Below, piece after piece: positions 1 to 64,000 of a stretch of 64,000 nt of DNA (within the stretch, counting starts at the first letter, position 1; each line of letters opens with the position of its first letter). Origin of the DNA: a virus (Duplodnaviria > Caudoviricetes); IMG/VR virus record IMGVR_UViG_3300044719_000253, positions 32,001 to 96,000 of that record. The stretch is one strand, 5' to 3'. A model generated the notes under the pieces. It searched no databases. It had not been told where the DNA came from and saw nothing but the letters and a program-made list of their open reading frames with translations. The position numbers and the translations under genes are program-made.

Positions 1-1
1 T

Positions 2-1132
2 CGTGATACCGTCTCCCTTGCGGTAGCTGAGGTGGTACGTCACCCCGTCTTTCTCGAAGATGAGCGTGTCGTAAGTGTCGCCAAAGCCGACGAAGTTTTC
101 CTGCGTCAACTTCACTTTCACGTCTTTGAACGATGGACTATATGAGTTTTCACATTCTTCTTCCGTACGGGGCACTTTGATCATGAATGAGATCGCCATC
201 TCGTCCTCCCCGATATAAGGGCCGGAATGATCCGCCATCGCCACGGCGCGATGTTTCTTTTCGCCGTTTTCGAAGCCAGTGATTTCGTAGAATGCCCAGC
301 TATTCAGTCCCGTTTCCCCCATGACACTGAGCGTCTCGCGCACATCGCCGCCGAACTGATTCATTTCTTTCACGAACTCCACCATCGAGTCGAAGTTCAT
401 GCCGGACGATTGTCGGGCGTCACACAGCGCCAGGTGGATGAAGGCCCGAAGATGGTTCTCCGTGCAATTCTTAAGGTTGCTCTGCACGTAATCGATCACG
501 GTCGGAATTTCGAGGCGCTTGAACGGTAACACGTAACGGATCCGGCTCGGGCGGCCGAACATGTACTGCGACACACCATCTTTGTAATTGACCGTGAAGC
601 AATACATTTTCTTAGTGCCGGTGTTGGTACCGTCAAGCAACCGCAGGATCGCGGTCTGTTCGTCCTTATCGTCGTAGGTCTTTTCGAACTCATCGAAGCA
701 GACCAGGATTTGTTGGGTGATCGTCGACATGAACCAGTTCAGCAGCGAACCCGGAATCTTTTCGTCGATGAGGATCACCGGCAACCCCATCTCGATGACT
801 TTGGCCGACAGAGCTTTGAGCAACATCGTTTTGCCCGAACCCTTCTCACCGATGAGGGCGATGCCGAGGTTCTTGTCATTGATCTCGTACGACTTGATGA
901 AGCGCTCGACGTAACCATTGATCTTGCCACCCCCGTAAATCCGTTCCGGGAGTTTGAAGTTGCTTTCAGGGCGCAGGAACACCGACGGCGACAGTCCACC
1001 TTCCAACACCAGCGAATACACGCCAGGCGGGATTTCGGCAATGGCGCTGCCGCGCACCATCGCGTGCGGGGTGAGATTGCCGTCCGGGGCAACGTGGAAG
1101 ACGTATTTGGTTTCTTCTTTCTTGTGGTTCAT
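2..1132 (-). CDS. AAA+ ATPase, 3' end runs off the window (absent from the ORF track)
   Basis: Manual translation from ATG 1132 (MNHKKEETKYVFH...) stays open to the window edge. Walker A GEKGSGKT, Walker B ILVCFDEFEK, later RPSRIRY. AAGGA SD upstream. Confidence 0.9.
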   Translation of the reverse strand, partial: MNHKKEETKYVFHVAPDGNLTPHAMVRGSAIAEIPPGVYSLVLEGGLSPSVFLRPESNFKLPERIYGGGKINGYVERFIKSYEINDKNLGIALIGEKGSGKTMLLKALSAKVIEMGLPVILIDEKIPGSLLNWFMSTITQQILVCFDEFEKTYDDKDEQTAILRLLDGTNTGTKKMYCFTVNYKDGVSQYMFGRPSRIRYVLPFKRLEIPTVIDYVQSNLKNCTENHLRAFIHLALCDARQSSGMNFDSMVEFVKEMNQFGGDVRETLSVMGETGLNSWAFYEITGFENGEKKHRAVAMADHSGPYIGEDEMAISFMIKVPRTEEECENSYSPSFKDVKVKLTQENFVGFGDTYDTLIFEKDGVTYHLSYRKGDGIT

Positions 1133-1190
1133 GGTGATATCCTTAGTTAGTTGTTGATTATGGTTGTACTACTTTTTGGGTGATGCCGGG

Positions 1191-1862
1191 TTAAGCTTTG
1201 CCCGGTAGCGGGTTCTCGCCTTGGGGTTTGCGCTGTGACAAGACGATACCGACTATCCCAGGCCGTTCACCGTTCTCGGCGGAATTGCGTACGATAACTT
1301 CACCCCAACCGGCTTTCGTATAAGCTTCGATCACGAGCTCTTTGTCACCTTTAGTGGCCAAACCTTCGACGGTAAAGGTGAACGTCGGGTTGGTATCGAT
1401 GCCGGTGACGTTATTACGCATCCAGCGTGCATCGTTGAGGTGCTCGTCGATATATACAATCGCTTTCTGCGACCAGTCCGACGCGCTTTGCATGGTGGCA
1501 ATGGCTTCAATAGCACTAACGGGCATACAAATTTCCTTTCTGTTGTTGGTTATGATTCTTCTGTCTGATGACCAAGACAGTGCTTTTTTGTAAAGATTGA
1601 TAAAGTGCGCCCAATCCCCTTTGTCTTTCAGGAACTCGCGGGGGGAAGATTGAGTACGGTAACGTGTGAAATCGAGTTCTGGTCGCGTTTCACGGAAATG
1701 ATGATACAGCCGCCGCACGAATCGCCGTAAGGTGTTGTACACATGCGCTTTCGTCATGCCGTATTTCACGACTAACTCAGCAACCGGCACACCCGCCAAC
1801 ACATCTTCGAACAGATCAATGTCATGGAAGATCCTAGGCGAAAGTTTATTGTCGTTCTTCAT
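1191..1862 (-). CDS. HTH-like protein fused in frame to a second hypothetical protein (internal SD and ATG at 1526)
   Basis: N-terminal DVLAGVPVAELVVKYGMTKAHVYNTLRR looks HTH-like. Internal AAAGGAAA plus ATG at 1526. See frameshift finding. Confidence 0.6.
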   Translation of the reverse strand: MKNDNKLSPRIFHDIDLFEDVLAGVPVAELVVKYGMTKAHVYNTLRRFVRRLYHHFRETRPELDFTRYRTQSSPREFLKDKGDWAHFINLYKKALSWSSDRRIITNNRKEICMPVSAIEAIATMQSASDWSQKAIVYIDEHLNDARWMRNNVTGIDTNPTFTFTVEGLATKGDKELVIEAYTKAGWGEVIVRNSAENGERPGIVGIVLSQRKPQGENPLPGKA

Positions 1863-2346
1863 TGGTCCGCCCCATGAGTTTCTGAAGATAATCATCACCC
1901 ACAGTCACGCCGAGCTCCCGCAGCGCCCCGAGCAAACGCTCGATATGCTCGTTTTCTTCCTTCAAGACTTTGGTGTCGCCGGCACTGATTAATGTTTTGC
2001 ATTCTTCGAGGCTGACCAATTCCTCATTGATGGCAGCCAGAAATACGTCGAGATACTGGTCTGGCAACAACTGATCGTTAACTTTGACTTCCACGGCGGC
2101 GTTGTAAGATACCCGCGGCATGGCGAATACATCGGACATCACTTCCATTCCGTCCATGAAGCTCAGTAAAACGAACGCTGTAGCACGTTGCTGAAGGTTA
2201 TGCAGTGCATTGTCATGTTCTTCATCGGACGAACCGTTGGGATACAATCGACTATCGATGAAGTCACGGAGGGCATTCATGATGTCCTCGATAACTACGG
2301 AGGATTGCGAAACGTTGCAAATCGTAATAGTAGTACGGATGCTCAT
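1846..2346 (-). CDS. hypothetical protein
   Basis: 166-aa ORF co-oriented with neighbours and preceded by a TAACCAACAAC leader. Confidence 0.7.
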   Translation of the reverse strand: MSIRTTITICNVSQSSVVIEDIMNALRDFIDSRLYPNGSSDEEHDNALHNLQQRATAFVLLSFMDGMEVMSDVFAMPRVSYNAAVEVKVNDQLLPDQYLDVFLAAINEELVSLEECKTLISAGDTKVLKEENEHIERLLGALRELGVTVGDDYLQKLMGRTNEERQ

Positions 2347-2427
2347 GGCGAACCTATGTTGTTGGTTATAAAGGGCATTTACAAATCATGGGTAAGGCTG
2401 GTGATTTTTTCTTGAAACGACATACAT

Positions 2428-2451
2428 CCCCTATCCCCGGAGGGATAGGGG
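2428..2451. terminator. GC-rich hairpin (terminator or processing-site family)
   Basis: CCCCTATCCC-CGGA-GGGATAGGGG in an intergenic gap. Confidence 0.6.
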
Positions 2452-2479
2452 TGTGATGACCGCCGAAGGGTTCACTACA

Positions 2480-2487
2480 GTGATATG
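2480..2487 (-). promoter_or_regulatory. candidate early promoter variant CATATCAC
   Basis: One mismatch to the TATATCAC motif at 11930 and 20897, intergenic, upstream of 2346. Confidence 0.4.
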
Positions 2488-2509
2488 GATGTCAAATCCA
2501 TTAGCGCCA

Positions 2510-2881
2510 TTATGGGGCTTTGTTTTGGCAACGGCAATGTGTGTGCACGTAATTGCATCCAGGACAAGGATGAGCTCCTTGGAGAATGACGTGTTTTAAA
2601 ATTGTGTCTTGAATAATCGCAGTTTCTTCCGGCGTATTACCGGGTAAATCCAATGTCATTCGATTGACGCGACACACATCTGGTTCGGGTTCAGCGGGTT
2701 TGGGTTTACCTGGCACATATTCCGGCATCGGTAGACCATTGAAGTGACACCGAATGGCTTCCTTCAACCACCCCTGATGGTCCTCGTCGCCGTGTTTGAT
2801 GGCATCGAACAAGGTCGCGATCCGGCGCAGCATTACGGCTGGATTGGCGAGTTCTTTGGTGCAGTCAAGTTCGTGGTCCAT
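2510..2881 (-). CDS. hypothetical protein with C-terminal Cys/His cluster
   Basis: 123 aa ending HPCPGCNYVHTHCRCQ; abuts the upstream gene. Confidence 0.7.
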   Translation of the reverse strand: MDHELDCTKELANPAVMLRRIATLFDAIKHGDEDHQGWLKEAIRCHFNGLPMPEYVPGKPKPAEPEPDVCRVNRMTLDLPGNTPEETAIIQDTILKHVILQGAHPCPGCNYVHTHCRCQNKAP

Positions 2882-3142
2882 TTAGAAGCGCCCGTGTTTT
2901 TGCCAGACGCTGACCCAGGACGCGACCAGGCCATCGAGATTTTTCTTCGACACGCCGACAAAGGCGTTGCCGCGAAAAATCCGGACGATCTCTTCGAGCC
3001 GTAGGCCGCGCCCTGCACTGAGGTTGGTGATGGTGGTACCGGTTGCTTGACGGATACGCTCGTCCTGCCCTTCCAGCATCTTGGCGGGCAGGGACTTGAT
3101 GGTGATCCCATCGATGATGAGAATGCTTGGTGTGGTGGTCAT
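2882..3142 (-). CDS. hypothetical protein
   Basis: Start MTTTPS at 3142 overlaps the stop of the upstream gene (ATGA coupling). Confidence 0.65.
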   Translation of the reverse strand: MTTTPSILIIDGITIKSLPAKMLEGQDERIRQATGTTITNLSAGRGLRLEEIVRIFRGNAFVGVSKKNLDGLVASWVSVWQKHGRF

Positions 3143-3414
3143 GATTGATTGGCTTGGGCGGCGAGTTGGGCTTCGAGCGTTGGGACTGGGCGCCAATCCG
3201 ACAGGGTTGAACCATCCCGGGCGGTGGCCACCCACAGTTGCTCGAAACTCGACTGGTTGACTTCTTCCCCGGCTTTCGGCAGGGCGATGCGGATCTGGGG
3301 GGTGAGGGTGTAGGCCGTCACCGGTTCCTTGGCCTGCAACTCGTTGTATTGTTGCAGGGTGGGGAGCGTGTCACGGGTGATCACGTCTTCCAAAGGGGTC
3401 AATGTATCCATCAC
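3139..3414 (-). CDS. hypothetical protein
   Basis: 91 aa, AGGAG SD, coupled to the next gene. Confidence 0.65.
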   Translation of the reverse strand: MMDTLTPLEDVITRDTLPTLQQYNELQAKEPVTAYTLTPQIRIALPKAGEEVNQSSFEQLWVATARDGSTLSDWRPVPTLEAQLAAQANQS

Positions 3415-3424
3415 AAACTCCTGA

Positions 3425-3913
3425 TTAACTGTACTCGAAACGGCGCTCGAACATTTTCGTCGCTTTCTCTACCGTGAGATTCGAATTGATCTTGGACGGG
3501 CAGGGGAAGTCCGGATCCTTTAACAGTTCCGGATCATCTCGCAGAAACCAGCAATCAAACAACAAACACAGCCGGGCGGCCCGGTTCGACGGCATCTGGA
3601 TCAAGCTCTGACCACTTTGCGCATGGATCCAAAACTCGTTGTTGTGTCCCGGGTACAGATTGCACCCGTCTTCTTGCAGAAGACGCAACGCTTCTTCCAA
3701 GTAGCTGTCTTTTGTGTCTTCCCACTCATCCACATGGCGATGTATGCCTTTGGCCAAATCGATCCGAAAGTTCTGGGCAGCCGCATGGACCGAGGCCAAG
3801 TCAAAAGGTAAATAAACCCGACGGTCGATCGAAAGTTTCTCATTGCCACTTTCAATGGTGCTGAGGCGACGGCCGGAAGCTTTCACAACGCGTTTCGTGC
3901 GATAAGTGCTCAT
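3425..3913 (-). CDS. hypothetical protein
   Basis: 162 aa, tightly packed after folA. Confidence 0.7.
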   Translation of the reverse strand: MSTYRTKRVVKASGRRLSTIESGNEKLSIDRRVYLPFDLASVHAAAQNFRIDLAKGIHRHVDEWEDTKDSYLEEALRLLQEDGCNLYPGHNNEFWIHAQSGQSLIQMPSNRAARLCLLFDCWFLRDDPELLKDPDFPCPSKINSNLTVEKATKMFERRFEYS

Positions 3914-3918
3914 TGGGA

Positions 3919-4596
3919 CTATTCTTTCAGAGGTACGTTTTCCAACAAACGCAGACGCCAGTACTCGTAGCGCATGCTGAGGCCGCCACTGAGCTGATGG
4001 GTACTGTGGACCGGCGGGAACCAGTCCCGCTCATTGAATGTGGGGAAACGCGTATCGCACAACGCGTTATGTTGAATCCGGGTCAGGATCATGTCATGCG
4101 CCAGATTGAGGTCCAGCGCCTGGCGGTAAATCTCGCCGCCACCGATAATGAAGATCTGCTCATCAGCGGTAGCATCGAGGGCGTCCTCCAGACTCGGCAA
4201 TGCCACTAGATCGGTGTGGTTGTACTTGGCGTAGAACCCCGGGATATCCCGGGTGATGACAATGTTGACCCGATCCGGCAGGCACTTGCCATTGAGGGAC
4301 TCGAACGTCTTACGCCCCATGATCACCGTGTGGCCAGTCGTCAGGCGTTTGAATTGCTGCATGTCGGGACTGATCGCCCACGGGATTTGGTTGTCTTTGC
4401 CAATCCCGTTCTCGCTGTCCATGGCCGCGATGATGGTGATGTTCTTACCACCCGGGTTCGACACCGGAATCACATTACCGTGGGTGTTGAACCCGAAACG
4501 TGGTTTACGAATCAGCGCGCGCTTGAGTGCGTCCGTCCATTCCCGTTTGGAACGGCAATTGTTCAGTGTTGCGGTGAGGGCTTTGTCGAAATGCAT
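3919..4596 (-). CDS. folA: dihydrofolate reductase with ~50-aa N-terminal extension
   Basis: IIAAMDSENGIGKDNQIPW, DMQQFKRLTTGHTVIMGRKTFES, LPDRVNIVITR, IFIIGGGEIY, CDTRFP. Confidence 0.95.
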   Translation of the reverse strand: MHFDKALTATLNNCRSKREWTDALKRALIRKPRFGFNTHGNVIPVSNPGGKNITIIAAMDSENGIGKDNQIPWAISPDMQQFKRLTTGHTVIMGRKTFESLNGKCLPDRVNIVITRDIPGFYAKYNHTDLVALPSLEDALDATADEQIFIIGGGEIYRQALDLNLAHDMILTRIQHNALCDTRFPTFNERDWFPPVHSTHQLSGGLSMRYEYWRLRLLENVPLKE

Positions 4597-4599
4597 GGG

Positions 4600-5250
4600 T
4601 TAACCTTTATATCGAAGGTGATCGGGGGTGTCCCAGAGGTCTTCCGAGAACAGATCCCGTTCGTGATCGGTGCGTTTGACTTGACCGGTGTGGAGAGCCA
4701 GCTCGCGGCCAGCTTCCCGACCGATAAAGCGATACTGGTTGGTCAAGAACCCTTGGGTATGTGGACGATGATTCGCGTCATACTGCGCCATGAACCAGAT
4801 ACAATGATGATGGCGGCCCGGTTTCTCGACACACCACATCGTGCCGGTATCATCCAGAATCGCCGACGCGATAATCAGTTCTTTCTTGCGCGGGCGCTTC
4901 TCGTAATACAACCCGTGGTATTCTTGCTGAGTCGGGGTAATTCGAAATGCCCGATAGCCGAAGGCCGCGTGAATCACTTCGTAGTCACCATAGAACCGGG
5001 CGGCATACAGCGTCGCGCTTACCAATACCAGCAATGCTGGATATGCACTGGCAAACAATACCCAGGCAGTCAGATACACTGCCGGAATGATGTTCTTTTC
5101 GAGCAGCATCGTATTCACGTCCACGAGCCAGGGTTGCAACAACGCGGTGATGATAATCCCGAACAACAACCCTTCGAGGATTTCGTAGGCGTCTTTGTAT
5201 TTCTTGATCAGTTTAGTTTGGACATACTGCTTAAAGGCGGTATAGAACAC
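4600..5250 (-). CDS. membrane protein with C-terminal His-rich soluble domain
   Basis: Probable GTG start at 5250 behind ACAGGAG. Two to three hydrophobic segments, then RHHHC...QGFLT...GQ...SEDLW. Confidence 0.7.
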   Translation of the reverse strand: MFYTAFKQYVQTKLIKKYKDAYEILEGLLFGIIITALLQPWLVDVNTMLLEKNIIPAVYLTAWVLFASAYPALLVLVSATLYAARFYGDYEVIHAAFGYRAFRITPTQQEYHGLYYEKRPRKKELIIASAILDDTGTMWCVEKPGRHHHCIWFMAQYDANHRPHTQGFLTNQYRFIGREAGRELALHTGQVKRTDHERDLFSEDLWDTPDHLRYKG

Positions 5251-5270
5251 CGTCGCTCCTGTTATTAGAA

Positions 5271-6176
5271 TTAAAACACTATTTCCGCTTGTAAGATCCG
5301 GCGCACTTCCATCCAGATCTCCCCCAAAAGATTCGTACCTCGCCATTCCCGCATATCGTAGATGCGGGGATCCTCTTTGGCAATCCCCACCCCCCAGATC
5401 ACATCCCGCTCACTGGCTTCCACCAACACCGCGTTGCCGGTCGAGAGTAAATATTCCCGTATCTCTGTATGCTCACGGGCTTTCTGCAGACACCCGGTCA
5501 ACATGTAACGGCGCCGCTTAGCGGCCCATAGATTCTCATCGAATGGGCGTACGCCCCGCCCCAGCACTTTACAACCCTGGGGATTGGGTTCCGCTAGAAT
5601 CCGCCCGGCCTGGAGTTTGTCGTTAAACAACATGGCTTTCACGTACATCAAGAACTGTTCGCCATGTGCAAATGTCACTCCTTTGACGGTGAAACCAGAA
5701 GGATGGTGATTCGATAACACATCGTGTTTGCTGTAAAATGGCACGATATCTTGGATCAACGGAATTGACACCACGGCTTTGGGAATCTCTTTGTAATACT
5801 GAGGGCCATTGATCTCCCCTTTGAGTTCCACGGTATGGCCACGACTCTCCAAGTAATCCTTGAACTCATGAACGATCAAATGGCGGTGACAGAACTTGCC
5901 TGGCGTACAATAGCAGAGCGCTGCTATTTTTTCATGCTCTTCGAGTTTCTTCCAGACCGTCGGATTATCACGACGCGAATCGCGCATCATCCGTAAGTAC
6001 TGGTCGGTGTATTGCTCATCCGACAGGCGTTGTTCCTTGTGGGCCATCACCATATCCCAGCGGGGCGCAAACGCCTTCACACCAGATTTCACCGTGGTAT
6101 CGAGTACATGGATACCTTTGTCTTGCAAACCACGGCTGCGGGACATCTGGACAGTGTAGAGTTGATAGGTACCCAT
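5271..6176 (-). CDS. DUF488-like domain fused to NADAR (YbiA-like) ADP-ribosylhydrolase
   Basis: C-terminal FYSK..LSNHH..F...G..F..GEQFLMYVKA.LF, KVLGRGV..FDENLW, LLSTGNAVLVEASERDVIWGVG, WRGTNLLGEIWMEVR = NADAR. N-terminal FAPRWDMV...LCYCTPGKFCHRHLI = DUF488-like. Confidence 0.85.
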   Translation of the reverse strand: MGTYQLYTVQMSRSRGLQDKGIHVLDTTVKSGVKAFAPRWDMVMAHKEQRLSDEQYTDQYLRMMRDSRRDNPTVWKKLEEHEKIAALCYCTPGKFCHRHLIVHEFKDYLESRGHTVELKGEINGPQYYKEIPKAVVSIPLIQDIVPFYSKHDVLSNHHPSGFTVKGVTFAHGEQFLMYVKAMLFNDKLQAGRILAEPNPQGCKVLGRGVRPFDENLWAAKRRRYMLTGCLQKAREHTEIREYLLSTGNAVLVEASERDVIWGVGIAKEDPRIYDMREWRGTNLLGEIWMEVRRILQAEIVF

Positions 6177-6187
6177 GTTGACCTCGA

Positions 6188-6361
6188 TTAGATTAGTACA
6201 CGTTGTTCTGGTTTGGCTTCACGGCAATCTTGCCAGCCAAGTTTCCATTCCGCACTTGCCCGGTCGTCGTACGGTAGATTATTCACCCGCGCATTCCAAC
6301 CTTGACTGTAATGAGTTTTCTCGCCTTCAGCAGAGCGAGGCGTCAGTGAGATATCACCCAT
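6188..6361 (-). CDS. ribosome modulation factor (RMF)-like microprotein
   Basis: YSQGWNA...LPY...EWKLGWQD pattern resembles Rmf (GYxAG...CPY...WLGGWRE). AAGGA SD before ATG 6361. Confidence 0.5.
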   Translation of the reverse strand: MGDISLTPRSAEGEKTHYSQGWNARVNNLPYDDRASAEWKLGWQDCREAKPEQRVLI

Positions 6362-6533
6362 GATGATCCTTGTTATTTTGGTTAGCCTCACGCGAAGCTT
6401 TATCCACCACCAGGGCTTCTTGAATCACTTCGCGTGCCTGTTCGGCATTGCCGATACCGTAGATGTACTGGGCCTTCTCAAGCACTTGTTCAGCTACGGT
6501 GCGCAACACAGCATTGGCTTGGTCAGCGTTCAT
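6354..6533 (-). CDS. small hypothetical protein (not in ORF track)
   Basis: MNADQANAVLRTVAEQVLEKAQYIYGIGNAEQAREVIQEALVVDKASREANQNNKDHHG; AAGGAG SD; coupled to both neighbours. Confidence 0.6.
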   Translation of the reverse strand: MNADQANAVLRTVAEQVLEKAQYIYGIGNAEQAREVIQEALVVDKASREANQNNKDHHG

Positions 6534-7150
6534 CCGTGACGACGCTCCTTACGGTTGACCGCCGGCGGCACTTCCCACGGGTTGTCTTGCTGTTCACGCC
6601 GGCGTTGGCTGAGAAGCTGATCGACCCCGGGCTGACAACGTCGACAACACTTCCGACTCTTCTTACCGAAGAAACTGCGCTGACACGTGTGGCACTTGTG
6701 CTGCGAGGTGTTCTTCTTCCCCATGTCTTCCAGCCAATCCAACGCGCGCTGTTCTTCAGCTGCTTTTAACCGTGTAGCGGCTTCCGCTTCGGTTTGGGCA
6801 CCTTGAAGGATATCACGCAGATTCGCCTTGAACTTTTCCACCCAGCCCATGTCAGCATGTTCAGGATCGAACTCGACATGGATGTTGCCGTTGTAGGTGG
6901 TCAGATCCCAGTTGGCCATATTGCCACAGGTCGGACAGACGAACCCATTCTCGATACGGCGCATACGTTGCATCGGCGTACAGGGGCCACAGTACGGCAC
7001 GTAATCCGGATCCTGCAGCTTCTTGGTCATGAAGTCATCACCGGGTACAATCACGCCCCGCGGATGGGCTACAGTGGCTTTCGGAATGCGATGGCGGGCG
7101 GCAAGTTCTGCCGCCAGCTGTTGCTCGTATGGAGTCAGTTCGCGCATCAT
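6530..7150 (-). CDS. zinc-ribbon protein with two Cys clusters
   Basis: CGPC...CPTC and CHTC...CCRRC. Confidence 0.7.
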   Translation of the reverse strand: MMRELTPYEQQLAAELAARHRIPKATVAHPRGVIVPGDDFMTKKLQDPDYVPYCGPCTPMQRMRRIENGFVCPTCGNMANWDLTTYNGNIHVEFDPEHADMGWVEKFKANLRDILQGAQTEAEAATRLKAAEEQRALDWLEDMGKKNTSQHKCHTCQRSFFGKKSRKCCRRCQPGVDQLLSQRRREQQDNPWEVPPAVNRKERRHG

Positions 7151-7156
7151 CGTCCC

Positions 7157-7306
7157 TTAAGCCGTGGTCAAGACTTCTTGTTCCACCGCCTGGGCGTGAA
7201 GCCAACCGTTTTGCCATTCCTGGGGCTGTGACGGATCGCACGGCAGGCCACGGCAAAACGCTTCAAAGCCGATTTCGAACGTCGTTTTTGCTTTCGGGAG
7301 TTTCAT
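7157..7306 (-). CDS. second RMF-like microprotein (49 aa, not in ORF track)
   Basis: MKLPKAKTTFEIGFEAFCRGLPCDPSQPQEWQNGWLHAQAVEQEVLTTA; AAGGA SD. Confidence 0.5.
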   Translation of the reverse strand: MKLPKAKTTFEIGFEAFCRGLPCDPSQPQEWQNGWLHAQAVEQEVLTTA

Positions 7307-7324
7307 AATTTTTCCTTGTCATAC

Positions 7325-7352
7325 GATCCTCCTACCCTTGGGGTGGAGGATC
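7325..7352. terminator. GC-rich hairpin
   Basis: GATCCTCCTACCC-TTG-GGGTGGAGGATC (one bulge), intergenic. Confidence 0.5.
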
Positions 7353-7367
7353 GCGGGGTTTGTGAGG

Positions 7368-7949
7368 TTACTGCACTTGTTGGGTGTTGAGCTGATCCAC
7401 GAGCTGGCTCAGCTGTTCAAAACCGTTCGCGCGCAGCATCATGGCATACGGTTCTTCACCATCGCGGAAGAAGATCCGGACGTAGTCGCCAGTCACGTCG
7501 ACTGCGGATGCATGCGGGGCGATCCGTGCCACGACTTCGCGCAGCGAGAAATACGATGCGATCGAGAAGGCCGGCAGGGTTTTGCGGGATGCGGCGAATG
7601 CCAGGTCGTACAAACGGATTACTGTCGACGGGTCTTGCAGGGCGGCGCCGGGTGCGATTTCCATCGGCTCGGCGATTTTCTGGAAGAACACCGACGCATG
7701 GTCCGATTGATACGCCTGGTAACGTTTGACGGTCTGCCCGTCTTTCACCTCGGCCTTCAGCTTGTAGTCGAACGTGATCTTCGGGTTCGAGGCACCCGAC
7801 ATGGCCCAGCAGCGCAACGCGTCATCGATTGCGGTGATCAGTTGGCTGCGCTCGCCGCTGAACTGGCGATGGATCAGTTCGACTTCACGGGCGTTGAAAT
7901 CGAAATTGGTCAGGGTGAAATCGACGGTGCTGGTTTTCGTGGTTTGCAT
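7368..7949 (-). CDS. hypothetical protein
   Basis: 193 aa, AAGGA SD, AACTAACAAC leader. Confidence 0.75.
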   Translation of the reverse strand: MQTTKTSTVDFTLTNFDFNAREVELIHRQFSGERSQLITAIDDALRCWAMSGASNPKITFDYKLKAEVKDGQTVKRYQAYQSDHASVFFQKIAEPMEIAPGAALQDPSTVIRLYDLAFAASRKTLPAFSIASYFSLREVVARIAPHASAVDVTGDYVRIFFRDGEEPYAMMLRANGFEQLSQLVDQLNTQQVQ

Positions 7950-8022
7950 GACTTTCCTTGGTTGTTAGTTGTGAGGTTGCTACGCGACAACTCCTACACT
8001 AATAAGAGCATCGCGTGAAAAT

Positions 8023-8295
8023 TTAATCTTTGATATTTTTAGTAAGATTCTTCAAAAACGCTGGCACATCCTTCGGTGCTTGCGCGTGGATCTTGGTTTT
8101 CTTGTGGCGTTTGGTTTGCACCGCAGCGCGTTGGTTACGGGCTTCGACTTCCAGCGCATGGCGGTCGATCTCATTTTGCCGCCGACGTTCGTTCTGAACG
8201 ATGCGATGCTGCCGATTGGTTTCAGCTGCGAGACCGAACGCTTTGTCGAAGTTAAAACCTGGGACGTAATAGAGCACCATCATGAGATTCTCCAA
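8023..8295 (-). CDS. small basic hypothetical protein
   Basis: 90-aa ORF co-oriented with neighbours. Confidence 0.55.
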   Translation of the reverse strand: MENLMMVLYYVPGFNFDKAFGLAAETNRQHRIVQNERRRQNEIDRHALEVEARNQRAAVQTKRHKKTKIHAQAPKDVPAFLKNLTKNIKD

Positions 8296-8342
8296 TTAAC
8301 AGACGCCTTGGCTCCTTAGGGGTCAGGGCGTCGGCCGGATAA

Positions 8343-8996
8343 TTACTTTTTGTAGGACGGAGCTTTGTAACCGTAACTCGGCGACGGTTTCGGGGCTGGC
8401 AGGGCGATGGGCTTGGCCAGGGAAACCCGGGGTGCCGGTTGCTTGTATGCCACCGCAGTATAGGCCGATGGTTTGTAATTCGCGGCCGGTGTGGGTGACG
8501 TGGGTATGGTCACGGTTTTCGGGGCGGTCAATGCCGAGGCAGTCATGGTGGGTGTCGGGCTGACTGTACCGGGCGCAGCATAGCTCGGCTTTACGGCTGC
8601 AGGGGCCGGCGTCAGCGGTGTCGGAGCGGGAGCAGAGGCCGGGGTAGCAGCAGCCGGCGGGGTGGTCTTGGCATCGGCAGCGTGGTTATTAACGATCACC
8701 GTCTTGTTGACTTGCGTCACGTGGGTCACGTTCTGCTGCACGGTCGGACGGTTGTCGTAGACCGGATGGGCGCCGCGATCGCGATCGGTGAGGGCCATGG
8801 TAGCGACCGCGCCAAGGGCGGCGCCGGCGACCAGTGCGGTACCGGTGTTGTCCGATTGCTGTACGACCACGGGAGCTTGGGCGGGAGCCGGGGCTTGTTG
8901 GACGACTGGGGGTTGTTGGTATTGGACTTGAGGAGGCTGATCGTTACCGCACGCGACGAGGGTGAGCAACGCCAGAATGGTGAAGAGCTTTTTCAT
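8343..8996 (-). CDS. Pro/Ala/Thr-rich lipoprotein
   Basis: Signal peptide MKKLFTILALLTLVA-C with lipobox, hydrophobic ALVAGAALGAVATMAL, disordered Pro-rich tail. Confidence 0.8.
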   Translation of the reverse strand: MKKLFTILALLTLVACGNDQPPQVQYQQPPVVQQAPAPAQAPVVVQQSDNTGTALVAGAALGAVATMALTDRDRGAHPVYDNRPTVQQNVTHVTQVNKTVIVNNHAADAKTTPPAAATPASAPAPTPLTPAPAAVKPSYAAPGTVSPTPTMTASALTAPKTVTIPTSPTPAANYKPSAYTAVAYKQPAPRVSLAKPIALPAPKPSPSYGYKAPSYKK

Positions 8997-9030
8997 GTTA
9001 TTCCTTATGGATGTAGTTATGGCATAAAGA

Positions 9031-9052
9031 CCCTAGCCCCTTCGGGCTAGGG
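9031..9052 (-). terminator. hairpin terminator after nadV
   Basis: CCCTAGCCC-CTTC-GGGCTAGGG; minus strand continues TCTTTATG. Confidence 0.7.
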
Positions 9053-9062
9053 CTTCATGATG

Positions 9063-10610
9063 TTACGCTACTGCGGCGACAGCATCGACCGATTGCGCGA
9101 ACGCCAAACGATTCGCCGCTTTGTCGATAGCACCTTTCTGCGCATTGGCGCGGGTGTCATCGAACGATTGACGCCAGTCACGATAGCCCTTGTCGAGCCA
9201 GCGACGGTGTCCAGGACCCGGCACGAACATCTCGTAGAGACTGTTCGATACCAGGGCGTCGAAGGTTTCGAGTTCACCGTTGTCGTTTTCACGATTACGG
9301 ATCAACCCCGACAGCGACTTCTTACCCAGGTCCGACTTCGGTTCCTTGAGCACGCGTTCCCACGATTCGCAGCGTTTCGCGATCGTCTTCATGCTGAAGC
9401 TCAGTTTGTCACGGGAACCTTCGTTGGTGATGCCGGCACCCATGCCGAGCAGGAAGTTATTGGTGGAGAACTTGTGGTCCACCACCGCTGCCCGCACGAC
9501 GGGTTCGAAAGTGCTGACGTTCATGCCGTCACCATACAGTGCCCCGATGCATGGGGGCAGGTCTTGGTAACCAGCCGCGTTCACGGTTGTGCCGAAGATG
9601 TCCTTCAGCCAGCCGAGCACTTGTGGCAACTTCTTCTTGGGGATGCCCGAATCCGGACGGATGACCAAACGGCCACCCGAGTTTTCGATTTCCACCTTGA
9701 AGCCAGCGACGTACACCGTGACGAAACGTTCATCGTCGTAGGTATCAGGCACCGTCGAGATCACCGGGATACCGATGCCGCGTTTGCTACGCTCGACCAC
9801 CGCGTTCAAGCGCCGCATCACCATCTGCATGCCGCCGAAATCGTCACGCGTTGCCGCGTCCGAGTTCAGGCAGACCGTCGTGTGTTCCGTGGCTTCCACC
9901 GAGCTGGTGTAGGCCTTGGGCGTGTTGTAGAGCGTCTTGATGTAACGATTGGCGCGACCACAATCACTGCCCAGGAACAGCATCGCGTGTGCAATGCCTT
10001 TCAGGACGGGGGTTTCATCTGGACCATCTGCACCACGATCACCGAAGTTGTGGATCAGATATTCCAGCATGTTGATGTTACCACCGGACAGGAGTACGTA
10101 GTACGCCATAGTGGTGAACATGTAGCGGCAGATGGTGGCCGTATAGGTCATCGACCACGACACCGACTGGATCACTGGCTCGAAGTACGGGACCAACCAC
10201 GCAGTGTGGTCATCGTCTTCGTTGGTCACCAGCAGAATCGGCGTCTGGGGCTTAACCACACGACCTTCTTCAACCCCGAACATGGTCAGAGGAATCCGAC
10301 CGCCGTAGGTGCGAAGGATGTACTCCCAGCCTTCGCGGTTGAAGTGATAGCCCTGCTCGGTAATTTCGACTTCTGCTTCGTCGATCATCCATTGTTCGAG
10401 ACGCGCCGTGGCGAACACGTGAGCGATGAACGTTTGTCCGGCGGCCACGATGTCGTCCGTGATCAGCGCGCCGTTGTCGTCGAACAGCGGTTTACGCGGC
10501 ACCACAGCTGAAACCAGCTGCTTCACACCAAAGGGAATTTCTTCCCAGTGGGCAAATTTGTAGGTGTCGCACCAGAGGATGATGTTGAAGGGTTTTACGA
10601 GTTCCAGCAT
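9063..10610 (-). CDS. nadV: nicotinamide phosphoribosyltransferase (NAMPT/NadV)
   Basis: DTYK, HNFGDRG, GSDC, ATEHTT (phospho-His site), DTYD, VIRPDSG, GDG, RDKLSFSMK, KSDLGKKS. Confidence 0.9.
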   Translation of the reverse strand: MLELVKPFNIILWCDTYKFAHWEEIPFGVKQLVSAVVPRKPLFDDNGALITDDIVAAGQTFIAHVFATARLEQWMIDEAEVEITEQGYHFNREGWEYILRTYGGRIPLTMFGVEEGRVVKPQTPILLVTNEDDDHTAWLVPYFEPVIQSVSWSMTYTATICRYMFTTMAYYVLLSGGNINMLEYLIHNFGDRGADGPDETPVLKGIAHAMLFLGSDCGRANRYIKTLYNTPKAYTSSVEATEHTTVCLNSDAATRDDFGGMQMVMRRLNAVVERSKRGIGIPVISTVPDTYDDERFVTVYVAGFKVEIENSGGRLVIRPDSGIPKKKLPQVLGWLKDIFGTTVNAAGYQDLPPCIGALYGDGMNVSTFEPVVRAAVVDHKFSTNNFLLGMGAGITNEGSRDKLSFSMKTIAKRCESWERVLKEPKSDLGKKSLSGLIRNRENDNGELETFDALVSNSLYEMFVPGPGHRRWLDKGYRDWRQSFDDTRANAQKGAIDKAANRLAFAQSVDAVAAVA

Positions 10611-10698
10611 GATAATTGGCTCCCAATTATTTACTTCACCGGTAAGGGACCGGCAACCCTCATGGCATCTGCCACTAATCTGTACTGCTGCTTGTTAC

Positions 10699-11826
10699 TT
10701 ACGCCGTGAAGAAATCCACGATGTCGTTGTGGTCGTCCCACATCTTGACACGACCGCTGATGATGTCGTACTTAGGGATCCAGCGGATCCCGCCATTCGG
10801 CAACGTCGGATGGGCGGCATCGTCACCACCGTTGGCACGGGGGAACTTACCGTCACGCGCTTCGATCTTGATGTACACGCCCAGCGTCGACTTCGGTACC
10901 GAAGACAAAGTCCGGCCCGGGTGATCGAACAGATGGGTTTGTTGGACGCAGTTACGGATTGTTTGTTCCGGCACCCGCAAGTTGGTCTCTTCGAACAGTT
11001 CCCGAATGGCGGTGTTAAACGCCGTTTCGTTCGTGTTCTTGTGACCACCTGGCAAAGCGACTTGCCCATAACCGAGTTCCCCGGCCCGGGTCACGGTCAG
11101 GATATGGCCGGCGCATTCCACGATAGCGTCACCGCACATGACATTCAACGCTTCCGGGTACGGATAGTTCTTGAACTTCTCCGGTTCCGTGTGCGTCAAA
11201 TAGTACCAGTCACGCTGCAACGGCTCGTTGAACTGGTGACCGTCGCGCAGGTAGTCGTACATCTCGGGGACCAAATGGTCTTGGAGACGCAGACCGCCCG
11301 GTGCAGTTTGCGAATGACGGAACCACAGCTCGCGCAGCCGTGTCGCATCGATGTCTTCGACCTTCCCCACGTCCTTGGTCTTCCACTGCGGGAAGGAGTT
11401 CATGTAGTAGGTCGATTCATCCTTGTCGGTACCGTACAGCGTGATCCGATCGGGATGGATACCGACTTGCTCGGCGTAGACTTCAGCATTCTGGTACACC
11501 CGCATCTTCCACCGTTCCTCGTTGTAGAGGGTGTCGTTCAGTGGCACGACCATGAATTGCCCATTCGGTTTGATCCGTTCGAGCACCTTAGTCATGAGCA
11601 TGGCACGGATGGCGTACTCGTGCGGGTTTTTCTTGGACACGCAACGATTCGCCGAACCGATCATGACCAGCAGATAGTCATTCTCAGCGGCCATGATGCG
11701 CAGGGTACGTTCATGCTGACGATGGATGAACGAGAAACGCCCGATCATCACACCCAACTTGGGCTTGGAAACAAATACTTCTGGTGCAGCGTGTTGCATT
11801 TTTCGACTCCCGAAAAATAAGCGCAT
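10699..11826 (-). CDS. nadM: bifunctional NMN adenylyltransferase / ADP-ribose pyrophosphatase (NadM-Nudix)
   Basis: IGRFSFIHRQH, IGSAN..KNP, YYMNSFPQW, DATRLR; Nudix box LPGG...ETAFNTAIRELFEET; GGDDA; DHNDII. Alternative start at 11799. Confidence 0.9.
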   Translation of the reverse strand: MRLFFGSRKMQHAAPEVFVSKPKLGVMIGRFSFIHRQHERTLRIMAAENDYLLVMIGSANRCVSKKNPHEYAIRAMLMTKVLERIKPNGQFMVVPLNDTLYNEERWKMRVYQNAEVYAEQVGIHPDRITLYGTDKDESTYYMNSFPQWKTKDVGKVEDIDATRLRELWFRHSQTAPGGLRLQDHLVPEMYDYLRDGHQFNEPLQRDWYYLTHTEPEKFKNYPYPEALNVMCGDAIVECAGHILTVTRAGELGYGQVALPGGHKNTNETAFNTAIRELFEETNLRVPEQTIRNCVQQTHLFDHPGRTLSSVPKSTLGVYIKIEARDGKFPRANGGDDAAHPTLPNGGIRWIPKYDIISGRVKMWDDHNDIVDFFTA

Positions 11827-11929
11827 CTTTCCTAGGTGCTAGTGGGCGGCGCGGTTCCCATTGGTTCAGAGCATGTTACGCATCAATAAAAAATTCCTGA
11901 TAAGCAACATCGAATTTCTGCTCACCTGA

Positions 11930-11937
11930 GTGATATA
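11930..11937 (-). promoter_or_regulatory. candidate early (virion RNAP) promoter TATATCAC
   Basis: One mismatch to the phiKZ early consensus TATATTAC, T-run upstream, directly behind a hairpin, repeated at 20897. Confidence 0.6.
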
Positions 11938-11965
11938 GACGCAAAAAATAATAGAACGGTATAGC

Positions 11966-11991
11966 CCCTAGCCACCTGTAGGTGGCTAGGG
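11966..11991. terminator. GC-rich hairpin
   Basis: CCCTAGCCACC-TGTA-GGTGGCTAGGG just past the stop at 11998. Confidence 0.7.
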
Positions 11992-11997
11992 TAAATA

Positions 11998-12285
11998 TTA
12001 CAGCTTGACGCAGGACAGAGAAACCGGCTTCTCGTAACTGATACCACCGTAAGGCGAAACAGCGCTACATTGCACACCGTTGTAAATCCAGGTACTTACA
12101 TGGAATGTTTGACTGGTCGCATTGGTGTACTTGAACTCACTCACCGGCGGAGCAATAGCGCCCGCTTGTGCCGAATGGGCAAAGAACACTTGGTTCGTCA
12201 ACCATCCCACTACGAAGGCGAGAAACACCCACTTGAACAGCTCACTGCTCAATTCTTTCCATGCTTTCTTTTGATCGTAGGTCAT
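11998..12285 (-). CDS. small membrane protein with C-terminal Cys pair
   Basis: Hydrophobic LFKWVFLAFVVGWL, then C...C at the C-terminus. Confidence 0.7.
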   Translation of the reverse strand: MTYDQKKAWKELSSELFKWVFLAFVVGWLTNQVFFAHSAQAGAIAPPVSEFKYTNATSQTFHVSTWIYNGVQCSAVSPYGGISYEKPVSLSCVKL

Positions 12286-12288
12286 GGG

Positions 12289-13359
12289 TTACTCCCAGTC
12301 CAACGTGGTGGACACTTTGTTTTCGACAGGGGCCGAGGTGACTTGACGGCTTTCTTGCAGACCAAGCGCGTGTGCCATCCACGGGAACGGGTTGGCTTGC
12401 GGTTGGAAGATCGTACCCAGGCCGAGCTTGCTCGCCATGCGATTCGCCACGTGTTGCAGCAAATAGCTGTACTGGTGCGCCGGCACAGTGTCTTCGGGCA
12501 ACGCCGTAGCGATAGCGTGGGCCGCTTCCAGCGATACAGCTTCCTTAAACCTCAGTCTGATCAAATCAACCAGCTCCGTGGTCCAGATCTGCGGGTTCTC
12601 GTTCCTGATCGCTTGGATCACTTCGAGACCGAATTCGACTTGGGTTTGCTGATCACGCAGCATCAGCGAGAATTGCTGGACCAGATCCGGAAGTTCGTTT
12701 TGCAGACCATGCGCGAGAATGCGGGTAAAGTCGACAATCGAGAACAAACCCTTCATCGCGCAAGTGTACGTGACCAGCTCAAGTACGAACACGCCCGCAT
12801 CCACCGAAGTGTCGGTACGGAACTTTGGATCGCCCAACACATTTGCAGTCAGCTGCGCGTAGCGTTGTTTGTCATGGAACGATGTCGGTTGGTTAGCCGG
12901 ATCGAGCAACACGTCTTCGTTCAGCTTGAGCCGTTCGACGATATGAGCATAAGCGTGCGGTACGAGCGCTTCTTCGAAGCCCTGCCGCAGGATATACTGA
13001 CGTGCTTCCGGCGCCGTGATATGACGATAGATATTCATGGCCAAACTGCCGGCGGCGCCAACGGTTTGCACCATCGCGCCCACGGTCCGTTCGATACGTT
13101 TCAGTTCGAACGGCGTGATCATACCAGCCTCGATCTGCGCCGCGTCGGTATCCATCTTGTACTCTTGCGGCATCCAGTGGTTGTTGCAGCTGTCATTGTA
13201 CATCTGCCAGGCCCACTTGTACTTGAACGGCACTAACTGGTTAACGTCGGTGGTCGCATTGATCATGCGCTTGTCCGACGCATTCACACGCTGCGAGGTG
13301 TCGACATTCGGATCGACCGGTTGGACTGATACTGCTTCTTCATCAAAATTCAACTGCAT
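12289..13359 (-). CDS. nrdB: ribonucleotide reductase beta-subunit homolog with degenerate metal site (probable pseudo-enzyme)
   Basis: RVNASDKRMIN..DVNQLVPFKYKWAW, NHWMPQE, YRHITAPEARQYILRQGFEEA, NPFPWM, terminal LDWE. Ligand motifs altered (ALVPHAY, MKG, RDQQTQ). Confidence 0.9.
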   Translation of the reverse strand: MQLNFDEEAVSVQPVDPNVDTSQRVNASDKRMINATTDVNQLVPFKYKWAWQMYNDSCNNHWMPQEYKMDTDAAQIEAGMITPFELKRIERTVGAMVQTVGAAGSLAMNIYRHITAPEARQYILRQGFEEALVPHAYAHIVERLKLNEDVLLDPANQPTSFHDKQRYAQLTANVLGDPKFRTDTSVDAGVFVLELVTYTCAMKGLFSIVDFTRILAHGLQNELPDLVQQFSLMLRDQQTQVEFGLEVIQAIRNENPQIWTTELVDLIRLRFKEAVSLEAAHAIATALPEDTVPAHQYSYLLQHVANRMASKLGLGTIFQPQANPFPWMAHALGLQESRQVTSAPVENKVSTTLDWE

Positions 13360-13367
13360 GATATTCC

Positions 13368-13583
13368 CTAGTTTTTAATAAACAGATCGATGTCTTTTTC
13401 TTCCCATAAGCCATTGTCGCATTGATACCAAGGGTTGTCACGATAGGTATCGACTCGCGTACATTGGTGGCTTAAAATGAAGGTGGCTTTTCTTTTATCT
13501 TGCGTGTAATTTCGATAAATTGTAAACACAATGAGCAGTACGCTAACGGCAGCGCACCATTTAGCTACCTGTTTATCTTTCAT
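13368..13583 (-). CDS. small single-TM protein, HxC...YxCxxG family (copy 3)
   Basis: TM then FILSHQC...WYQCDNG. Confidence 0.75.
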   Translation of the reverse strand: MKDKQVAKWCAAVSVLLIVFTIYRNYTQDKRKATFILSHQCTRVDTYRDNPWYQCDNGLWEEKDIDLFIKN

Positions 13584-13831
13584 GAACCCGTTTCCTTTCG
13601 CAGATCGTTTTCCAGATGCAGACCATTGTCACACCGGTACACGGATTGGGATGGTTGACCAACCCGTCCCAACTCACGGCAGTGGTGTTGATCCAGATAC
13701 TGAATCAGATTGCGATCTTGATAGAGATGATGCTGGTAAAAACCATACACTACTCCACCAAAGAACGCAATCAAAATCCACTGAATGACCAAGTCACGGT
13801 AATTGAACCAAAAACGTCGAAAGAGATTCAT
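13580..13831 (-). CDS. small single-TM protein, HxC...YxCxxG family (copy 2)
   Basis: TM then YLDQHHC...VYRCDNG; ATGA overlaps. Confidence 0.75.
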   Translation of the reverse strand: MNLFRRFWFNYRDLVIQWILIAFFGGVVYGFYQHHLYQDRNLIQYLDQHHCRELGRVGQPSQSVYRCDNGLHLENDLRKETGS

Positions 13832-14130
13832 TTCAGTGCTTTCTCACGCAGTTCGAAGTCGAGCATCCGCCCGTCAGCGCACTGGTACACCGCACGCTTC
13901 TTGCGATCGCCACCCATGAAACTGTCGATCTTGCATTGGTGCCCATCGATATACGTCAACACTTTTCGGTCGTCTTCTTTACCGACTTTGTTGGACCAGA
14001 CGACGAGCCCCAGCACAACCACCAGAATGATCAAGAGAACCACCGCTCCAGCTGGAGTGAGGCTATCAGAACCGCTGGAGCTGCCGGCAAAGAAGAAATC
14101 ACTGCTGTCACTATCATTATCCCAGGACAT
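13828..14130 (-). CDS. small single-TM protein, HxC...YxCxxG family (copy 1)
   Basis: TM then YIDGHQC...VYQCADG. Confidence 0.75.
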   Translation of the reverse strand: MSWDNDSDSSDFFFAGSSSGSDSLTPAGAVVLLIILVVVLGLVVWSNKVGKEDDRKVLTYIDGHQCKIDSFMGGDRKKRAVYQCADGRMLDFELREKALK

Positions 14131-14148
14131 ATCAACCTTTCTTTTTTG

Positions 14149-15216
14149 TTAAACCACCATTGGCGGAACAGGTGTTTTCAGAATGTGGGGATCATATCCT
14201 TCAAGCTTGAAGTCGTTGGGTTCCACCCACTTGAGCCAATTGACGGCTTCCTCCGTCGCTTTGTCTTTACCGACACGAATGACCAGTTCCTCATAAGTCG
14301 GTACACGGGGGTCGATATGAAGCGTCGGCGCTTCCTTGGCCTCGTTCGATAACAGCTCGGTTAGGTACTCTACTTGATTTTCATAAACGTGGGCGTCACC
14401 GATGAAATACGAAAGCTTCTTCGGTTTATAACCGGTCAGGTGGCCGACGATATGCATGAACAGCGCAGCTTCCGCCATGTTGAACGGTGCGCCGAGGCCC
14501 AGATCATTGCTGCGGATGTAGAGCACCATGTTCAGTTCTTTGGTGTAGCTGTCGGGCAGGAACTGATACAACAGGTGGCAAGACGGCAGCGCGACTTGAT
14601 CCAGCAAAGCCGGGTCCCATCCGTGGAACAGAATACGGCGGGAATCTGGGTTGTTGATGATGGTCCGCACGCAGTCGCCGAGCTGGTCGATTGATTTGTG
14701 AAAAATCACCCCTTGTGGTTTGCCATCTTCCTCGAAAGTGTGACCGATAGGGAACCAGCCATCCGCATTAATTTTGGCGACGATAGCAGTATAACGGTCA
14801 AACTCCTCCGTCGCAGCATCCATCGCCGGAGATTGGATGACCTTGTAACCATCCCACTCGCGCCAGGGTTTACCGTACACCGGACCGACATCGTCGACGC
14901 CTTTACGGAAAGGATTCGACAGCCATGCGTTCGGCGTGACGCCATGTTCATTGGCGTTTTGATCCCACACTTTGCAGTTGAGGGCGCGGAAGTCTGCTGC
15001 GCTGGTCAGAGCACGCAGAAAACCACAGGCTTCACCCTTAACTGGCATGAACGCCAGTTTCTTGAGGGTAGTAGCCGGAAATGCTTTTGACACGTCGGGG
15101 AACACCATGAATTCCCCAGTGGTTTTGTAAGCGTTAACACCCGTGCGATTGGGGCGCAAGTTATCCGGCACCATCACACGCTGGAGTAATGCTTTGTATT
15201 GATCAGGTTGGTTCAT
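14149..15216 (-). CDS. thyA: thymidylate synthase
   Basis: NRTG, FPATTLKKL, GPVYG..WREW, IDQL, NPDSRR, ALPSCH, RSNDLGLGAPFN, GDAHVYENQ. Confidence 0.97.
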   Translation of the reverse strand: MNQPDQYKALLQRVMVPDNLRPNRTGVNAYKTTGEFMVFPDVSKAFPATTLKKLAFMPVKGEACGFLRALTSAADFRALNCKVWDQNANEHGVTPNAWLSNPFRKGVDDVGPVYGKPWREWDGYKVIQSPAMDAATEEFDRYTAIVAKINADGWFPIGHTFEEDGKPQGVIFHKSIDQLGDCVRTIINNPDSRRILFHGWDPALLDQVALPSCHLLYQFLPDSYTKELNMVLYIRSNDLGLGAPFNMAEAALFMHIVGHLTGYKPKKLSYFIGDAHVYENQVEYLTELLSNEAKEAPTLHIDPRVPTYEELVIRVGKDKATEEAVNWLKWVEPNDFKLEGYDPHILKTPVPPMVV

Positions 15217-15261
15217 CGTTGATTTCCTTATTGGTTATTTGTTAATTGACTTGAATGTAGT

Positions 15262-15501
15262 TCATAGCACACCTGGGATCCTGACTGCATCCAACCCAAC
15301 ATCACTCGCCGTGGCGTCGCGCCATACTCGCCGCGTGTCACGCGCACGGTCGATGTGTTCGCGTAGATTGGTCGGTGGGCGTACGACGGTTTGTTCGACT
15401 TCGACTTGTAGGATGATTTTACCAAACCATCCTTTACGAACCCGTTTGTTACCGGTAAGTGCGCCGGCGTCCCACATGGGTATTGGCATGACCATGACCA
15501 T
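15262..15501 (-). CDS. hypothetical protein
   Basis: 79 aa, AGGAG SD, packed in the operon. Confidence 0.6.
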   Translation of the reverse strand: MVMVMPIPMWDAGALTGNKRVRKGWFGKIILQVEVEQTVVRPPTNLREHIDRARDTRRVWRDATASDVGLDAVRIPGVL

Positions 15502-15504
15502 CTC

Positions 15505-15729
15505 CTATTTCACGCAATCGGTGTACATGTCCCCTTCCGCATCCGGATGGGTGATACAGACTTTGGCATCCGCAGGAATTGAATGCATTCGCACCACGGG
15601 CTTCACGACATAACCCACTGGCACCACTTGGGTGGGTTCATGCAAAACAATCGCGGTCACGATCACCCCCGACAACACGCCACCCAAAAAGAATGCGACA
15701 TTGGCCAGAGATAAGACGTAATCTTTCAT
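15505..15729 (-). CDS. small single-TM protein with C-terminal Cys pair
   Basis: Hydrophobic N-terminus; VC...DCVK C-terminus. Confidence 0.65.
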   Translation of the reverse strand: MKDYVLSLANVAFFLGGVLSGVIVTAIVLHEPTQVVPVGYVVKPVVRMHSIPADAKVCITHPDAEGDMYTDCVK

Positions 15730-16010
15730 TCGGATGACCTCGACCGCAGAGCGTATTCGAATGCAGCCACCACGACGATTACCAAGATCACCCCCACCCC
15801 GAGGGTCCAGGCACCTTGGCGGGCGTAATCATCATTCACCGTGCTGGGGTCTTCTTTCTTTTTTTCGACCGTACCCACTTGGCTAGACGTGCTCGCCTCG
15901 GGGACGTGGGTGATGATGATACGGGGGGTGGCGGGGTTGAGCGAATGTGCTTCACCGGCGTGCGTGGCAGTAACGTGCCCGCTGGCCGCGTGGCCTGCTG
16001 TTGTAACCAT
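15726..16010 (-). CDS. small protein with C-terminal TM helix
   Basis: AWTLGVGVILVIVVVAAF; AAAAGGA SD. Confidence 0.65.
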   Translation of the reverse strand: MVTTAGHAASGHVTATHAGEAHSLNPATPRIIITHVPEASTSSQVGTVEKKKEDPSTVNDDYARQGAWTLGVGVILVIVVVAAFEYALRSRSSE

Positions 16011-16118
16011 AATTGTTCCTTTTGTTCTTGGTTAAAGTCGCTGTGAATATTGTACTCGCACGTGCCCGGAAAACATACGTCGCCTTCGAGATCTTCCCGA
16101 AGGCATTTCCCGGGACAA

Positions 16119-16412
16119 TCATGCTCCTGGAGCAGATGCAGCGGCTTGGCCATGATTACCCGCCTTGGTGCGTGCTTCCCAGTTGCGTTTGAACTGCTCA
16201 ACTTGCTGCAAGCGCTGCATGAGTTTCTTGCCCTTCGCCATCAGCTCGGCGGCCTTGGCTTGCGAGATGTTACCCTGTATCGCCCGTTCGATAGACTTCA
16301 CTTCACCCAACAACGCCAGCGCGACTTTGTTAAGTTGCATGTCGTCCATCTTCTCGATACCGCGGTACATCACGCCACCGATCAACATGTTAATGTTTTG
16401 CTTCTTTTTCAT
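16119..16412 (-). CDS. helical hypothetical protein
   Basis: 97 aa, ATGA overlap with the upstream gene. Confidence 0.65.
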   Translation of the reverse strand: MKKKQNINMLIGGVMYRGIEKMDDMQLNKVALALLGEVKSIERAIQGNISQAKAAELMAKGKKLMQRLQQVEQFKRNWEARTKAGNHGQAAASAPGA

Positions 16413-16840
16413 TTTGGATCTTCGGCGGGTTGGAGTTGATCGCGGTATTTGGGTTTCTGGGATTGCTTGTAGCGAATCTTGTCCAGGTTCTCCCAGCAGA
16501 ACTGCAAGTCATCGATTGCAGCTTTGCCCAGATCGATCTTGTGCAGATTGCACAGCGTGGCCAGACAGTTCAAGGTACCCGCGGCTTCTTGAGCCGACTC
16601 ACCCTTTTCCCGTCCGTAGACGTAACCCAGCATGAACATGACTTCGTCTTTGGTCATACCGACGGCCTGCATCAACTCGAAGGCTTCTTCAGCGAACCGC
16701 AACCGGGCTTCTTGTGGATCATTGATGACATTCTGCGGATAGCATTGATTCATCCAGTAAGCCCATTGTACTTGAAACAATTGCATGGACTCAACAAAAG
16801 CGGCTTGATCGAACGGGACTGGATAACTGTTGAGAATCAT
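16409..16840 (-). CDS. MazG-like (all-alpha NTP-PPase) nucleotide pyrophosphohydrolase
   Basis: RFAEEAFELMQ ... GESAQEAAG..LATLC pattern of acidic helix pairs; lies next to tmk. Confidence 0.6.
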   Translation of the reverse strand: MILNSYPVPFDQAAFVESMQLFQVQWAYWMNQCYPQNVINDPQEARLRFAEEAFELMQAVGMTKDEVMFMLGYVYGREKGESAQEAAGTLNCLATLCNLHKIDLGKAAIDDLQFCWENLDKIRYKQSQKPKYRDQLQPAEDPK

Positions 16841-16851
16841 TACGCGTTTCC

Positions 16852-17508
16852 TTAGTTCAGATTTTCGAAGTTGGCATTGGCCCAGGCACGTACGCTGTCC
16901 GCCACAACGTCCGGTTCGGGCAACGCGTTGATGCGGTGTATTTCACGATAAGGTTCGTCATCGGCCATGTTGAAATTATTGACGAGCCGATCCTGGTAAC
17001 AATCATACACCTTGCGTCGGAACGTTTCTTCTTCTTGATCGAAGCGATCTTGTTTCTCGCTGCGTAGTTTCAAACGCCGCGTGGATTCTTCAAACGGGAT
17101 ATCGAAAAACAATGTGATGTGCGGCATACGACCACCGTACACATATTTGCCGAGATTTTGCAATTCCAGATTCATACCACGACCGTAGCCTTGGTAGGCC
17201 CAGGTCGAATCGTGGAACCTGTCACACAGCACAATGTATCCCTGTTCGAGGTGCGGAAGGATTTTCTTTTGCATGTGTTCGTTACGGGAGGCGAGAAACA
17301 ACATCAGCTCCGTAACTGGGTCCATCTTTTCATGCAACAGAATATCGCGAATCTTTTCACCCACGACGTTCCCGCCTGGCTCACGCGTGGTCAAGACCTT
17401 GTAACCACGTGAGCGCAGATGCTCAGCCAGGATCGCGACGTTAGTGGTCTTCCCGCTGCCGTCCACGCCCTCGATCGAGATAAACATGCCTTTCTTTTTA
17501 GAATTCAT
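16852..17508 (-). CDS. tmk: thymidylate kinase
   Basis: FISIEGVDGSGKTT, TREPGG, ELMLFLASR, VLCDRFHDSTWAYQG, DRFD. Start trimmed to MNSKKK. Confidence 0.95.
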   Translation of the reverse strand: MNSKKKGMFISIEGVDGSGKTTNVAILAEHLRSRGYKVLTTREPGGNVVGEKIRDILLHEKMDPVTELMLFLASRNEHMQKKILPHLEQGYIVLCDRFHDSTWAYQGYGRGMNLELQNLGKYVYGGRMPHITLFFDIPFEESTRRLKLRSEKQDRFDQEEETFRRKVYDCYQDRLVNNFNMADDEPYREIHRINALPEPDVVADSVRAWANANFENLN

Positions 17509-18454
17509 ATTTCGGTTCCGGAAAATTGTTAACGACGAGTGAGAGTGCGGTTTTCTTCGGCTCGGGGGCGGGGTTCGTGACACGATCCAGTTCTTGTCGC
17601 ACCAGCTGGTAAACTTCTTCGGTAAACGGTGTATACATGATCCAAGTCAACGGTACCGACACGCGTAGGTTTCGCACCGCGATGGTCAAGGCCACGTGGA
17701 AGTAATACTCCACCAGCGGTTCGTTCATCGGAATTCGCAGTTGTGTCAGCGACCCATACACCACCCCGCGCAGCGAGGGTAACAGTTCATGCTGGGTAAT
17801 ACGAAACAGCAGCAACTCTTCCAGATGTGCTTCGCATTTGTGATAGAACTTCACCGCGTCTTGCACGTCAGGATGTGGAGGATCGCTGTTCTCGTAGGCC
17901 ATGGTGATGGTCTTGCTGGTGTTCTCGAAAAAGACCGGTTCAGCCCGCAGCCATTCATCGAACGTCAACCGTTCGCTAGAAGTATTGAAATGGCGCGCAC
18001 AATACTGTCGAGTCAACTCGTCAAGCAATACCATCTCGGCCGGAATCAGATAACCGAAATAGGCAGAGCCAATCGTGAGACCGCGGCGGTGATCGGCGAG
18101 ATAGGCTTCACGCTGTTGCGGGTCGGTGATCTGGCACCACTCAGGATTAACCTTCGCGATCCAGGCCCGCTCGTTGATCGGTAACGGAAACAAGGATTGG
18201 GCGACAATTGGCGGGATCATCACCGCCACGGTTTTATGGTAAGTCTGGTTGTAGGTTTGAAACACTTCAGCATTTACTCGCACCCAACCATTGTTACGGT
18301 GCCGATACAGCACCGGCCGATTGGCATTCGGATCAGGATAAGTGATGGTCGGGGTAGTATTGCGGGATGGTTTTAACCACGACCAGGTCACCCATACCAA
18401 CCCCACTAAGGCGGTGAAGGGTAGTATCCAGAAATAGAAGACGTATTGGAACAT
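17498..18454 (-). CDS. N-terminally membrane-anchored hypothetical protein
   Basis: Hydrophobic first 25 aa; 318 aa. Confidence 0.75.
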   Translation of the reverse strand: MFQYVFYFWILPFTALVGLVWVTWSWLKPSRNTTPTITYPDPNANRPVLYRHRNNGWVRVNAEVFQTYNQTYHKTVAVMIPPIVAQSLFPLPINERAWIAKVNPEWCQITDPQQREAYLADHRRGLTIGSAYFGYLIPAEMVLLDELTRQYCARHFNTSSERLTFDEWLRAEPVFFENTSKTITMAYENSDPPHPDVQDAVKFYHKCEAHLEELLLFRITQHELLPSLRGVVYGSLTQLRIPMNEPLVEYYFHVALTIAVRNLRVSVPLTWIMYTPFTEEVYQLVRQELDRVTNPAPEPKKTALSLVVNNFPEPKYEF

Positions 18455-18486
18455 GGCTGTCCAAACAAAAAAGAAAAGAAAGTAAA

Positions 18487-18509
18487 CCCCTCGCTCACTG
18501 AGCGAGGGG
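18487..18509 (-). terminator. intrinsic terminator
   Basis: CCCCTCGCTCA-C-TGAGCGAGGGG with a T-rich tail on the minus strand (TTTACTTTCTTTTC). Confidence 0.75.
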
Positions 18510-18517
18510 CTATGCCG

Positions 18518-18871
18518 TCACAAGGGTTGCTTGAGTAACAGATCGAACGTGGGCAATTCGTACACCTGACGCAAGGTCGAACCAACGATATCGATCCGTG
18601 CAGGCGTACAAATCGCCGTACGTTTCGGTAACGTCTTATCGAGCAACATGATCTGCTTGGCGACTGAATCGGCGAGTTGCTTCGGGTTCTGCGCCAGCAA
18701 CTCGACATCGTCCACCAGAAAGTCACGCCGCTGCAACCCAAACCCGTCGACGTTGAACCAGACACTACCGTGGCGCTGGGTCACGGGTAAGTCAGGATTC
18801 AACGCCACCCGGATCGGCGCCCGGAGCGCTTGGCGCAGCGGATCTTGCGCTTTACGCTTTAGGAACTGCAT
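18518..18871 (-). CDS. hypothetical protein
   Basis: 117 aa, overlaps the upstream gene end. Confidence 0.6.
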   Translation of the reverse strand: MQFLKRKAQDPLRQALRAPIRVALNPDLPVTQRHGSVWFNVDGFGLQRRDFLVDDVELLAQNPKQLADSVAKQIMLLDKTLPKRTAICTPARIDIVGSTLRQVYELPTFDLLLKQPL

Positions 18872-19262
18872 GGTTCTCTGCCGGACGACGCAGGGTACGC
18901 GAGACCGGTGTCCGGTTCTGGGATTGGTCCCACGGACGCGGGGTCAGCACCGGCTTCGGTTCGTCTTCTTTCGGACGCAGCACCGGTGCCGGTTGCACCG
19001 CCAACACCGTGGCGTAGCTGCGCAAGCTGTGAACGATATAACCCTGGCGTTCAGCTTGATCCCAGACATGGGCCAAGACTTCCGGCGTCAGTTTGGGTGG
19101 ATCGATGCTGGCAAACGCGAAGCGCACCGGTTCGTTCTTCAGGCCGAGTTGGACGTTGTCGGCGAAGATGCTGCCGTGCAGCGGACGGATGTTGGAATCT
19201 TTGTGGAACAGCACCTTGTCGGTGATGGTGGTCTTGGGTTTCTTTTTGCCGAATTGGAACAT
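18852..19262 (-). CDS. hypothetical protein
   Basis: 136 aa, TAAGGA SD. Confidence 0.65.
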   Translation of the reverse strand: MFQFGKKKPKTTITDKVLFHKDSNIRPLHGSIFADNVQLGLKNEPVRFAFASIDPPKLTPEVLAHVWDQAERQGYIVHSLRSYATVLAVQPAPVLRPKEDEPKPVLTPRPWDQSQNRTPVSRTLRRPAENHAVPKA

Positions 19263-19292
19263 GATGGGGTTTCCTTAAAATGATGTTATTGG

Positions 19293-19682
19293 TTATGCAG
19301 ACTGCGGTTCGAATACCGCGATCTGTTTGACGATAACGTTTTCCGCTTTGGGTTTGGCGATAAAGCGACGAACGATATGGGGTTGTTGCAAGCCATTATA
19401 AATGGCCGTGTGGTAATCAGGCGTGACAAAGTCGACAGCGCCAAACGGGAGCAAATCGAAGATCTCTTTACTAACCACGTACGGCCCACCTTTCGGATCA
19501 TCTTCCCACTGCGGGAAGATGACTTGGCGATAAGGTTGTCGGATGATATCCAGACTTCCGAGATGGCCGATCAGATTCTCTTCAATAACTTCTACGACCG
19601 GAGGATGCTCGCACGGTAACAACGTCGCACGTGTGCCGTCAGACCGGATGAAAACAATCGTTTCTCGTGTTAAGTTCTTCAT
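19293..19682 (-). CDS. hypothetical phage protein
   Basis: 129 aa; NLT..I...YVVS...DFVTP pattern; TAACCAACAAC leader. Confidence 0.7.
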   Translation of the reverse strand: MKNLTRETIVFIRSDGTRATLLPCEHPPVVEVIEENLIGHLGSLDIIRQPYRQVIFPQWEDDPKGGPYVVSKEIFDLLPFGAVDFVTPDYHTAIYNGLQQPHIVRRFIAKPKAENVIVKQIAVFEPQSA

Positions 19683-19755
19683 GGTTGTTGTTGGTTATCG
19701 AAGTGTTATAGGGTCTATAGAGGATACGTTGCTGGTAAATTTCTTACCGGTAAGA

Positions 19756-19950
19756 CTACTTACTTGATTTCGACTCAGCCATCTTCATTCCGACCAGACG
19801 GTTCAGAGTTTCGGCTGCTTGGCTGGCGAACTTGGCGGCGCTCTTGAGTTCTTGCAAGTCGGGTGATTCTTTTTCGAGGTTGTCGGTGATGCTGCTGGCT
19901 TGACGCAAGCTTTCTTTAGCTTGCAAGACATTACGGCGGATAACACTCAT
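19756..19950 (-). CDS. small helical hypothetical protein
   Basis: 64 aa, AAGGAG SD. Confidence 0.7.
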   Translation of the reverse strand: MSVIRRNVLQAKESLRQASSITDNLEKESPDLQELKSAAKFASQAAETLNRLVGMKMAESKSSK

Positions 19951-20144
19951 GCTTAACTCCTTGTTGTTAGTTGTCTGTTAATATGTGCTATTCCTCGGCA
20001 CATAGTGGTTATATGTGTTTATTTTTACGTAGCGCCATTACCTTTTGAGTGAAATACTCCCTACTGGCCTCACGGCTGGTAGAGGTTTCACTTGCTACCC
20101 TTCCAACCCTCCATTCCCCTACCCACCCCTTTGCTCTCTATTAT

Positions 20145-20169
20145 AGCTAGTAGCATAATGCTACTAGCT
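20145..20169. repeat. perfect 12-bp inverted repeat in a purine/pyrimidine-skewed non-coding tract
   Basis: AGCTAGTAGCAT-A-ATGCTACTAGCT. Confidence 0.85.
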
Positions 20170-20270
20170 CACTTCCTTCTCTCCTCTCTACCATTAAGCT
20201 TCTCTGATCTCTCTGGATGTAATCTAAAAGGGATAAGAGAAGAGAGTCCGTCAGAGACTCTCCTGCTCAA

Positions 20271-20852
20271 TTATTCGACAATAGGGAAGAATGCTTTAAC
20301 AAGCTCATGGGTGCGAGGGTCTTGAGGGCGCTTGACGCTCACCGGACATTCAAGGTGACCCAGCGGGCCGCCGCGGGTGTCTTTTTCACGCCAGACAAAT
20401 TCCAGTACACCGTCCTTAATCAGACCGTATACCATCTTTTCATTATTGGTGAGAAGGTGAGGAAGATGCCCTTTGTACAAAAAGGCGGTTGCTAATCTGG
20501 TCAGGATCTTTTGTTCCCGCGTTTTCATTTCCTGAAGTTCAACGTCCACAGGCGCAACCGCGCTGGCTTCTGCTCGTGCCATCATGGCGGTATAACGGGC
20601 ATCGGCTTCCTTGAGGGCGAGGGCTTCTTGAGCTTGGGCTTTAGCAATCGCGCGGTCAAACGCGGCGCGTAAGTCGTCCGGGTAGATATTATCGACGAAC
20701 AGGGTGCGGATCTCTTTGAGCTGGGCGCTGGAGACTTCCGGCAGGTAATCCAGGGCGGTGAAGCTCTCGGCGCCATCGATATAAATACACCAGCCGAACA
20801 GCGGGTTGAGATTGGCGTAGACTTGGTTATTCACACCGTAGTAAATATGCAT
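20271..20852 (-). CDS. hypothetical protein (probably early)
   Basis: 193 aa, AAAGGA SD, directly downstream of TATATCAC. Confidence 0.75.
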   Translation of the reverse strand: MHIYYGVNNQVYANLNPLFGWCIYIDGAESFTALDYLPEVSSAQLKEIRTLFVDNIYPDDLRAAFDRAIAKAQAQEALALKEADARYTAMMARAEASAVAPVDVELQEMKTREQKILTRLATAFLYKGHLPHLLTNNEKMVYGLIKDGVLEFVWREKDTRGGPLGHLECPVSVKRPQDPRTHELVKAFFPIVE

Positions 20853-20896
20853 GATTGTCCTTTGTATTGTTGGTTATCCTGGTAATCCTCGCTGTA

Positions 20897-20904
20897 GTGA
20901 TATA
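20897..20904 (-). promoter_or_regulatory. candidate early promoter TATATCAC
   Basis: Exact repeat of the 11930 motif, TTTT upstream, behind a hairpin. Confidence 0.6.
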
Positions 20905-20935
20905 GGCGTTAAAATCTTTAGTACGACATCATAAT

Positions 20936-20961
20936 CTCCCCTACCCCGGAGGGTAGGGGAG
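20936..20961. terminator. GC-rich hairpin ending the tail gene cluster
   Basis: CTCCCCTACCC-CGGA-GGGTAGGGGAG. Confidence 0.7.
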
Positions 20962-20974
20962 CTATGTCATTCAG

Positions 20975-23900
20975 TTACCACGACCGAGGCATTTTGAAAA
21001 CACCTCGGTAATTGATCACCTTGAATGAGTTACTGGTGACAGTAACAGCTGGTTGGTTATTCGCCGTACCGACAGCGCGCACCACGAAAGCACCGCTCAG
21101 GCCGGTGAACTGCGCCGACCAGCGCTTGCCCACGATGTTGGCGGTCCACGGACCCAGCGATGCTTTGGTCGAATCCGCGAAGTCCACATACACCTTGATC
21201 GAGCAGTTCGGATCACCTTGGGTATCGACCGTACCACCGATGTTGAAAGTGTTGTTGTCGAAACCACTACGGTTATCGAACGTGATCACCGGAGCATTGC
21301 CTTGCGAGGGCGAAGCTTCTGCTGCGATGATCGCCCCCGAGACCGGAATGATGCTAATGGCTTCACCACCCGACTGCGTACGGTTGTAACCACTGGGGTT
21401 GGTCAACGTCACCAACGGGGTTTGATAATTCCCCGGTGGCACGTTATCCCACTGTACGCTAAATGCACCCGCGGACAACACCACGGGGGTCGGCCCTTGT
21501 TGCACCGCGCCATTCGGGTTGTTTGCATCCGGGAACAACGTTGCCACACCCGAGGTCGGGGTGTAACGCGTGGTACCCGTGATCACAATCCGCTGGCAGT
21601 TCACGTCTTGCCCCGAGATGGTCACCACCGGCAGCACGTTCACGACCGTACCTTGGATAGCACCCACGTCCGGTGTACCACCACGACCAACACTGTACAG
21701 GTCGAGCATGTCGATCGCCGTATCCGACGCATGACCGATCAACGCACCCGCATCGTCCGGGCGGAAGTCATTGGTGGTGTTGCGCACCAAGTTCGTCCCC
21801 GAACCAGCCAGCACCGTCGTAAACCCGGTACTCGCCACCGCCATGGCATTGTCCGTATAGTTGTTATATACGTTAGCTGGGGCGATGAGGTTCAGGTTAT
21901 TGACTGGTGTGTTCCCGGCGTTGATGAATGCGTTATTGGCGATGATGCTGCCCATCGACGGTGTTTGATTCGGACCGTATGTGATCGGGAAACCCGACGC
22001 GCTACCGCGACGCACAAACGTGTTACGTTTGAACAGAGCCGTGGCCAACTGGCCACTCAAGCCATTGCTGGAGCTACCATCTTCCAGAATGAACAAGCAG
22101 TCCGTTACCGTACCCGTGCCGTTGTACTGCCCCGTGTAAATTGCGGTGGGGGCCGTGCCAGCGGCTTTCACACGATTACGCCGGAACGTCGTGATCATCG
22201 CCGTGCTGCCAGAACCCATGGCGATGCAACCCGACGATCCGGTGATATTGAACTTGAAATCTTGCAACACCGTACCTGCACTTACTAGCCATTGGTTGGT
22301 GATCGTGAGTTCGATACCTTCGGTACCATAGTCGGTCGGGTAACCTTTATCCAGGTAATTGGCGCTCGTACCAGGCACCGGTTGCAGCGTGACATTGAAC
22401 TGCGTGGTCGGGTTCTTCGCAGTAAACGAAGATTGCGCTGACACAGTTGAGCTCTCGTACACTTCACCCAGCAGCGATTGCTGATTTGCGGTCAAATCAA
22501 ACGTGGCTGCAAAATCGGTAAACGCTTTGATCGTTGCGAAGTCTTTACCGGTACCGATCGATTTCACCACCAGGGTCGGGGTGCTCGGGGTCGGATTGGG
22601 TACGATCGGCGGTTTTTCCGTAATCGACACCGAGTTGTTGGCCAGACTCGAATCGTTGGTGGTGGTGATGGTCTTCACCCCAGCCGATGCACCCGTATAG
22701 GTGAAGTTGGCCGACGGAGTGTTACTATCGAGCATGACGAACACCGGCGTGAACGTACCACCGTCACCATTGTCATTCGGGATCACCTTCACCGCCGATG
22801 CCACGTAACCGTCCAGCGCCACCGTGAAGTTCGTGCTTTGTACCCCGGCACGGGCCAAACTCGGACCGGTTAACGTGACGTGCGTAGCCGGCAACACCGA
22901 GTTATACGTGACCGCGGACGGGTTGGTCAGCGAGCCGTTGTTACTGATACTGATGCTGATGTTACCGGTCTGCGACGGCGTATAGGTGAATGTCACCGAG
23001 GGGCTCACGCCCGTCATCGTGAACGACGATGGGGTGAAGGTACCCCCCTTACCGCCGTCACTCGGCGTCACCGTCACCGACCCGCTGACTTGACCATTGG
23101 CCGACACCGTGAAGTTGGTCGAGGCTTGATTGACCTGACCCAGTGTCGGACCCGTCATCGCCAACGCGGTGGCGGGGACGATCGACGCATACGCACCGAT
23201 GTCCCACGAAGCCTGACGAGTGGTACCGATAATGTCAGTCACCTGGTAAGTGGCCTGCAGATTGATACCCTTCGCGATCAGATCACTGCCGGTTTTCAGA
23301 CGGAAGTCACTGGTCGTGCTGACGAACTGATTCGCGTACACCAGGTTCAGCAGGTTATGCGACGCCGCCGTACCACCCGGTGCTTGACTCCAGTCCGAAG
23401 CGTTGTAGTCCGACGCACTGAAGTTGTTCGGCACCATGTCGTTGTTTGCAAAACCGAACAACGCGCAGTTTTTCACTACGTTGGTATTGTAGTTAAGATA
23501 GATCGCTTGCGATTTTTCGCTTGCGCCCAGCGAGAACTGCGATGGTTTGGCGATCGTGCAGTTAATCAAGGTGGCGCCCGTGACTTTCACGCCCGAGCAG
23601 GCACCCGACTGCGTGCACAACACCAAGCAGTCCTGCATCGTGGCACCGCCCGCGACGTTGACCAGACCGTACGAGGGGGCGTTCGGGCCATAACCGGCGA
23701 AGATACAGTTCTTGACCATCACACCGGTCGCATTCGCCGTGATCGCAGTCGAACTGGTACCCGTGGCGTTGACCTGAAAACCATCGATCACCGTGTACGG
23801 TACTGTACAGTTAATCGCGGTGGCGCTGTTGGTGGTGGTATGAATCGCCACGCCATTCGCCTGGTTATACCACAGCGCGTTATTAGCGCGGTTGGGATTG

Positions 23901-24136
23901 GTACTGAATGATTGTCCCGGTCCACACATCAGCGTGATGAAGTGGGACGAGTCGGTGTTCTTGCTGGCGATATTGACTTTACCAGTAGTGTCGTTGAACT
24001 CCGAATCATTGTAAACCAAGCCCGTATAAGAAAACCCAGCCGCCACCAAGTCAGCTGGGATTGAATCGATAAACGCCTGGATCGTCGAATAATCGCGACC
24101 CGCAGCGCTACCGATAGTCTTAGTGATAGTTGCCAT
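20975..24136 (-). CDS. large tail/virion-associated protein with duplicated beta-helix modules and Ig-like domains
   Basis: Two modules starting TIGSAAGRDYSTI / SIGTGKDFATI and ending WDIGAY / PDVGAI, separated by two TGP...STNFTV Ig-like repeats; Thr/Gly/Asn-rich. Confidence 0.7.
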   Translation of the reverse strand: MATITKTIGSAAGRDYSTIQAFIDSIPADLVAAGFSYTGLVYNDSEFNDTTGKVNIASKNTDSSHFITLMCGPGQSFSTNPNRANNALWYNQANGVAIHTTTNSATAINCTVPYTVIDGFQVNATGTSSTAITANATGVMVKNCIFAGYGPNAPSYGLVNVAGGATMQDCLVLCTQSGACSGVKVTGATLINCTIAKPSQFSLGASEKSQAIYLNYNTNVVKNCALFGFANNDMVPNNFSASDYNASDWSQAPGGTAASHNLLNLVYANQFVSTTSDFRLKTGSDLIAKGINLQATYQVTDIIGTTRQASWDIGAYASIVPATALAMTGPTLGQVNQASTNFTVSANGQVSGSVTVTPSDGGKGGTFTPSSFTMTGVSPSVTFTYTPSQTGNISISISNNGSLTNPSAVTYNSVLPATHVTLTGPSLARAGVQSTNFTVALDGYVASAVKVIPNDNGDGGTFTPVFVMLDSNTPSANFTYTGASAGVKTITTTNDSSLANNSVSITEKPPIVPNPTPSTPTLVVKSIGTGKDFATIKAFTDFAATFDLTANQQSLLGEVYESSTVSAQSSFTAKNPTTQFNVTLQPVPGTSANYLDKGYPTDYGTEGIELTITNQWLVSAGTVLQDFKFNITGSSGCIAMGSGSTAMITTFRRNRVKAAGTAPTAIYTGQYNGTGTVTDCLFILEDGSSSNGLSGQLATALFKRNTFVRRGSASGFPITYGPNQTPSMGSIIANNAFINAGNTPVNNLNLIAPANVYNNYTDNAMAVASTGFTTVLAGSGTNLVRNTTNDFRPDDAGALIGHASDTAIDMLDLYSVGRGGTPDVGAIQGTVVNVLPVVTISGQDVNCQRIVITGTTRYTPTSGVATLFPDANNPNGAVQQGPTPVVLSAGAFSVQWDNVPPGNYQTPLVTLTNPSGYNRTQSGGEAISIIPVSGAIIAAEASPSQGNAPVITFDNRSGFDNNTFNIGGTVDTQGDPNCSIKVYVDFADSTKASLGPWTANIVGKRWSAQFTGLSGAFVVRAVGTANNQPAVTVTSNSFKVINYRGVFKMPRSW

Positions 24137-24150
24137 GTTTCTTTAACCCT

Positions 24151-26850
24151 TTAGATAGGAGTCAGTGTTGCCGGAGCTTTGATGATACCGAGCTGTGGCC
24201 AGGCATACTGCATATCGGCGCCGGATTGCGAGTACGGTGCCGAGATAGCTTTGACTTTGGTGTCGAGGGTGTCCATCCAGCCTTGCACCATAGCACACGT
24301 AGCGGTGACGATATTGGTGCCATTGTCCATTGGGGCCGGAATATCCGAGAAGAAATCACGGCGGACGAAAGCCCACTGGAAGCGTGCGGTAGTAACAGCA
24401 TCCAGATTGGCGCACGTGATATTGCCATTCACGTCCGTCATCAACGTCTCTTGGCCGTTTTGTGGATTGTTCGTCACCCATTCCGGCCATCCCGAATACA
24501 TCGGCGGGTCCGGCAGACCAGCGGCCGCATCAGAGACGGCGTCACCATTCGAGGCAATGCGATTCGAGTATACGAAGTTCTTCTCGTACCGACCTTTGGT
24601 GTAGTACAACGACAGCAAGCTGTCTTGGTCCATACGGTCGATGATGAAACGGATCGCGATATCGCACTTGGATGAACGTGCGCGCATGGCAGCCATGCAG
24701 CCAGTTTGACGCATCACCGCCAGCACGGCGGCGAAATAACCCGACTTGGAGTCGCTCAGACCACGGTACCACTTATAGCCCTGGAAGCCGTCGACACTGG
24801 TGCCGTATTGCACCGACACCGGTTGACCGAAGGTACGGATACCGATCATGGTCGGATCCATCGAGTTGTTGACCATGGCCGGTACATAAACCTGGTCGTA
24901 CACCGTTTCCAGTTCGACTTGCAGACGACGCTCGATGGTTTCCCGATCGATACCCGAAGCGTGGGTCGTTGCAGTTTTCCATGCGACCACTAATTGCCAC
25001 ACACGCCACGCATGCACGCGCGACAGGAACAGACCCGGCATGCAAGACGTCGGGTAAGCATCCCCCAACTGACCGCAGATGTGGGCGAACAGACGCATGT
25101 TGCCGCTGATCGTGTGCGCTGGGCTATTGCAGAAAATCGTCGCCAGACCCGGCGCCACATACGAGTGGTGTTGATCGACTTCCCAACCATGCCAGAAGCC
25201 TTTATGACCATCGCGCACCGGCGCCGGCCAGTTACTTTGGTTCGGCAGTGTCTTCAGCGCCACCGTGCGCGGCAGGCCACCCGCCGAATACGTGTTGTTC
25301 GAACCGTAATACGCGAAGCCGAATGAAATCGTACCGTCACGCATCCACTCTTTCGGCGGCATCAGCAGCTTTTGCACGTCCACCGTGAACATGTGGTGCG
25401 AGTGGTGGAAATACCCGTGGTTATATGCGTCCAGCATCGTGCGGTTTGGCACGTTACCTTTGAGGCGGAACCCGTTCGGTCGTGTGAAGTAACGTACGAA
25501 TGGCGTATGCAGCGCACCGCGGTCAGCGCGTGGTCCACCCGGGCCGATGTACCAGTCATGACCACTGATGGAGCCCGGCTCGACATCCCAGCCAGTGATA
25601 CCACCGTGGTGACCTTCATAACCGTGATAGGTCTTGACATCGTACAGATACGGGTCGTCGTAAGTTTCACCCGCATGCGGGTTGCCGTCGGTGTAATACT
25701 CCGTCGGCCACTGGGGCAGGCCGTACCATTGCAGCGTCGAGTTCCACTGGCCACCGTACGCCAGCGGGATGTTGCCGTTGGTGGAGGCACCAGCTTTGGC
25801 GATCGAGTCGCGCATGTAGTGGTCGGTCACGCCTGGGAAATACTTCAGCGCATTTGAGCTGTACTTCAGCTTGGCCGATTGCCAGAAGTGCCATTGACCG
25901 CATTGGAAGTGTGGCCGCATCGGCAATGGGTAACCCGGACCCCATCCTTGCGACAGGCTCGGATCGTTGATCGCCAAACCGTCACGCATCTCGAACGTCT
26001 TGAGAATTGTGCCGTCGGCTTTGCGCACTTTGATTTTGTACGGTTTCGGGAACGTGGTATCGCGATCGACGCGGAACGTGTCCGAGAACGGGTACGAGGC
26101 CCAGGTACCGTACGGCTTGTGCGAGATGATGATCTGGTGCACCGGTGTACCGGGACTTTCCAGATTCAGGCCACCGTGTACCGACAACATCGTGACGCCG
26201 AACTCGAACTTACCATACACGATGGTCTGCGAGCTTTGGGTCATGCGCACATCGCCGATTTCTGCCGCCAGTTCTGAGTCTTGGTAGACGAAGTCGTCGT
26301 TGCGGGTATCCAGATTGATCGACTTCACCAATTTGGGCGACGATGGATTCGACCAGTCTTCCAGTTCCACCGACCACGGCGCGTTAGCGTCAAGCGACGG
26401 TGCTACCGGACCGGTACCCGACGGCATACTGCGCGGGGCGGCGATGCTGATCGTGCCGAAGGCCATACCGGTTTTGGCGGTCGGGCTTTGGGTGACCTTA
26501 AAGTCGGCCGAGCTGTTGCTCAATCCCAGCGTACCTTGGATCCAGTGACCATTGCCTTCGATGCGCAACACGCTGGCGCCCGAGCTCAAGTCCTGCGCCA
26601 TGCGGATGGTCGCGTTCTGGATGTTGCCGAATTTAGCAATCTGACCGCCGCTCATACCCAGAGCACTCGCGATCGTCGCGCTGAAGAATTCCGTACCGGT
26701 ATCGAATACGGTGGTGGATGCGGGGTCCGCACTGCGTTTGCAGCGAATGGTCAGGGCACTCCCCAGCTGTGTGAGCAGAGTATTGCACCAGTCGACCTTG
26801 CTCACGGCTGCTGCCAGAGCAGATTGCAAACCAGAATCAAAAGTAAGCAT
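24151..26850 (-). CDS. large tail-associated protein: N-terminal adaptor-like module plus aromatic-rich putative enzymatic domain
   Basis: 899 aa. First ~140 aa resemble the C-terminus of 26915-30385. Remainder is W/Y/H-rich. Confidence 0.6.
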   Translation of the reverse strand: MLTFDSGLQSALAAAVSKVDWCNTLLTQLGSALTIRCKRSADPASTTVFDTGTEFFSATIASALGMSGGQIAKFGNIQNATIRMAQDLSSGASVLRIEGNGHWIQGTLGLSNSSADFKVTQSPTAKTGMAFGTISIAAPRSMPSGTGPVAPSLDANAPWSVELEDWSNPSSPKLVKSINLDTRNDDFVYQDSELAAEIGDVRMTQSSQTIVYGKFEFGVTMLSVHGGLNLESPGTPVHQIIISHKPYGTWASYPFSDTFRVDRDTTFPKPYKIKVRKADGTILKTFEMRDGLAINDPSLSQGWGPGYPLPMRPHFQCGQWHFWQSAKLKYSSNALKYFPGVTDHYMRDSIAKAGASTNGNIPLAYGGQWNSTLQWYGLPQWPTEYYTDGNPHAGETYDDPYLYDVKTYHGYEGHHGGITGWDVEPGSISGHDWYIGPGGPRADRGALHTPFVRYFTRPNGFRLKGNVPNRTMLDAYNHGYFHHSHHMFTVDVQKLLMPPKEWMRDGTISFGFAYYGSNNTYSAGGLPRTVALKTLPNQSNWPAPVRDGHKGFWHGWEVDQHHSYVAPGLATIFCNSPAHTISGNMRLFAHICGQLGDAYPTSCMPGLFLSRVHAWRVWQLVVAWKTATTHASGIDRETIERRLQVELETVYDQVYVPAMVNNSMDPTMIGIRTFGQPVSVQYGTSVDGFQGYKWYRGLSDSKSGYFAAVLAVMRQTGCMAAMRARSSKCDIAIRFIIDRMDQDSLLSLYYTKGRYEKNFVYSNRIASNGDAVSDAAAGLPDPPMYSGWPEWVTNNPQNGQETLMTDVNGNITCANLDAVTTARFQWAFVRRDFFSDIPAPMDNGTNIVTATCAMVQGWMDTLDTKVKAISAPYSQSGADMQYAWPQLGIIKAPATLTPI

Positions 26851-26870
26851 GTCTTATCCTAGTTGAGTAA

Positions 26871-26894
26871 CCCCGGGAGGTTTTCCTCCCGGGG
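26871..26894. terminator. GC-rich hairpin
   Basis: CCCCGGGAGG-TTTT-CCTCCCGGGG. Confidence 0.65.
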
Positions 26895-26914
26895 AGTTGA
26901 ACTACGTGGTTCGA

Positions 26915-29900
26915 TTAGCTCAAACCATCGATGGAACGATCCAGCGTCATCGAGAAGCTGATGCTCACGCCCGTACCCGGTGCCGGGTTATCGTTGATTT
27001 CAATCATCTTGCCCGACCCGGTCGGACCGACACTGCCCTTGATCGAGCGACTGTAATCAGCTGCGCCTTGCAGCTCAAAGTGCCAGGTACCAGAGGTGAT
27101 ATCTGCTGCGACCAGTGGATCAGTCGGGTCTGGGGTACCGGTGTTCACCGTGACATTGGTGCCGTCATCATTCGCCACCATTGGGGTCGAGAAGGTCATC
27201 GGCACCACCAGGGTATTTTCCTGGTAAATGTACAGACGGTACGGCGCAAATGCACTCACGATCGCGTTGGCACCCGCCATCCGCTTACCCGGCGACGTAG
27301 CAGCCGAAATCGCCGCATTGAATTCTGACGTGGTTTGGCTATCCATCGAGAACGGGTACACGGTCGGGTCCGGCATCACATTCACCACCACTTGCACTGG
27401 GGCGCTGGTGGTTTGGTTACCGGCGGCATCCATCGCCACAGCCGTGAATGTCAGTGTGCCGTTGTCCGAACTGCTCAACGTAACGGTGCACGTATAGGGA
27501 GCAACAGTCGAGCTACCGATTTTGAGACCATCGCGGTAGAAGTCCACCTCGGCCACGCCAACATTGTCCGATGCATTCGCGGTCAGCGTAATATTGCCGC
27601 TGGAGGAAACGGTGGCGGCAGAAGAGGCCAGCGACACGGCCGGGGGCGTCGTATCCGGTCCAGCACTTTCCGGGCGCACCGACGGGGTCGAGGTCGAACC
27701 CGTGGGCGGGAACGAATTGAGCGTCGGGTCAGGACCGTAGATGATCGTCGGCTGCAGGTTATCTGCCCAGATGCTGTTACCGCCCGACGTGTTGTAGGTA
27801 CCACGTTTCGGAATGATACCGCCTTTGGATTGATCCCAACCTTCCGGACCAATCGGACCACCAGTGTAGACCAGCTGGAACGGCGTGTCCATGATACAGT
27901 GATTGGGCGAAGCGGTCAGGAATACGCAGTCAATGAAATACACCGTGACACTGGTGCTCATCTGTTGCACGAACGTTTCACTGAAATTACCGCCCGAGTC
28001 GTTTTGTAACAGGCAGTTACGGAAGATGTATTCTTGCTGGGTGTTGGCGCCATCCTTGGAGATTTCGTGTCCAATACCGATCAGGTTGTTCTGACCAACC
28101 TTCGCATTCATGATGAAATACGAGTTCACCGCATGGAACACACCACCATCCGGGATGTCGACTTCCCGGCTTCCCGCGCCACTGCAATAGCAACGATCCA
28201 TCAACACATAGTCCGCACGGGTCTTGAAGTCGTGACCGTACTGAGAGTTGGTGAAGCGCGAACGCAGCGCATATACCCGATTGTAGTGTTGCAGGTAGAT
28301 GTTGTGCGATTGGCCGTCGGTACCGGCGCCATTGTGATCCAGCACGCAGTCCACCAGTTCAATGGTGTAGCCGTTGCTGATCCGGTTAGCCGGATCGAGC
28401 GTCGCCGACAGTACGCCATCCTGGCAATCATTGATGACCAGACGTTCCATGCGCAGATACTGCACACCCGGGTTGTGACGGATAGCGGCACCACTCAAGT
28501 CGAACGTCCAAGCCCCCACGAAACGCATGTCGCGCACCAGTACGTGACCCGCTTCGACGTTGATGATACCCTTGCCCCAAGCCAAGTGCACGGTGTTGTC
28601 CACCTTGAGGGTCGGCACCCCCGCCACGGCGGGATCGCCTGCGATGGTGTAGTAACCCGGATTGAGCATCGGCACCGTACATTCGCTCATCTGGCCCGAA
28701 CGGGTGACGTAAATCAAATCACCATCTTTGGCGGCCGCGCCGGCCAGCGCCATGGTGTCGTATTTGGTGTTACCGATACGTGCGATACCGGTGATCGTAA
28801 AGCCATTGTAATAACGGCTGTAGAAAAAGCCGGTCGACGAGTAAGTTGCTTCCAGCAGGTCAATCGCCGAACCCGCCGTCGAAGGAATCGGATCGACGTT
28901 ATTGCCGAATTTGTACAGACGGTCTTTGGTGACCTTATGGTTACCCGCCATGTCTTGCATCAGCACGATCAGGTAAGTCTGGCCCGAAATACCATTGACG
29001 ATCGGCGGAATGGTAAAGTCTGCGGTGAGTTTGATCGTAAAGACATTGGCGCGGGAACCATCCAGCGAGGTTGGGGTGATGGTGGTGGAGTCCGTGAAGA
29101 TCATTTCCGATGCACCCACACCACTACCATTGCCACTGCCCGAACCAGCGGGACCCGTGTCACCTTTTGGTCCTTTCAGGCTGGCCAGCCAATCGATCGC
29201 GGTGCCGGAAAAGCCATTGTCCACTGCCAGCTGATAGGCGCTCTTACCCGTCGCACCATTGGCGCCGTCAATGCCGTTGTTACCCGCCGGACCGGTATCG
29301 CCCTTGGCGCCTTTCAGGCTAGTCAGCCAGGCTTGCTCGTCACCAACGAAGCCATTGTCCACCGCGATTTGGTAAGCCGAACGACCGTTCGCGCCAGCAA
29401 CACCCAGGAACTGACCGGCGTTAAACCAACCACTGTCACCCTTGACCCAAATATCACCACTGATGACATACGCATCCCCGGTGGTGCCTGCCGGCAAACT
29501 GGCTTGATCGGTCAGCGTGCCGCGGATGGTAAAGCTGTGGCCGTCTTGGCCTTTGAGCGAATCCAACCAATCATTGGTGGTGCCGATATAGCCATTGTCA
29601 GTGGCAATTTGATAGGCGGATTTACCATCAAGACCGTTCTGGCCTTTCAGGCTGGCGAGCCAATCCGCTTCAGTGCCCGTGAACCCATTGTCGAGTGCGT
29701 GTTGGTAAGCGGACTTGCCATCGACGCCATTGAGACCGTCGTGACCATTGAGACCGGCCACACCTTGATCACCCTTGGCACCCTTCAAACTGGCCAGCCA
29801 CGCTTGTTCGCTGTCACCGTACCCGTTTTGTTGGGCGACCTCGTAAGCGCTTTTACCGCGCACACCCTGGAGACCATCAGCCCCATCCCGACCATTCGTC

Positions 29901-30385
29901 CCTTTCAGGCTGTTGAGCCACTCGACTTTTGAGCCTTGGAAACCGAGGTTGAGGACCGCATCTTCATACGCGCTGGCGCCGGTGCGCCCGGATGGGCCCG
30001 ATACCGTGACGACCCAACCTGTATCCGTGCCGGTACCGACGGTGTTGACCACATTCACCAGCAGCAGGGTGTCTTGGTAACTGACCACCGGACCGAACAT
30101 GACCTTGTCGCCGCCGCTATTGGCGACGGTGATGTACTGGCCTGGTTGGAAAGATTTGTCATTGGGGATGGTCAGCGATTGCAAACCCATGCCCACCGTG
30201 AGGGTGGAGGTGCTCTCGGCACCCAGCGTGTCGAGGATCTTACCGTAGATGCCGCCGATGGTTTTGGCCACGGTCGGCACCAGCCCGCCATCCGTGGTGA
30301 CCGAGGTATTGGCATCGCCGTGCAGAATTTGATGGAGCTTACCAAAATCGGCGATACCTTGATTAATCGCGTCATTGAGTGACAT
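26915..30385 (-). CDS. tail fibre/tailspike: anchor, six SAY..WL.SLKG repeats with collagen-like linkers, beta-helix domain, bacterial Ig domain
   Basis: GDANTSVTTDGGLVPTVAK anchor; G[AKR]SAY...NG[FY]...WL.SLKG x6; GKGII...GAAIRH...HNIY...GHDFKTRA beta-helix; DTTPPAV..ASDNVGV..AMDAAGN Ig domain. Confidence 0.85.
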   Translation of the reverse strand: MSLNDAINQGIADFGKLHQILHGDANTSVTTDGGLVPTVAKTIGGIYGKILDTLGAESTSTLTVGMGLQSLTIPNDKSFQPGQYITVANSGGDKVMFGPVVSYQDTLLLVNVVNTVGTGTDTGWVVTVSGPSGRTGASAYEDAVLNLGFQGSKVEWLNSLKGTNGRDGADGLQGVRGKSAYEVAQQNGYGDSEQAWLASLKGAKGDQGVAGLNGHDGLNGVDGKSAYQHALDNGFTGTEADWLASLKGQNGLDGKSAYQIATDNGYIGTTNDWLDSLKGQDGHSFTIRGTLTDQASLPAGTTGDAYVISGDIWVKGDSGWFNAGQFLGVAGANGRSAYQIAVDNGFVGDEQAWLTSLKGAKGDTGPAGNNGIDGANGATGKSAYQLAVDNGFSGTAIDWLASLKGPKGDTGPAGSGSGNGSGVGASEMIFTDSTTITPTSLDGSRANVFTIKLTADFTIPPIVNGISGQTYLIVLMQDMAGNHKVTKDRLYKFGNNVDPIPSTAGSAIDLLEATYSSTGFFYSRYYNGFTITGIARIGNTKYDTMALAGAAAKDGDLIYVTRSGQMSECTVPMLNPGYYTIAGDPAVAGVPTLKVDNTVHLAWGKGIINVEAGHVLVRDMRFVGAWTFDLSGAAIRHNPGVQYLRMERLVINDCQDGVLSATLDPANRISNGYTIELVDCVLDHNGAGTDGQSHNIYLQHYNRVYALRSRFTNSQYGHDFKTRADYVLMDRCYCSGAGSREVDIPDGGVFHAVNSYFIMNAKVGQNNLIGIGHEISKDGANTQQEYIFRNCLLQNDSGGNFSETFVQQMSTSVTVYFIDCVFLTASPNHCIMDTPFQLVYTGGPIGPEGWDQSKGGIIPKRGTYNTSGGNSIWADNLQPTIIYGPDPTLNSFPPTGSTSTPSVRPESAGPDTTPPAVSLASSAATVSSSGNITLTANASDNVGVAEVDFYRDGLKIGSSTVAPYTCTVTLSSSDNGTLTFTAVAMDAAGNQTTSAPVQVVVNVMPDPTVYPFSMDSQTTSEFNAAISAATSPGKRMAGANAIVSAFAPYRLYIYQENTLVVPMTFSTPMVANDDGTNVTVNTGTPDPTDPLVAADITSGTWHFELQGAADYSRSIKGSVGPTGSGKMIEINDNPAPGTGVSISFSMTLDRSIDGLS

Positions 30386-30409
30386 GTGAAATCCTTTGCA
30401 AATGCAAGG

Positions 30410-30916
30410 TTATAAATAGCCCTGGGACGGGAGAGTGATATTAACCAGTTCGCTCAGTAACGCCAGTTCGGGCGGCAGGTTAAAGGTATAATCCGCCGTG
30501 GTTTGCCCGTACCACTTGATCGCGGTCGGTTTAGCCACCAAAGCAATTTGACCTACGGTACCGATTTCCAAGACCGGCACGATGAAGGGTTCAAATTCTT
30601 CTGCCAGCAGATCAATCCCTTTGTTGGTACTGATCATGGCCAGAAACTCATCCGGGGTGATGGCGTCAGCGCTGACCACCCCGATATACCCCAAACCCGA
30701 CACCGCCAAGCGGTTATAGAACACGTTCATATTGCCACTGAACGAGCTATTCGGATTGGCACTCACTGTGACTTGGGTATTGCGACCCTGGTAGTCAACC
30801 ATGGTGGGGGCAGAAAACGTGACATCATCCACCGTCAAGGTGGTGTGATTGTCATGGTTAATCAAGTCGATCAATTCTTGCTTGGCCGTGATCGTCGGCG
30901 TGGAGGTAGTGGTCAT
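30410..30916 (-). CDS. phiKZ-like small virion/tail adaptor protein (paralog of 36830 and 37419 ORFs)
   Basis: LIDLIN..N...LT..DVTFSAPT...RNT.VTV.A...S.FSG..NVFYNR shared with paralogs. Confidence 0.7.
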   Translation of the reverse strand: MTTTSTPTITAKQELIDLINHDNHTTLTVDDVTFSAPTMVDYQGRNTQVTVSANPNSSFSGNMNVFYNRLAVSGLGYIGVVSADAITPDEFLAMISTNKGIDLLAEEFEPFIVPVLEIGTVGQIALVAKPTAIKWYGQTTADYTFNLPPELALLSELVNITLPSQGYL

Positions 30917-30990
30917 GAAACCCTCAAATAAATATTAATTTACCTCATGGACATACCATAATTCACCGCCCAAAGGTGACATATGCACAA

Positions 30991-31018
30991 CGGGTCAGGC
31001 GGAGATCCGCCTGACCCG
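30991..31018. terminator. GC-rich hairpin
   Basis: CGGGTCAGGCGGA-GA-TCCGCCTGACCCG. Confidence 0.65.
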
Positions 31019-31039
31019 ACTATGCTGTCATTCCGAGGG

Positions 31040-31531
31040 TTATGCTGCCGCCCAGTCCGTTACCGGCAACTGCGCGATGGTTTGGCGCTGCAAACTGCTG
31101 GCCAGCCACTGGACGGCTTGGTACAACGTGCCAGGGTCGAACCGCCATGAATTCGGCAAGCCGAGGGCGGCACCGACCGCTTCCGAACAGAACCATTTGC
31201 GCTTGTCATCCCCCACCACGCTGAACAGGAAGTGGATATTCCCGAGCAGGTCGTAGGGTTGGCCCAGATGGTCTTGGAACCACTGGCGCGCTTTGGCTTC
31301 GAACAGCTCGGCTGGCAGTTCGATACAATCCCAATGAGTGGGATCGAATTCGATTTGGGCAAAGCGCACCCCTTTATCGATGAATGACGAGGAAGCTGCC
31401 ATGCCATCACTAAATTGGATTTCGCAGTGCGAGTAAATCGATTTAGTCACCAGGCGCACCCCGTGGCTATAAATACCAGCCAGGCCGGGACGGATAGCCT
31501 TGTAAAAATACACTCGAATCGTTTTGGACAT
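31040..31531 (-). CDS. permuted papain-like (NlpC/P60-related) amidase/peptidase
   Basis: YSHCEI before GQPYDLLG...KWFCSEAV (His precedes Cys). Confidence 0.8.
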   Translation of the reverse strand: MSKTIRVYFYKAIRPGLAGIYSHGVRLVTKSIYSHCEIQFSDGMAASSSFIDKGVRFAQIEFDPTHWDCIELPAELFEAKARQWFQDHLGQPYDLLGNIHFLFSVVGDDKRKWFCSEAVGAALGLPNSWRFDPGTLYQAVQWLASSLQRQTIAQLPVTDWAAA

Positions 31532-31560
31532 GTTAGACCTTTTTTGATTATGCGTGCAGA

Positions 31561-32481
31561 TTAAAGCGTGTCGGCGTAGGTCACCGGCCAGCCTGTGGTG
31601 TAGTCATAGGTTTCAGGGGTATTGGAGGCCATCACCGCGTCCGCATGGGTCTTGGCGTTATTGAAGACGGCGGTTTCGTTGGCAAAGCCCGCACTGATCA
31701 CCGCGTGCAGGGTCCCGACCGTGAAGGGTACGTAATCCCCCGACATGGTTTTCCAACCCGCTTCCAGTACGTAATCGGCCGGCAACGCATTGCGGATGGC
31801 GATGCCGTCCATCAGTGCGTATTGCGCACGGCTGGCATCGTCAGTGTGGAACCAGTATGGGATTCCGCCCACCGGCACCTTCACGCCCCCGGCTTTGCGT
31901 TTATCGCGAATTTCCTTGATGCGCAGGCACTGGTTGATACGCTGCTGTGCCAGCGACAGCGGCGGGAATGGATTGACCAGCATTTGAGCAAAATCGACAC
32001 TGGGGCGCGCGATCGTATTCAGATCGAAACTGCGCAGGCTATCCAGTGCCGGTGGAATCGGCGGCCAGACCACATTGAACAAATCGGGGCTATTGGTAAT
32101 ATCGCGCAGCGCTTGGCGATATGCCGTGACTTGGGCTTGGGCCACCACATCCAGCATATTCCAACGGTCGACGCTCATCACGCTGTCCGAGGCCCGCAAC
32201 AGCGGATCACGCATCGAGCGAATCCAGGCCAGCACTGCTGGTTGGGCGGTGGCGATCGCGTTGTTAATGCTGTCAGGATCGACCCCCACCGCCCGGGCGC
32301 GTTCAATCGGCATGAAACTTACGCCTTGGTGGTTGGTAGCCCACAGGTAAAAGTGTTCGAGACTTTCGTCGCTCTGACCCAGCATGCCAGTGACGGTACC
32401 CCAGGTGTTATCGAGTTGGATCAAATCGTGCGCGACTTTAAAGCGCATGTCGCACACGAGGTACCAGGTTGCGTTAAGCAT
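31561..32481 (-). CDS. tail fibre assembly chaperone with C-terminal DUF4376-like domain
   Basis: RDPLLRASD...YRQALRDIT..PD...VWPP.P; second domain IRDKRKAGG...FHTDD.SR...WKTMSG. Confidence 0.75.
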   Translation of the reverse strand: MLNATWYLVCDMRFKVAHDLIQLDNTWGTVTGMLGQSDESLEHFYLWATNHQGVSFMPIERARAVGVDPDSINNAIATAQPAVLAWIRSMRDPLLRASDSVMSVDRWNMLDVVAQAQVTAYRQALRDITNSPDLFNVVWPPIPPALDSLRSFDLNTIARPSVDFAQMLVNPFPPLSLAQQRINQCLRIKEIRDKRKAGGVKVPVGGIPYWFHTDDASRAQYALMDGIAIRNALPADYVLEAGWKTMSGDYVPFTVGTLHAVISAGFANETAVFNNAKTHADAVMASNTPETYDYTTGWPVTYADTL

Positions 32482-32492
32482 GTTCTTTCCTT

Positions 32493-33404
32493 TTAAATCG
32501 GTGTGATAGTCACATACCCACCTGGCCCCACATTGATCGGGACGCCATTGGCCACATACGACATGGTGGAAGGGGCTGGACTGATGGTGGGTGCCAGTGA
32601 CCCGATCGCGCCCCCAGGGAGAGTTACTCCGGCCACGGTCACGGTCTGCCCAACATTACCTGGTACCACCGGGTTATAGTTGGCGTTACCCGGCGTATCG
32701 GGATTGTAGTTAGCATTCCCCGGTGTCGTGGGGTTGTAATACGGGGTGGCAGGGTAATACGGGTTGTAATACAGATTGCCACCGGTGGGTGGATTGTAAT
32801 TGGTGACCGGTGGGTTGGTATACGCGGGGGCATAGTTCCCCGGATTGGTGTTACCGGGCGTATAAGTTCCGGGATTGGTATACGCCGGATTGGTAATCGT
32901 ACAGACTTTATACGGTTTACCTAAATCGTCATACGAGTAACCGGTATCCCATCCAGAAGGGCAGTTCTGGGTCATGGCCACATCGACTTCACTGGTCGAC
33001 TCTGGCACATAGTTCCCGTTGGTGTACGAACCGGGATTGGTGTTGCCCGGGGTGTACGAAGCTGGCACGTAGTTGCCGGGATTGGTCACTGAATTCCCGG
33101 GCACCACCGGATTGTAACCGGCGGCATTGCCCCCGGAAGCCGGGTTGGTGCCGGCATAGTTACCCGGAATCGGAGCATTGTAATTCGCGATGTTGCCGGG
33201 GGTGGGTGGATTATAATTCGCCACCGTTCCACCCGTAGGTGCATTGCCCGAACCGCCGCGTCCACCCACTTTCACCAAACCACGCCCATACGGAACTTGA
33301 TAGGTTCCAGGCGAATTGAAAGTGGTGACGTTCTTGTTGGCGCGCAATGTCTTTTCATAACGTAACCGTGTTGACAATGGCATAATTACCTCAAGCGAAG
33401 GCAT
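32493..33404 (-). CDS. Pro/Gly/Asn/Tyr-repeat tail fibre tip or adhesin-like protein
   Basis: TTFNSPGTYQVP..GGRGGSG start; many YNPxxPGN/TNPG repeats; central CPSGW...C; lies between fibre and chaperone genes. Confidence 0.65.
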   Translation of the reverse strand: MPSLEVIMPLSTRLRYEKTLRANKNVTTFNSPGTYQVPYGRGLVKVGGRGGSGNAPTGGTVANYNPPTPGNIANYNAPIPGNYAGTNPASGGNAAGYNPVVPGNSVTNPGNYVPASYTPGNTNPGSYTNGNYVPESTSEVDVAMTQNCPSGWDTGYSYDDLGKPYKVCTITNPAYTNPGTYTPGNTNPGNYAPAYTNPPVTNYNPPTGGNLYYNPYYPATPYYNPTTPGNANYNPDTPGNANYNPVVPGNVGQTVTVAGVTLPGGAIGSLAPTISPAPSTMSYVANGVPINVGPGGYVTITPI

Positions 33405-33425
33405 GGGGTAACTACCCCATGCTTC
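33398..33425. terminator. hairpin between fibre and tip genes
   Basis: GAAGGCATGGGGTA-AC-TACCCCATGCTTC; overlaps the start of the downstream gene. Confidence 0.4.
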
Positions 33426-33427
33426 TG

Positions 33428-36400
33428 TTAACGTTGATCGTCAATCGCCAGACTGCCGGCATAGATCCCACCATCCACATAGAACGCCCATACATCCTTG
33501 GCGTTGGCGGTGGTGGTGCGCGGGGGCAAATTACCACCCGCCCACTGGACCGAATTACCGAAGCTCATGGCCCGGCCTCCGGTGGAGTCATTGATAGTAA
33601 TCAGCGTGAAGTTGAAGATCTCACCATTCGGTGCTGGGGGCGGATTAGTGAAGGTGATTGTGGTATTGGCCGCAATCGTGACTTTGAATACCGTAGCGCC
33701 ATCGCCGTTGTTCAAGTCGATGGTGGTGGCTGCTGTATTCGCCGTGATGTTGCGCACCTTTTCCCGGGCATTACCAAAGATCGGCAAGCCCGAGATTGGC
33801 AGATAATGCAAACACTGCACCACCCCCGACGCTCGCCCCACCACCACCGCCCAGTCACCGGCTTGTGTAACGATATCTTGTCCGGTCGGCAAAACCAACG
33901 AGGCTCCATTCTTCAGCGTCAGGCTGGCCGAAAAGTGCAAGAAACGCATGTGACCATCCGCCAGCAACAACGAGTTGATCGTGGTCGTGCCTGTGATTTC
34001 CACCACGTTACTGAGTACCGAATCCAGATTCACTGTCGCCGCTGCCGCCAAGCTAACCCCAGCAGCAAAGTTCAATGCCCCAGTCATGCTGTCGCCCGCT
34101 TTGTTGACCGGAGTATAAGTCAACTTAGCGAGAATTGATGCCTGGGTTTCATCGCCAGTATTCGAGCCGCTCAGCACGGACACACCAAGTTTCGACAGAA
34201 TCGAACCTTGGGTTTCGTCACCAGTGTTACTACCCGATAGCGTGCTGATCCCCAGTTTCGATTTGATGGTGGCCGCAGTTTCGTCGCCGGTGTTGGTGCC
34301 CGAGTTGACCCCGGTGATATCGGACAGCATGGCCACGGTACCATTCTTGTCGGGCATGACATACGCCCGGGGTACCGTGTTGTTGTTTTCCAGGGTCGAG
34401 GTGACCGTGCCGGCATTATTGATCAGATTCAGCTTATAACCCGTCATTCCGGCCACGCCATCCGTGGCGTTGATGCGGCTCGGCGCTATCGGCGTATAGC
34501 CCAATGCCCCCGTCACCATTGCGGCCGTGATGGCCGAAATATAACCGGCCGGGTTCGAGGCGTTATACGGCACATACCCGATGTTGGTTTCCAGCGCATC
34601 CCAGTTGGTGTTCACCTGACCCGGACTATCCACCAAAGCCCGGATCGAGTCGCCAATATTCAATTGGTTACCGCCGATGTTACCGGCCACCGAGATGAAG
34701 AACAGGTTACCTTTCTTGATCGCGCCCCCAGCGCCGGTCCCGCCCGTGGCTGGATAACTGCCAGTGGACGCATCCCAGCTACCGCAATCAACCACCACAC
34801 TGGTCAAGCGGCCGTCCATGTAATTCTTGACCGCCGACGTGGTCGGGTACTTCACGTTGTCGATCGTGCTAAAATCCGTGGCTTTGTTGCTGAGATTTTC
34901 TTTCAGATTCAGCGCGGTTTGCTGTGCGGTACTGACCGGTTTGTTGGCGTCACTGGTGTTGCTGACTTGGTCCAAACTCATCAAGGACTTAACCTGGGTG
35001 GTGGTCAAAGTCTCAACATTCCCTGATCCAGCACTGGCTCGCCCCAACATCATCCCAGTAGCGATCTGTGCCATTTTGGCCAGCGTCACCGAGTTAGGGC
35101 TGATCGTGGCCGGGAAGGTGCCGGTGCCGCTACCCGTGACATCACCGGTCAAAGTGATGGTTTGGTCGCCAGTGTTTGAACCGGTGACTTGAGTCGCACC
35201 CAACTTTTGCAAAATACTGGCTTGGGTCTCATCCCCAGTGTTCACCCCAGACGAGGTTCCCGCCAAGTCCGATAACATCGCCACCGTACCGTCTTTGTCC
35301 GGGAAGGTGTATGTACGCGCCGCTGTAGCGTCGTTACTGAGGAACGAAGTGAAGGTGCCGAGGTTGTTAATGAAGTTGTGCTTAAACCCGGTCGTTCCCA
35401 CCACGCCGTTGTTGGCGTTCTTATCAGTCGTCTTGAGCGGCGTGTACCCGAGTGCGGTCGTGACCATCGCCGACGTAATGCCAGAGATGTAACCGGCTGG
35501 GTTGGACGAGTTATACGGCACGTAACCCAGGTTCGATTCCAACACGCCCCAGTTCGATGGCGTTTGACCGGGGTTATCCACCAAAGCACGGAAGGAATCC
35601 CCGACATTGACTGACATGCCACCCAGCGTACCAGCCACCGACACATACCACAGATTGCCTTTCTTAATGGCCCCATTCAAACCACTACCACCGTTGGTGG
35701 GGAATTGATTGAGTGAGGCATTCCAGTTCCCGCAATCTTTCACGAGACCGACCACCAGCGCATCGGCATACGTCTTCACTGCTTGCACACTCGGGTACAG
35801 TGAGTCATTCACCACACTGAAGTCAGTGACTTTGTTGGCGACGTCTTCTTTGGTGGCCAGTTTGGCGGTGTAATCGTTGATAGCGTTGTTGATCTGGGTT
35901 TGCAGTTTACTGATGGCATTCACCACCGTATCGCCACTGGTCACCGCACCCGTCACGCCATTTACATAGTTGCTCAGCACTGATTGAATCGAGCGCAGCT
36001 GCGTGAAGTATTTGTTGGTATTACCTTCCGCCACTGAATCGGTATTTGCGATCAGCGTGGTGAGTTGGGCGTAGGCGGCGCCATTCCAGTAATACAATAC
36101 CGAGGCGGCCAAATCGATGTAAATCCGTTTGGGCACCCCTTGGTTGGGGAGCGCGGCGGAACTCGTGACTGTCACCACGTTATCAAAGTCACCGGTATTT
36201 ACCCCGGACAGGGTCGTGATGCCAAGTTTATTCTTGATAGTGGTGGCGGTTTCATCGCCGGTGTTCACCCCACTGTTGGTACCAGTGATATCCGAGAGTA
36301 ATGCAAGGGTGCCGCTGTTGTCCGGCAGATTCCAATTGCGACCCGCCGTGGCGTTATTGATCAGGTAGCCCTTGGTGTTGTTGACATTGTTGATGAGGGC

Positions 36401-36805
36401 CAACAGATTCCCTTCGTAACCCACATACCCATTGGGTGCGCTTTTGTTACTGGATGATTCTTTGCCTTGCAGCTGTGCCAACAGGTCATTGATCGCGGCT
36501 TGCACCACCGTCGACATTGGTTTGTCGGCATCGGCGGTGTTGTTGATTTGATCCAAACCCAAGTTGATACGGGCTTGTTGTTGTTGGGCTGGGTTGTAGG
36601 TCACCTGGGTGTCGGTGCGCAGCAGGTTATTTCCTTGCGCGGTCAAGGCATCAAACTTGGCTTGGGCCAGGCGCGCCTGTTTGGCCAACGATGGGATCTT
36701 ACCGGCCGGGGTGTCCACGTCGGTATTGGCGTCACCGCCAGCCACCAACCCAGCAATTTGCATGCTCGTTTTAAACCCGGCAATCAGGTTGTCCATGTCA
36801 GACAT
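33428..36805 (-). CDS. long tail fibre protein
   Basis: GDANTDVDTPAGKIPSLAK anchor; QQQQARINLG; repeated SG.NTGDET units; duplicated ~140-aa block (DCG.W.AS...IKKGNL...LGYTP); C-terminal beta-sandwich. Confidence 0.85.
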   Translation of the reverse strand: MSDMDNLIAGFKTSMQIAGLVAGGDANTDVDTPAGKIPSLAKQARLAQAKFDALTAQGNNLLRTDTQVTYNPAQQQQARINLGLDQINNTADADKPMSTVVQAAINDLLAQLQGKESSSNKSAPNGYVGYEGNLLALINNVNNTKGYLINNATAGRNWNLPDNSGTLALLSDITGTNSGVNTGDETATTIKNKLGITTLSGVNTGDFDNVVTVTSSAALPNQGVPKRIYIDLAASVLYYWNGAAYAQLTTLIANTDSVAEGNTNKYFTQLRSIQSVLSNYVNGVTGAVTSGDTVVNAISKLQTQINNAINDYTAKLATKEDVANKVTDFSVVNDSLYPSVQAVKTYADALVVGLVKDCGNWNASLNQFPTNGGSGLNGAIKKGNLWYVSVAGTLGGMSVNVGDSFRALVDNPGQTPSNWGVLESNLGYVPYNSSNPAGYISGITSAMVTTALGYTPLKTTDKNANNGVVGTTGFKHNFINNLGTFTSFLSNDATAARTYTFPDKDGTVAMLSDLAGTSSGVNTGDETQASILQKLGATQVTGSNTGDQTITLTGDVTGSGTGTFPATISPNSVTLAKMAQIATGMMLGRASAGSGNVETLTTTQVKSLMSLDQVSNTSDANKPVSTAQQTALNLKENLSNKATDFSTIDNVKYPTTSAVKNYMDGRLTSVVVDCGSWDASTGSYPATGGTGAGGAIKKGNLFFISVAGNIGGNQLNIGDSIRALVDSPGQVNTNWDALETNIGYVPYNASNPAGYISAITAAMVTGALGYTPIAPSRINATDGVAGMTGYKLNLINNAGTVTSTLENNNTVPRAYVMPDKNGTVAMLSDITGVNSGTNTGDETAATIKSKLGISTLSGSNTGDETQGSILSKLGVSVLSGSNTGDETQASILAKLTYTPVNKAGDSMTGALNFAAGVSLAAAATVNLDSVLSNVVEITGTTTINSLLLADGHMRFLHFSASLTLKNGASLVLPTGQDIVTQAGDWAVVVGRASGVVQCLHYLPISGLPIFGNAREKVRNITANTAATTIDLNNGDGATVFKVTIAANTTITFTNPPPAPNGEIFNFTLITINDSTGGRAMSFGNSVQWAGGNLPPRTTTANAKDVWAFYVDGGIYAGSLAIDDQR

Positions 36806-36829
36806 GCGTGTTCCTTTTGTATGGAAAAG

Positions 36830-37324
36830 TTACGACTGTGGAAAGAGAGTCGCGGCGGATTGGGTCAAGAAGGTGAAGAGATCGGGGGCGCTGGCCGGAA
36901 TCCCATTCAGTATCGTTACCTCGGTATTCCCAAGCCACGCCAGCGAGCTATCGGCAGCACTTAACAAGAACGTCACCGGTACTCCGGTTTCGGTTACCGG
37001 TAAGATGGTGTTGGTCACATCTTCGGCCGTCATCTGGGCATTCTTGCTGGCATTGATATTGGCCAGTAAGCTGTCGATGGTGAATGGGGCTTCTTGAATT
37101 GCGTTGATGGTCCCCATGGCGGTCAAATTGACCCGGGTGTAAAACAGGTCCACCTGACCACTGTAGCCCGTCTGCGGGCCGCGCGAGCGCATGGTGACAC
37201 GAGTGTTATGGTCGTTGGCGTTATCGATCAACATCCCATCCAACGCCACCGTATCCGGGGTGATGGGATAAGTGGGATGGTTCTTGGCCACGACCATTTG
37301 AAGAATCCGGTCGGTACTGGACAT
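36830..37324 (-). CDS. phiKZ-like small virion/tail adaptor protein
   Basis: HNTRVTM...GYSGQVDLFYTR paralog motif. Confidence 0.7.
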   Translation of the reverse strand: MSSTDRILQMVVAKNHPTYPITPDTVALDGMLIDNANDHNTRVTMRSRGPQTGYSGQVDLFYTRVNLTAMGTINAIQEAPFTIDSLLANINASKNAQMTAEDVTNTILPVTETGVPVTFLLSAADSSLAWLGNTEVTILNGIPASAPDLFTFLTQSAATLFPQS

Positions 37325-37354
37325 AAGACACCTTGTTTAACAAACATCAAAAAA

Positions 37355-37408
37355 GAGAGCATCCCTACCCTTACTGCCACAAGGACGAGTAAGGGTAGGG
37401 ATGCTCTC
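37355..37408. terminator. 21-bp perfect hairpin
   Basis: GAGAGCATCCCTACCCTTACT...AGTAAGGGTAGGGATGCTCTC; T-run follows on the minus strand. Confidence 0.7.
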
Positions 37409-37418
37409 GTATGGTGAA

Positions 37419-37997
37419 TCACCCCGCGGGGGGTGGAGACGGGAAAGCAAACCCGTTGAGCAGGTTGTCGCCCGAGAGCTGCGAGATGGTCGGCAAGATG
37501 AAACCGCTCAGCAAGTTCTGGGTCAGGTAATCACTGATCAGGGTCTTGCCACCGACAGCCGTCAACACCAGCATGTTGATGTACACGTACGACCCGGGTT
37601 TGGCACGTAACAAGAAGTTGTGATTATTCAGCGTGGAGTCGGAGAAGTCCGGCAGCACATCGTCGTAATAATCTTCCGGTTGCAGATTCAGGTTGTACGC
37701 CGCATTGATGGTGGGCACCACTTCGTGCATGTAACGCCAGGACGGATCCATGGTGAATTCCGTGCTCCGTAGACCCGGAATCATCCCCATATCAACCCGG
37801 TTATACGTGACGTTGCGGCTACCGCTATACGGGCTCCCAGGGGTGGCGGTGATCAACATTCCCGTGTTGCGACTGGCGTTGGTCAACACGGTCGGTGCAC
37901 TGAAACTGACATCGGCCGTGGTCAGCGCACAACCGTTGGTTTGATTGATCAGATCAACCAAAATCTCCAACGGCATCTTGGTAAAATCAGTCGCCAT
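37419..37997 (-). CDS. phiKZ-like small virion/tail adaptor protein
   Basis: ILVDLINQTN...DVSFSAPT...RNT...SPYSGSRNVTYNR. Confidence 0.7.
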   Translation of the reverse strand: MATDFTKMPLEILVDLINQTNGCALTTADVSFSAPTVLTNASRNTGMLITATPGSPYSGSRNVTYNRVDMGMIPGLRSTEFTMDPSWRYMHEVVPTINAAYNLNLQPEDYYDDVLPDFSDSTLNNHNFLLRAKPGSYVYINMLVLTAVGGKTLISDYLTQNLLSGFILPTISQLSGDNLLNGFAFPSPPPAG

Positions 37998-38059
37998 AGT
38001 GGCTCCTATTTTGAATTCAATAAAAAGCTATTCAGGGTGGCATAGAATAAAAGCCAACG

Positions 38060-39421
38060 TCACGCCGCACTGGATTCGGTCACGGGGGTGACGAATACAT
38101 TCAGCGCCATTGTGCTGGTAAAGCGCTGGGCTGTGACCCCGGGATCGCGCAGATGGGTGTACCAGTGCGCTCCCTGTAATACCCCCATGACTTCGGCCAC
38201 CTCATCACCATCCAGGTACATGACCTTAACGGGCATCCCAGGATAGATCAACTCGGGGTCAGCGTTTTCCCACACCAATGACATGCCACTGCCTTGACGG
38301 GCCGCTAAGGCCGAGAATTCAACAAAGGGGTTGGCATTGATATTACGCAAACCCGCGGTAACGTAGTTAATCCCGTTCGGCCGTTCCTCCGTGATGATTT
38401 CGGTATTGGCCTTACTGCGCGTCGCGATAGCTTTGTTATCCTTCACCGTCACAAAGCTTTCCAGTAGCTGATCAGCATCAGCAAACCGCACCCCGTTACC
38501 CCGATTAAGTTGCGCCAAGTTGCGCAGTTCACGGATATTCACTTGACCAGTAGCGAGCACCACCAGGTTGTCACCATCCTTGCGGTAAGTGCGTTCAATC
38601 CCTGGCAGTCGATGCGGCGGGATATTCACAATGGTCAGAGTCGGATCGCCATCTTGAAACCGTGTCGTGTCATGTGAGGGAAATACGTACCACTGCGTGT
38701 CTTGCAGATAGTACCCCAAACCCGCTGCGTACAACCCCCCGCAGTGATAATGCACATGGTGCGGGATATCGACTGCCTTGACTTTGTGCGGGATGATCAC
38801 ATGCTCGCGTTTCTTGCGATTTGAAGCTGGCACCATCTTCACGCCGGTGATGGCGCGGCTGCTGTCGACCTGCACTTTTTGTGCGGTTTCCAGTAACACG
38901 GCCTTTACCACATCTTCCCCGGTCATGTTGCGTCGAATCCCGCCCGCGGAAATCGTGCGGAACTGTTCCAGCGCTTTATTCAACAACTGAAAGCGCACGG
39001 TCGGGATATCAATCCGGTTCAAATCTTCTTCGGACGTGATGATACCGATGTTGTTGGCCACGATCGGGTTACCGGTATCGATCATGACCGCGGCATACCG
39101 CTCGACTTGTGGCGGTGTGTCCATCTCCACCGCATCACTGGTTTCACCGATCGCCACTCGCTTCAATTCGATTTCCACGTTGTTGGCATTCGGATACAAA
39201 CGCTTGGCGTAAGTCCCGAGTGGAATCATCACATCCAGCAACATGTAGTCCGTGAAGTTGTGTAGATAGTCCCGGTCGATGTCGATCGACAGCAGCTTAA
39301 ACGGTTTGATGGTTTCTTCGCCGGCATAGATCGTGATATCCCACACATGGTGTACGGTTTTACTGCCTGTTCTCACAATCGCTTGGACTTCGCGCCAGAG
39401 CGATGAATTTTCAATGTCCAT
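38060..39421 (-). CDS. phiKZ-like virion structural protein (possibly baseplate hub-like)
   Basis: 453 aa at the edge of the conserved structural block; assignment from position and recalled family features. Confidence 0.6.
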   Translation of the reverse strand: MDIENSSLWREVQAIVRTGSKTVHHVWDITIYAGEETIKPFKLLSIDIDRDYLHNFTDYMLLDVMIPLGTYAKRLYPNANNVEIELKRVAIGETSDAVEMDTPPQVERYAAVMIDTGNPIVANNIGIITSEEDLNRIDIPTVRFQLLNKALEQFRTISAGGIRRNMTGEDVVKAVLLETAQKVQVDSSRAITGVKMVPASNRKKREHVIIPHKVKAVDIPHHVHYHCGGLYAAGLGYYLQDTQWYVFPSHDTTRFQDGDPTLTIVNIPPHRLPGIERTYRKDGDNLVVLATGQVNIRELRNLAQLNRGNGVRFADADQLLESFVTVKDNKAIATRSKANTEIITEERPNGINYVTAGLRNINANPFVEFSALAARQGSGMSLVWENADPELIYPGMPVKVMYLDGDEVAEVMGVLQGAHWYTHLRDPGVTAQRFTSTMALNVFVTPVTESSAA

Positions 39422-39432
39422 CGTCCCGTCCC

Positions 39433-40146
39433 TTATTTGTACTGTAAGCCGAGTTGCCGTCGTTCCTCAAACAACTTGGCCAGACTGTTTCGTTTCGGCA
39501 GAGTCGGATCTTCCACAATCGGATCGAGTTCCATCACGCCATGCTCATTAACTGCCGGCGGGGTCGTAGCAGCGATCTCAGCATGGGTGCCATATTGGCG
39601 ACCAACGCTCGATCCACCTGGCGTCTCGGGCAAAGTCTCGGGTTGGAGTTGCTTGTTGCGAATCCGATCGCCCAGCTTAGCAAACGGGTCGCGGGCCCGG
39701 GCCCGTCGCGCAAAGCCCGCGTGTTGTAGATTATCTCGCAGGCCATAGCGGGCATGCTGAAACACCGCATCGGCGAACTGGTCGAGTCGGATGAGTTCAG
39801 CCATGGTTTGCGGATCTCCAGTAACGTTTTCCGATTGCGCCAACACCTGGTTCATTACCGTTAAGTGATTGTGGATCAGTTTGTAGACTTCTTCACAATC
39901 GGTGCGTTTGATGAACTTAACCGGATACCCGCTGCTGTAGTGTGCTTCCAGTTTCGAAATCGGCCACATCACGATGTGTTCGTATTTGTCCAACTCACGA
40001 TCCACATCAGCGTTGCCGGTGGTGGGGGTGCCGTAGAGTTTGATGTCTTCTGCACTCCGGGCATGGTGCGGGTTAATACGCACTTGAAACAGTTTGTTGA
40101 ACAGATACCACCCGGTGCTCCGTTCCGACTCTGGGATGTAGCTCAT
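39433..40146 (-). CDS. phiKZ-like conserved hypothetical protein
   Basis: Start trimmed to MSYIPES (TAATG coupling with the upstream stop). Confidence 0.65.
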   Translation of the reverse strand: MSYIPESERSTGWYLFNKLFQVRINPHHARSAEDIKLYGTPTTGNADVDRELDKYEHIVMWPISKLEAHYSSGYPVKFIKRTDCEEVYKLIHNHLTVMNQVLAQSENVTGDPQTMAELIRLDQFADAVFQHARYGLRDNLQHAGFARRARARDPFAKLGDRIRNKQLQPETLPETPGGSSVGRQYGTHAEIAATTPPAVNEHGVMELDPIVEDPTLPKRNSLAKLFEERRQLGLQYK

Positions 40147-41510
40147 TACATTCTCCGAATAGCTCCGCGGATCATGGCCAGCAAAAATGGCATTTGGTAG
40201 AATTGCTCCAGTGGGGTCCAGCTGGTATAGCTGACGCACAACTGCAGCAACATCCGCAGCGGAATCGCCCGGTCATCCAGATAGTTCTGGAAAGCCAGTT
40301 CCAATGCCGATTGGCCGGGATTGACCGCTTGATAAAATTGAGGGGAAAACACGTACGTGTCGCTTTGCGAACTGTTAATCGCCGGGGCATCAAAATTCGG
40401 CAAACCATTCAGTTCACTGATTTGGATCACGTCAGCCAAACTGACCAACTGGCTTGGGGTGGCTTTGATCACCGTGTCGCTCAGTGGTTTGCTTTGGTCG
40501 TAACGTTGGTAATCGATCGACTTGACTGCATTCACCGGATAGACCACATAGTCGACACCAGCATAGCGGATCGAGTTCATCACTGGGTCGCGCGAAAATG
40601 CTTGTGCGGTCACCAGACCGACTTTGGTCATCGCGCCCACCAGCTCCTTACGTCGTTTCTTTTGTAGTGCCGTCCAGATGTTGGGGGTGAGGTAGTTGTC
40701 GTCTTCTTGCACATTCAGTTCGCGCACCAACTTGATGTTCGGGTGATTCGCATCGCGCAGCATCGAGAGCACGCTACGGGTCAAGAACGGATCGTACACC
40801 ACGTAATCTTGACCCGGCACCAACAAGGTCCGGCGCTCTTGGCTCATGAAGCGAGTGAAGTAGTAATCGACGAGTTCGGCATGGTATTGCTCCAACTTGG
40901 TCATGACGTCGTAGTCGTCGATATCCACCAACCCATGTTGACCATTTTCCAACATGTCGGCCACATACTTGACAGTCTGCACGGTCTTGGCGTTCAAGTC
41001 CACGATACGAGCATCTTGATCGGACCAAGCCACCAGCTTGTAATCGACAATATACGCTCCCACCCGCATGATGGTGCGCTTTTCCGAATTGGTGATTTCA
41101 AACACCGCCTCGCGGCCATCACCCACATCCGCCAAGAAACAATCCCCTTCGTTCGGGATCAAGCCGCAGGGGTAGACGTTCGCTTGTCCAGTGACATGGA
41201 ACTCTTTGGTCTGCTGGTCTTGCGTAGTATTGAGCGGCGTGGTGACTTTCAATTCCAGACCGACAATCAACTTGTACTGCTGATAAGCTGCCGGCCGGTC
41301 CAGGTTCTGACCCGACAAAGCATTGTCTTTCCCCAGCACCTGGCTGTAGTAATTCACCGACCATGAGGCCCCTTCGATGTGGGTCAGAAGCGATTCGATC
41401 GGCTCATAGCGGGTGTCAACAGTGACTCCACGGAATTCATCCGCGACCACCTTCACCGCCACCGGCGGATTGATCGGCGGGGTCAACGGGGTATCTTCAA
41501 TGATGGGCAT
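40146..41510 (-). CDS. phiKZ-like virion structural protein
   Basis: LLTHIEGASWSVNYYSQ...LELKV...PNEGDCFLADVGDGR motif recalled from phiKZ-like structural proteins. Confidence 0.7.
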   Translation of the reverse strand: MPIIEDTPLTPPINPPVAVKVVADEFRGVTVDTRYEPIESLLTHIEGASWSVNYYSQVLGKDNALSGQNLDRPAAYQQYKLIVGLELKVTTPLNTTQDQQTKEFHVTGQANVYPCGLIPNEGDCFLADVGDGREAVFEITNSEKRTIMRVGAYIVDYKLVAWSDQDARIVDLNAKTVQTVKYVADMLENGQHGLVDIDDYDVMTKLEQYHAELVDYYFTRFMSQERRTLLVPGQDYVVYDPFLTRSVLSMLRDANHPNIKLVRELNVQEDDNYLTPNIWTALQKKRRKELVGAMTKVGLVTAQAFSRDPVMNSIRYAGVDYVVYPVNAVKSIDYQRYDQSKPLSDTVIKATPSQLVSLADVIQISELNGLPNFDAPAINSSQSDTYVFSPQFYQAVNPGQSALELAFQNYLDDRAIPLRMLLQLCVSYTSWTPLEQFYQMPFLLAMIRGAIRRM

Positions 41511-41523
41511 AATTCTTTTTCCT

Positions 41524-43068
41524 TTATACCGCGAAAGTCTCCGCGAACACGGTCTGGACTGTGTACATCATTCCAGTCGGTCCAGGCGTCAAAACATTTT
41601 TCGTCGGGCGTAAGTTATTGATCGCGATCAAGAGGCTGGTCTTTGAGACGAAATTGTCGTCAATCAAGACGGGCAGGAAACCGCGTTCTTTGAGGGAGGG
41701 GTCGATCGCTTGTAACATCAGAATCGCTGCACGCCCATGGTCTTGCATGCGTTGCAGTGCACCACCGCGCAAGCTTTGCCAATCGGTGAACAGACTGATC
41801 CGCAAATGGTGTTGCACCCGATAGTTCGTCGACAGCGCACCTATTACATTCAGATTGGCGTCCACCGTAAAGGGTGTTGGATTATTAGCGATCAAGAATT
41901 CATTCTTGTACAAGGCCAGGTGAATCGCCGTGGCGCCAGGAATCGTTAAGTAATCCCGCTCCGCGCGGATGTATTCGAGCACATCCGGATGAAATTGTCG
42001 GCTCTTCAAATCACCGAGATTTAAGAACTGGTGCGGGTTGGTGTCATCCAGCGTAAACAACACCGTCAGCAAGCGTCGGGTATTCGGGGTGACCATCCGC
42101 GGCCAGAACTCATCAAAAGCGGGGATCGAAAACCCGAAGTCTTGGATTTGTTGGTCGCTCCACTGGCCGGTTTCAAACGAGTTAAAAATGCGCGCCGTCA
42201 AGGCGTAGCTTTTTTCGACATCACTCGGATCCGTCAGCGGGGTATCGCGATACTTAGCATCCAGCAGTTGGTTATGTACTACGATTGGATAGATCATCTC
42301 GATCCGAGTCGGACGGGCATAACGGAACTTGTAATTAAACGACGCAGTCCAGGTCGGACCATCACTATCCTTTTGCGGTTCTTCCGGCAACTCCCAATCG
42401 AACCAACCTTGTATGCGGGTCTGGGTCTCGGGCACTGCCCACAACCGCGCCGTCCCATTCAGATTGGTAAGCAACGTCATCTTGGGGGTACGATTGTTAG
42501 CGAAATACGTATCGAAGTCTTCCCCGAATCCCGCCACGTTTTCGCGCAGTCGGTGCAGTTCCTTCAAGATGTACAAACACTCATCCGGAATCCCGAACGA
42601 ATATGTAACGTTATGCAGATACAGTTCGCGTTTCTGGCTCATACGCGCTTTGACGAAATCGCGCCATTGCATCGCCAGGGTTTTGTTGTTGGCCCGGAAC
42701 TTGATACTGACCGTCGCTTCCATCTGGGCATAGATCGGTTTCATCACGATCGACAGTGGCGCGTCTTGAAACACCAGCAAGTTCTCAGGACGTTCCACCG
42801 CGTCTTGGTGCCCCAATTCATTGAAATAGCTTTCAGCCACTTCAATCGAGATTTTGTCATTGTGGGCAAAGGTGTTCGGATCGTCTTTTTCATCCGCGGT
42901 ACCGATGGCCGAATTGAGTTGTTTCGAGCGTTCCAAATCGCCGAAGTAGACGATGTTGGTTTTCTTAGAAATCCCAGTAAGAGACATGAGTTGGCGCACT
43001 ACGTCCAGCATCACCGGACGGGTCACACTCTCCACAGTCTCCGGGATCGGGAGTGAAATCATGGGCAT
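41524..43068 (-). CDS. phiKZ-like virion structural protein
   Basis: Start trimmed to MPMISLPIPET; YSFGIP, WFDW..P..., YKFRYARP motifs. Confidence 0.7.
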   Translation of the reverse strand: MPMISLPIPETVESVTRPVMLDVVRQLMSLTGISKKTNIVYFGDLERSKQLNSAIGTADEKDDPNTFAHNDKISIEVAESYFNELGHQDAVERPENLLVFQDAPLSIVMKPIYAQMEATVSIKFRANNKTLAMQWRDFVKARMSQKRELYLHNVTYSFGIPDECLYILKELHRLRENVAGFGEDFDTYFANNRTPKMTLLTNLNGTARLWAVPETQTRIQGWFDWELPEEPQKDSDGPTWTASFNYKFRYARPTRIEMIYPIVVHNQLLDAKYRDTPLTDPSDVEKSYALTARIFNSFETGQWSDQQIQDFGFSIPAFDEFWPRMVTPNTRRLLTVLFTLDDTNPHQFLNLGDLKSRQFHPDVLEYIRAERDYLTIPGATAIHLALYKNEFLIANNPTPFTVDANLNVIGALSTNYRVQHHLRISLFTDWQSLRGGALQRMQDHGRAAILMLQAIDPSLKERGFLPVLIDDNFVSKTSLLIAINNLRPTKNVLTPGPTGMMYTVQTVFAETFAV

Positions 43069-43178
43069 GATAGGGTTCCTAATGGAAACGGTTTTAGCTT
43101 CATAACATCCATCCCGTCTGAAAGGGCATAAATAGACCACCTGCCCATGAGGGCAGGCAGTCCATTCGTAGGCCAGGG

Positions 43179-44627
43179 TTAGGCCGCGATGCCACCTGCG
43201 GCCGGGGCAGTTGCCGGAACCGGTTTGTACTGGTCCAGCGACTTGTCGACCAGCACCAGCGAGGTGCGGCAGGTTTGGTAGATCTTCTTGGTGACCGGCA
43301 TGGTCAGCTCCGTCATCCAACGCGTGAGCGTGGTGTTGAAGTTGGCCATGGCTTTCATGACGTCCAGCGCGAACGCGCGTTCCATCTTGCCCGCGTCGTC
43401 ATTGCCAGCCAGTTTGGCGACTTCGGCCGAAGCATGGTTGCCGCCGTCGATCAGGTCTTGACGCACCTTCTCGATGGCTTTGCCGTCGGCCGAGGATTCG
43501 AACGCGACGACTTGCTTGACCAGGGCTTCCACCGAGTTCAGCGTCTGTTCCATTTCCGCGAAGGTCATGGTCTGGAAGCCATTCTTGGTGTTGACCAGCG
43601 AGGCCGAGCCTTGACGCGGGCGCAGCTTCATGCCGCTGTTCCGCAGGGCGGCGACGACCTGCGCGTGGCTCAGGTCACGCGTCTTGTTCTTGTCCAGACG
43701 CACCGGGTCGACATCGAAGCAACCCAGGTAGCCGGTTTGCGGATTGCCCGGGAAGCTGCCGAAGTTGTTCTTCTGCACGTTGAGGGCAACGTTCTTCAGG
43801 TGTTCGCCGGCGTTCTTCGGATCGAACTTCTTCAGTTCGGTCGCGACGTATTCACCCATGGCCTTGCAGTCCTTCAGATACGGACCGAATGCGTAGCGGC
43901 CGAGGCTGCCCAGTTCGCCCAGACCCTTGGTCAGTTCCTTGGCGTTGTGCACCATGTATTCCGGGTAGGAAATCGAGTTGGTGCCGACCATGACCGTGAC
44001 GGTGTCGGACTTGGCTGCCAGCTCGCCGGCTTCTTTCTTGCGCGCAGCGACTTTCTCGCGCAGGTCTTTGACGTTGCTCAGCAGACGCGGCGCGGCATGG
44101 AAGATGCGGGAGAAGAATTCCTTGATGGTCTTCCAGATTTCCAGGCAGAACGCGCGGATGCGTTGCCAGATTTCGGCAGCACGCTTGCGGATGTCTTCGA
44201 CGAACGATTCCAGCGAGACCTTGCCCTCGACCACGTCGGCGGCGGTCGGGATCACGTCATCGGGATCACCATCGGAACCAGCCACGGCCATTTCCGACAC
44301 GGTGTCGGTCAGCATGGCTTGCTGCGGGGTGATCTCGTTGGTGGTTTCGAGCGTGTCTGCCACGTTCAGCATGACATCGGTGACGTCTTCCACGCGGGTG
44401 GTTTCGGCCACGTCGGCCACGGCTTGGGCTTGGGCTTCGTCCGCCGCTTGCAGGTCGACGACTTCTTCGTCCAGGGTCGGCACTTCACGACCTTCCAGGA
44501 CTTGTTCGATCGGCATTTCTTCGATCGACAGGGTGGGCTGTTGGCCCTGGGCATCGAGACCTTCGTTCGACGGCTTCACCGCCGGCACGACGGGCGTACC
44601 CGGATACTTTTGAAAACGACGCATCAC
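43179..44627 (-). CDS. internal head (ejection-type) protein with acidic propeptide
   Basis: Acidic N-terminus ending VSLE/SF, then the W..I..F..EIW..I.EFF..IF helix of phiKZ-like inner-head paralogs. Confidence 0.75.
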   Translation of the reverse strand: MMRRFQKYPGTPVVPAVKPSNEGLDAQGQQPTLSIEEMPIEQVLEGREVPTLDEEVVDLQAADEAQAQAVADVAETTRVEDVTDVMLNVADTLETTNEITPQQAMLTDTVSEMAVAGSDGDPDDVIPTAADVVEGKVSLESFVEDIRKRAAEIWQRIRAFCLEIWKTIKEFFSRIFHAAPRLLSNVKDLREKVAARKKEAGELAAKSDTVTVMVGTNSISYPEYMVHNAKELTKGLGELGSLGRYAFGPYLKDCKAMGEYVATELKKFDPKNAGEHLKNVALNVQKNNFGSFPGNPQTGYLGCFDVDPVRLDKNKTRDLSHAQVVAALRNSGMKLRPRQGSASLVNTKNGFQTMTFAEMEQTLNSVEALVKQVVAFESSADGKAIEKVRQDLIDGGNHASAEVAKLAGNDDAGKMERAFALDVMKAMANFNTTLTRWMTELTMPVTKKIYQTCRTSLVLVDKSLDQYKPVPATAPAAGGIAA

Positions 44628-44674
44628 ATTACCTTTTCAGTGTGAGGGTTCGATAAGATCGAAAAAAAGAAGAC

Positions 44675-44713
44675 CACCCCTTCACCCTTGGTTGCCCAAA
44701 GAGTGAAGGGGTG
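44675..44713 (-). terminator. intrinsic terminator
   Basis: CACCCCTTCAC...GTGAAGGGGTG with a T-rich tail on the minus strand. Confidence 0.7.
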
Positions 44714-44725
44714 TTACCTTACCGA

Positions 44726-46153
44726 TTAGGCAGCGGCCGGAGCAGCGGCGCCTTCCGGTTTCTTCTCTTCGGCCTTCTTGCCGTATTGCTTCAGCGACTG
44801 CTCGCCGTATTGCAGCACGTAGCCGCCGGCGTTCAGGGCGAACGCAGCCAGCGGCGGCACCGAGCTGATGACCGAGCCCATGGCGCCTTTGGCGATGGCG
44901 CGTTCGTCGGAACCGGCCAGCATGGCCTTGGCACCTTCTTTGACTTGGTTCATCTTGCCATCGGCGTTGGCGGCTTCAGCCTGCGCGCCTTCGCGTGCTT
45001 TCTTCTCGGCAGCGGCGATGACCTTCTTGGCGATGTTCTCGGCTTCTTTCTGTGCCGACTTGTACGACAGCAGGTGGTCAGCAGCGGCGACGATCGTCTT
45101 GGCGATGGCTTGCACTTCGGCGGTCGGCAGGACCTTCAGTTGGGTCTTGTCAGCGACCTTCTTCGAAGCGTCGAACATGCCCAGCTTGTAGCCGCACTTG
45201 CCCAGCGCACCCGGCTTGGCGTCGGTGCCGGCGACGATCGCGATGATAGCTTTGTTACCCGGCAGTTCAGCGCTCTTGGCCAGTTCCAGACCTTCGCCCG
45301 GATCAGCCAGACCGACCGAAGCGGCATCGGCCACCTTGGCGAAGTGCGAAGCCAGGCCACCGTTCAGGCCGGCTGCTTGGACCACGGCTTCGACGCTGCC
45401 GCCTTGCTCCAGCGCTTTCAGCACGGTTTCGGCGAACGCGACGTTGGCTTTCGACAGGGCCGGCAGTTCAGCAGCTTCACGAGCGACGGCGTCAGCGGCG
45501 CGCTTGGCATCGACCGTTCCGCCGATGGCGAGGTTGGTGGCCAGGGTCTGGTTTTCGAAGGTCTGGCTGGCGGCTTCGCCTTTGGTGTCAGCCGCAGCTT
45601 TGGCCAGGTTCTCGGCGCGAGCCTTCAGCTTGGTGGCGCCGTCGAACAGGCGGTTCCAGACGTTGACGATGGCTTGCACGGCCGAGCGGAACATCTCGAC
45701 GATCTTGCCCCACAGTTCTTTGGCCTTCTCGGCGATCGATTCGGCGGCGAGCTTGGTGGAGGCGACTTTGTCGGCGGTGCCGCCGAACGATTCCTTCGAC
45801 AGCGTGCCGTAGGATTCGTCGTAGCCCAGGCGACGGTTGATCGAGGCCAGGTGCATGTTCAGCACGCGGGCGCCGTTGCGGTCCAGGCCGCCGTTGGCAG
45901 CGATTTCTTCCAGGGCGACGGCGGTCTCTTCCAGTTCGTCCACGGCTTGGGCCGCGTCGTCGACGATGGCTTCATCTTGGGCGACTTCGACGATGTCGGA
46001 GTTGACTTCGACCAGTTCGGCTTCGACGCTGTCCGCACCGGCTTCGACCGGAGCAGCGACGACGACCGGCTCTTCGCCGGCGACGACTGCGTTGTCTTCC
46101 AGTTCTTCGACGGCCAGGCGGGTGGCGATACCGTAGGTGCGATTGATGCGCAT
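44726..46153 (-). CDS. abundant internal head protein, paralog of 43179-44627
   Basis: Acidic propeptide, LSKE/SF, AAE/SI..ELW.KI; Ala-rich with strong GC3 bias. Confidence 0.8.
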   Translation of the reverse strand: MRINRTYGIATRLAVEELEDNAVVAGEEPVVVAAPVEAGADSVEAELVEVNSDIVEVAQDEAIVDDAAQAVDELEETAVALEEIAANGGLDRNGARVLNMHLASINRRLGYDESYGTLSKESFGGTADKVASTKLAAESIAEKAKELWGKIVEMFRSAVQAIVNVWNRLFDGATKLKARAENLAKAAADTKGEAASQTFENQTLATNLAIGGTVDAKRAADAVAREAAELPALSKANVAFAETVLKALEQGGSVEAVVQAAGLNGGLASHFAKVADAASVGLADPGEGLELAKSAELPGNKAIIAIVAGTDAKPGALGKCGYKLGMFDASKKVADKTQLKVLPTAEVQAIAKTIVAAADHLLSYKSAQKEAENIAKKVIAAAEKKAREGAQAEAANADGKMNQVKEGAKAMLAGSDERAIAKGAMGSVISSVPPLAAFALNAGGYVLQYGEQSLKQYGKKAEEKKPEGAAAPAAA

Positions 46154-46275
46154 GGTGTTACTCCATTCGAATGGTATTAATAAAAATTGAAATATTCCGC
46201 GCGGAATAGGGCATGACGATTCTGCCTTGCCACTATACTATCACCTAGTGACGCCGCAGAATCTCATAAGGATGG

Positions 46276-46881
46276 TTACACTTCGCCAAACAGGACGTGC
46301 AAAGTGTGGGCCAGATCGAAGAACCCTTGCGGGTGGCTGCACCAACGCTGGATCACATCCACCAGTTGGACATTCTTCGCCCGTTTATCCCCGGTCATGA
46401 AGAACCAGTTGAACTGGCCTTGGTTGGGGGTGACGTTGTGAGTGATCTCCGACAGGCTCAAGAGCCCTGCCCAGTTATGTAGTGACATCTGACGACGGCC
46501 GGTCTCGATAAACTCCAGCGTGTCTTGCAGGAAGCGCATGTGGATGTCACCGGTGGACGGACCCGTGGCTTGCACATCGAGCCATTCGTAGAAATCCTTG
46601 GTGCCGAACGCGTGCAGCGCGACCCGCAGGACTTTCTCGCGGAACTCCATCGAATCCATGGCACCGTAGCTGTCGTTCAGCTTGGCCCACAGGGCTTCGA
46701 TGTTTTGGTTGATCTCTTTGGCCACGGTCGGGTTCTTGAACCAATCCGGATGGTATTGGTACGAACGCAACTGGGAGGCCACCGAGCGCTCCGTCGGCTT
46801 GATCTGTTCACCCAGGCTGGCGCCGAGGAAACCACGCGGATACACCCGGAAGCCTTTATAGGCCGGTGCGGTATCAGGCAT
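46276..46881 (-). CDS. phiKZ-like virion-block conserved protein
   Basis: Start trimmed to MPDTAPAY, overlapping the upstream stop; ends WCSHPQGF.DL..TL..LFG. Confidence 0.7.
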   Translation of the reverse strand: MPDTAPAYKGFRVYPRGFLGASLGEQIKPTERSVASQLRSYQYHPDWFKNPTVAKEINQNIEALWAKLNDSYGAMDSMEFREKVLRVALHAFGTKDFYEWLDVQATGPSTGDIHMRFLQDTLEFIETGRRQMSLHNWAGLLSLSEITHNVTPNQGQFNWFFMTGDKRAKNVQLVDVIQRWCSHPQGFFDLAHTLHVLFGEV

Positions 46882-47785
46882 ATTGTTCCTCGACTTTGCG
46901 GATGTGGGCCGACAGGTCATCGATACGCTTTTGCGTATATTCGATCTGCTTATCGAGCGCCGCGTCGGGCTTGCCGTGTTGCAGGCGTTCCAGACGCAGC
47001 TTACGCAGTTCCAGCGCATCTTTCTCCGCTTTGGCGCGCTCGTAGCGGTAGTGCTGGTAATCCGCGACCTTCATGCGGATGTGGTAGATCGGGTTCATGG
47101 CCAGCGGCACGAAGCCATGGCGGAACGGATCGAGTTTGGCCGCGCCCAGTGTGCTTTGTACCGCGCGATCGCCCGAAGCGGTGACGGTGATGTCCGGGAT
47201 CTCTTCCAGGTCAGCCTTGATCTTATCGGTCGGCTTGGACAGCGTGTCCATCACAGTGCAGAAGTCGATGAAGCGGTCATGCAGGAAACGCACTTCAGCC
47301 GGCACGATCGAGGCACTGATGCTGTTCACCAGATCGCCCTCTTCATCTTCCAGTTCCGCTGCTTCCACCACATATGCATAGTTCAGGTACTTGGTGGCGT
47401 AATCTGCCGCGAAACCGATCGATTCGATCATTTGCAGGATCGCCGTCTTGTAGTACGTGATGCCCACGCCTTCGATGTCGTCCGCGTAATCCTTTTCGAC
47501 CAGCGTCTCGCACAGGTCGAGGGTGGTCAGCATTTGCTTGAGGGCCTTTTCCACCACCACGATGGTGTTCGGGCCATTGGCACCGTGGACGTTGCGCTTG
47601 AAGGTTTCCCAGTCTTTTTGCAGGGACTCGTTGGTAAACTTGCGGCTGCCGAACACACGCAGCGCGTCTTGGTAAGCCGGCATCACCACCGTGGTCAAGA
47701 GCAGCTTGTTGATACGGATGTCTTCCAGCACCGTTTGCTTGGCGAAGTTGGGCAGGAGCGACTTGAAATAAGCCAGAATTTGCAT
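46874..47785 (-). CDS. phiKZ-like head/inner-body protein
   Basis: Y.KSLLPNF.K..V.EDI start; NPIYHIRM..A.YQ..RY..AK; LDKQIEY. Confidence 0.7.
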   Translation of the reverse strand: MQILAYFKSLLPNFAKQTVLEDIRINKLLLTTVVMPAYQDALRVFGSRKFTNESLQKDWETFKRNVHGANGPNTIVVVEKALKQMLTTLDLCETLVEKDYADDIEGVGITYYKTAILQMIESIGFAADYATKYLNYAYVVEAAELEDEEGDLVNSISASIVPAEVRFLHDRFIDFCTVMDTLSKPTDKIKADLEEIPDITVTASGDRAVQSTLGAAKLDPFRHGFVPLAMNPIYHIRMKVADYQHYRYERAKAEKDALELRKLRLERLQHGKPDAALDKQIEYTQKRIDDLSAHIRKVEEQYA

Positions 47786-47804
47786 GGTAAGAATTCCTTA
47801 TGGG

Positions 47805-48941
47805 TTACAGCGACGGCGCATGGCCCGACATGAGTGCTTTCAGCACATCTTCCACCGACGCTCCATTGCCCTTGTTCGATGCTTTGAGATCCTTGATCCG
47901 GACCACCGTCGGCAGTGCGATATCGCGGTAGTAGAAAGTCACAGTGTTGTAGTCGACTTCATCGACCACGGCCATGATCATCAGCGAGGTATGCTTCATC
48001 ATGCGCTGGCGGATATCGAACTTGGAGAGCTTGCCTTCCAGTTGCAGTTCGAGTTGATCGGCGCTGTCTTTGGTGAGCACCACCATGTTCGACGACGAGG
48101 CAATGGTCGGCTGGCCAGTGATGACCGAGGTCAGGGTGTTGCTGAAATTGGTGCGGTCGATGTTCGACAGCGTGCCGGTTTTGTCTTTCAGCAGGTCTTT
48201 GCGGTGCTTGTCGATCAGGTCGTTGCAGAACACCAGATCTTTCCAGAAGCCAAGGCGACCCGCCTTCCAACCATGCCAGCGTTCCTTGAAGGAATTGTCT
48301 TCACTGCCCGTGGCTAAAATATGAATCAGATCCGGCGAGGGCAGCATGGAAGCGATCAGGCGGATGTTGATCTGAACCGGAATCGAGTGTTGACCGTCAC
48401 TGATCTGGATCTCGTAGGCTTTGCCGATCGAGAGGTTGGCCAGTTCGGTCATGGTCTTGCCCACGTCCTTGGCAACCGGCTTGACATCACCGCCAGATTG
48501 ACCGTAAGTCTTGTTGACTTTAACGGTATTGTTGGCTGCCGCGGCATCGCCCGATTCCACCGCCAGTTGCAGTGGCTTGTTGTTGGGGAACGGCAGACCG
48601 TGCTCATACGACTCGGTCGCGACCAGCCAGGTCGACAGGCCAGCGTTGACCGGACTGCGGTTGGGATTGAGGGCGTCGAGGCGTTCCAGCACGCGCACGT
48701 TGCCGATGGTATTCATCAGCGAGGCCGCTTGCAGGTAATACCCGGCAAAGATCGACAGCAGACTTTGTTGGACTTCGCCGATGCAATCGAGGTGCATGGC
48801 GGACTGCTCGATGAGTACCACGGGTTCGACCCGACCGACACTGGTGAAATCCACCAGCGAGTTGCTACCACCGCCGCGGCGCAGCAAATCACCTGCTCGG
48901 TTCAGAACGGTGAGCCCACCATTCATGATATCGCTATACAT
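47805..48941 (-). CDS. phiKZ-like head/inner-body protein
   Basis: SLVDFTSVGRVEP..LIE; QSLLSIFAGYYLQA; ERWH.WKAG.L.FWKDLVFCNDLID; ATE/S and AVE/S sites. Confidence 0.75.
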   Translation of the reverse strand: MYSDIMNGGLTVLNRAGDLLRRGGGSNSLVDFTSVGRVEPVVLIEQSAMHLDCIGEVQQSLLSIFAGYYLQAASLMNTIGNVRVLERLDALNPNRSPVNAGLSTWLVATESYEHGLPFPNNKPLQLAVESGDAAAANNTVKVNKTYGQSGGDVKPVAKDVGKTMTELANLSIGKAYEIQISDGQHSIPVQINIRLIASMLPSPDLIHILATGSEDNSFKERWHGWKAGRLGFWKDLVFCNDLIDKHRKDLLKDKTGTLSNIDRTNFSNTLTSVITGQPTIASSSNMVVLTKDSADQLELQLEGKLSKFDIRQRMMKHTSLMIMAVVDEVDYNTVTFYYRDIALPTVVRIKDLKASNKGNGASVEDVLKALMSGHAPSL

Positions 48942-48972
48942 TGTTTTTCCTTTTAATACAAGGGGTTTCTAA

Positions 48973-50073
48973 ATGGCCGATGATAATTCGAACGCCTATC
49001 GGGACGTTTCCTACAGCGCCAGGACAGTTACATCTGCTGATGTCGACCAAGTCTTCCGCATCACCCCCGCGGGCCAACCGAATACCGCGATCGGGGATAA
49101 TTTTCGTGGCTTTAACCACAGACAAGCGCCGAGCCTCATACCAATTAATAAGGACCAGTATGGCTTGACGTTTTTCACCCGGCCCCGGATGAACTTATCG
49201 GACCAGAATTTGCGCATCATGCGGAAGCTCTCACCACTGCTTTCCCAACGCGATGATTCGCTGCAACGTATTATTCGATGCTGGCTTGATCCCGTGGGGA
49301 ACAAGGCCGGTGACTTCACCAGCCCGTATGTCGACCCCTGCATGCCCTTCATCCCCATGCTCAGTAACCTCCTGATCAGCTTACCGGGTTGGCCCGATGT
49401 GTCGATGCCGTATTCGACGTCGGCCTCGGGGATTCGCCAAGAACAGTTCTCGCTGTACGATGGCACCGAAGAAATCAATCGAATCGTGGATCTGACGGCG
49501 AACTTCCGTAACGTTGATGGGGACCCGATCACGCCACTCCTGGACACTTGGTTGACCTATGGGCGCGGGGTGTACTTCGGCGATCTGTTGCCGCACGGGG
49601 ATTCGATTTTGGAAAATGAAGTCGATTACGACACCCGCATCTACCGCCTGATCCTGGACAGCAAGAAGCAGCACGTACTACGGATTGCCGCTACGGGTTG
49701 GGGTGACCCAGTGTCGAACCCGAATGGTGCCGTTTTCAATTACGAAGCCGACACCGGCGGTGGCCAAGTCAACAACGGCTTGCAACAGATCAGTGTGCAT
49801 TTTGTCAATACCGGCATCATGTACAATGACCCGATCCTGTACTGGGAATTCAATCAGTGCAGTGAACAGTGGTTCAATCCTGCCATGGCCGATGGCACCC
49901 GGGAACAAGTGTATCAAAAGATTCCCATCGACGAGCTGCCGATCTTCAACTACCGCGGCTATCCCCGTATCAACCTCGAAACGTTTGAATTGGAATGGTG
50001 GGTCTCTAAACAAGAATACAACGCCCTCACTTCTGTCATTCAACGGTATAAAACCACCCAAGGCCAATTATGA
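48973..50073 (+). CDS. phiKZ-like virion structural protein (tube/baseplate-like fold suspected)
   Basis: GLTFFTRPRMNLS..N; PFIPMLSNLL.SLPGWPD; DYDTRIYRLILD. Confidence 0.7.
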   Translation: MADDNSNAYRDVSYSARTVTSADVDQVFRITPAGQPNTAIGDNFRGFNHRQAPSLIPINKDQYGLTFFTRPRMNLSDQNLRIMRKLSPLLSQRDDSLQRIIRCWLDPVGNKAGDFTSPYVDPCMPFIPMLSNLLISLPGWPDVSMPYSTSASGIRQEQFSLYDGTEEINRIVDLTANFRNVDGDPITPLLDTWLTYGRGVYFGDLLPHGDSILENEVDYDTRIYRLILDSKKQHVLRIAATGWGDPVSNPNGAVFNYEADTGGGQVNNGLQQISVHFVNTGIMYNDPILYWEFNQCSEQWFNPAMADGTREQVYQKIPIDELPIFNYRGYPRINLETFELEWWVSKQEYNALTSVIQRYKTTQGQL

Positions 50074-53006
50074 CGCTCGCCAGCCAAGACTTGATTGACA
50101 ACATCACAACCTACCGTTTCAATCCCACCGCACTGCAGCGGACCATGATTCAAGCGGTCACCGAAGCCAACAACGGGGAACAACCGGCGTTTGACGCCAC
50201 CCTCCCGTTCGTCCAAGCCCTGTCGGCGGGGGCGTACGAGACCGCCGCGTTCATGCAAGAGAATGCGGCAGAAAACCGTCGCCGCTATCCGTCGCTCGCG
50301 CAGACGCAAGAAGACCTGTATCTGCACATGTCGGATACGGATTACATTAACCGCTTTTCGATTCCTGCCACTGCTACGTTCAACTTCCGCTTTGTTAAGT
50401 CGGAACTGATCAACGCGATGGTATATGAACCGGAAACCGGGTACATGAAGCTGGTGATCCCCCGCAATACGTTCTTCACGGTGGATGTGTACACCTTCAG
50501 TTTGCAATACCCGATTGAAATTCGGCTACTGCTGAATAACGGTCTGCAAATCACGTACAACAACGATGTGCCGTCGCCGCTGCAAAGTCTGGTCAGTAAC
50601 ACCATCGAATACCAGATCCAAGAAGATGCGAATTACATTGAATACGTGACATTCGCGGTCCCGACCATGCAATTTGCGATCACCCAAAGCACGATGCCAA
50701 TCAGCTTGGGGAAAGAATTGCAGATGACCATGCCGATCAGCGACCAGTTTTACTACGCCCGGGTGTACCACAAGAACCCCACCACCAAGGCGTGGGATGA
50801 ACTGGTCACCACCCATTCGGCCATGGTATACGACATCAAGAAGCCGACGGCGGTGCTGCAAGTGTTGAATGGCTATCTGTCGGTACGAATCCCGCAGATT
50901 TACACCAACACCAGCCAACTTAGCTCGACCATCCGGGTCGATCTGTACCAAACCAAAGGCGCGATCAACGTACCGTTGGCGGACTACCACAATAACGCGG
51001 TTACCATCACCTGGAAGACGTTCGATTCCACCGAAGTGGGTAACAAATACTCAGTCGCCCTGCCGAGCTTAAACGTGGCGGGTTTCTCCGATGAAGTGGT
51101 GATCGGGGGTAAGAATGAGATGGATTTCGAAACCTTGCGCACCAACGTCATCAACAACGCAGTCGGTCCGATCGAACAAGCCATCACCCCGGCCCGTCTG
51201 GTGGTGCAGATGCAAAACGCCGGTTACTCGGTGGTCAAGGACATCGACAATGTCACCAACCGGGTCTTCTTGGCAACGCGGGAAATGCCCTCGCCCGATG
51301 TGGTCAAGGTCACCAATACCAAAGACAGCAAGGTCAAACTCTTGACGGCGGCTGCTGCCTCGATCGAGACCTTAACCACCTCAACCGAGCAACTGGCGGG
51401 ATTGAGTACGGTGAAAGACAATGGTGAGAGTTTGACCATCATGCCAGACACCCTGTACCAACTGGTCAATGGCGTGGTCAAGACGGTCCCAGGCACTGAA
51501 GTGGCACGGCTACTGGCCTTGTCGCCGGATAAACGGGCGCAAGAAGTCACTGCCGGTAACTACTTGTCTACGCCGTTCCACTACGTACTGGACACCAGCA
51601 ACAGCGCGTTTGAGATCCGGCCGTATTATCTCGATGCGCCGGTGGCCCAGTCGAAAGTGTTCGTCAAGCAAAACGACACGACTCTGATGTTGGTTGGCAC
51701 CTCGACTTACGCCTTGTCTCGGGTAGGCAGTGGTTACCAGTTGACGGTATATACGCGCTCGGATGACACTTACAAAGCGATTCCAGATAACCAGGTGTTT
51801 GCCCAGCTGGCCTATGTACCGTACGGGGAACGGGATCGGGCATATGTGAACGGGGTGCTGGTGGGCAAAACCGCCGCTGGGGAACGGGTGTATACGTTCG
51901 ATCTGTCTACCACCTTCAATGTCGACAGCAACAACAATCTGGACCTCACGCAATTCACGATGTACAACAGTGAGAGCCGGATCACCAAGACCCCGCTGAC
52001 CAACACCTTTGATATCGTTTATGCCACCTCGGCGGTATTGAGTGGTAAGTGGAGTCCAAATGCGGTCGATGATGTCTTGGGTAAACATCTGTTGCCCAAT
52101 CAAATCGCCGGGATCAACCACGAGCGCATCACCATGAAATTCGGTGATGCCTTGGACATGCTTTGGACCCGAGCCCGCAGTGTGGTCGATTCGATTGTGT
52201 ATGCAACCTGGGATTCTGACCAGCAAGCGTTCTATAAGCAAGACGTGTACCAATACAACGCTGATGGTACCAAACTCACGGTGGTGAACGGTGCACTACA
52301 ATACACGATCTTGCATCATCAGGGTGATCCGATCCTGGACCAAGACGGCAACATCACGTACGAACATCGCCAAGGCGATCTGAAGCGTGATGTGAACGGC
52401 AACTTGATTCCAGTCAACCCGCGTGGCATGTTGCGTCAGATGGATCTGTTCTTACTGGAAGGGGTGTATTGGTTTGCCACGGAAGCCACGACCACGGCTT
52501 ACCGCCAGACCTTGACCCAAGTGCTGGTGAACTGGATCGTCAACGATCTGGAACCGTTCAAGGGTGCGCTGCTGGACAAGACGCGGGTGTACTTCTATCC
52601 GAAGACCACCTCGGGCGTGATTCCCGTCTACATCTTGGATGGTGCGGTGGCGAATATCGATGCGGGTCAAGCCTTCACCGTGACGCTGGGGGTGACGGAA
52701 CAAGTGTACAACAATCTCAATCTGCGTTCACGCTTGAACGAAACCACGGTGCGGGTGTTGTACGAAGCCTTGCAACAAGCCACGGTCTCGATGTCGACTA
52801 TCATCCAACTCTTGAAGAATGCCTACGGTTCGGATGTGGTGAATATCCAAATCACCGGGCTCGGTGGGGCGGATGATTACTCGGTGGTCACAGTGGTCGA
52901 TGGAACGGATCGCCTGTCGATCAAGAAGCGGTTAGTGGCCTTGGCAGACGGGAAACTGGCGGCCCAAGAAGCCATCGATGTGAATTACCGCGTGGTAACT
53001 GTCTAA
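50070..53006 (+). CDS. large phiKZ-like virion structural protein (baseplate wedge-like)
   Basis: 978 aa; YRFNP..LQR; RRYPSLA...EDLYLHMSD.DY..RF; GGKNEMDFETLR; ATGA coupling. Confidence 0.75.
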   Translation: MTLASQDLIDNITTYRFNPTALQRTMIQAVTEANNGEQPAFDATLPFVQALSAGAYETAAFMQENAAENRRRYPSLAQTQEDLYLHMSDTDYINRFSIPATATFNFRFVKSELINAMVYEPETGYMKLVIPRNTFFTVDVYTFSLQYPIEIRLLLNNGLQITYNNDVPSPLQSLVSNTIEYQIQEDANYIEYVTFAVPTMQFAITQSTMPISLGKELQMTMPISDQFYYARVYHKNPTTKAWDELVTTHSAMVYDIKKPTAVLQVLNGYLSVRIPQIYTNTSQLSSTIRVDLYQTKGAINVPLADYHNNAVTITWKTFDSTEVGNKYSVALPSLNVAGFSDEVVIGGKNEMDFETLRTNVINNAVGPIEQAITPARLVVQMQNAGYSVVKDIDNVTNRVFLATREMPSPDVVKVTNTKDSKVKLLTAAAASIETLTTSTEQLAGLSTVKDNGESLTIMPDTLYQLVNGVVKTVPGTEVARLLALSPDKRAQEVTAGNYLSTPFHYVLDTSNSAFEIRPYYLDAPVAQSKVFVKQNDTTLMLVGTSTYALSRVGSGYQLTVYTRSDDTYKAIPDNQVFAQLAYVPYGERDRAYVNGVLVGKTAAGERVYTFDLSTTFNVDSNNNLDLTQFTMYNSESRITKTPLTNTFDIVYATSAVLSGKWSPNAVDDVLGKHLLPNQIAGINHERITMKFGDALDMLWTRARSVVDSIVYATWDSDQQAFYKQDVYQYNADGTKLTVVNGALQYTILHHQGDPILDQDGNITYEHRQGDLKRDVNGNLIPVNPRGMLRQMDLFLLEGVYWFATEATTTAYRQTLTQVLVNWIVNDLEPFKGALLDKTRVYFYPKTTSGVIPVYILDGAVANIDAGQAFTVTLGVTEQVYNNLNLRSRLNETTVRVLYEALQQATVSMSTIIQLLKNAYGSDVVNIQITGLGGADDYSVVTVVDGTDRLSIKKRLVALADGKLAAQEAIDVNYRVVTV

Positions 53007-53016
53007 CGACAACATA

Positions 53017-53047
53017 CCTCCCTCTACCCGCATGGGGTAGAGGGAGG
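53017..53047. terminator. bidirectional hairpin between convergent genes
   Basis: CCTCCCTCTACCC-GCATG-GGGTAGAGGGAGG flanked by CATA and TATG. Confidence 0.75.
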
Positions 53048-53058
53048 CTATGCCGCGA

Positions 53059-54402
53059 TTACAGCACGTTGGTTTTGACCGGGGCTTGCAGATCGAGCAC
53101 CATCGTTTTCAGGGTGTCATACATGGTTTCCGGCATCTGCATGGTGTCTTGGCACTGATTCACCGACTTCCACGCATGTTCCGCGACGCGTTCTGCCAGA
53201 GCGCCCACATACGACGTGGCCACCCCCGCATTCACGCACCATTTGATCATCTGGCCGAAGGCGCGATCGAACTTGTCACTGGTCTTGGCGAAGGCTTCGA
53301 GGAAGCCCGACAGATCGTTGACTGCTTGGGGATTGGACGGGGTGGTCAGCAGTTGCGCCGAAATCGCTTTTAGTACGTCCGCCACGCCACTGGCCGCCTC
53401 AACGAAGCCCTTGGCACGGTTGAGGATGTCCTCGACCTTGGCTTGTTCAGCAGCATTACCCACATCCTTCAACCACATGAGCGTGGTGCGCTCGGTGGTC
53501 GGCTCTTGGATCTTGTCTTCTGCCGCTTGGAAGGCGTCTGCCGCATCGAGGACCGACGGTTCTGCCTTCGGCGTCTCAACGCTGATCTTATCCGCATCTT
53601 CCTGGAAGACTTCCAGTGCGTAATTGAACACATTACGCCATTGATTCAGGTGCAGCGTCATGGTTTCCAGCAGCGCCGGCGCACCGAGGTGGATGCGGTA
53701 ATACTCGTCCATCGTAGCCAGCGAGTTCGGATAACGCATATTGACCGTAAGGATGGCGGGCACTGTGGCGTTCTGCGAAGGATCCACCGCACAGCCACGG
53801 AAACAAGCATCATCCCAAGTGAACCCAGCAACACCGGTCAGCTTGATGAAGTCGTCCAGGATCGCCGCTTGCATGCAGACTTGGTCACTACGGCGCTTGA
53901 ACTCCAGATTTTCGATCACGTGGCCACGGCCGGGATTGCTGGCGATGGTTTCGAGACGGCTGGTCAGACTGGCGAGTTGACCGAGCAGATCGCTCTTCAG
54001 CCCAGCGTCGATCTCTTCCAACGCCATCGTGTAACCGGTGGCCGATGGCAGACGACTGTAGTAATTCACCGGACGACCTTGACCGAAGTTCGGCAGGATC
54101 TGGAGCGCTTCCAGGGCGATCCGTTGGTTCATGCCGCGCTGGGCCAGCAAGTCTTGCCGCAGGTATTGCAGCGGCCGACTAAACGATTCCGTGGCCACGG
54201 CCGGGGTGTCTTCCAGCTTGGCCAGCATTTCCAGTACCACGGCAGGTTCCCCCGCTACGGTGTTGGTCAACACGTCCGGGATCGGCTCATCCGGCAGCAG
54301 TGCACCCGCATTCAGACTTTCCTCGGTCGGGGCGGCCGTTTGGATCGCTTGAGCATGGGCTTGCGCGAGGGTGTTGGTGGCGTCGATGGCACTCATGATC
54401 AA
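53059..54402 (-). CDS. internal head protein with propeptide
   Basis: VATE/SF; GMNQRIALEA; P.NYYSRLPSATGYTMALE/EI pattern. Confidence 0.7.
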   Translation of the reverse strand: MIMSAIDATNTLAQAHAQAIQTAAPTEESLNAGALLPDEPIPDVLTNTVAGEPAVVLEMLAKLEDTPAVATESFSRPLQYLRQDLLAQRGMNQRIALEALQILPNFGQGRPVNYYSRLPSATGYTMALEEIDAGLKSDLLGQLASLTSRLETIASNPGRGHVIENLEFKRRSDQVCMQAAILDDFIKLTGVAGFTWDDACFRGCAVDPSQNATVPAILTVNMRYPNSLATMDEYYRIHLGAPALLETMTLHLNQWRNVFNYALEVFQEDADKISVETPKAEPSVLDAADAFQAAEDKIQEPTTERTTLMWLKDVGNAAEQAKVEDILNRAKGFVEAASGVADVLKAISAQLLTTPSNPQAVNDLSGFLEAFAKTSDKFDRAFGQMIKWCVNAGVATSYVGALAERVAEHAWKSVNQCQDTMQMPETMYDTLKTMVLDLQAPVKTNVL

Positions 54403-54914
54403 CCTTCCAGGGGCGGTGCCGGTTCGTCAGCCGAACCAGGCTGCAGGATCACCGCCAGGCGCGAGGCGATACCCATGATCTCGCTGCGGTAGGTGTTCAT
54501 GAACTTGCTCATCTCTTCCGAGAGTTGCAGCAGGCCACCGGCCCACAGCGAGGTGATATCGATCGCAGCCGTACCACGGGTGGCAACCAGGCGGTCGATC
54601 TGGTACGCGTTATCGACCAGCATGCGGTTCGGGAACGCCGCAGTGTAACGCATCTTCCAGAACAGCTGGGCGTATTCCAGGGCCGACTTGGAGGCGAACA
54701 CCACCGCTTCACCGACTTCCGAGATTTTCTCGCAGATGAACGGGTGGACTTGTTCGCCGTAGTAGGCGAGTTGATTGGCGACGTTCGACGACGGCAGATG
54801 GGCTTGGGCCGAGACAGCCAGGGCGACGGCGATCGCGACGATACGGGATTGATCGGCCGGCACACGCACCAGTTTACCGATCGCTTCATTCAGGCCGAAG
54901 TATTGGGGATTCAT
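54399..54914 (-). CDS. phiKZ-like conserved hypothetical protein
   Basis: 171 aa, coupled to the downstream gene. Confidence 0.65.
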   Translation of the reverse strand: MNPQYFGLNEAIGKLVRVPADQSRIVAIAVALAVSAQAHLPSSNVANQLAYYGEQVHPFICEKISEVGEAVVFASKSALEYAQLFWKMRYTAAFPNRMLVDNAYQIDRLVATRGTAAIDITSLWAGGLLQLSEEMSKFMNTYRSEIMGIASRLAVILQPGSADEPAPPLEG

Positions 54915-54937
54915 GGGAAAATATCCTTGTTGTAAGA

Positions 54938-56266
54938 TTAAAACATCACCGAGAGTTCAGCGGCCCGCACGAACAGCGGGTTGTTGCCGAGTTGTTCGAG
55001 TTGTTGTTGGAGCAGCTTGGTCTTGCGGTATTTACGGTACACCGGGATAACGGTGGTGGCGATATACTCGCGCCATTCCCGTTTGTCTTCGATCCCCGTC
55101 ATGGCCTTTTCCATGGCGTCGATGTCGGCCAGCGTACGTTTCTTTTCCAGATCGGAAATGCTGCGGTTCTTCAGACGCGCAATCGCATCCATCTTGATGC
55201 GGCGGAACCGCACTTCCGGGGTGTCGTAAGTGTTGTCACCATCGTCACCGAAACCACCCAGCAGAATGCCGATCAGGTTGATCGGGATCGACAAGAAGCA
55301 TACCGGCGGGATGAACATCAGGGCGATCGAGATGATCTGGGTGAACATAAACAGCGGGGTGCTTTGGTAAGCCAACTCATTGCCCATGTAACGGTGCAGC
55401 TTGTTCAGTGCCGTCATCAGGGGTAGGCCGGCACCATGACGCGTGGCGAACTGATCGGCCAGCTGTTCGGACGCGGTCGAGTCGTAGATACTGACGCCCA
55501 GTTCCGAACGCGACTTTTCCGTGACTTCGGTGACGATCGCCGTTTCCAGAATCGAGCGCTTGTCGATCTTGGCCAGTGCCGCGCTATCGACGTCTTTGAG
55601 TTTCAGTTCGTCCGCGGTGCGGGCGATGATCAGTTGACGCTTGTGCACGTCGTACGTACCGTCCAGTTCCTTGACCATAGCCGCCATGGCTTGGTTGGTC
55701 GACACCGTGCGATTGAACATCTCGCAGTAGGTAAAGAAATGACCCATCTCATGCAGCACCACGGCTGCCATCTCTTCCGAACTGAGACGGTATTGGTTTG
55801 GTACGCTGAAGCCATCTTGCGAGTAATTGTTGTTCAGTAGGCAATCGGGCAGATAGATCGTGAACGGCAGTTCCGAAAACAGACCCGACAATTGTGCCTT
55901 CATGATGTCAACCCCGGCTTTGACACCACCACCACCACCGACGAAGCGTTTGGTGAAGTTCATTTGTGCGGCAAAGAACTCGCGATAGTCATTGCGGATC
56001 AGCACGTTGTTGTGGTATTCGTCGAAGATCCGCACACACGGCCATTCTTCGCCGAACGACACACTGACGTTGGCTTTGAACGAGTTTTGCAGGATGGCCT
56101 CGATCAAACCTTCGTTGCGGCGCTTCTGTTCTTCATAAGCGCTCTGTTTCTGGAACATGATATCACGAAACGCCAGCTCCAGTTCTTTGAAGGTCTTGGT
56201 GTCCTGATAATTGATCGCCTCGGTTGAGAGCTGATTCATGCGTCGCATGGTAGGGTCCTTGTTCAC
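54938..56266 (-). CDS. virion-block protein with zincin (M48-like) metallopeptidase motif and hydrophobic hairpin
   Basis: LSTE/AI; EEMAAVVLHEMGH; downstream EQLADQFA; hydrophobic 330-365 region. Confidence 0.7.
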   Translation of the reverse strand: MNKDPTMRRMNQLSTEAINYQDTKTFKELELAFRDIMFQKQSAYEEQKRRNEGLIEAILQNSFKANVSVSFGEEWPCVRIFDEYHNNVLIRNDYREFFAAQMNFTKRFVGGGGGVKAGVDIMKAQLSGLFSELPFTIYLPDCLLNNNYSQDGFSVPNQYRLSSEEMAAVVLHEMGHFFTYCEMFNRTVSTNQAMAAMVKELDGTYDVHKRQLIIARTADELKLKDVDSAALAKIDKRSILETAIVTEVTEKSRSELGVSIYDSTASEQLADQFATRHGAGLPLMTALNKLHRYMGNELAYQSTPLFMFTQIISIALMFIPPVCFLSIPINLIGILLGGFGDDGDNTYDTPEVRFRRIKMDAIARLKNRSISDLEKKRTLADIDAMEKAMTGIEDKREWREYIATTVIPVYRKYRKTKLLQQQLEQLGNNPLFVRAAELSVMF

Positions 56267-56403
56267 CTAGGGATAAAAGTAAAAATAACAGGCGATGGTA
56301 TTATCTGGTTCAGCATGATAAGTCACCACTTTTCACCTGCTATCAGGGAAGTCATACTGATATCGGGAAGCATTACCGATCAACAATGAATAACGAATAG
56401 CGT

Positions 56404-58206
56404 ATGCTCAAACACAATCTGAAAGACTTTGCCAATGAAGATATCATTGGTCATGAGTGCCGCCATGTCACCTACTGTCCACCCCCGGAACCAGGGATGC
56501 CAGACTTACATGTGATCAAGCGTGTTACCCATGTGCGGCAAGGGGACAATGTCATTCAAATCCCCAACGTAGTGTCACGAAAGGATTTCAAACTTAAGTT
56601 TTGGATTGAAAAGACGGGGCGGCAAAATCACAAAGAGAAACGTGAATTTGCTGAAATGGATGATTTGGACGAATTCGAGTGTACCCAGTCTCAGTTGGAA
56701 GGGTTGGTGCGCAAGAAGTTGCGCGAGAAGACCGAGCGGGCGATGAAGAACTTCAAACTCCCATGGCCGGGCGATCGCGATAGCATTCGTAAGTTGTCGC
56801 GCAGTCCGTATTTGTACGGCACCGATGTCTCGTCCACGACGCTCTTGAAAAAGATGTACATGGATCTGTATCCGAATCTGCGCTCACAATCTAGCGTGGC
56901 ATGTACCGATACGGAAACCAACATGTTCTCCAAAGAGCAAGAGATCATTATGCAGACGATCTCGATGAAGGATCGGGTATTCACCGCGATCAAGCGCAGT
57001 TTCTTTGGTAAACATATCAACATCGAAGAACGCTTGCAGGAATGCTTTGCCTATCACCTCGGGGATGTGGCCAAAGCGCGCGGCATCAACTGGGAAATCA
57101 AACTGGTGGACACGGCGGGCCAAGTGGTAACCGCTGTCATCGATAAAGCCCATGAATGGGGCCCAGACTTCCTGGCGATTTGGAACATCAAGTTCGACAT
57201 GGAGAAGATGCTGGCGGCATTGCAGGCGGACCGACTTGATCCAGCGTTGGTATTTTCACATCCGACTCTCCCCAATGCTTACAAACATTTCAACTTCAAG
57301 ATTGGTAAGTCGTCGAAAGAGACGGCCTCGGGCGTGCATAAGCCCCTCGGGTTCCATGAGCAATGGCACGTCGTCACCACACCGGCTTCGTTCTACTTTA
57401 TCGATGCAATGTGCGCGTATCGCCAGATTCGCCAAGGTCAGCAGGAAGAACCCAGCTACAAACTCGATGCGTTGATGGATAAACACATCAAGCGTGGTAA
57501 GCTCAAGTTCAGCGAAGCCGATGGTTTCATCGAAGGTGATTGGCACCGCTTCATGCAAGAGTTCTACAAATTCGAATACGTGATTTATAACGTATTCGAC
57601 TGCGTGGGTATGGAGATGCTGGATGAAAAGACCGGTGACCTGAGCTTAAACTTCCCACTGTATTCGGGTCCGTCGGATTATGCGATCTTTCCCTCGCAGC
57701 CCAAGAAATTGTGCAATAAGTTCTTCTTTGACTTGCTGTCGCAAAACCGTGTGCTCGCGTCGACCTCGGACACCATGAGCGATGAGAACGATAAACGCAC
57801 GGTGATTGGTAAAGGCTGGATCACGATGTTGCCTGCACACTTGTGCATGGACAACGGCTTGAAGTGTTTGGAAGAGATGCATAACGTGCCATCAAACATA
57901 AGGATTGGAGTCGGGGATCTCGATATCGCCGGCACTTATCCCAACGAAGGCATCTGCATGAATATTAGTAAATATACAACACATCGAGAATTGTTGTATA
58001 TCGAAGGGATCCCGGATCACATCCGTCGTCGTATTGGTTTCAATCTGGCGGGTGGCCATGTGAATGCACTTGAAGTAGGACATGATTTGTTTAAGATCCC
58101 CCGTTTGGATCAGATGTACGCGGCTTATCTCCGTAAGACTCAACCTAACGCAATCGTGCTACCTGAACAACAAATGCTGGCGACTTACCAGCGCCTTGCC
58201 GCTTAA
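56404..58206 (+). CDS. family B DNA polymerase, exonuclease-containing N-terminal subunit (split PolB of phiKZ-like phages)
   Basis: ExoI DTET, ExoII WNIKFD, YKLD, ExoIII YNVFD, motif A DLDIAGTYPN; motifs B and C not present. Confidence 0.85.
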   Translation: MLKHNLKDFANEDIIGHECRHVTYCPPPEPGMPDLHVIKRVTHVRQGDNVIQIPNVVSRKDFKLKFWIEKTGRQNHKEKREFAEMDDLDEFECTQSQLEGLVRKKLREKTERAMKNFKLPWPGDRDSIRKLSRSPYLYGTDVSSTTLLKKMYMDLYPNLRSQSSVACTDTETNMFSKEQEIIMQTISMKDRVFTAIKRSFFGKHINIEERLQECFAYHLGDVAKARGINWEIKLVDTAGQVVTAVIDKAHEWGPDFLAIWNIKFDMEKMLAALQADRLDPALVFSHPTLPNAYKHFNFKIGKSSKETASGVHKPLGFHEQWHVVTTPASFYFIDAMCAYRQIRQGQQEEPSYKLDALMDKHIKRGKLKFSEADGFIEGDWHRFMQEFYKFEYVIYNVFDCVGMEMLDEKTGDLSLNFPLYSGPSDYAIFPSQPKKLCNKFFFDLLSQNRVLASTSDTMSDENDKRTVIGKGWITMLPAHLCMDNGLKCLEEMHNVPSNIRIGVGDLDIAGTYPNEGICMNISKYTTHRELLYIEGIPDHIRRRIGFNLAGGHVNALEVGHDLFKIPRLDQMYAAYLRKTQPNAIVLPEQQMLATYQRLAA

Positions 58207-58215
58207 GACGGCACA

Positions 58216-58248
58216 CCTCCCACTACCCCGTCAAAGGGTAGTGGGAGG
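58216..58248. terminator. bidirectional hairpin between convergent genes
   Basis: CCTCCCACTACCC-CGTCAAA-GGGTAGTGGGAGG. Confidence 0.75.
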
Positions 58249-58269
58249 GGGCTTATGACGTGTTACCGA

Positions 58270-59850
58270 TTACAGGTTGAAGAACTTCAGCACGCGTTGA
58301 CGTGCGAATTCCTTCACGTGATGCGCATGCAGAGCCAGGTCGAGATTGACAAATTGCTTCTTCTCCTCGCGGGTGGCCGGGTTGGCCAGTTCCACCAGAG
58401 CGTTGAGCAGATGCGTCATGTGCGTCGCTTCGGCGCTGGCCAGGTTCGTGTGCGAGGTGAAGCGGTGCAGGTTGATGCTGTTGAACGCATGGTTGCTGTG
58501 CTGGTGGATGAGAGCCAGCATGGCGCCGAACGCGGCTTCGAATTCTTCTTCCGCCGTGTGCAGCACTTGCAGAATGGTGGCGTACAGGCTGGCCTGGTAG
58601 TTACCACCAGCTTCCGCTGTCGGCGGTACTGATGCGTTCATGAAGGTGACGTAGTCGTTCAGCTCGGTGATGCTGATGCTCGCTGCAGGCGACAGCGGCG
58701 CCGGCGACGGCGCGGGCGTGGCTTCGACCGGCGGGACAGGATCCACTGCCGACGCAGGAGCCGGGGCAGGAGCGGCAGGCGTGGTGTCCACCGGTGCGGC
58801 GGGTGCTTCCACAACCGGCGCCGTCGGGGTTTCAACCACTGGAGCGGTCACGGGGACGTCCATCGCCGGAGCGGTGTCAGCCGGCACTTCCACGTTTACT
58901 GGGGCGGGAGCCGGAGCGTCGGTAGCTGCCGGGGTGGTGTCAGTCACGGGTACAGGCACGTCGACTGGTGCCACCGCTGCTTCCACTGAGGTATCGACCA
59001 CGACGGGTGCCACCGGTGCCGGATCGACCGGAGTCACAGCCACTTCCACAGGGGCAGGTGCATCCGCCACCGGCGAGGGGGTAGCGTCCGGCGTCAGAGC
59101 AGAGGCTTCTTGCGGAGCGACATCACTGACAGCAGGGGCCGGTGCGTCCACCGGAACCGGATCTGCCGCAGGGATGTCGACCGGCGTTTCCGTAACTGCC
59201 GGTGTTTCGTCTTGAGTAGGAGCTTCCGCTGCCACCGGGGTAGCAGCTGCTTCGGCCGGTACCACGTCAGCTGCCGGTGCTTCGGCGACGACGGGGGTAT
59301 CGACGACCGGTACGTCAACGGGTGCCGTTTCTGCGACTGGTGCTGGCGCGGGCTCTTCCACTACCGGGGTGGCCGGTGCCGTGTCCGTCACGACGGGTGC
59401 TTCTTGTGCCGGAGCTTCGACCGACGTCGCTTCCGGCGTAGCCGTAGCCACATCGGTGGTGTCAGCGGCTTGGGGTGTTTCGACCGCAGGTGCCGGGTCG
59501 GTCGAGACCGCGACTTCCGTGGTCGCCGGGGTCGGATCGGTTTGCGGAGCGGGGGTTTCTTCGGGCGTCGGTGCAGCGTCGGTTGGTGCCGTTACCGGGG
59601 TCTCGGTGACCGGGGTGTCCGTGGTTGCAGTCGCGGTGTCTTCGGTGGTTGGCGCCGGGTCAGCCGGCGTTTCTGCGATCGGGGGTGCGGCGGTGTCAGC
59701 CGGCGCTGCCGGAGTGCTGTTGTCGGCAGTCGGTACAGGGGCTGCGTCCGGCGTCGAGGTGGTCGTGTCGGCGGATTGGGTGGCCGTCGTATCGGTGGCC
59801 GGCGCGGTTGCGTCCGGAGTTTGGTCCGGGGCTTGGGTTTCGTCACTCAT
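58270..59850 (-). CDS. protein with ~390-aa acidic Pro/Ala/Thr disordered region and a C-terminal helical domain
   Basis: Start MSDETQ (AAAGGA SD); C-terminal EL.DY...M...GG..Q..LY..I domain shared with 59990-60763. Confidence 0.8.
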   Translation of the reverse strand: MSDETQAPDQTPDATAPATDTTATQSADTTTSTPDAAPVPTADNSTPAAPADTAAPPIAETPADPAPTTEDTATATTDTPVTETPVTAPTDAAPTPEETPAPQTDPTPATTEVAVSTDPAPAVETPQAADTTDVATATPEATSVEAPAQEAPVVTDTAPATPVVEEPAPAPVAETAPVDVPVVDTPVVAEAPAADVVPAEAAATPVAAEAPTQDETPAVTETPVDIPAADPVPVDAPAPAVSDVAPQEASALTPDATPSPVADAPAPVEVAVTPVDPAPVAPVVVDTSVEAAVAPVDVPVPVTDTTPAATDAPAPAPVNVEVPADTAPAMDVPVTAPVVETPTAPVVEAPAAPVDTTPAAPAPAPASAVDPVPPVEATPAPSPAPLSPAASISITELNDYVTFMNASVPPTAEAGGNYQASLYATILQVLHTAEEEFEAAFGAMLALIHQHSNHAFNSINLHRFTSHTNLASAEATHMTHLLNALVELANPATREEKKQFVNLDLALHAHHVKEFARQRVLKFFNL

Positions 59851-59989
59851 GTTACGTCCTTTTTCAGTTGGTGAAATGTTGGATGAGCAGTCTCTCCATG
59901 GGCTCAAAGGATAATTACTCCAATTTTATTTCATCAATTTTTAAATAACAACATACACCCACCGACCATCAAGGCCGGTGGGGATGGAA

Positions 59990-60763
59990 TTACACGTTGA
60001 AGTAATTCAGAACACGCTGACGCGATTCTTCCTTGATACGTGGGTTCTGGAACGCTTGGGCCAGGTTGACGTGACGCAGCGCCAGTTGACGTGATTGCGG
60101 TGCCGCCAGAGCCGTGAGGGCCGACAACAGGTAGCGGAAATGCGCTATCGTTTTCGACGGCATCACGACGTGTGGCGTGTAACGATGAATGTTTTCGTCG
60201 CTGAACACGCCTTTCAGGTTGGCTTGAATCAACTGCATGGCCAGACCGAACACAGCGTCGAAGTCTTCGGCGCGCGTGTTGATGATTTGCAGCAGCGTGT
60301 AATACAGATTCATCTGGACCTGACCACCGCGCTCACTCGGCATCGTGACCTTGGCCGACATCGCCTCGATGTAGTCCTTCAGTTCATGGATGGCGAGCTG
60401 CGACGACGGCGAGCACGACAGCGGCAGCTGGAAACGGTCCACCGGCATCGGCGGGACTTTGGCCATACCGGCCGGGATCGTCACCGGTTCTTGGACGGGG
60501 GCAGTTTCGGCGACTTCATCAACACCGTCGTCTTGCCCATCATCGGGGCCATCTTCCTTCTGATCGCCAGAGACATCACCCGCCTGGCCCGCGTCTTGTT
60601 CGCCACCGGCGGTGTCTTCCTTGACTTGCTCATCCGTTTTAGCGGCGTCTTGCGTTGGTTCGCCAACGGGCGCGTCGACCGGCTGCATGTCTTCGTAAGG
60701 ATTGTTCATGTTGGTTTCCTTTTTAGCTTGCGCTTGAGCGCGGTTTTTGGATTTGCTACCCAT
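59990..60763 (-). CDS. paralog of 58270-59850 with shorter acidic N-terminus
   Basis: Same C-terminal domain, ending RQRVL.[FY]FN. Confidence 0.8.
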   Translation of the reverse strand: MGSKSKNRAQAQAKKETNMNNPYEDMQPVDAPVGEPTQDAAKTDEQVKEDTAGGEQDAGQAGDVSGDQKEDGPDDGQDDGVDEVAETAPVQEPVTIPAGMAKVPPMPVDRFQLPLSCSPSSQLAIHELKDYIEAMSAKVTMPSERGGQVQMNLYYTLLQIINTRAEDFDAVFGLAMQLIQANLKGVFSDENIHRYTPHVVMPSKTIAHFRYLLSALTALAAPQSRQLALRHVNLAQAFQNPRIKEESRQRVLNYFNV

Positions 60764-60787
60764 ACATTACTCCATTCAAAAATAGGG

Positions 60788-62119
60788 TCAGAGGATACGC
60801 AACTTGTAGTCGTATTTCTTCAGGATCAGGGCTTTACCGTGGTTGGCCTTCATGAACATCAGCATGATGGTCGAACCAAAGTCAGCAATCGCGGAGGACG
60901 AACCAGTCGGATTTTCTTCCAGACGCGGACCCACACACGTCGCGCAGTAGTCGGTGTGTGGGTGGATGCAATACATCGGTGAACGCATCATGAGTTTCTT
61001 ACCCATGTACTGATCGATGACTTCTTCCGTCAACCGCACCGTAGTGCCGTTTCCCACCAAGGCACTGAAGTTCAAATACTTCTTGCGCAGCTCTGGAGTC
61101 AGGACAAGTTCCCGCCCTCGTTTTGTGCCACAATCCCCCGGCAGGATATTGATGTTGGACGAAGCCCGTTGCAGCCACTTCACCGCCTCACCACCGCGCA
61201 TGGTTTCAGCGCCGCGGTTAAACGAACCTGCACGCAGATTGTTCACCATGGCTGGCAACTTATTAATATCCCAACCTTCATCCAGCGAGTTCGGCACGAG
61301 TTCCATGTCTTGACCATCACCCAGACCAGCTTCGGCACCGACCATCAAGAACTTCTTAGCCCGCACCACCTCGAACGACTTGGCTTTGATCAAGAAATTC
61401 AAGGTGTCATCACCCTTGAGCCATTCACTGTCGAGGGCGCGCAGATCCTTCAGTGCCTGCGCAGCAGCGGTTGGATCGATGTTCTTGGCATTCGGATCGA
61501 TGTTGTACTTCTTAAAGATCGCCGCTTTGGCTTCTTTCAAGCCCGGGGGTGGTAACAACGCTTTCTCGGTACCGCCGGTGACCCAAAGATTGGCGAAGCC
61601 CGACATGAAGGTCATGGCATCAGCAAACTTCAAATACTCACGCACGTAGATCGGCGCGACTTCGGGTTTCGCTCTCGGCAGGGCGCCGTCGGGTGGATCA
61701 TCTTGCAGCCGGGGTAGAATCAAATCTTCGATCTTGTCAGGTTTGATCCGGCCGAGCAGGAACGGGATCTTTCCGCCGAAGGGATACACCAGTAACATGC
61801 AGTTCGCCAGTACATTACCGTAACTGGTTTCCACATCTTGGTAGAGGTTGGGCAACGCACCAACTTTAAGCAATAGCTTGTCGGCTTTATTAAACGGCGC
61901 TGTACCGGCCGTGGTGCCTTCCAGGGGCAGCAATTCCCCGGGTCGCTCCGGATCGACAAAGAACACCCCAGTCGGAAGTTGAACGATGCGGTAAGCGTAC
62001 GGGTCGGCCTTATACGCATCAGGCGCTTCTTGGGTTAAAGCAAACGCACTGATCACCCAGTTCTTATGCCGATACATCTCGGCCCGCATGGCGGCGAGAA
62101 AATAGTCTTCACGTTTCAT
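60788..62119 (-). CDS. virion RNA polymerase beta-prime C-terminal subunit (phiKZ gp80-like)
   Basis: DCGT, RSPMYC...YCATCVG Zn site, GSTIMLMFMKANHG (bridge/trigger-loop equivalent), SFNRGAET. Confidence 0.85.
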   Translation of the reverse strand: MKREDYFLAAMRAEMYRHKNWVISAFALTQEAPDAYKADPYAYRIVQLPTGVFFVDPERPGELLPLEGTTAGTAPFNKADKLLLKVGALPNLYQDVETSYGNVLANCMLLVYPFGGKIPFLLGRIKPDKIEDLILPRLQDDPPDGALPRAKPEVAPIYVREYLKFADAMTFMSGFANLWVTGGTEKALLPPPGLKEAKAAIFKKYNIDPNAKNIDPTAAAQALKDLRALDSEWLKGDDTLNFLIKAKSFEVVRAKKFLMVGAEAGLGDGQDMELVPNSLDEGWDINKLPAMVNNLRAGSFNRGAETMRGGEAVKWLQRASSNINILPGDCGTKRGRELVLTPELRKKYLNFSALVGNGTTVRLTEEVIDQYMGKKLMMRSPMYCIHPHTDYCATCVGPRLEENPTGSSSAIADFGSTIMLMFMKANHGKALILKKYDYKLRIL

Positions 62120-62952
62120 TTGGCATACCCAGTCATCAGTTGCCGTACTTCGATCATGGTTTCAGAAATCAACTTCAAGTCGGGAATGAATTGTTCCAGA
62201 CTGGCTTTCACGGTCTCGCCAGGATTGCCATAACCGTCACTGGAGATCAGCGCTGCGGCAAACAACTCACGAGCGATTTGATAACCGGGCATGGTCAGAA
62301 TCGGTTGACGTCCATCGATCAGCTTGGCGTACAACTCGTAACTCATGCCAGGTTGAGTCCCTGCCGCCAGAATCGCCGGTACTTGGATGATCGTGGCACC
62401 TAAGGCTTGCAAATAAATCTCGAACAGCCGGTACGCGTGAATGCGTTCCCGGCGCTCGTGCAAGTCATCGGCGTCTTCTTCCAGTTCCGCCCGGTTGATA
62501 TTCTTTAAGCGACTAAAGAACATCTCCGAGACATCGTCGATGAGTTGCATGAATTGTTCCGCCGACCATGTGGTCACGCGATTGAGCATCTCCGCCAGTT
62601 TCTCTACTGGCCGGGTTTCCGCATCAGCAATCTTGAAGAACTGCTGAGGAGATTCGGTATTGTCAATACTTAACAAGCCAGAGACGATTTCGGTCTTTTG
62701 TTGGAGCGTACAGTCCTCCACCAACTGCACCGCGTGTAATCCGAGCAAATAATCCAGACCGCGGTGATAGGTGTTAAGGATTTCCAGCAACGGACCCCCA
62801 GAGTCCATGCCTTCGGCGGTCATCAGAATCTCTTCAATGACATGTTCATAGTCCATCTCGGCGCGCTGGAGTACCTCGTCCGCGGCTTTGATCATCGCTT
62901 TCTCTTCCACCGTGCTCTGGCTCGAAAGAAAGTCGCTGAGTAAATCTAACAT
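62116..62952 (-). CDS. phiKZ-like conserved hypothetical protein
   Basis: 278 aa, acidic and helical, coupled to the RNAP subunit gene. Confidence 0.7.
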   Translation of the reverse strand: MLDLLSDFLSSQSTVEEKAMIKAADEVLQRAEMDYEHVIEEILMTAEGMDSGGPLLEILNTYHRGLDYLLGLHAVQLVEDCTLQQKTEIVSGLLSIDNTESPQQFFKIADAETRPVEKLAEMLNRVTTWSAEQFMQLIDDVSEMFFSRLKNINRAELEEDADDLHERRERIHAYRLFEIYLQALGATIIQVPAILAAGTQPGMSYELYAKLIDGRQPILTMPGYQIARELFAAALISSDGYGNPGETVKASLEQFIPDLKLISETMIEVRQLMTGYAK

Positions 62953-63176
62953 AATGGTTCACCTTGTGAAAAAGGGAAAGCGTGGGTCAAATGATGGGGG
63001 TCGCACACCCATTCTCTGACACGTTAAATGTTGATTTCTCGACAAATTGGATATTGTAAAAAAATATCTATCAAGTGCCATGCTCTGACAGTTGCCTTAA
63101 ATCAAGGCTTTTTAAAGAGACAACGTCTCACAGAGCAGTTTATTACAAAAATTGTAGTATTGCGGAGCTAGGGATT

Positions 63177-63752
63177 ATGACCAAGAAAAGTCAGGCGCGT
63201 ATGAAACGCGATGAAGTGAAAGAAGAAGCCAAGAGCCAAGGAATCGTCGGGATCTATGATCACTTGAATTCCATGTACACGAGTCAAATGCGGTTGTTCG
63301 AACAATACCGTAAGCTGATCGAGATCATCACCCATGACACCGTGGTACCGTTCTTGAAAAACATCACGCGGGTGGACACACTGCTCAAGGGATTCAATGT
63401 CGATATCGGCGATCTGCTCGACAAGACCCGCGTCACCCACAGCCTGCACACCGGCAAAACCGGGTTCGGTAACCCGGACGATGAAAACGAGTACTTCACC
63501 AACCTGCAACTCCAGCAAGACTACGTGGTCTATATGGGCGTGCACCAGCAGAACCTGCTGCCAGTGCTGTTGGAACTGCAAGAACATCTGAGTGGTGCAC
63601 TGGCCAAGATGCGATCGGTCGAAGCCGAAGCTGCAGCCACCACGCAAGCGCTCGACCAGCAACCGCTGATGCAGGCGCCCGTGGAAGCGGCAGCGGCCGA
63701 ACCTGCGGTTACGGGAAATCCGTACGAACAACCTGCTATCGATACCAAATAA
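63177..63752 (+). CDS. conserved hypothetical protein (helical)
   Basis: Start trimmed to MTKKSQ after an AT-rich divergent intergenic region. Confidence 0.7.
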   Translation: MTKKSQARMKRDEVKEEAKSQGIVGIYDHLNSMYTSQMRLFEQYRKLIEIITHDTVVPFLKNITRVDTLLKGFNVDIGDLLDKTRVTHSLHTGKTGFGNPDDENEYFTNLQLQQDYVVYMGVHQQNLLPVLLELQEHLSGALAKMRSVEAEAAATTQALDQQPLMQAPVEAAAAEPAVTGNPYEQPAIDTK

Positions 63753-63755
63753 ATC

Positions 63756-64000
63756 ATGACCGACCTCACCAATGTCCCGCCGCCGGGCGGGATTGAACAA
63801 CTCGATGAAGTCGCTGGCAGTACATCGTTAACTGACAGTACGCCGGCCCCGGTGGCGGACACCGAGACCTCGGCCGCGCTGGGCACTGAGCCGGTTCCTA
63901 CCGAACCAACACCGGTGACGGCGCCGGAAACCGCAGACACACCCGATGAAGCCTTCAAATGGCCGGCGCCGGACGCTCTCAACAACGCCACCACCGAGAC
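63756..64000 (+). CDS. protein with acidic Pro/Thr-rich N-terminus, truncated by the window end
   Basis: MTDLTNVPPPGGIEQLDE... open to the window edge. Confidence 0.55.
   Translation, partial: MTDLTNVPPPGGIEQLDEVAGSTSLTDSTPAPVADTETSAALGTEPVPTEPTPVTAPETADTPDEAFKWPAPDALNNATTE

What the first reader, a model, noticed from the sequence alone, without database searches (positions are those of the whole stretch)
12289..13359. Intact but apparently catalytically dead RNR beta subunit: candidate phage mimic or inhibitor of host RNR
SEEN: full-length 356-aa ORF with the scaffold motifs of betaproteobacterial/chlamydial-type NrdB (DVNQLVPFKYKWAW, NHWMPQE, HITAPEARQY.LRQ.FEEA, NPFPWM). KNOWN consensus versus this protein, aligned by eye from memory: first ligand TA[DE]S becomes QTVG; EAIH becomes EALV; MEG becomes MKG; RDES.H becomes RDQQTQ. 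Five of six metal ligands are lost, including both His. The tail NFFETRVIEY becomes RQVTSAPVENK, removing the E350- and Y356-equivalent radical-transfer residues. The radical-site Tyr (HAY) and the terminal L-x-W-E are kept. This differs from metal-free class Ie R2 (VPK/QSK), which keeps the His residues. INFERENCE: loss of every catalytic position in an unbroken ORF points to selection for a non-catalytic role. Options are a dominant-negative partner or allosteric modulator of host NrdA/NrdB, a decoy for a host defence sensor, or, less likely, a new metal-free radical protein (Lys in the vacated site). No nrdA is present in this window.
Basis: partly seen in the sequence, partly recalled or inferred. 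Interest (0 to 1): 0.85.

Follow-up and report, generated by a model that had tools for sequence, protein, structure and literature searches.

The report
Radical-dead RNR small subunit in phage
A giant phage with no ribonucleotide reductase of its own keeps, under strong selection, a copy of the enzyme's small subunit that has lost its metal site and radical relay but kept the surfaces and tail that grip the large subunit, so it most likely works by binding the host's enzyme, not by catalysis.

Summary
Window 12289-13359 (-) is an intact 356-aa NrdB homologue (Pfam PF00268, E 1e-40; PDB R2 E 5e-64; confident R2 fold). Five of six metal ligands are replaced (V/E/V/K/Q/Q), and so are the F208-, E350- and Y356-equivalents.

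It is not a decaying copy. Twelve distinct sequences form one clade (100/100) nested in Burkholderiales-type NrdB. They sit at a syntenic locus (TMK, ThyA, dead beta, NMNAT, NAMPT) in related phiKZ-like jumbo phages. dN/dS is 0.12, like the neighbouring enzyme genes.

All twelve members lack H118, E204 (always Lys), F208, E350 and Y356. All keep W48, E52, R236, D237, the N-terminal arm, the tail length and the terminal T-L-x-W-[DE].

Three complete relatives (DTR, 271-322 kb) and this 226-kb record have no nrdA, no second nrdB, and no nrdD or nrdI.

Best reading: a non-catalytic beta' pseudo-subunit that docks on host class Ia NrdA, and possibly on host NrdB. Whether it inhibits, helps or re-routes host RNR is unresolved; no binding test could be run.

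Class Ie-like metal-free chemistry and pseudogene decay are rejected.

The scan met this clade before on other DNA (e1-5335896, e1-5335910, e1-3418233), with the same conclusion. No description turned up in the few full-text searches I ran.

The parts
12289..13359 (-). Complete CDS of the radical-dead RNR small-subunit homologue (beta'), 356 aa plus stop codon
   Evidence: ORF list and translation; PF00268 E 9.9e-41; PDB R2 E 5e-64; AF2 core pLDDT mostly above 85 and Foldseek top hit C. trachomatis NrdB, TM 0.82
13180..13290 (-). Residues 24-60, N-terminal arm and first helix (RVNASDKRMINATTDVNQLVPFKYKWAW...). This is the most conserved stretch of the protein, about 0.9 identity to consensus in both the dead and the intact groups
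   Evidence: Windowed conservation; invariant columns; low pLDDT for residues 1-42 in the monomer model, as expected for a partner-dependent arm
13162..13179 (-). Residues 61-66, HWMPQE: equivalents of E. coli W48 (W62) and E52 (E66), retained in all 12 dead members
   Evidence: role of W48 and E52 at the alpha/beta interface from PMC11482829
13060..13062 (-). Codon of V100, in place of the first metal ligand (Asp, D84 in E. coli)
12949..12978 (-). Residues 128-137, FEEALVPHAY: E130 (E115 equivalent) kept, V133 replaces the His ligand (H118), Y137 is the radical-site Tyr (Y122 equivalent)
12727..12756 (-). Residues 202-211, MKGLFSIVDF: K203 replaces the Glu ligand (E204; Lys in all 12 members), S207 replaces F208 of the radical pocket, F211 is the F212 equivalent
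12640..12660 (-). Residues 234-240, LRDQQTQ: R235 and D236 (R236 and D237 equivalents) kept; Q237 and Q240 replace the Glu and His ligands (E238, H241)
12292..12375 (-). Residues 329-356, flexible C-terminal tail. E350 equivalent is S342 and Y356 equivalent is N347, both lost. Tail length is kept (29 residues after NPFPW, against 30 in 212 of the 214 intact relatives measured) and the terminal T-L-D-W-E anchor is kept
   Evidence: pLDDT below 50 for 336-356
14149..15216 (-). Context: thymidylate synthase, same strand and same gene run, upstream of beta'
   Evidence: PF00303 E 1.4e-62; synteny in L002, L009, L014
16852..17583 (-). Context: thymidylate kinase
   Evidence: PF02223 E 1.2e-48; synteny
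9063..11826 (-). Context: NAD-salvage pair downstream of beta' (NMNAT/Nudix-type protein at 10699-11826, NAMPT at 9063-10610)
   Evidence: PF00293, PF04095 and PF18127; synteny in L002 and L014

Best explanation
The gene encodes a folded but catalytically dead paralogue of a Burkholderiales-type class Ia RNR small subunit: a viral beta'. It can neither assemble the dimetal cofactor nor pass a radical to the large subunit. Its ancestor was a host-like nrdB captured by a phiKZ-like jumbo-phage lineage. In the common ancestor of the present clade, the His118 and Glu204 ligands (Glu204 became Lys), Phe208, Glu350 and Tyr356 were lost, and the rest of the metal site decayed later.

Selection has preserved the parts a beta subunit uses to meet its partners:
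- the N-terminal arm;
- the W48/E52/R236/D237 patch that faces alpha;
- a flexible tail of unchanged length ending in the T-L-x-W-[D/E] anchor that in intact relatives inserts into NrdA.

These phages have no nrdA and no active nrdB. The inferred mode of action is therefore docking on the host's NrdA (and possibly pairing with host NrdB as a beta-beta' heterodimer), so changing host dNTP synthesis during infection.

Shown: homology, fold, loss of catalytic residues, purifying selection, clade-wide pattern, absence of a phage alpha.
Inferred: binding to host NrdA/NrdB.
Unresolved: whether the outcome is inhibition (a natural Y356-type dominant negative), Rnr4-like support, or recruitment of host alpha into the phage's dTMP-synthesis module.
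For: - Homology and fold.
- Catalytic residues lost: 5 of 6 ligands plus F208, E350 and Y356.
- Twelve distinct sequences share the H118, E204-to-K, F208, E350 and Y356 losses. All keep W48, E52, E115, R236, D237, tail length 29-31 and the terminal TLxW.
- The clade is monophyletic (100/100) inside Burkholderiales-type NrdB.
- The locus is syntenic in four phage genomes: TMK, ThyA, beta', NMNAT, NAMPT, NADAR.
- DNA polymerase identity to this genome grades 90, 71 and 55% across the beta'-bearing genomes, so inheritance was vertical.
- dN/dS is 0.12 against 0.05-0.14 for flanking enzyme genes.
- The most conserved stretches are the N-terminal arm and the partner-facing motifs, not the metal site.
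- No NrdA was found by Pfam or by a Collimonas NrdA query in this record or in three complete DTR genomes. There is one PF00268 hit per genome, and no NrdD or NrdI.
- Precedents: beta-only viruses pair with host alpha, and an inactive R2 that still binds R1 is dominant negative in vaccinia (PMC2900304). Yeast Rnr4 is a ligand-deficient beta' (PMC3824934). E52, R236 and D237 lie at the alpha/beta interface and E350 positions the tail (PMC11482829).
- A complete unrelated jumbo phage (G007) carries an intact nrdB with no nrdA, so phage beta acting on host alpha is plausible.
Against: - No direct or predicted binding evidence.
- The host is unknown.
- W48 and D237 may be kept for structural reasons alone.
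- Long branches (1-2 substitutions per site) show strongly altered constraints, so the protein could have acquired an unrelated partner.
- Inhibiting host RNR seems at odds with the adjacent dTMP-synthesis genes, and an Rnr4-like helper role has no precedent in bacteria.
- The window's own record is only 83% complete. The nrdA absence there rests on the close complete relative G001.
Confidence: 0.6

Rival explanations
1. Neofunctionalised scaffold unrelated to RNR. The R2 four-helix bundle has been recruited for another job, for example binding another phage or host protein, or acting as a decoy for a host defence sensor. The conserved arm and tail serve that new partner.
For: Very long branches and about 60% sequence change relative to intact NrdB. 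There are clade-specific invariant switches (K203, S207, Y198, K348, T352, H139). Small membrane-protein genes of unknown function flank the gene in the same run.
Against: The residues kept unchanged are the host-like ones (arm, HWMPQE, LRD, TLxW[DE]) and not new motifs. The tail length is identical to active beta. The gene sits in a nucleotide-metabolism module. No defence-related neighbours were seen.
Confidence: 0.22
2. Still catalytic through new, metal-free radical chemistry (class Ie-like), using the retained Tyr137 and the Lys in the vacated site.
For: Y137 is kept in this protein and in 9 of 12 clade members. A Lys lies in the former metal site, which superficially recalls R2e (PMC11846895).
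Against: The Y356 and E350 equivalents are lost in all 12 members, so there is no canonical route to alpha. The radical Tyr is H, F or Q in three members. F208 of the radical pocket is lost in all. Both His are lost here, whereas I recall that R2e keeps them (not checked in the papers read). The Lys is at the E204 position and not at the E238-equivalent position of R2e. No NrdI and no alpha are in the genomes.
Confidence: 0.03
3. A decaying pseudogene remnant of a former phage nrdAB operon, with no function.
For: Catalytic residues are lost, evolution is accelerated, and nrdA is missing.
Against: The ORF is intact in 12 diverged sequences down to 41-44% identity. dN/dS is 0.12, like the neighbouring enzymes. 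Seventy-four columns are at least 90% conserved in both the dead and the intact groups. Synteny is kept across genomes whose DNA polymerases are only 55% identical.
Confidence: 0.02

Closest known systems
Yeast Rnr4 (Y4), the non-catalytic beta' of the Rnr2-Rnr4 heterodimer
   Same: R2 fold with several metal ligands replaced. It cannot make the cofactor or the radical, and it is retained because it partners with RNR subunits (PMC3824934 text).
   Different: Rnr4 is encoded beside an active paralogue in the same genome and is needed for its partner's activity. Here the only possible active partners are the host's. More ligands are lost here (5 of 6), and the tail Tyr and Glu are lost too. The origin is independent (betaproteobacterial-type NrdB). 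Heterodimer formation was not tested.
Poxvirus R2-only strategy and the vaccinia F4 inactive point mutant
   Same: A virus encodes a small subunit without a large one, and it works through the host large subunit via its C-terminal residues. An R2 that binds R1 but cannot transfer the radical acts as a dominant negative (PMC2900304).
   Different: Natural poxvirus R2s are catalytically active, and the dominant-negative form was engineered. Here the dead form is the natural, conserved state in a phage.
Burkholderiales/Pseudomonas-type class Ia NrdB and its structural relative C. trachomatis R2c (PDB 1SYY, 4D8F, 4M1I)
   Same: Closest sequences (40-42% identity) and closest structures (TM about 0.82). 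They share the N-terminal arm, HWMPQE, ITAPEARQY, NPFPW and the terminal LxW[DE] motifs.
   Different: The intact relatives aligned here keep the ligands and the PCET tail residues in at least 214 of 216 sequences, and the cellular example examined (Collimonas) lies beside nrdA. The phage protein has neither.
Class Ie metal-free R2e (VPK/QSK NrdF)
   Same: Carboxylate ligands are replaced, one of them by Lys, and the Tyr next to the site is retained.
   Different: R2e derives from class Ib NrdF, keeps the Asp (and, as I recall, both His), places the Lys at the E238-equivalent position, needs NrdI, keeps the relay to alpha and lies in nrdFIE/nrdHIEF operons (PMC11846895). None of these holds here.
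Phages that carry nrdB without nrdA
   Same: Dwivedi et al. 2013 list two phages with nrdB only (PMC3653736).
   Different: G007's beta has every catalytic residue checked. The residues of the two phages in the paper were not examined here.

Membership tests
RNR small subunit family (Pfam PF00268, ferritin-like R2) | Profile match above the curated cut-off over the full domain | tested here: met
   140.4 bits against a cut-off of 33.6, profile positions 2-281 of 281
RNR small subunit family (Pfam PF00268, ferritin-like R2) | R2 helical-bundle fold | tested here: met
   AF2 mean pLDDT 80, core mostly above 85. Foldseek top hits are all R2; C. trachomatis NrdB TMt 0.81-0.84
Functional class Ia/Ic RNR beta subunit | Six metal ligands (D/E, E, H, E, E, H) | tested here: not met
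   V, E, V, K, Q, Q at these columns. The 216 intact relatives have the canonical residues in at least 214
Functional class Ia/Ic RNR beta subunit | Radical-site Tyr (Ia) or Phe with an Mn/Fe site (Ic) | tested here: inconclusive
   Y137 is present here, but it is H, F or Q in 3 of 12 clade members, and the F208 pocket residue is lost in all
Functional class Ia/Ic RNR beta subunit | C-terminal relay residues (Y356 and E350 equivalents) | tested here: not met
   N347 and S342. Both are lost in all 12 clade members
Functional class Ia/Ic RNR beta subunit | Cognate alpha subunit encoded with it | tested here: not met
   No PF02867 or PF00317 hit and no match to the Collimonas NrdA barrel in G000, or in the complete genomes G001, G002 and G005
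Class Ie metal-free R2e | VPK or QSK substitution of three Glu, with the Asp kept (and, as I recall, both His) | tested here: not met
   Asp and both His are lost. The Lys is at the E204 position, not the E238-equivalent position (PMC11846895)
Class Ie metal-free R2e | NrdI and NrdE partners in the operon or genome | tested here: not met
   No PF07972 in G000, G001, G002 or G005. No alpha
Rnr4-type non-catalytic beta' | R2 fold lacking metal ligands, kept under selection | tested here: met
Rnr4-type non-catalytic beta' | Forms a heterodimer with an active beta and supports its activity | not testable with these tools
This needs biochemistry with host NrdB
Rnr4-type non-catalytic beta' | Active paralogue encoded in the same genome | tested here: not met
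   A single PF00268 hit per genome in G000, G001, G002 and G005
Alpha-binding R2 tail (C-terminal anchor that inserts into R1) | Conserved extreme C-terminus at a fixed distance from the body | tested here: met
   Tail of 29-31 residues in all 12 members against 30 in 212 of the 214 intact relatives measured. E346, L353 and W355 are at least 90% conserved in both groups
Alpha-binding R2 tail (C-terminal anchor that inserts into R1) | Physical binding to NrdA | not testable with these tools

The most novel reading that the evidence does not exclude
The dead subunit is a host-takeover factor. Through its retained tail and alpha-facing patch it captures host NrdA. It then either shuts off host dNTP synthesis as a natural dominant negative, or tethers host alpha (perhaps as a beta-beta' hybrid with host NrdB) to the phage's own ThyA/TMK module. 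The second option would be a dNTP-synthetase-like complex built around a pseudo-enzyme. Either would be the first viral pseudo-subunit known to reprogramme a host ribonucleotide reductase.
Probability: 0.3. Interest if true: 0.8.

Novelty: new variant of a known kind. Interest (0 to 1): 0.62.

Why it matters
RNR is the sole de novo source of dNTPs and a classic point of virus-host conflict. Viruses are known to bring whole RNRs or active small subunits. A conserved, radical-dead small subunit that keeps only its partner-binding parts would be a different strategy: controlling the host enzyme with a pseudo-subunit.

It offers a natural experiment on which parts of beta suffice for alpha recognition. 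It could also be a template for protein or peptide inhibitors of Pseudomonas/Burkholderia-type RNRs. And it gives a simple handle for asking how nucleus-forming-type jumbo phages secure their DNA precursors.

The prediction is directly testable with recombinant proteins.

Tried and rejected
No binding verdict of any kind was obtained.
- The cultured-phage collection gave no close relative: best tblastn 36% for beta', none for the neighbouring 1053-aa protein, 39% for NAMPT. No isolate or host could be named.
- The tubulin (PhuZ) Pfam search was inconclusive in this lineage. The phiKZ-like assignment rests on PHROG hits to the split RNAP beta subunit, the DNA polymerase and virion proteins.
- No glutaredoxin or thioredoxin that might hint at support of host alpha.
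- P0008 (491 aa) looked like a possible fused member. It is an intact NrdB with an internal duplication and was excluded.
- Class Ie, class Ic, pseudogene and 'second intact nrdB elsewhere' readings were rejected.
- Literature searches for a described phage dead NrdB found nothing. The Voegtli 2001 Rnr4 structure paper is not held, so Rnr4 details are cited second-hand.

Full report
**1. Observation**

The minus-strand ORF at 12289-13359 is real: 356 aa with an ATG start. The upstream gene's stop codon ends 8 nt before that ATG, and its own stop lies 3 nt before the next ATG. It matches Pfam PF00268 (RNR small chain) end to end, at E 9.9e-41. Its best solved relatives are 6y2n (E 5e-64) and the Chlamydia trachomatis R2c entries 1syy, 2ani and 4d8f (E about 1e-62). 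An AlphaFold2 model built on a 33-sequence alignment has mean pLDDT 80. The helical core is mostly above 85, and only residues 1-42 and 336-356 are disordered. Foldseek returns only R2 proteins; the top hit is C. trachomatis NrdB, with TM-score by target 0.81-0.84.

**2. Catalytic residues**

I aligned the protein with its nearest relatives, with 216 intact NrdBs and with E. coli NrdB fetched from MG1655. In E. coli numbering:

| E. coli residue | This protein |
|---|---|
| D84 | V100 |
| E115 | E130 (kept) |
| H118 | V133 |
| Y122 | Y137 (kept) |
| E204 | K203 |
| F208 | S207 |
| E238 | Q237 |
| H241 | Q240 |
| E350 | S342 |
| Y356 | N347 |

In the 216 intact relatives each of these columns holds the canonical residue in at least 214 sequences.

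The hydrophobic radical-pocket residue F208 is also lost. The equivalents of W48, E52, R236 and D237 are all retained. According to the 2.6-A cryo-EM analysis of the active E. coli complex, these residues line the beta side of the alpha/beta interface and its water network. That paper also assigns E350 the job of positioning the tail, and Y356 the radical hop to alpha (PMC11482829).

**3. Not a one-off and not decay**

Searches of 5.8 billion proteins found nine degenerate relatives at once: P0002 at 75%, P0003 at 69%, and P0004-7, P0009 and P0010 at 44-47%. Three more came from a viral-contig scan and a ligand screen: L009, P0124 and P0133. Including P0001 itself, that makes 12 distinct sequences, where contig size is known mostly on 270-323 kb contigs.

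- All 12 lack H118, F208, E350 and Y356, and all have Lys at E204.
- All 12 keep W48, E52, E115, R236 and D237.
- The tail after NPFPW is 29-31 residues, against 30 in 212 of the 214 intact relatives measured.
- All end in T-L-x-W, usually followed by D or E.
- The least degenerate member (P0006) reads D/E/R/Y/K/E/H, so Arg and Lys fill the metal site.
- Three members have also lost the radical Tyr (H, F, Q).

A maximum-likelihood tree built before P0124 and P0133 were recognised puts the ten members then known in one clade (100/100). That clade is nested among Burkholderiales-type cellular and viral NrdBs. Its branches are 1-2 substitutions per site, against 0.02-0.3 for intact proteins.

The gene lies at the same place in four genomes: thymidylate kinase, thymidylate synthase, small membrane proteins, beta', small membrane protein, NMNAT/Nudix, NAMPT, and further on NADAR. 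The DNA polymerase of this genome is 90, 71 and 55% identical to those of G001, G005 and G002. The gene has therefore been inherited vertically through a deep phage radiation.

Between the window and G001, dN/dS is 0.12 (dN 0.16, dS 1.4, near saturation). The flanking ThyA, NAMPT, NMNAT and NADAR genes give 0.05-0.14. Pseudogene decay is excluded.

**4. What is conserved**

Along the sequence, the dead clade is most conserved in residues 21-60: the N-terminal arm and first helix, at about 0.9 identity to consensus, as high as in active enzymes. The stretches carrying the former ligands are relaxed. Seventy-four columns are at least 90% conserved with the same residue in both the dead and the intact groups. 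They include HWMPQE, YR-ITAPE-RQ-LRQ, LRD, ENP--W, and E346, L353 and W355 in the tail.

So the protein has kept host-like partner-facing features and a tail of unchanged length with its terminal anchor, while losing exactly the residues needed for cofactor assembly and radical export. It is established knowledge that R2 C-terminal residues are the R1-binding determinant. The vaccinia work shows this: C-terminal residues of F4 are required for binding host R1, and an inactive F4 point mutant that still binds R1 is dominant negative (PMC2900304).

**5. No enzyme for it to serve in the phage**

The window lies in an IMG/VR virus record of 226 kb, 83% complete. That record has one PF00268 hit (this gene), no NrdA barrel or all-alpha domain, and no NrdD. 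Three relatives with direct terminal repeats and 100% estimated completeness also have only the degenerate beta and no alpha: G001 at 272 kb, G002 at 322 kb and G005 at 271 kb. This holds both by Pfam and by a search with the Collimonas NrdA barrel. They also lack NrdI, glutaredoxin and thioredoxin.

The same searches do find NrdA in G004, 76% identical to Collimonas NrdA, so the method works.

PHROG hits in the window mark a phiKZ-like jumbo phage: split RNAP beta subunit, DNA polymerase, virion proteins. Cultured Burkholderiales relatives of that kind (RP12/RP31, FLC6, S13) carry normal alpha and beta subunits.

**6. Evolutionary setting**

- G003 is the next-closest genome (DNA polymerase 43% identical). 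It carries an intact, very host-like (Massilia-type) nrdB about 8 kb downstream of ThyA. No nrdA was found in its 82%-complete record.
- G007 is an unrelated complete 249-kb phage with an intact nrdB and no nrdA.
- A 2013 survey noted two phages with nrdB only (PMC3653736).

Phage beta subunits working with host alpha are therefore plausible starting points. The dead clade looks like a lineage in which alpha binding alone remained useful after the chemistry was lost.

**7. Mechanism and rivals**

The best-supported explanation is a non-catalytic beta' that docks on host class Ia NrdA and possibly pairs with host NrdB (confidence 0.6). The host enzyme would be of the Pseudomonas/eukaryote-like type; Collimonas NrdA matches P. 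aeruginosa 5IM3 at 1390 bits.

I cannot decide the sign of the effect:

- A beta'2 homodimer would be a natural Y356-type competitive inhibitor.
- A beta-beta' hybrid would resemble yeast Rnr2-Rnr4, whose beta' lacks ligands and is thought to act as a chaperone (PMC3824934).
- The position of the gene between ThyA/TMK and the NAD-salvage genes would also fit tethering host alpha to phage nucleotide enzymes.

Rivals:

| Reading | Confidence | Main objection |
|---|---|---|
| Scaffold or decoy unrelated to RNR | 0.22 | The preserved residues are the host-like ones |
| Class Ie-like metal-free chemistry | 0.03 | Relay, pocket, His residues, NrdI and alpha are all missing; Lys is at a different ligand position from R2e (PMC11846895; PMC8902622 highlights) |
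| Pseudogene | 0.02 | Contradicted by section 3 |

**8. Novelty**

Non-catalytic R2 paralogues (Rnr4) and virus beta-only strategies are known. A naturally radical-dead, alpha-less viral beta conserved across a phage clade did not turn up in the full-text searches I ran. I rate it a new variant of a known kind.

The scan has met the same clade before on other DNA: e1-5335896 and e1-5335910 (L009-type pattern) and e1-3418233 (P0006-type Arg/Lys pattern). Those follow-ups reached the same reading. What I add:

- the clade-wide residue table;
- monophyly and synteny;
- dN/dS against neighbouring genes;
- complete-genome absence of alpha;
- the intact-beta sister and the beta-only phages.

**9. 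Limits**

No binding prediction or expression data could be obtained. dS is near saturation. Assigning the N-terminal arm and the W48/E52 patch to partner contacts rests on the E. coli literature and not on a structure of this subtype.

Noticed in passing
window 13368-14130 (-), also 11998-12285 (-) and 15505-15729 (-): Three tandem, translationally coupled genes for small single-pass membrane proteins (71, 83 and 100 aa) lie directly upstream of beta'. They share H-x-C ... Y-[QR]-C-[DA]-[ND]-G. Further TM microproteins flank the gene. Homologues flank beta' in L002 and L014 too.
   Followed up: partly
L010 / G007 (IMGVR_UViG_3300046507_000667, 249 kb, DTR): A complete jumbo-phage genome unrelated to this one has a fully intact nrdB (all ligands, Y122, Y356) but no nrdA. 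This is a beta-only phage that presumably uses host NrdA.
   Followed up: partly
L003 / G003 (IMGVR_UViG_3300011871_000002, 218 kb, 82% complete): This is the sister lineage (DNA polymerase 43% identical). It has an intact, Massilia-like nrdB about 8 kb downstream of ThyA, and no nrdA was found. Its ThyA ORF (559 aa) carries an I-HmuI/NUMOD-like endonuclease domain. A dCTP-deaminase-like gene lies 5 kb further on.
   Followed up: partly
window 5271-11826 (-): An NAD-salvage and ADP-ribose module lies in the same gene run as beta': NADAR plus a DUF488-N3 fusion, NAMPT, and a 375-aa Nudix-containing protein in the position of the NMNAT/Nudix gene of NAD-salvage pairs. It is conserved in G001, G002 and partly in G005.
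   Followed up: no
L009 8122-9123 and L014 6269-6829: The ThyA-position genes of G005 and G002 are only about 26% identical to this window's ThyA, while TMK is 46-52% identical. They may be a different ThyA-family enzyme, such as a pyrimidine hydroxymethylase, which would hint at differing DNA modification.
   Followed up: no
P0008 (ENA metagenome protein, 491 aa): An intact betaproteobacterial-type NrdB with an internal repeat of about 130 aa (YI[VT]ESLGLDE ... AAEQYQY occurs twice). It is probably an assembly artefact or a recent duplication, and is not a dead member.
   Followed up: no
L021 (CAKLQH020000007.1, 'Acinetobacter phage MD-2021a'): This record of the phage collection carries rstA, nrdA, nrdB, a LysR regulator and a PhzF-family gene. 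It looks like bacterial chromosome and not phage.
   Followed up: no
G002:C1:11382-13061 and G004:C1:140088-141920: The DNA-polymerase homologues of G002 and G004 are read through one in-frame stop each (TAG and TAA respectively), and the G004 match is in two pieces. Possible causes are an intron, recoding or a sequencing error.
   Followed up: no
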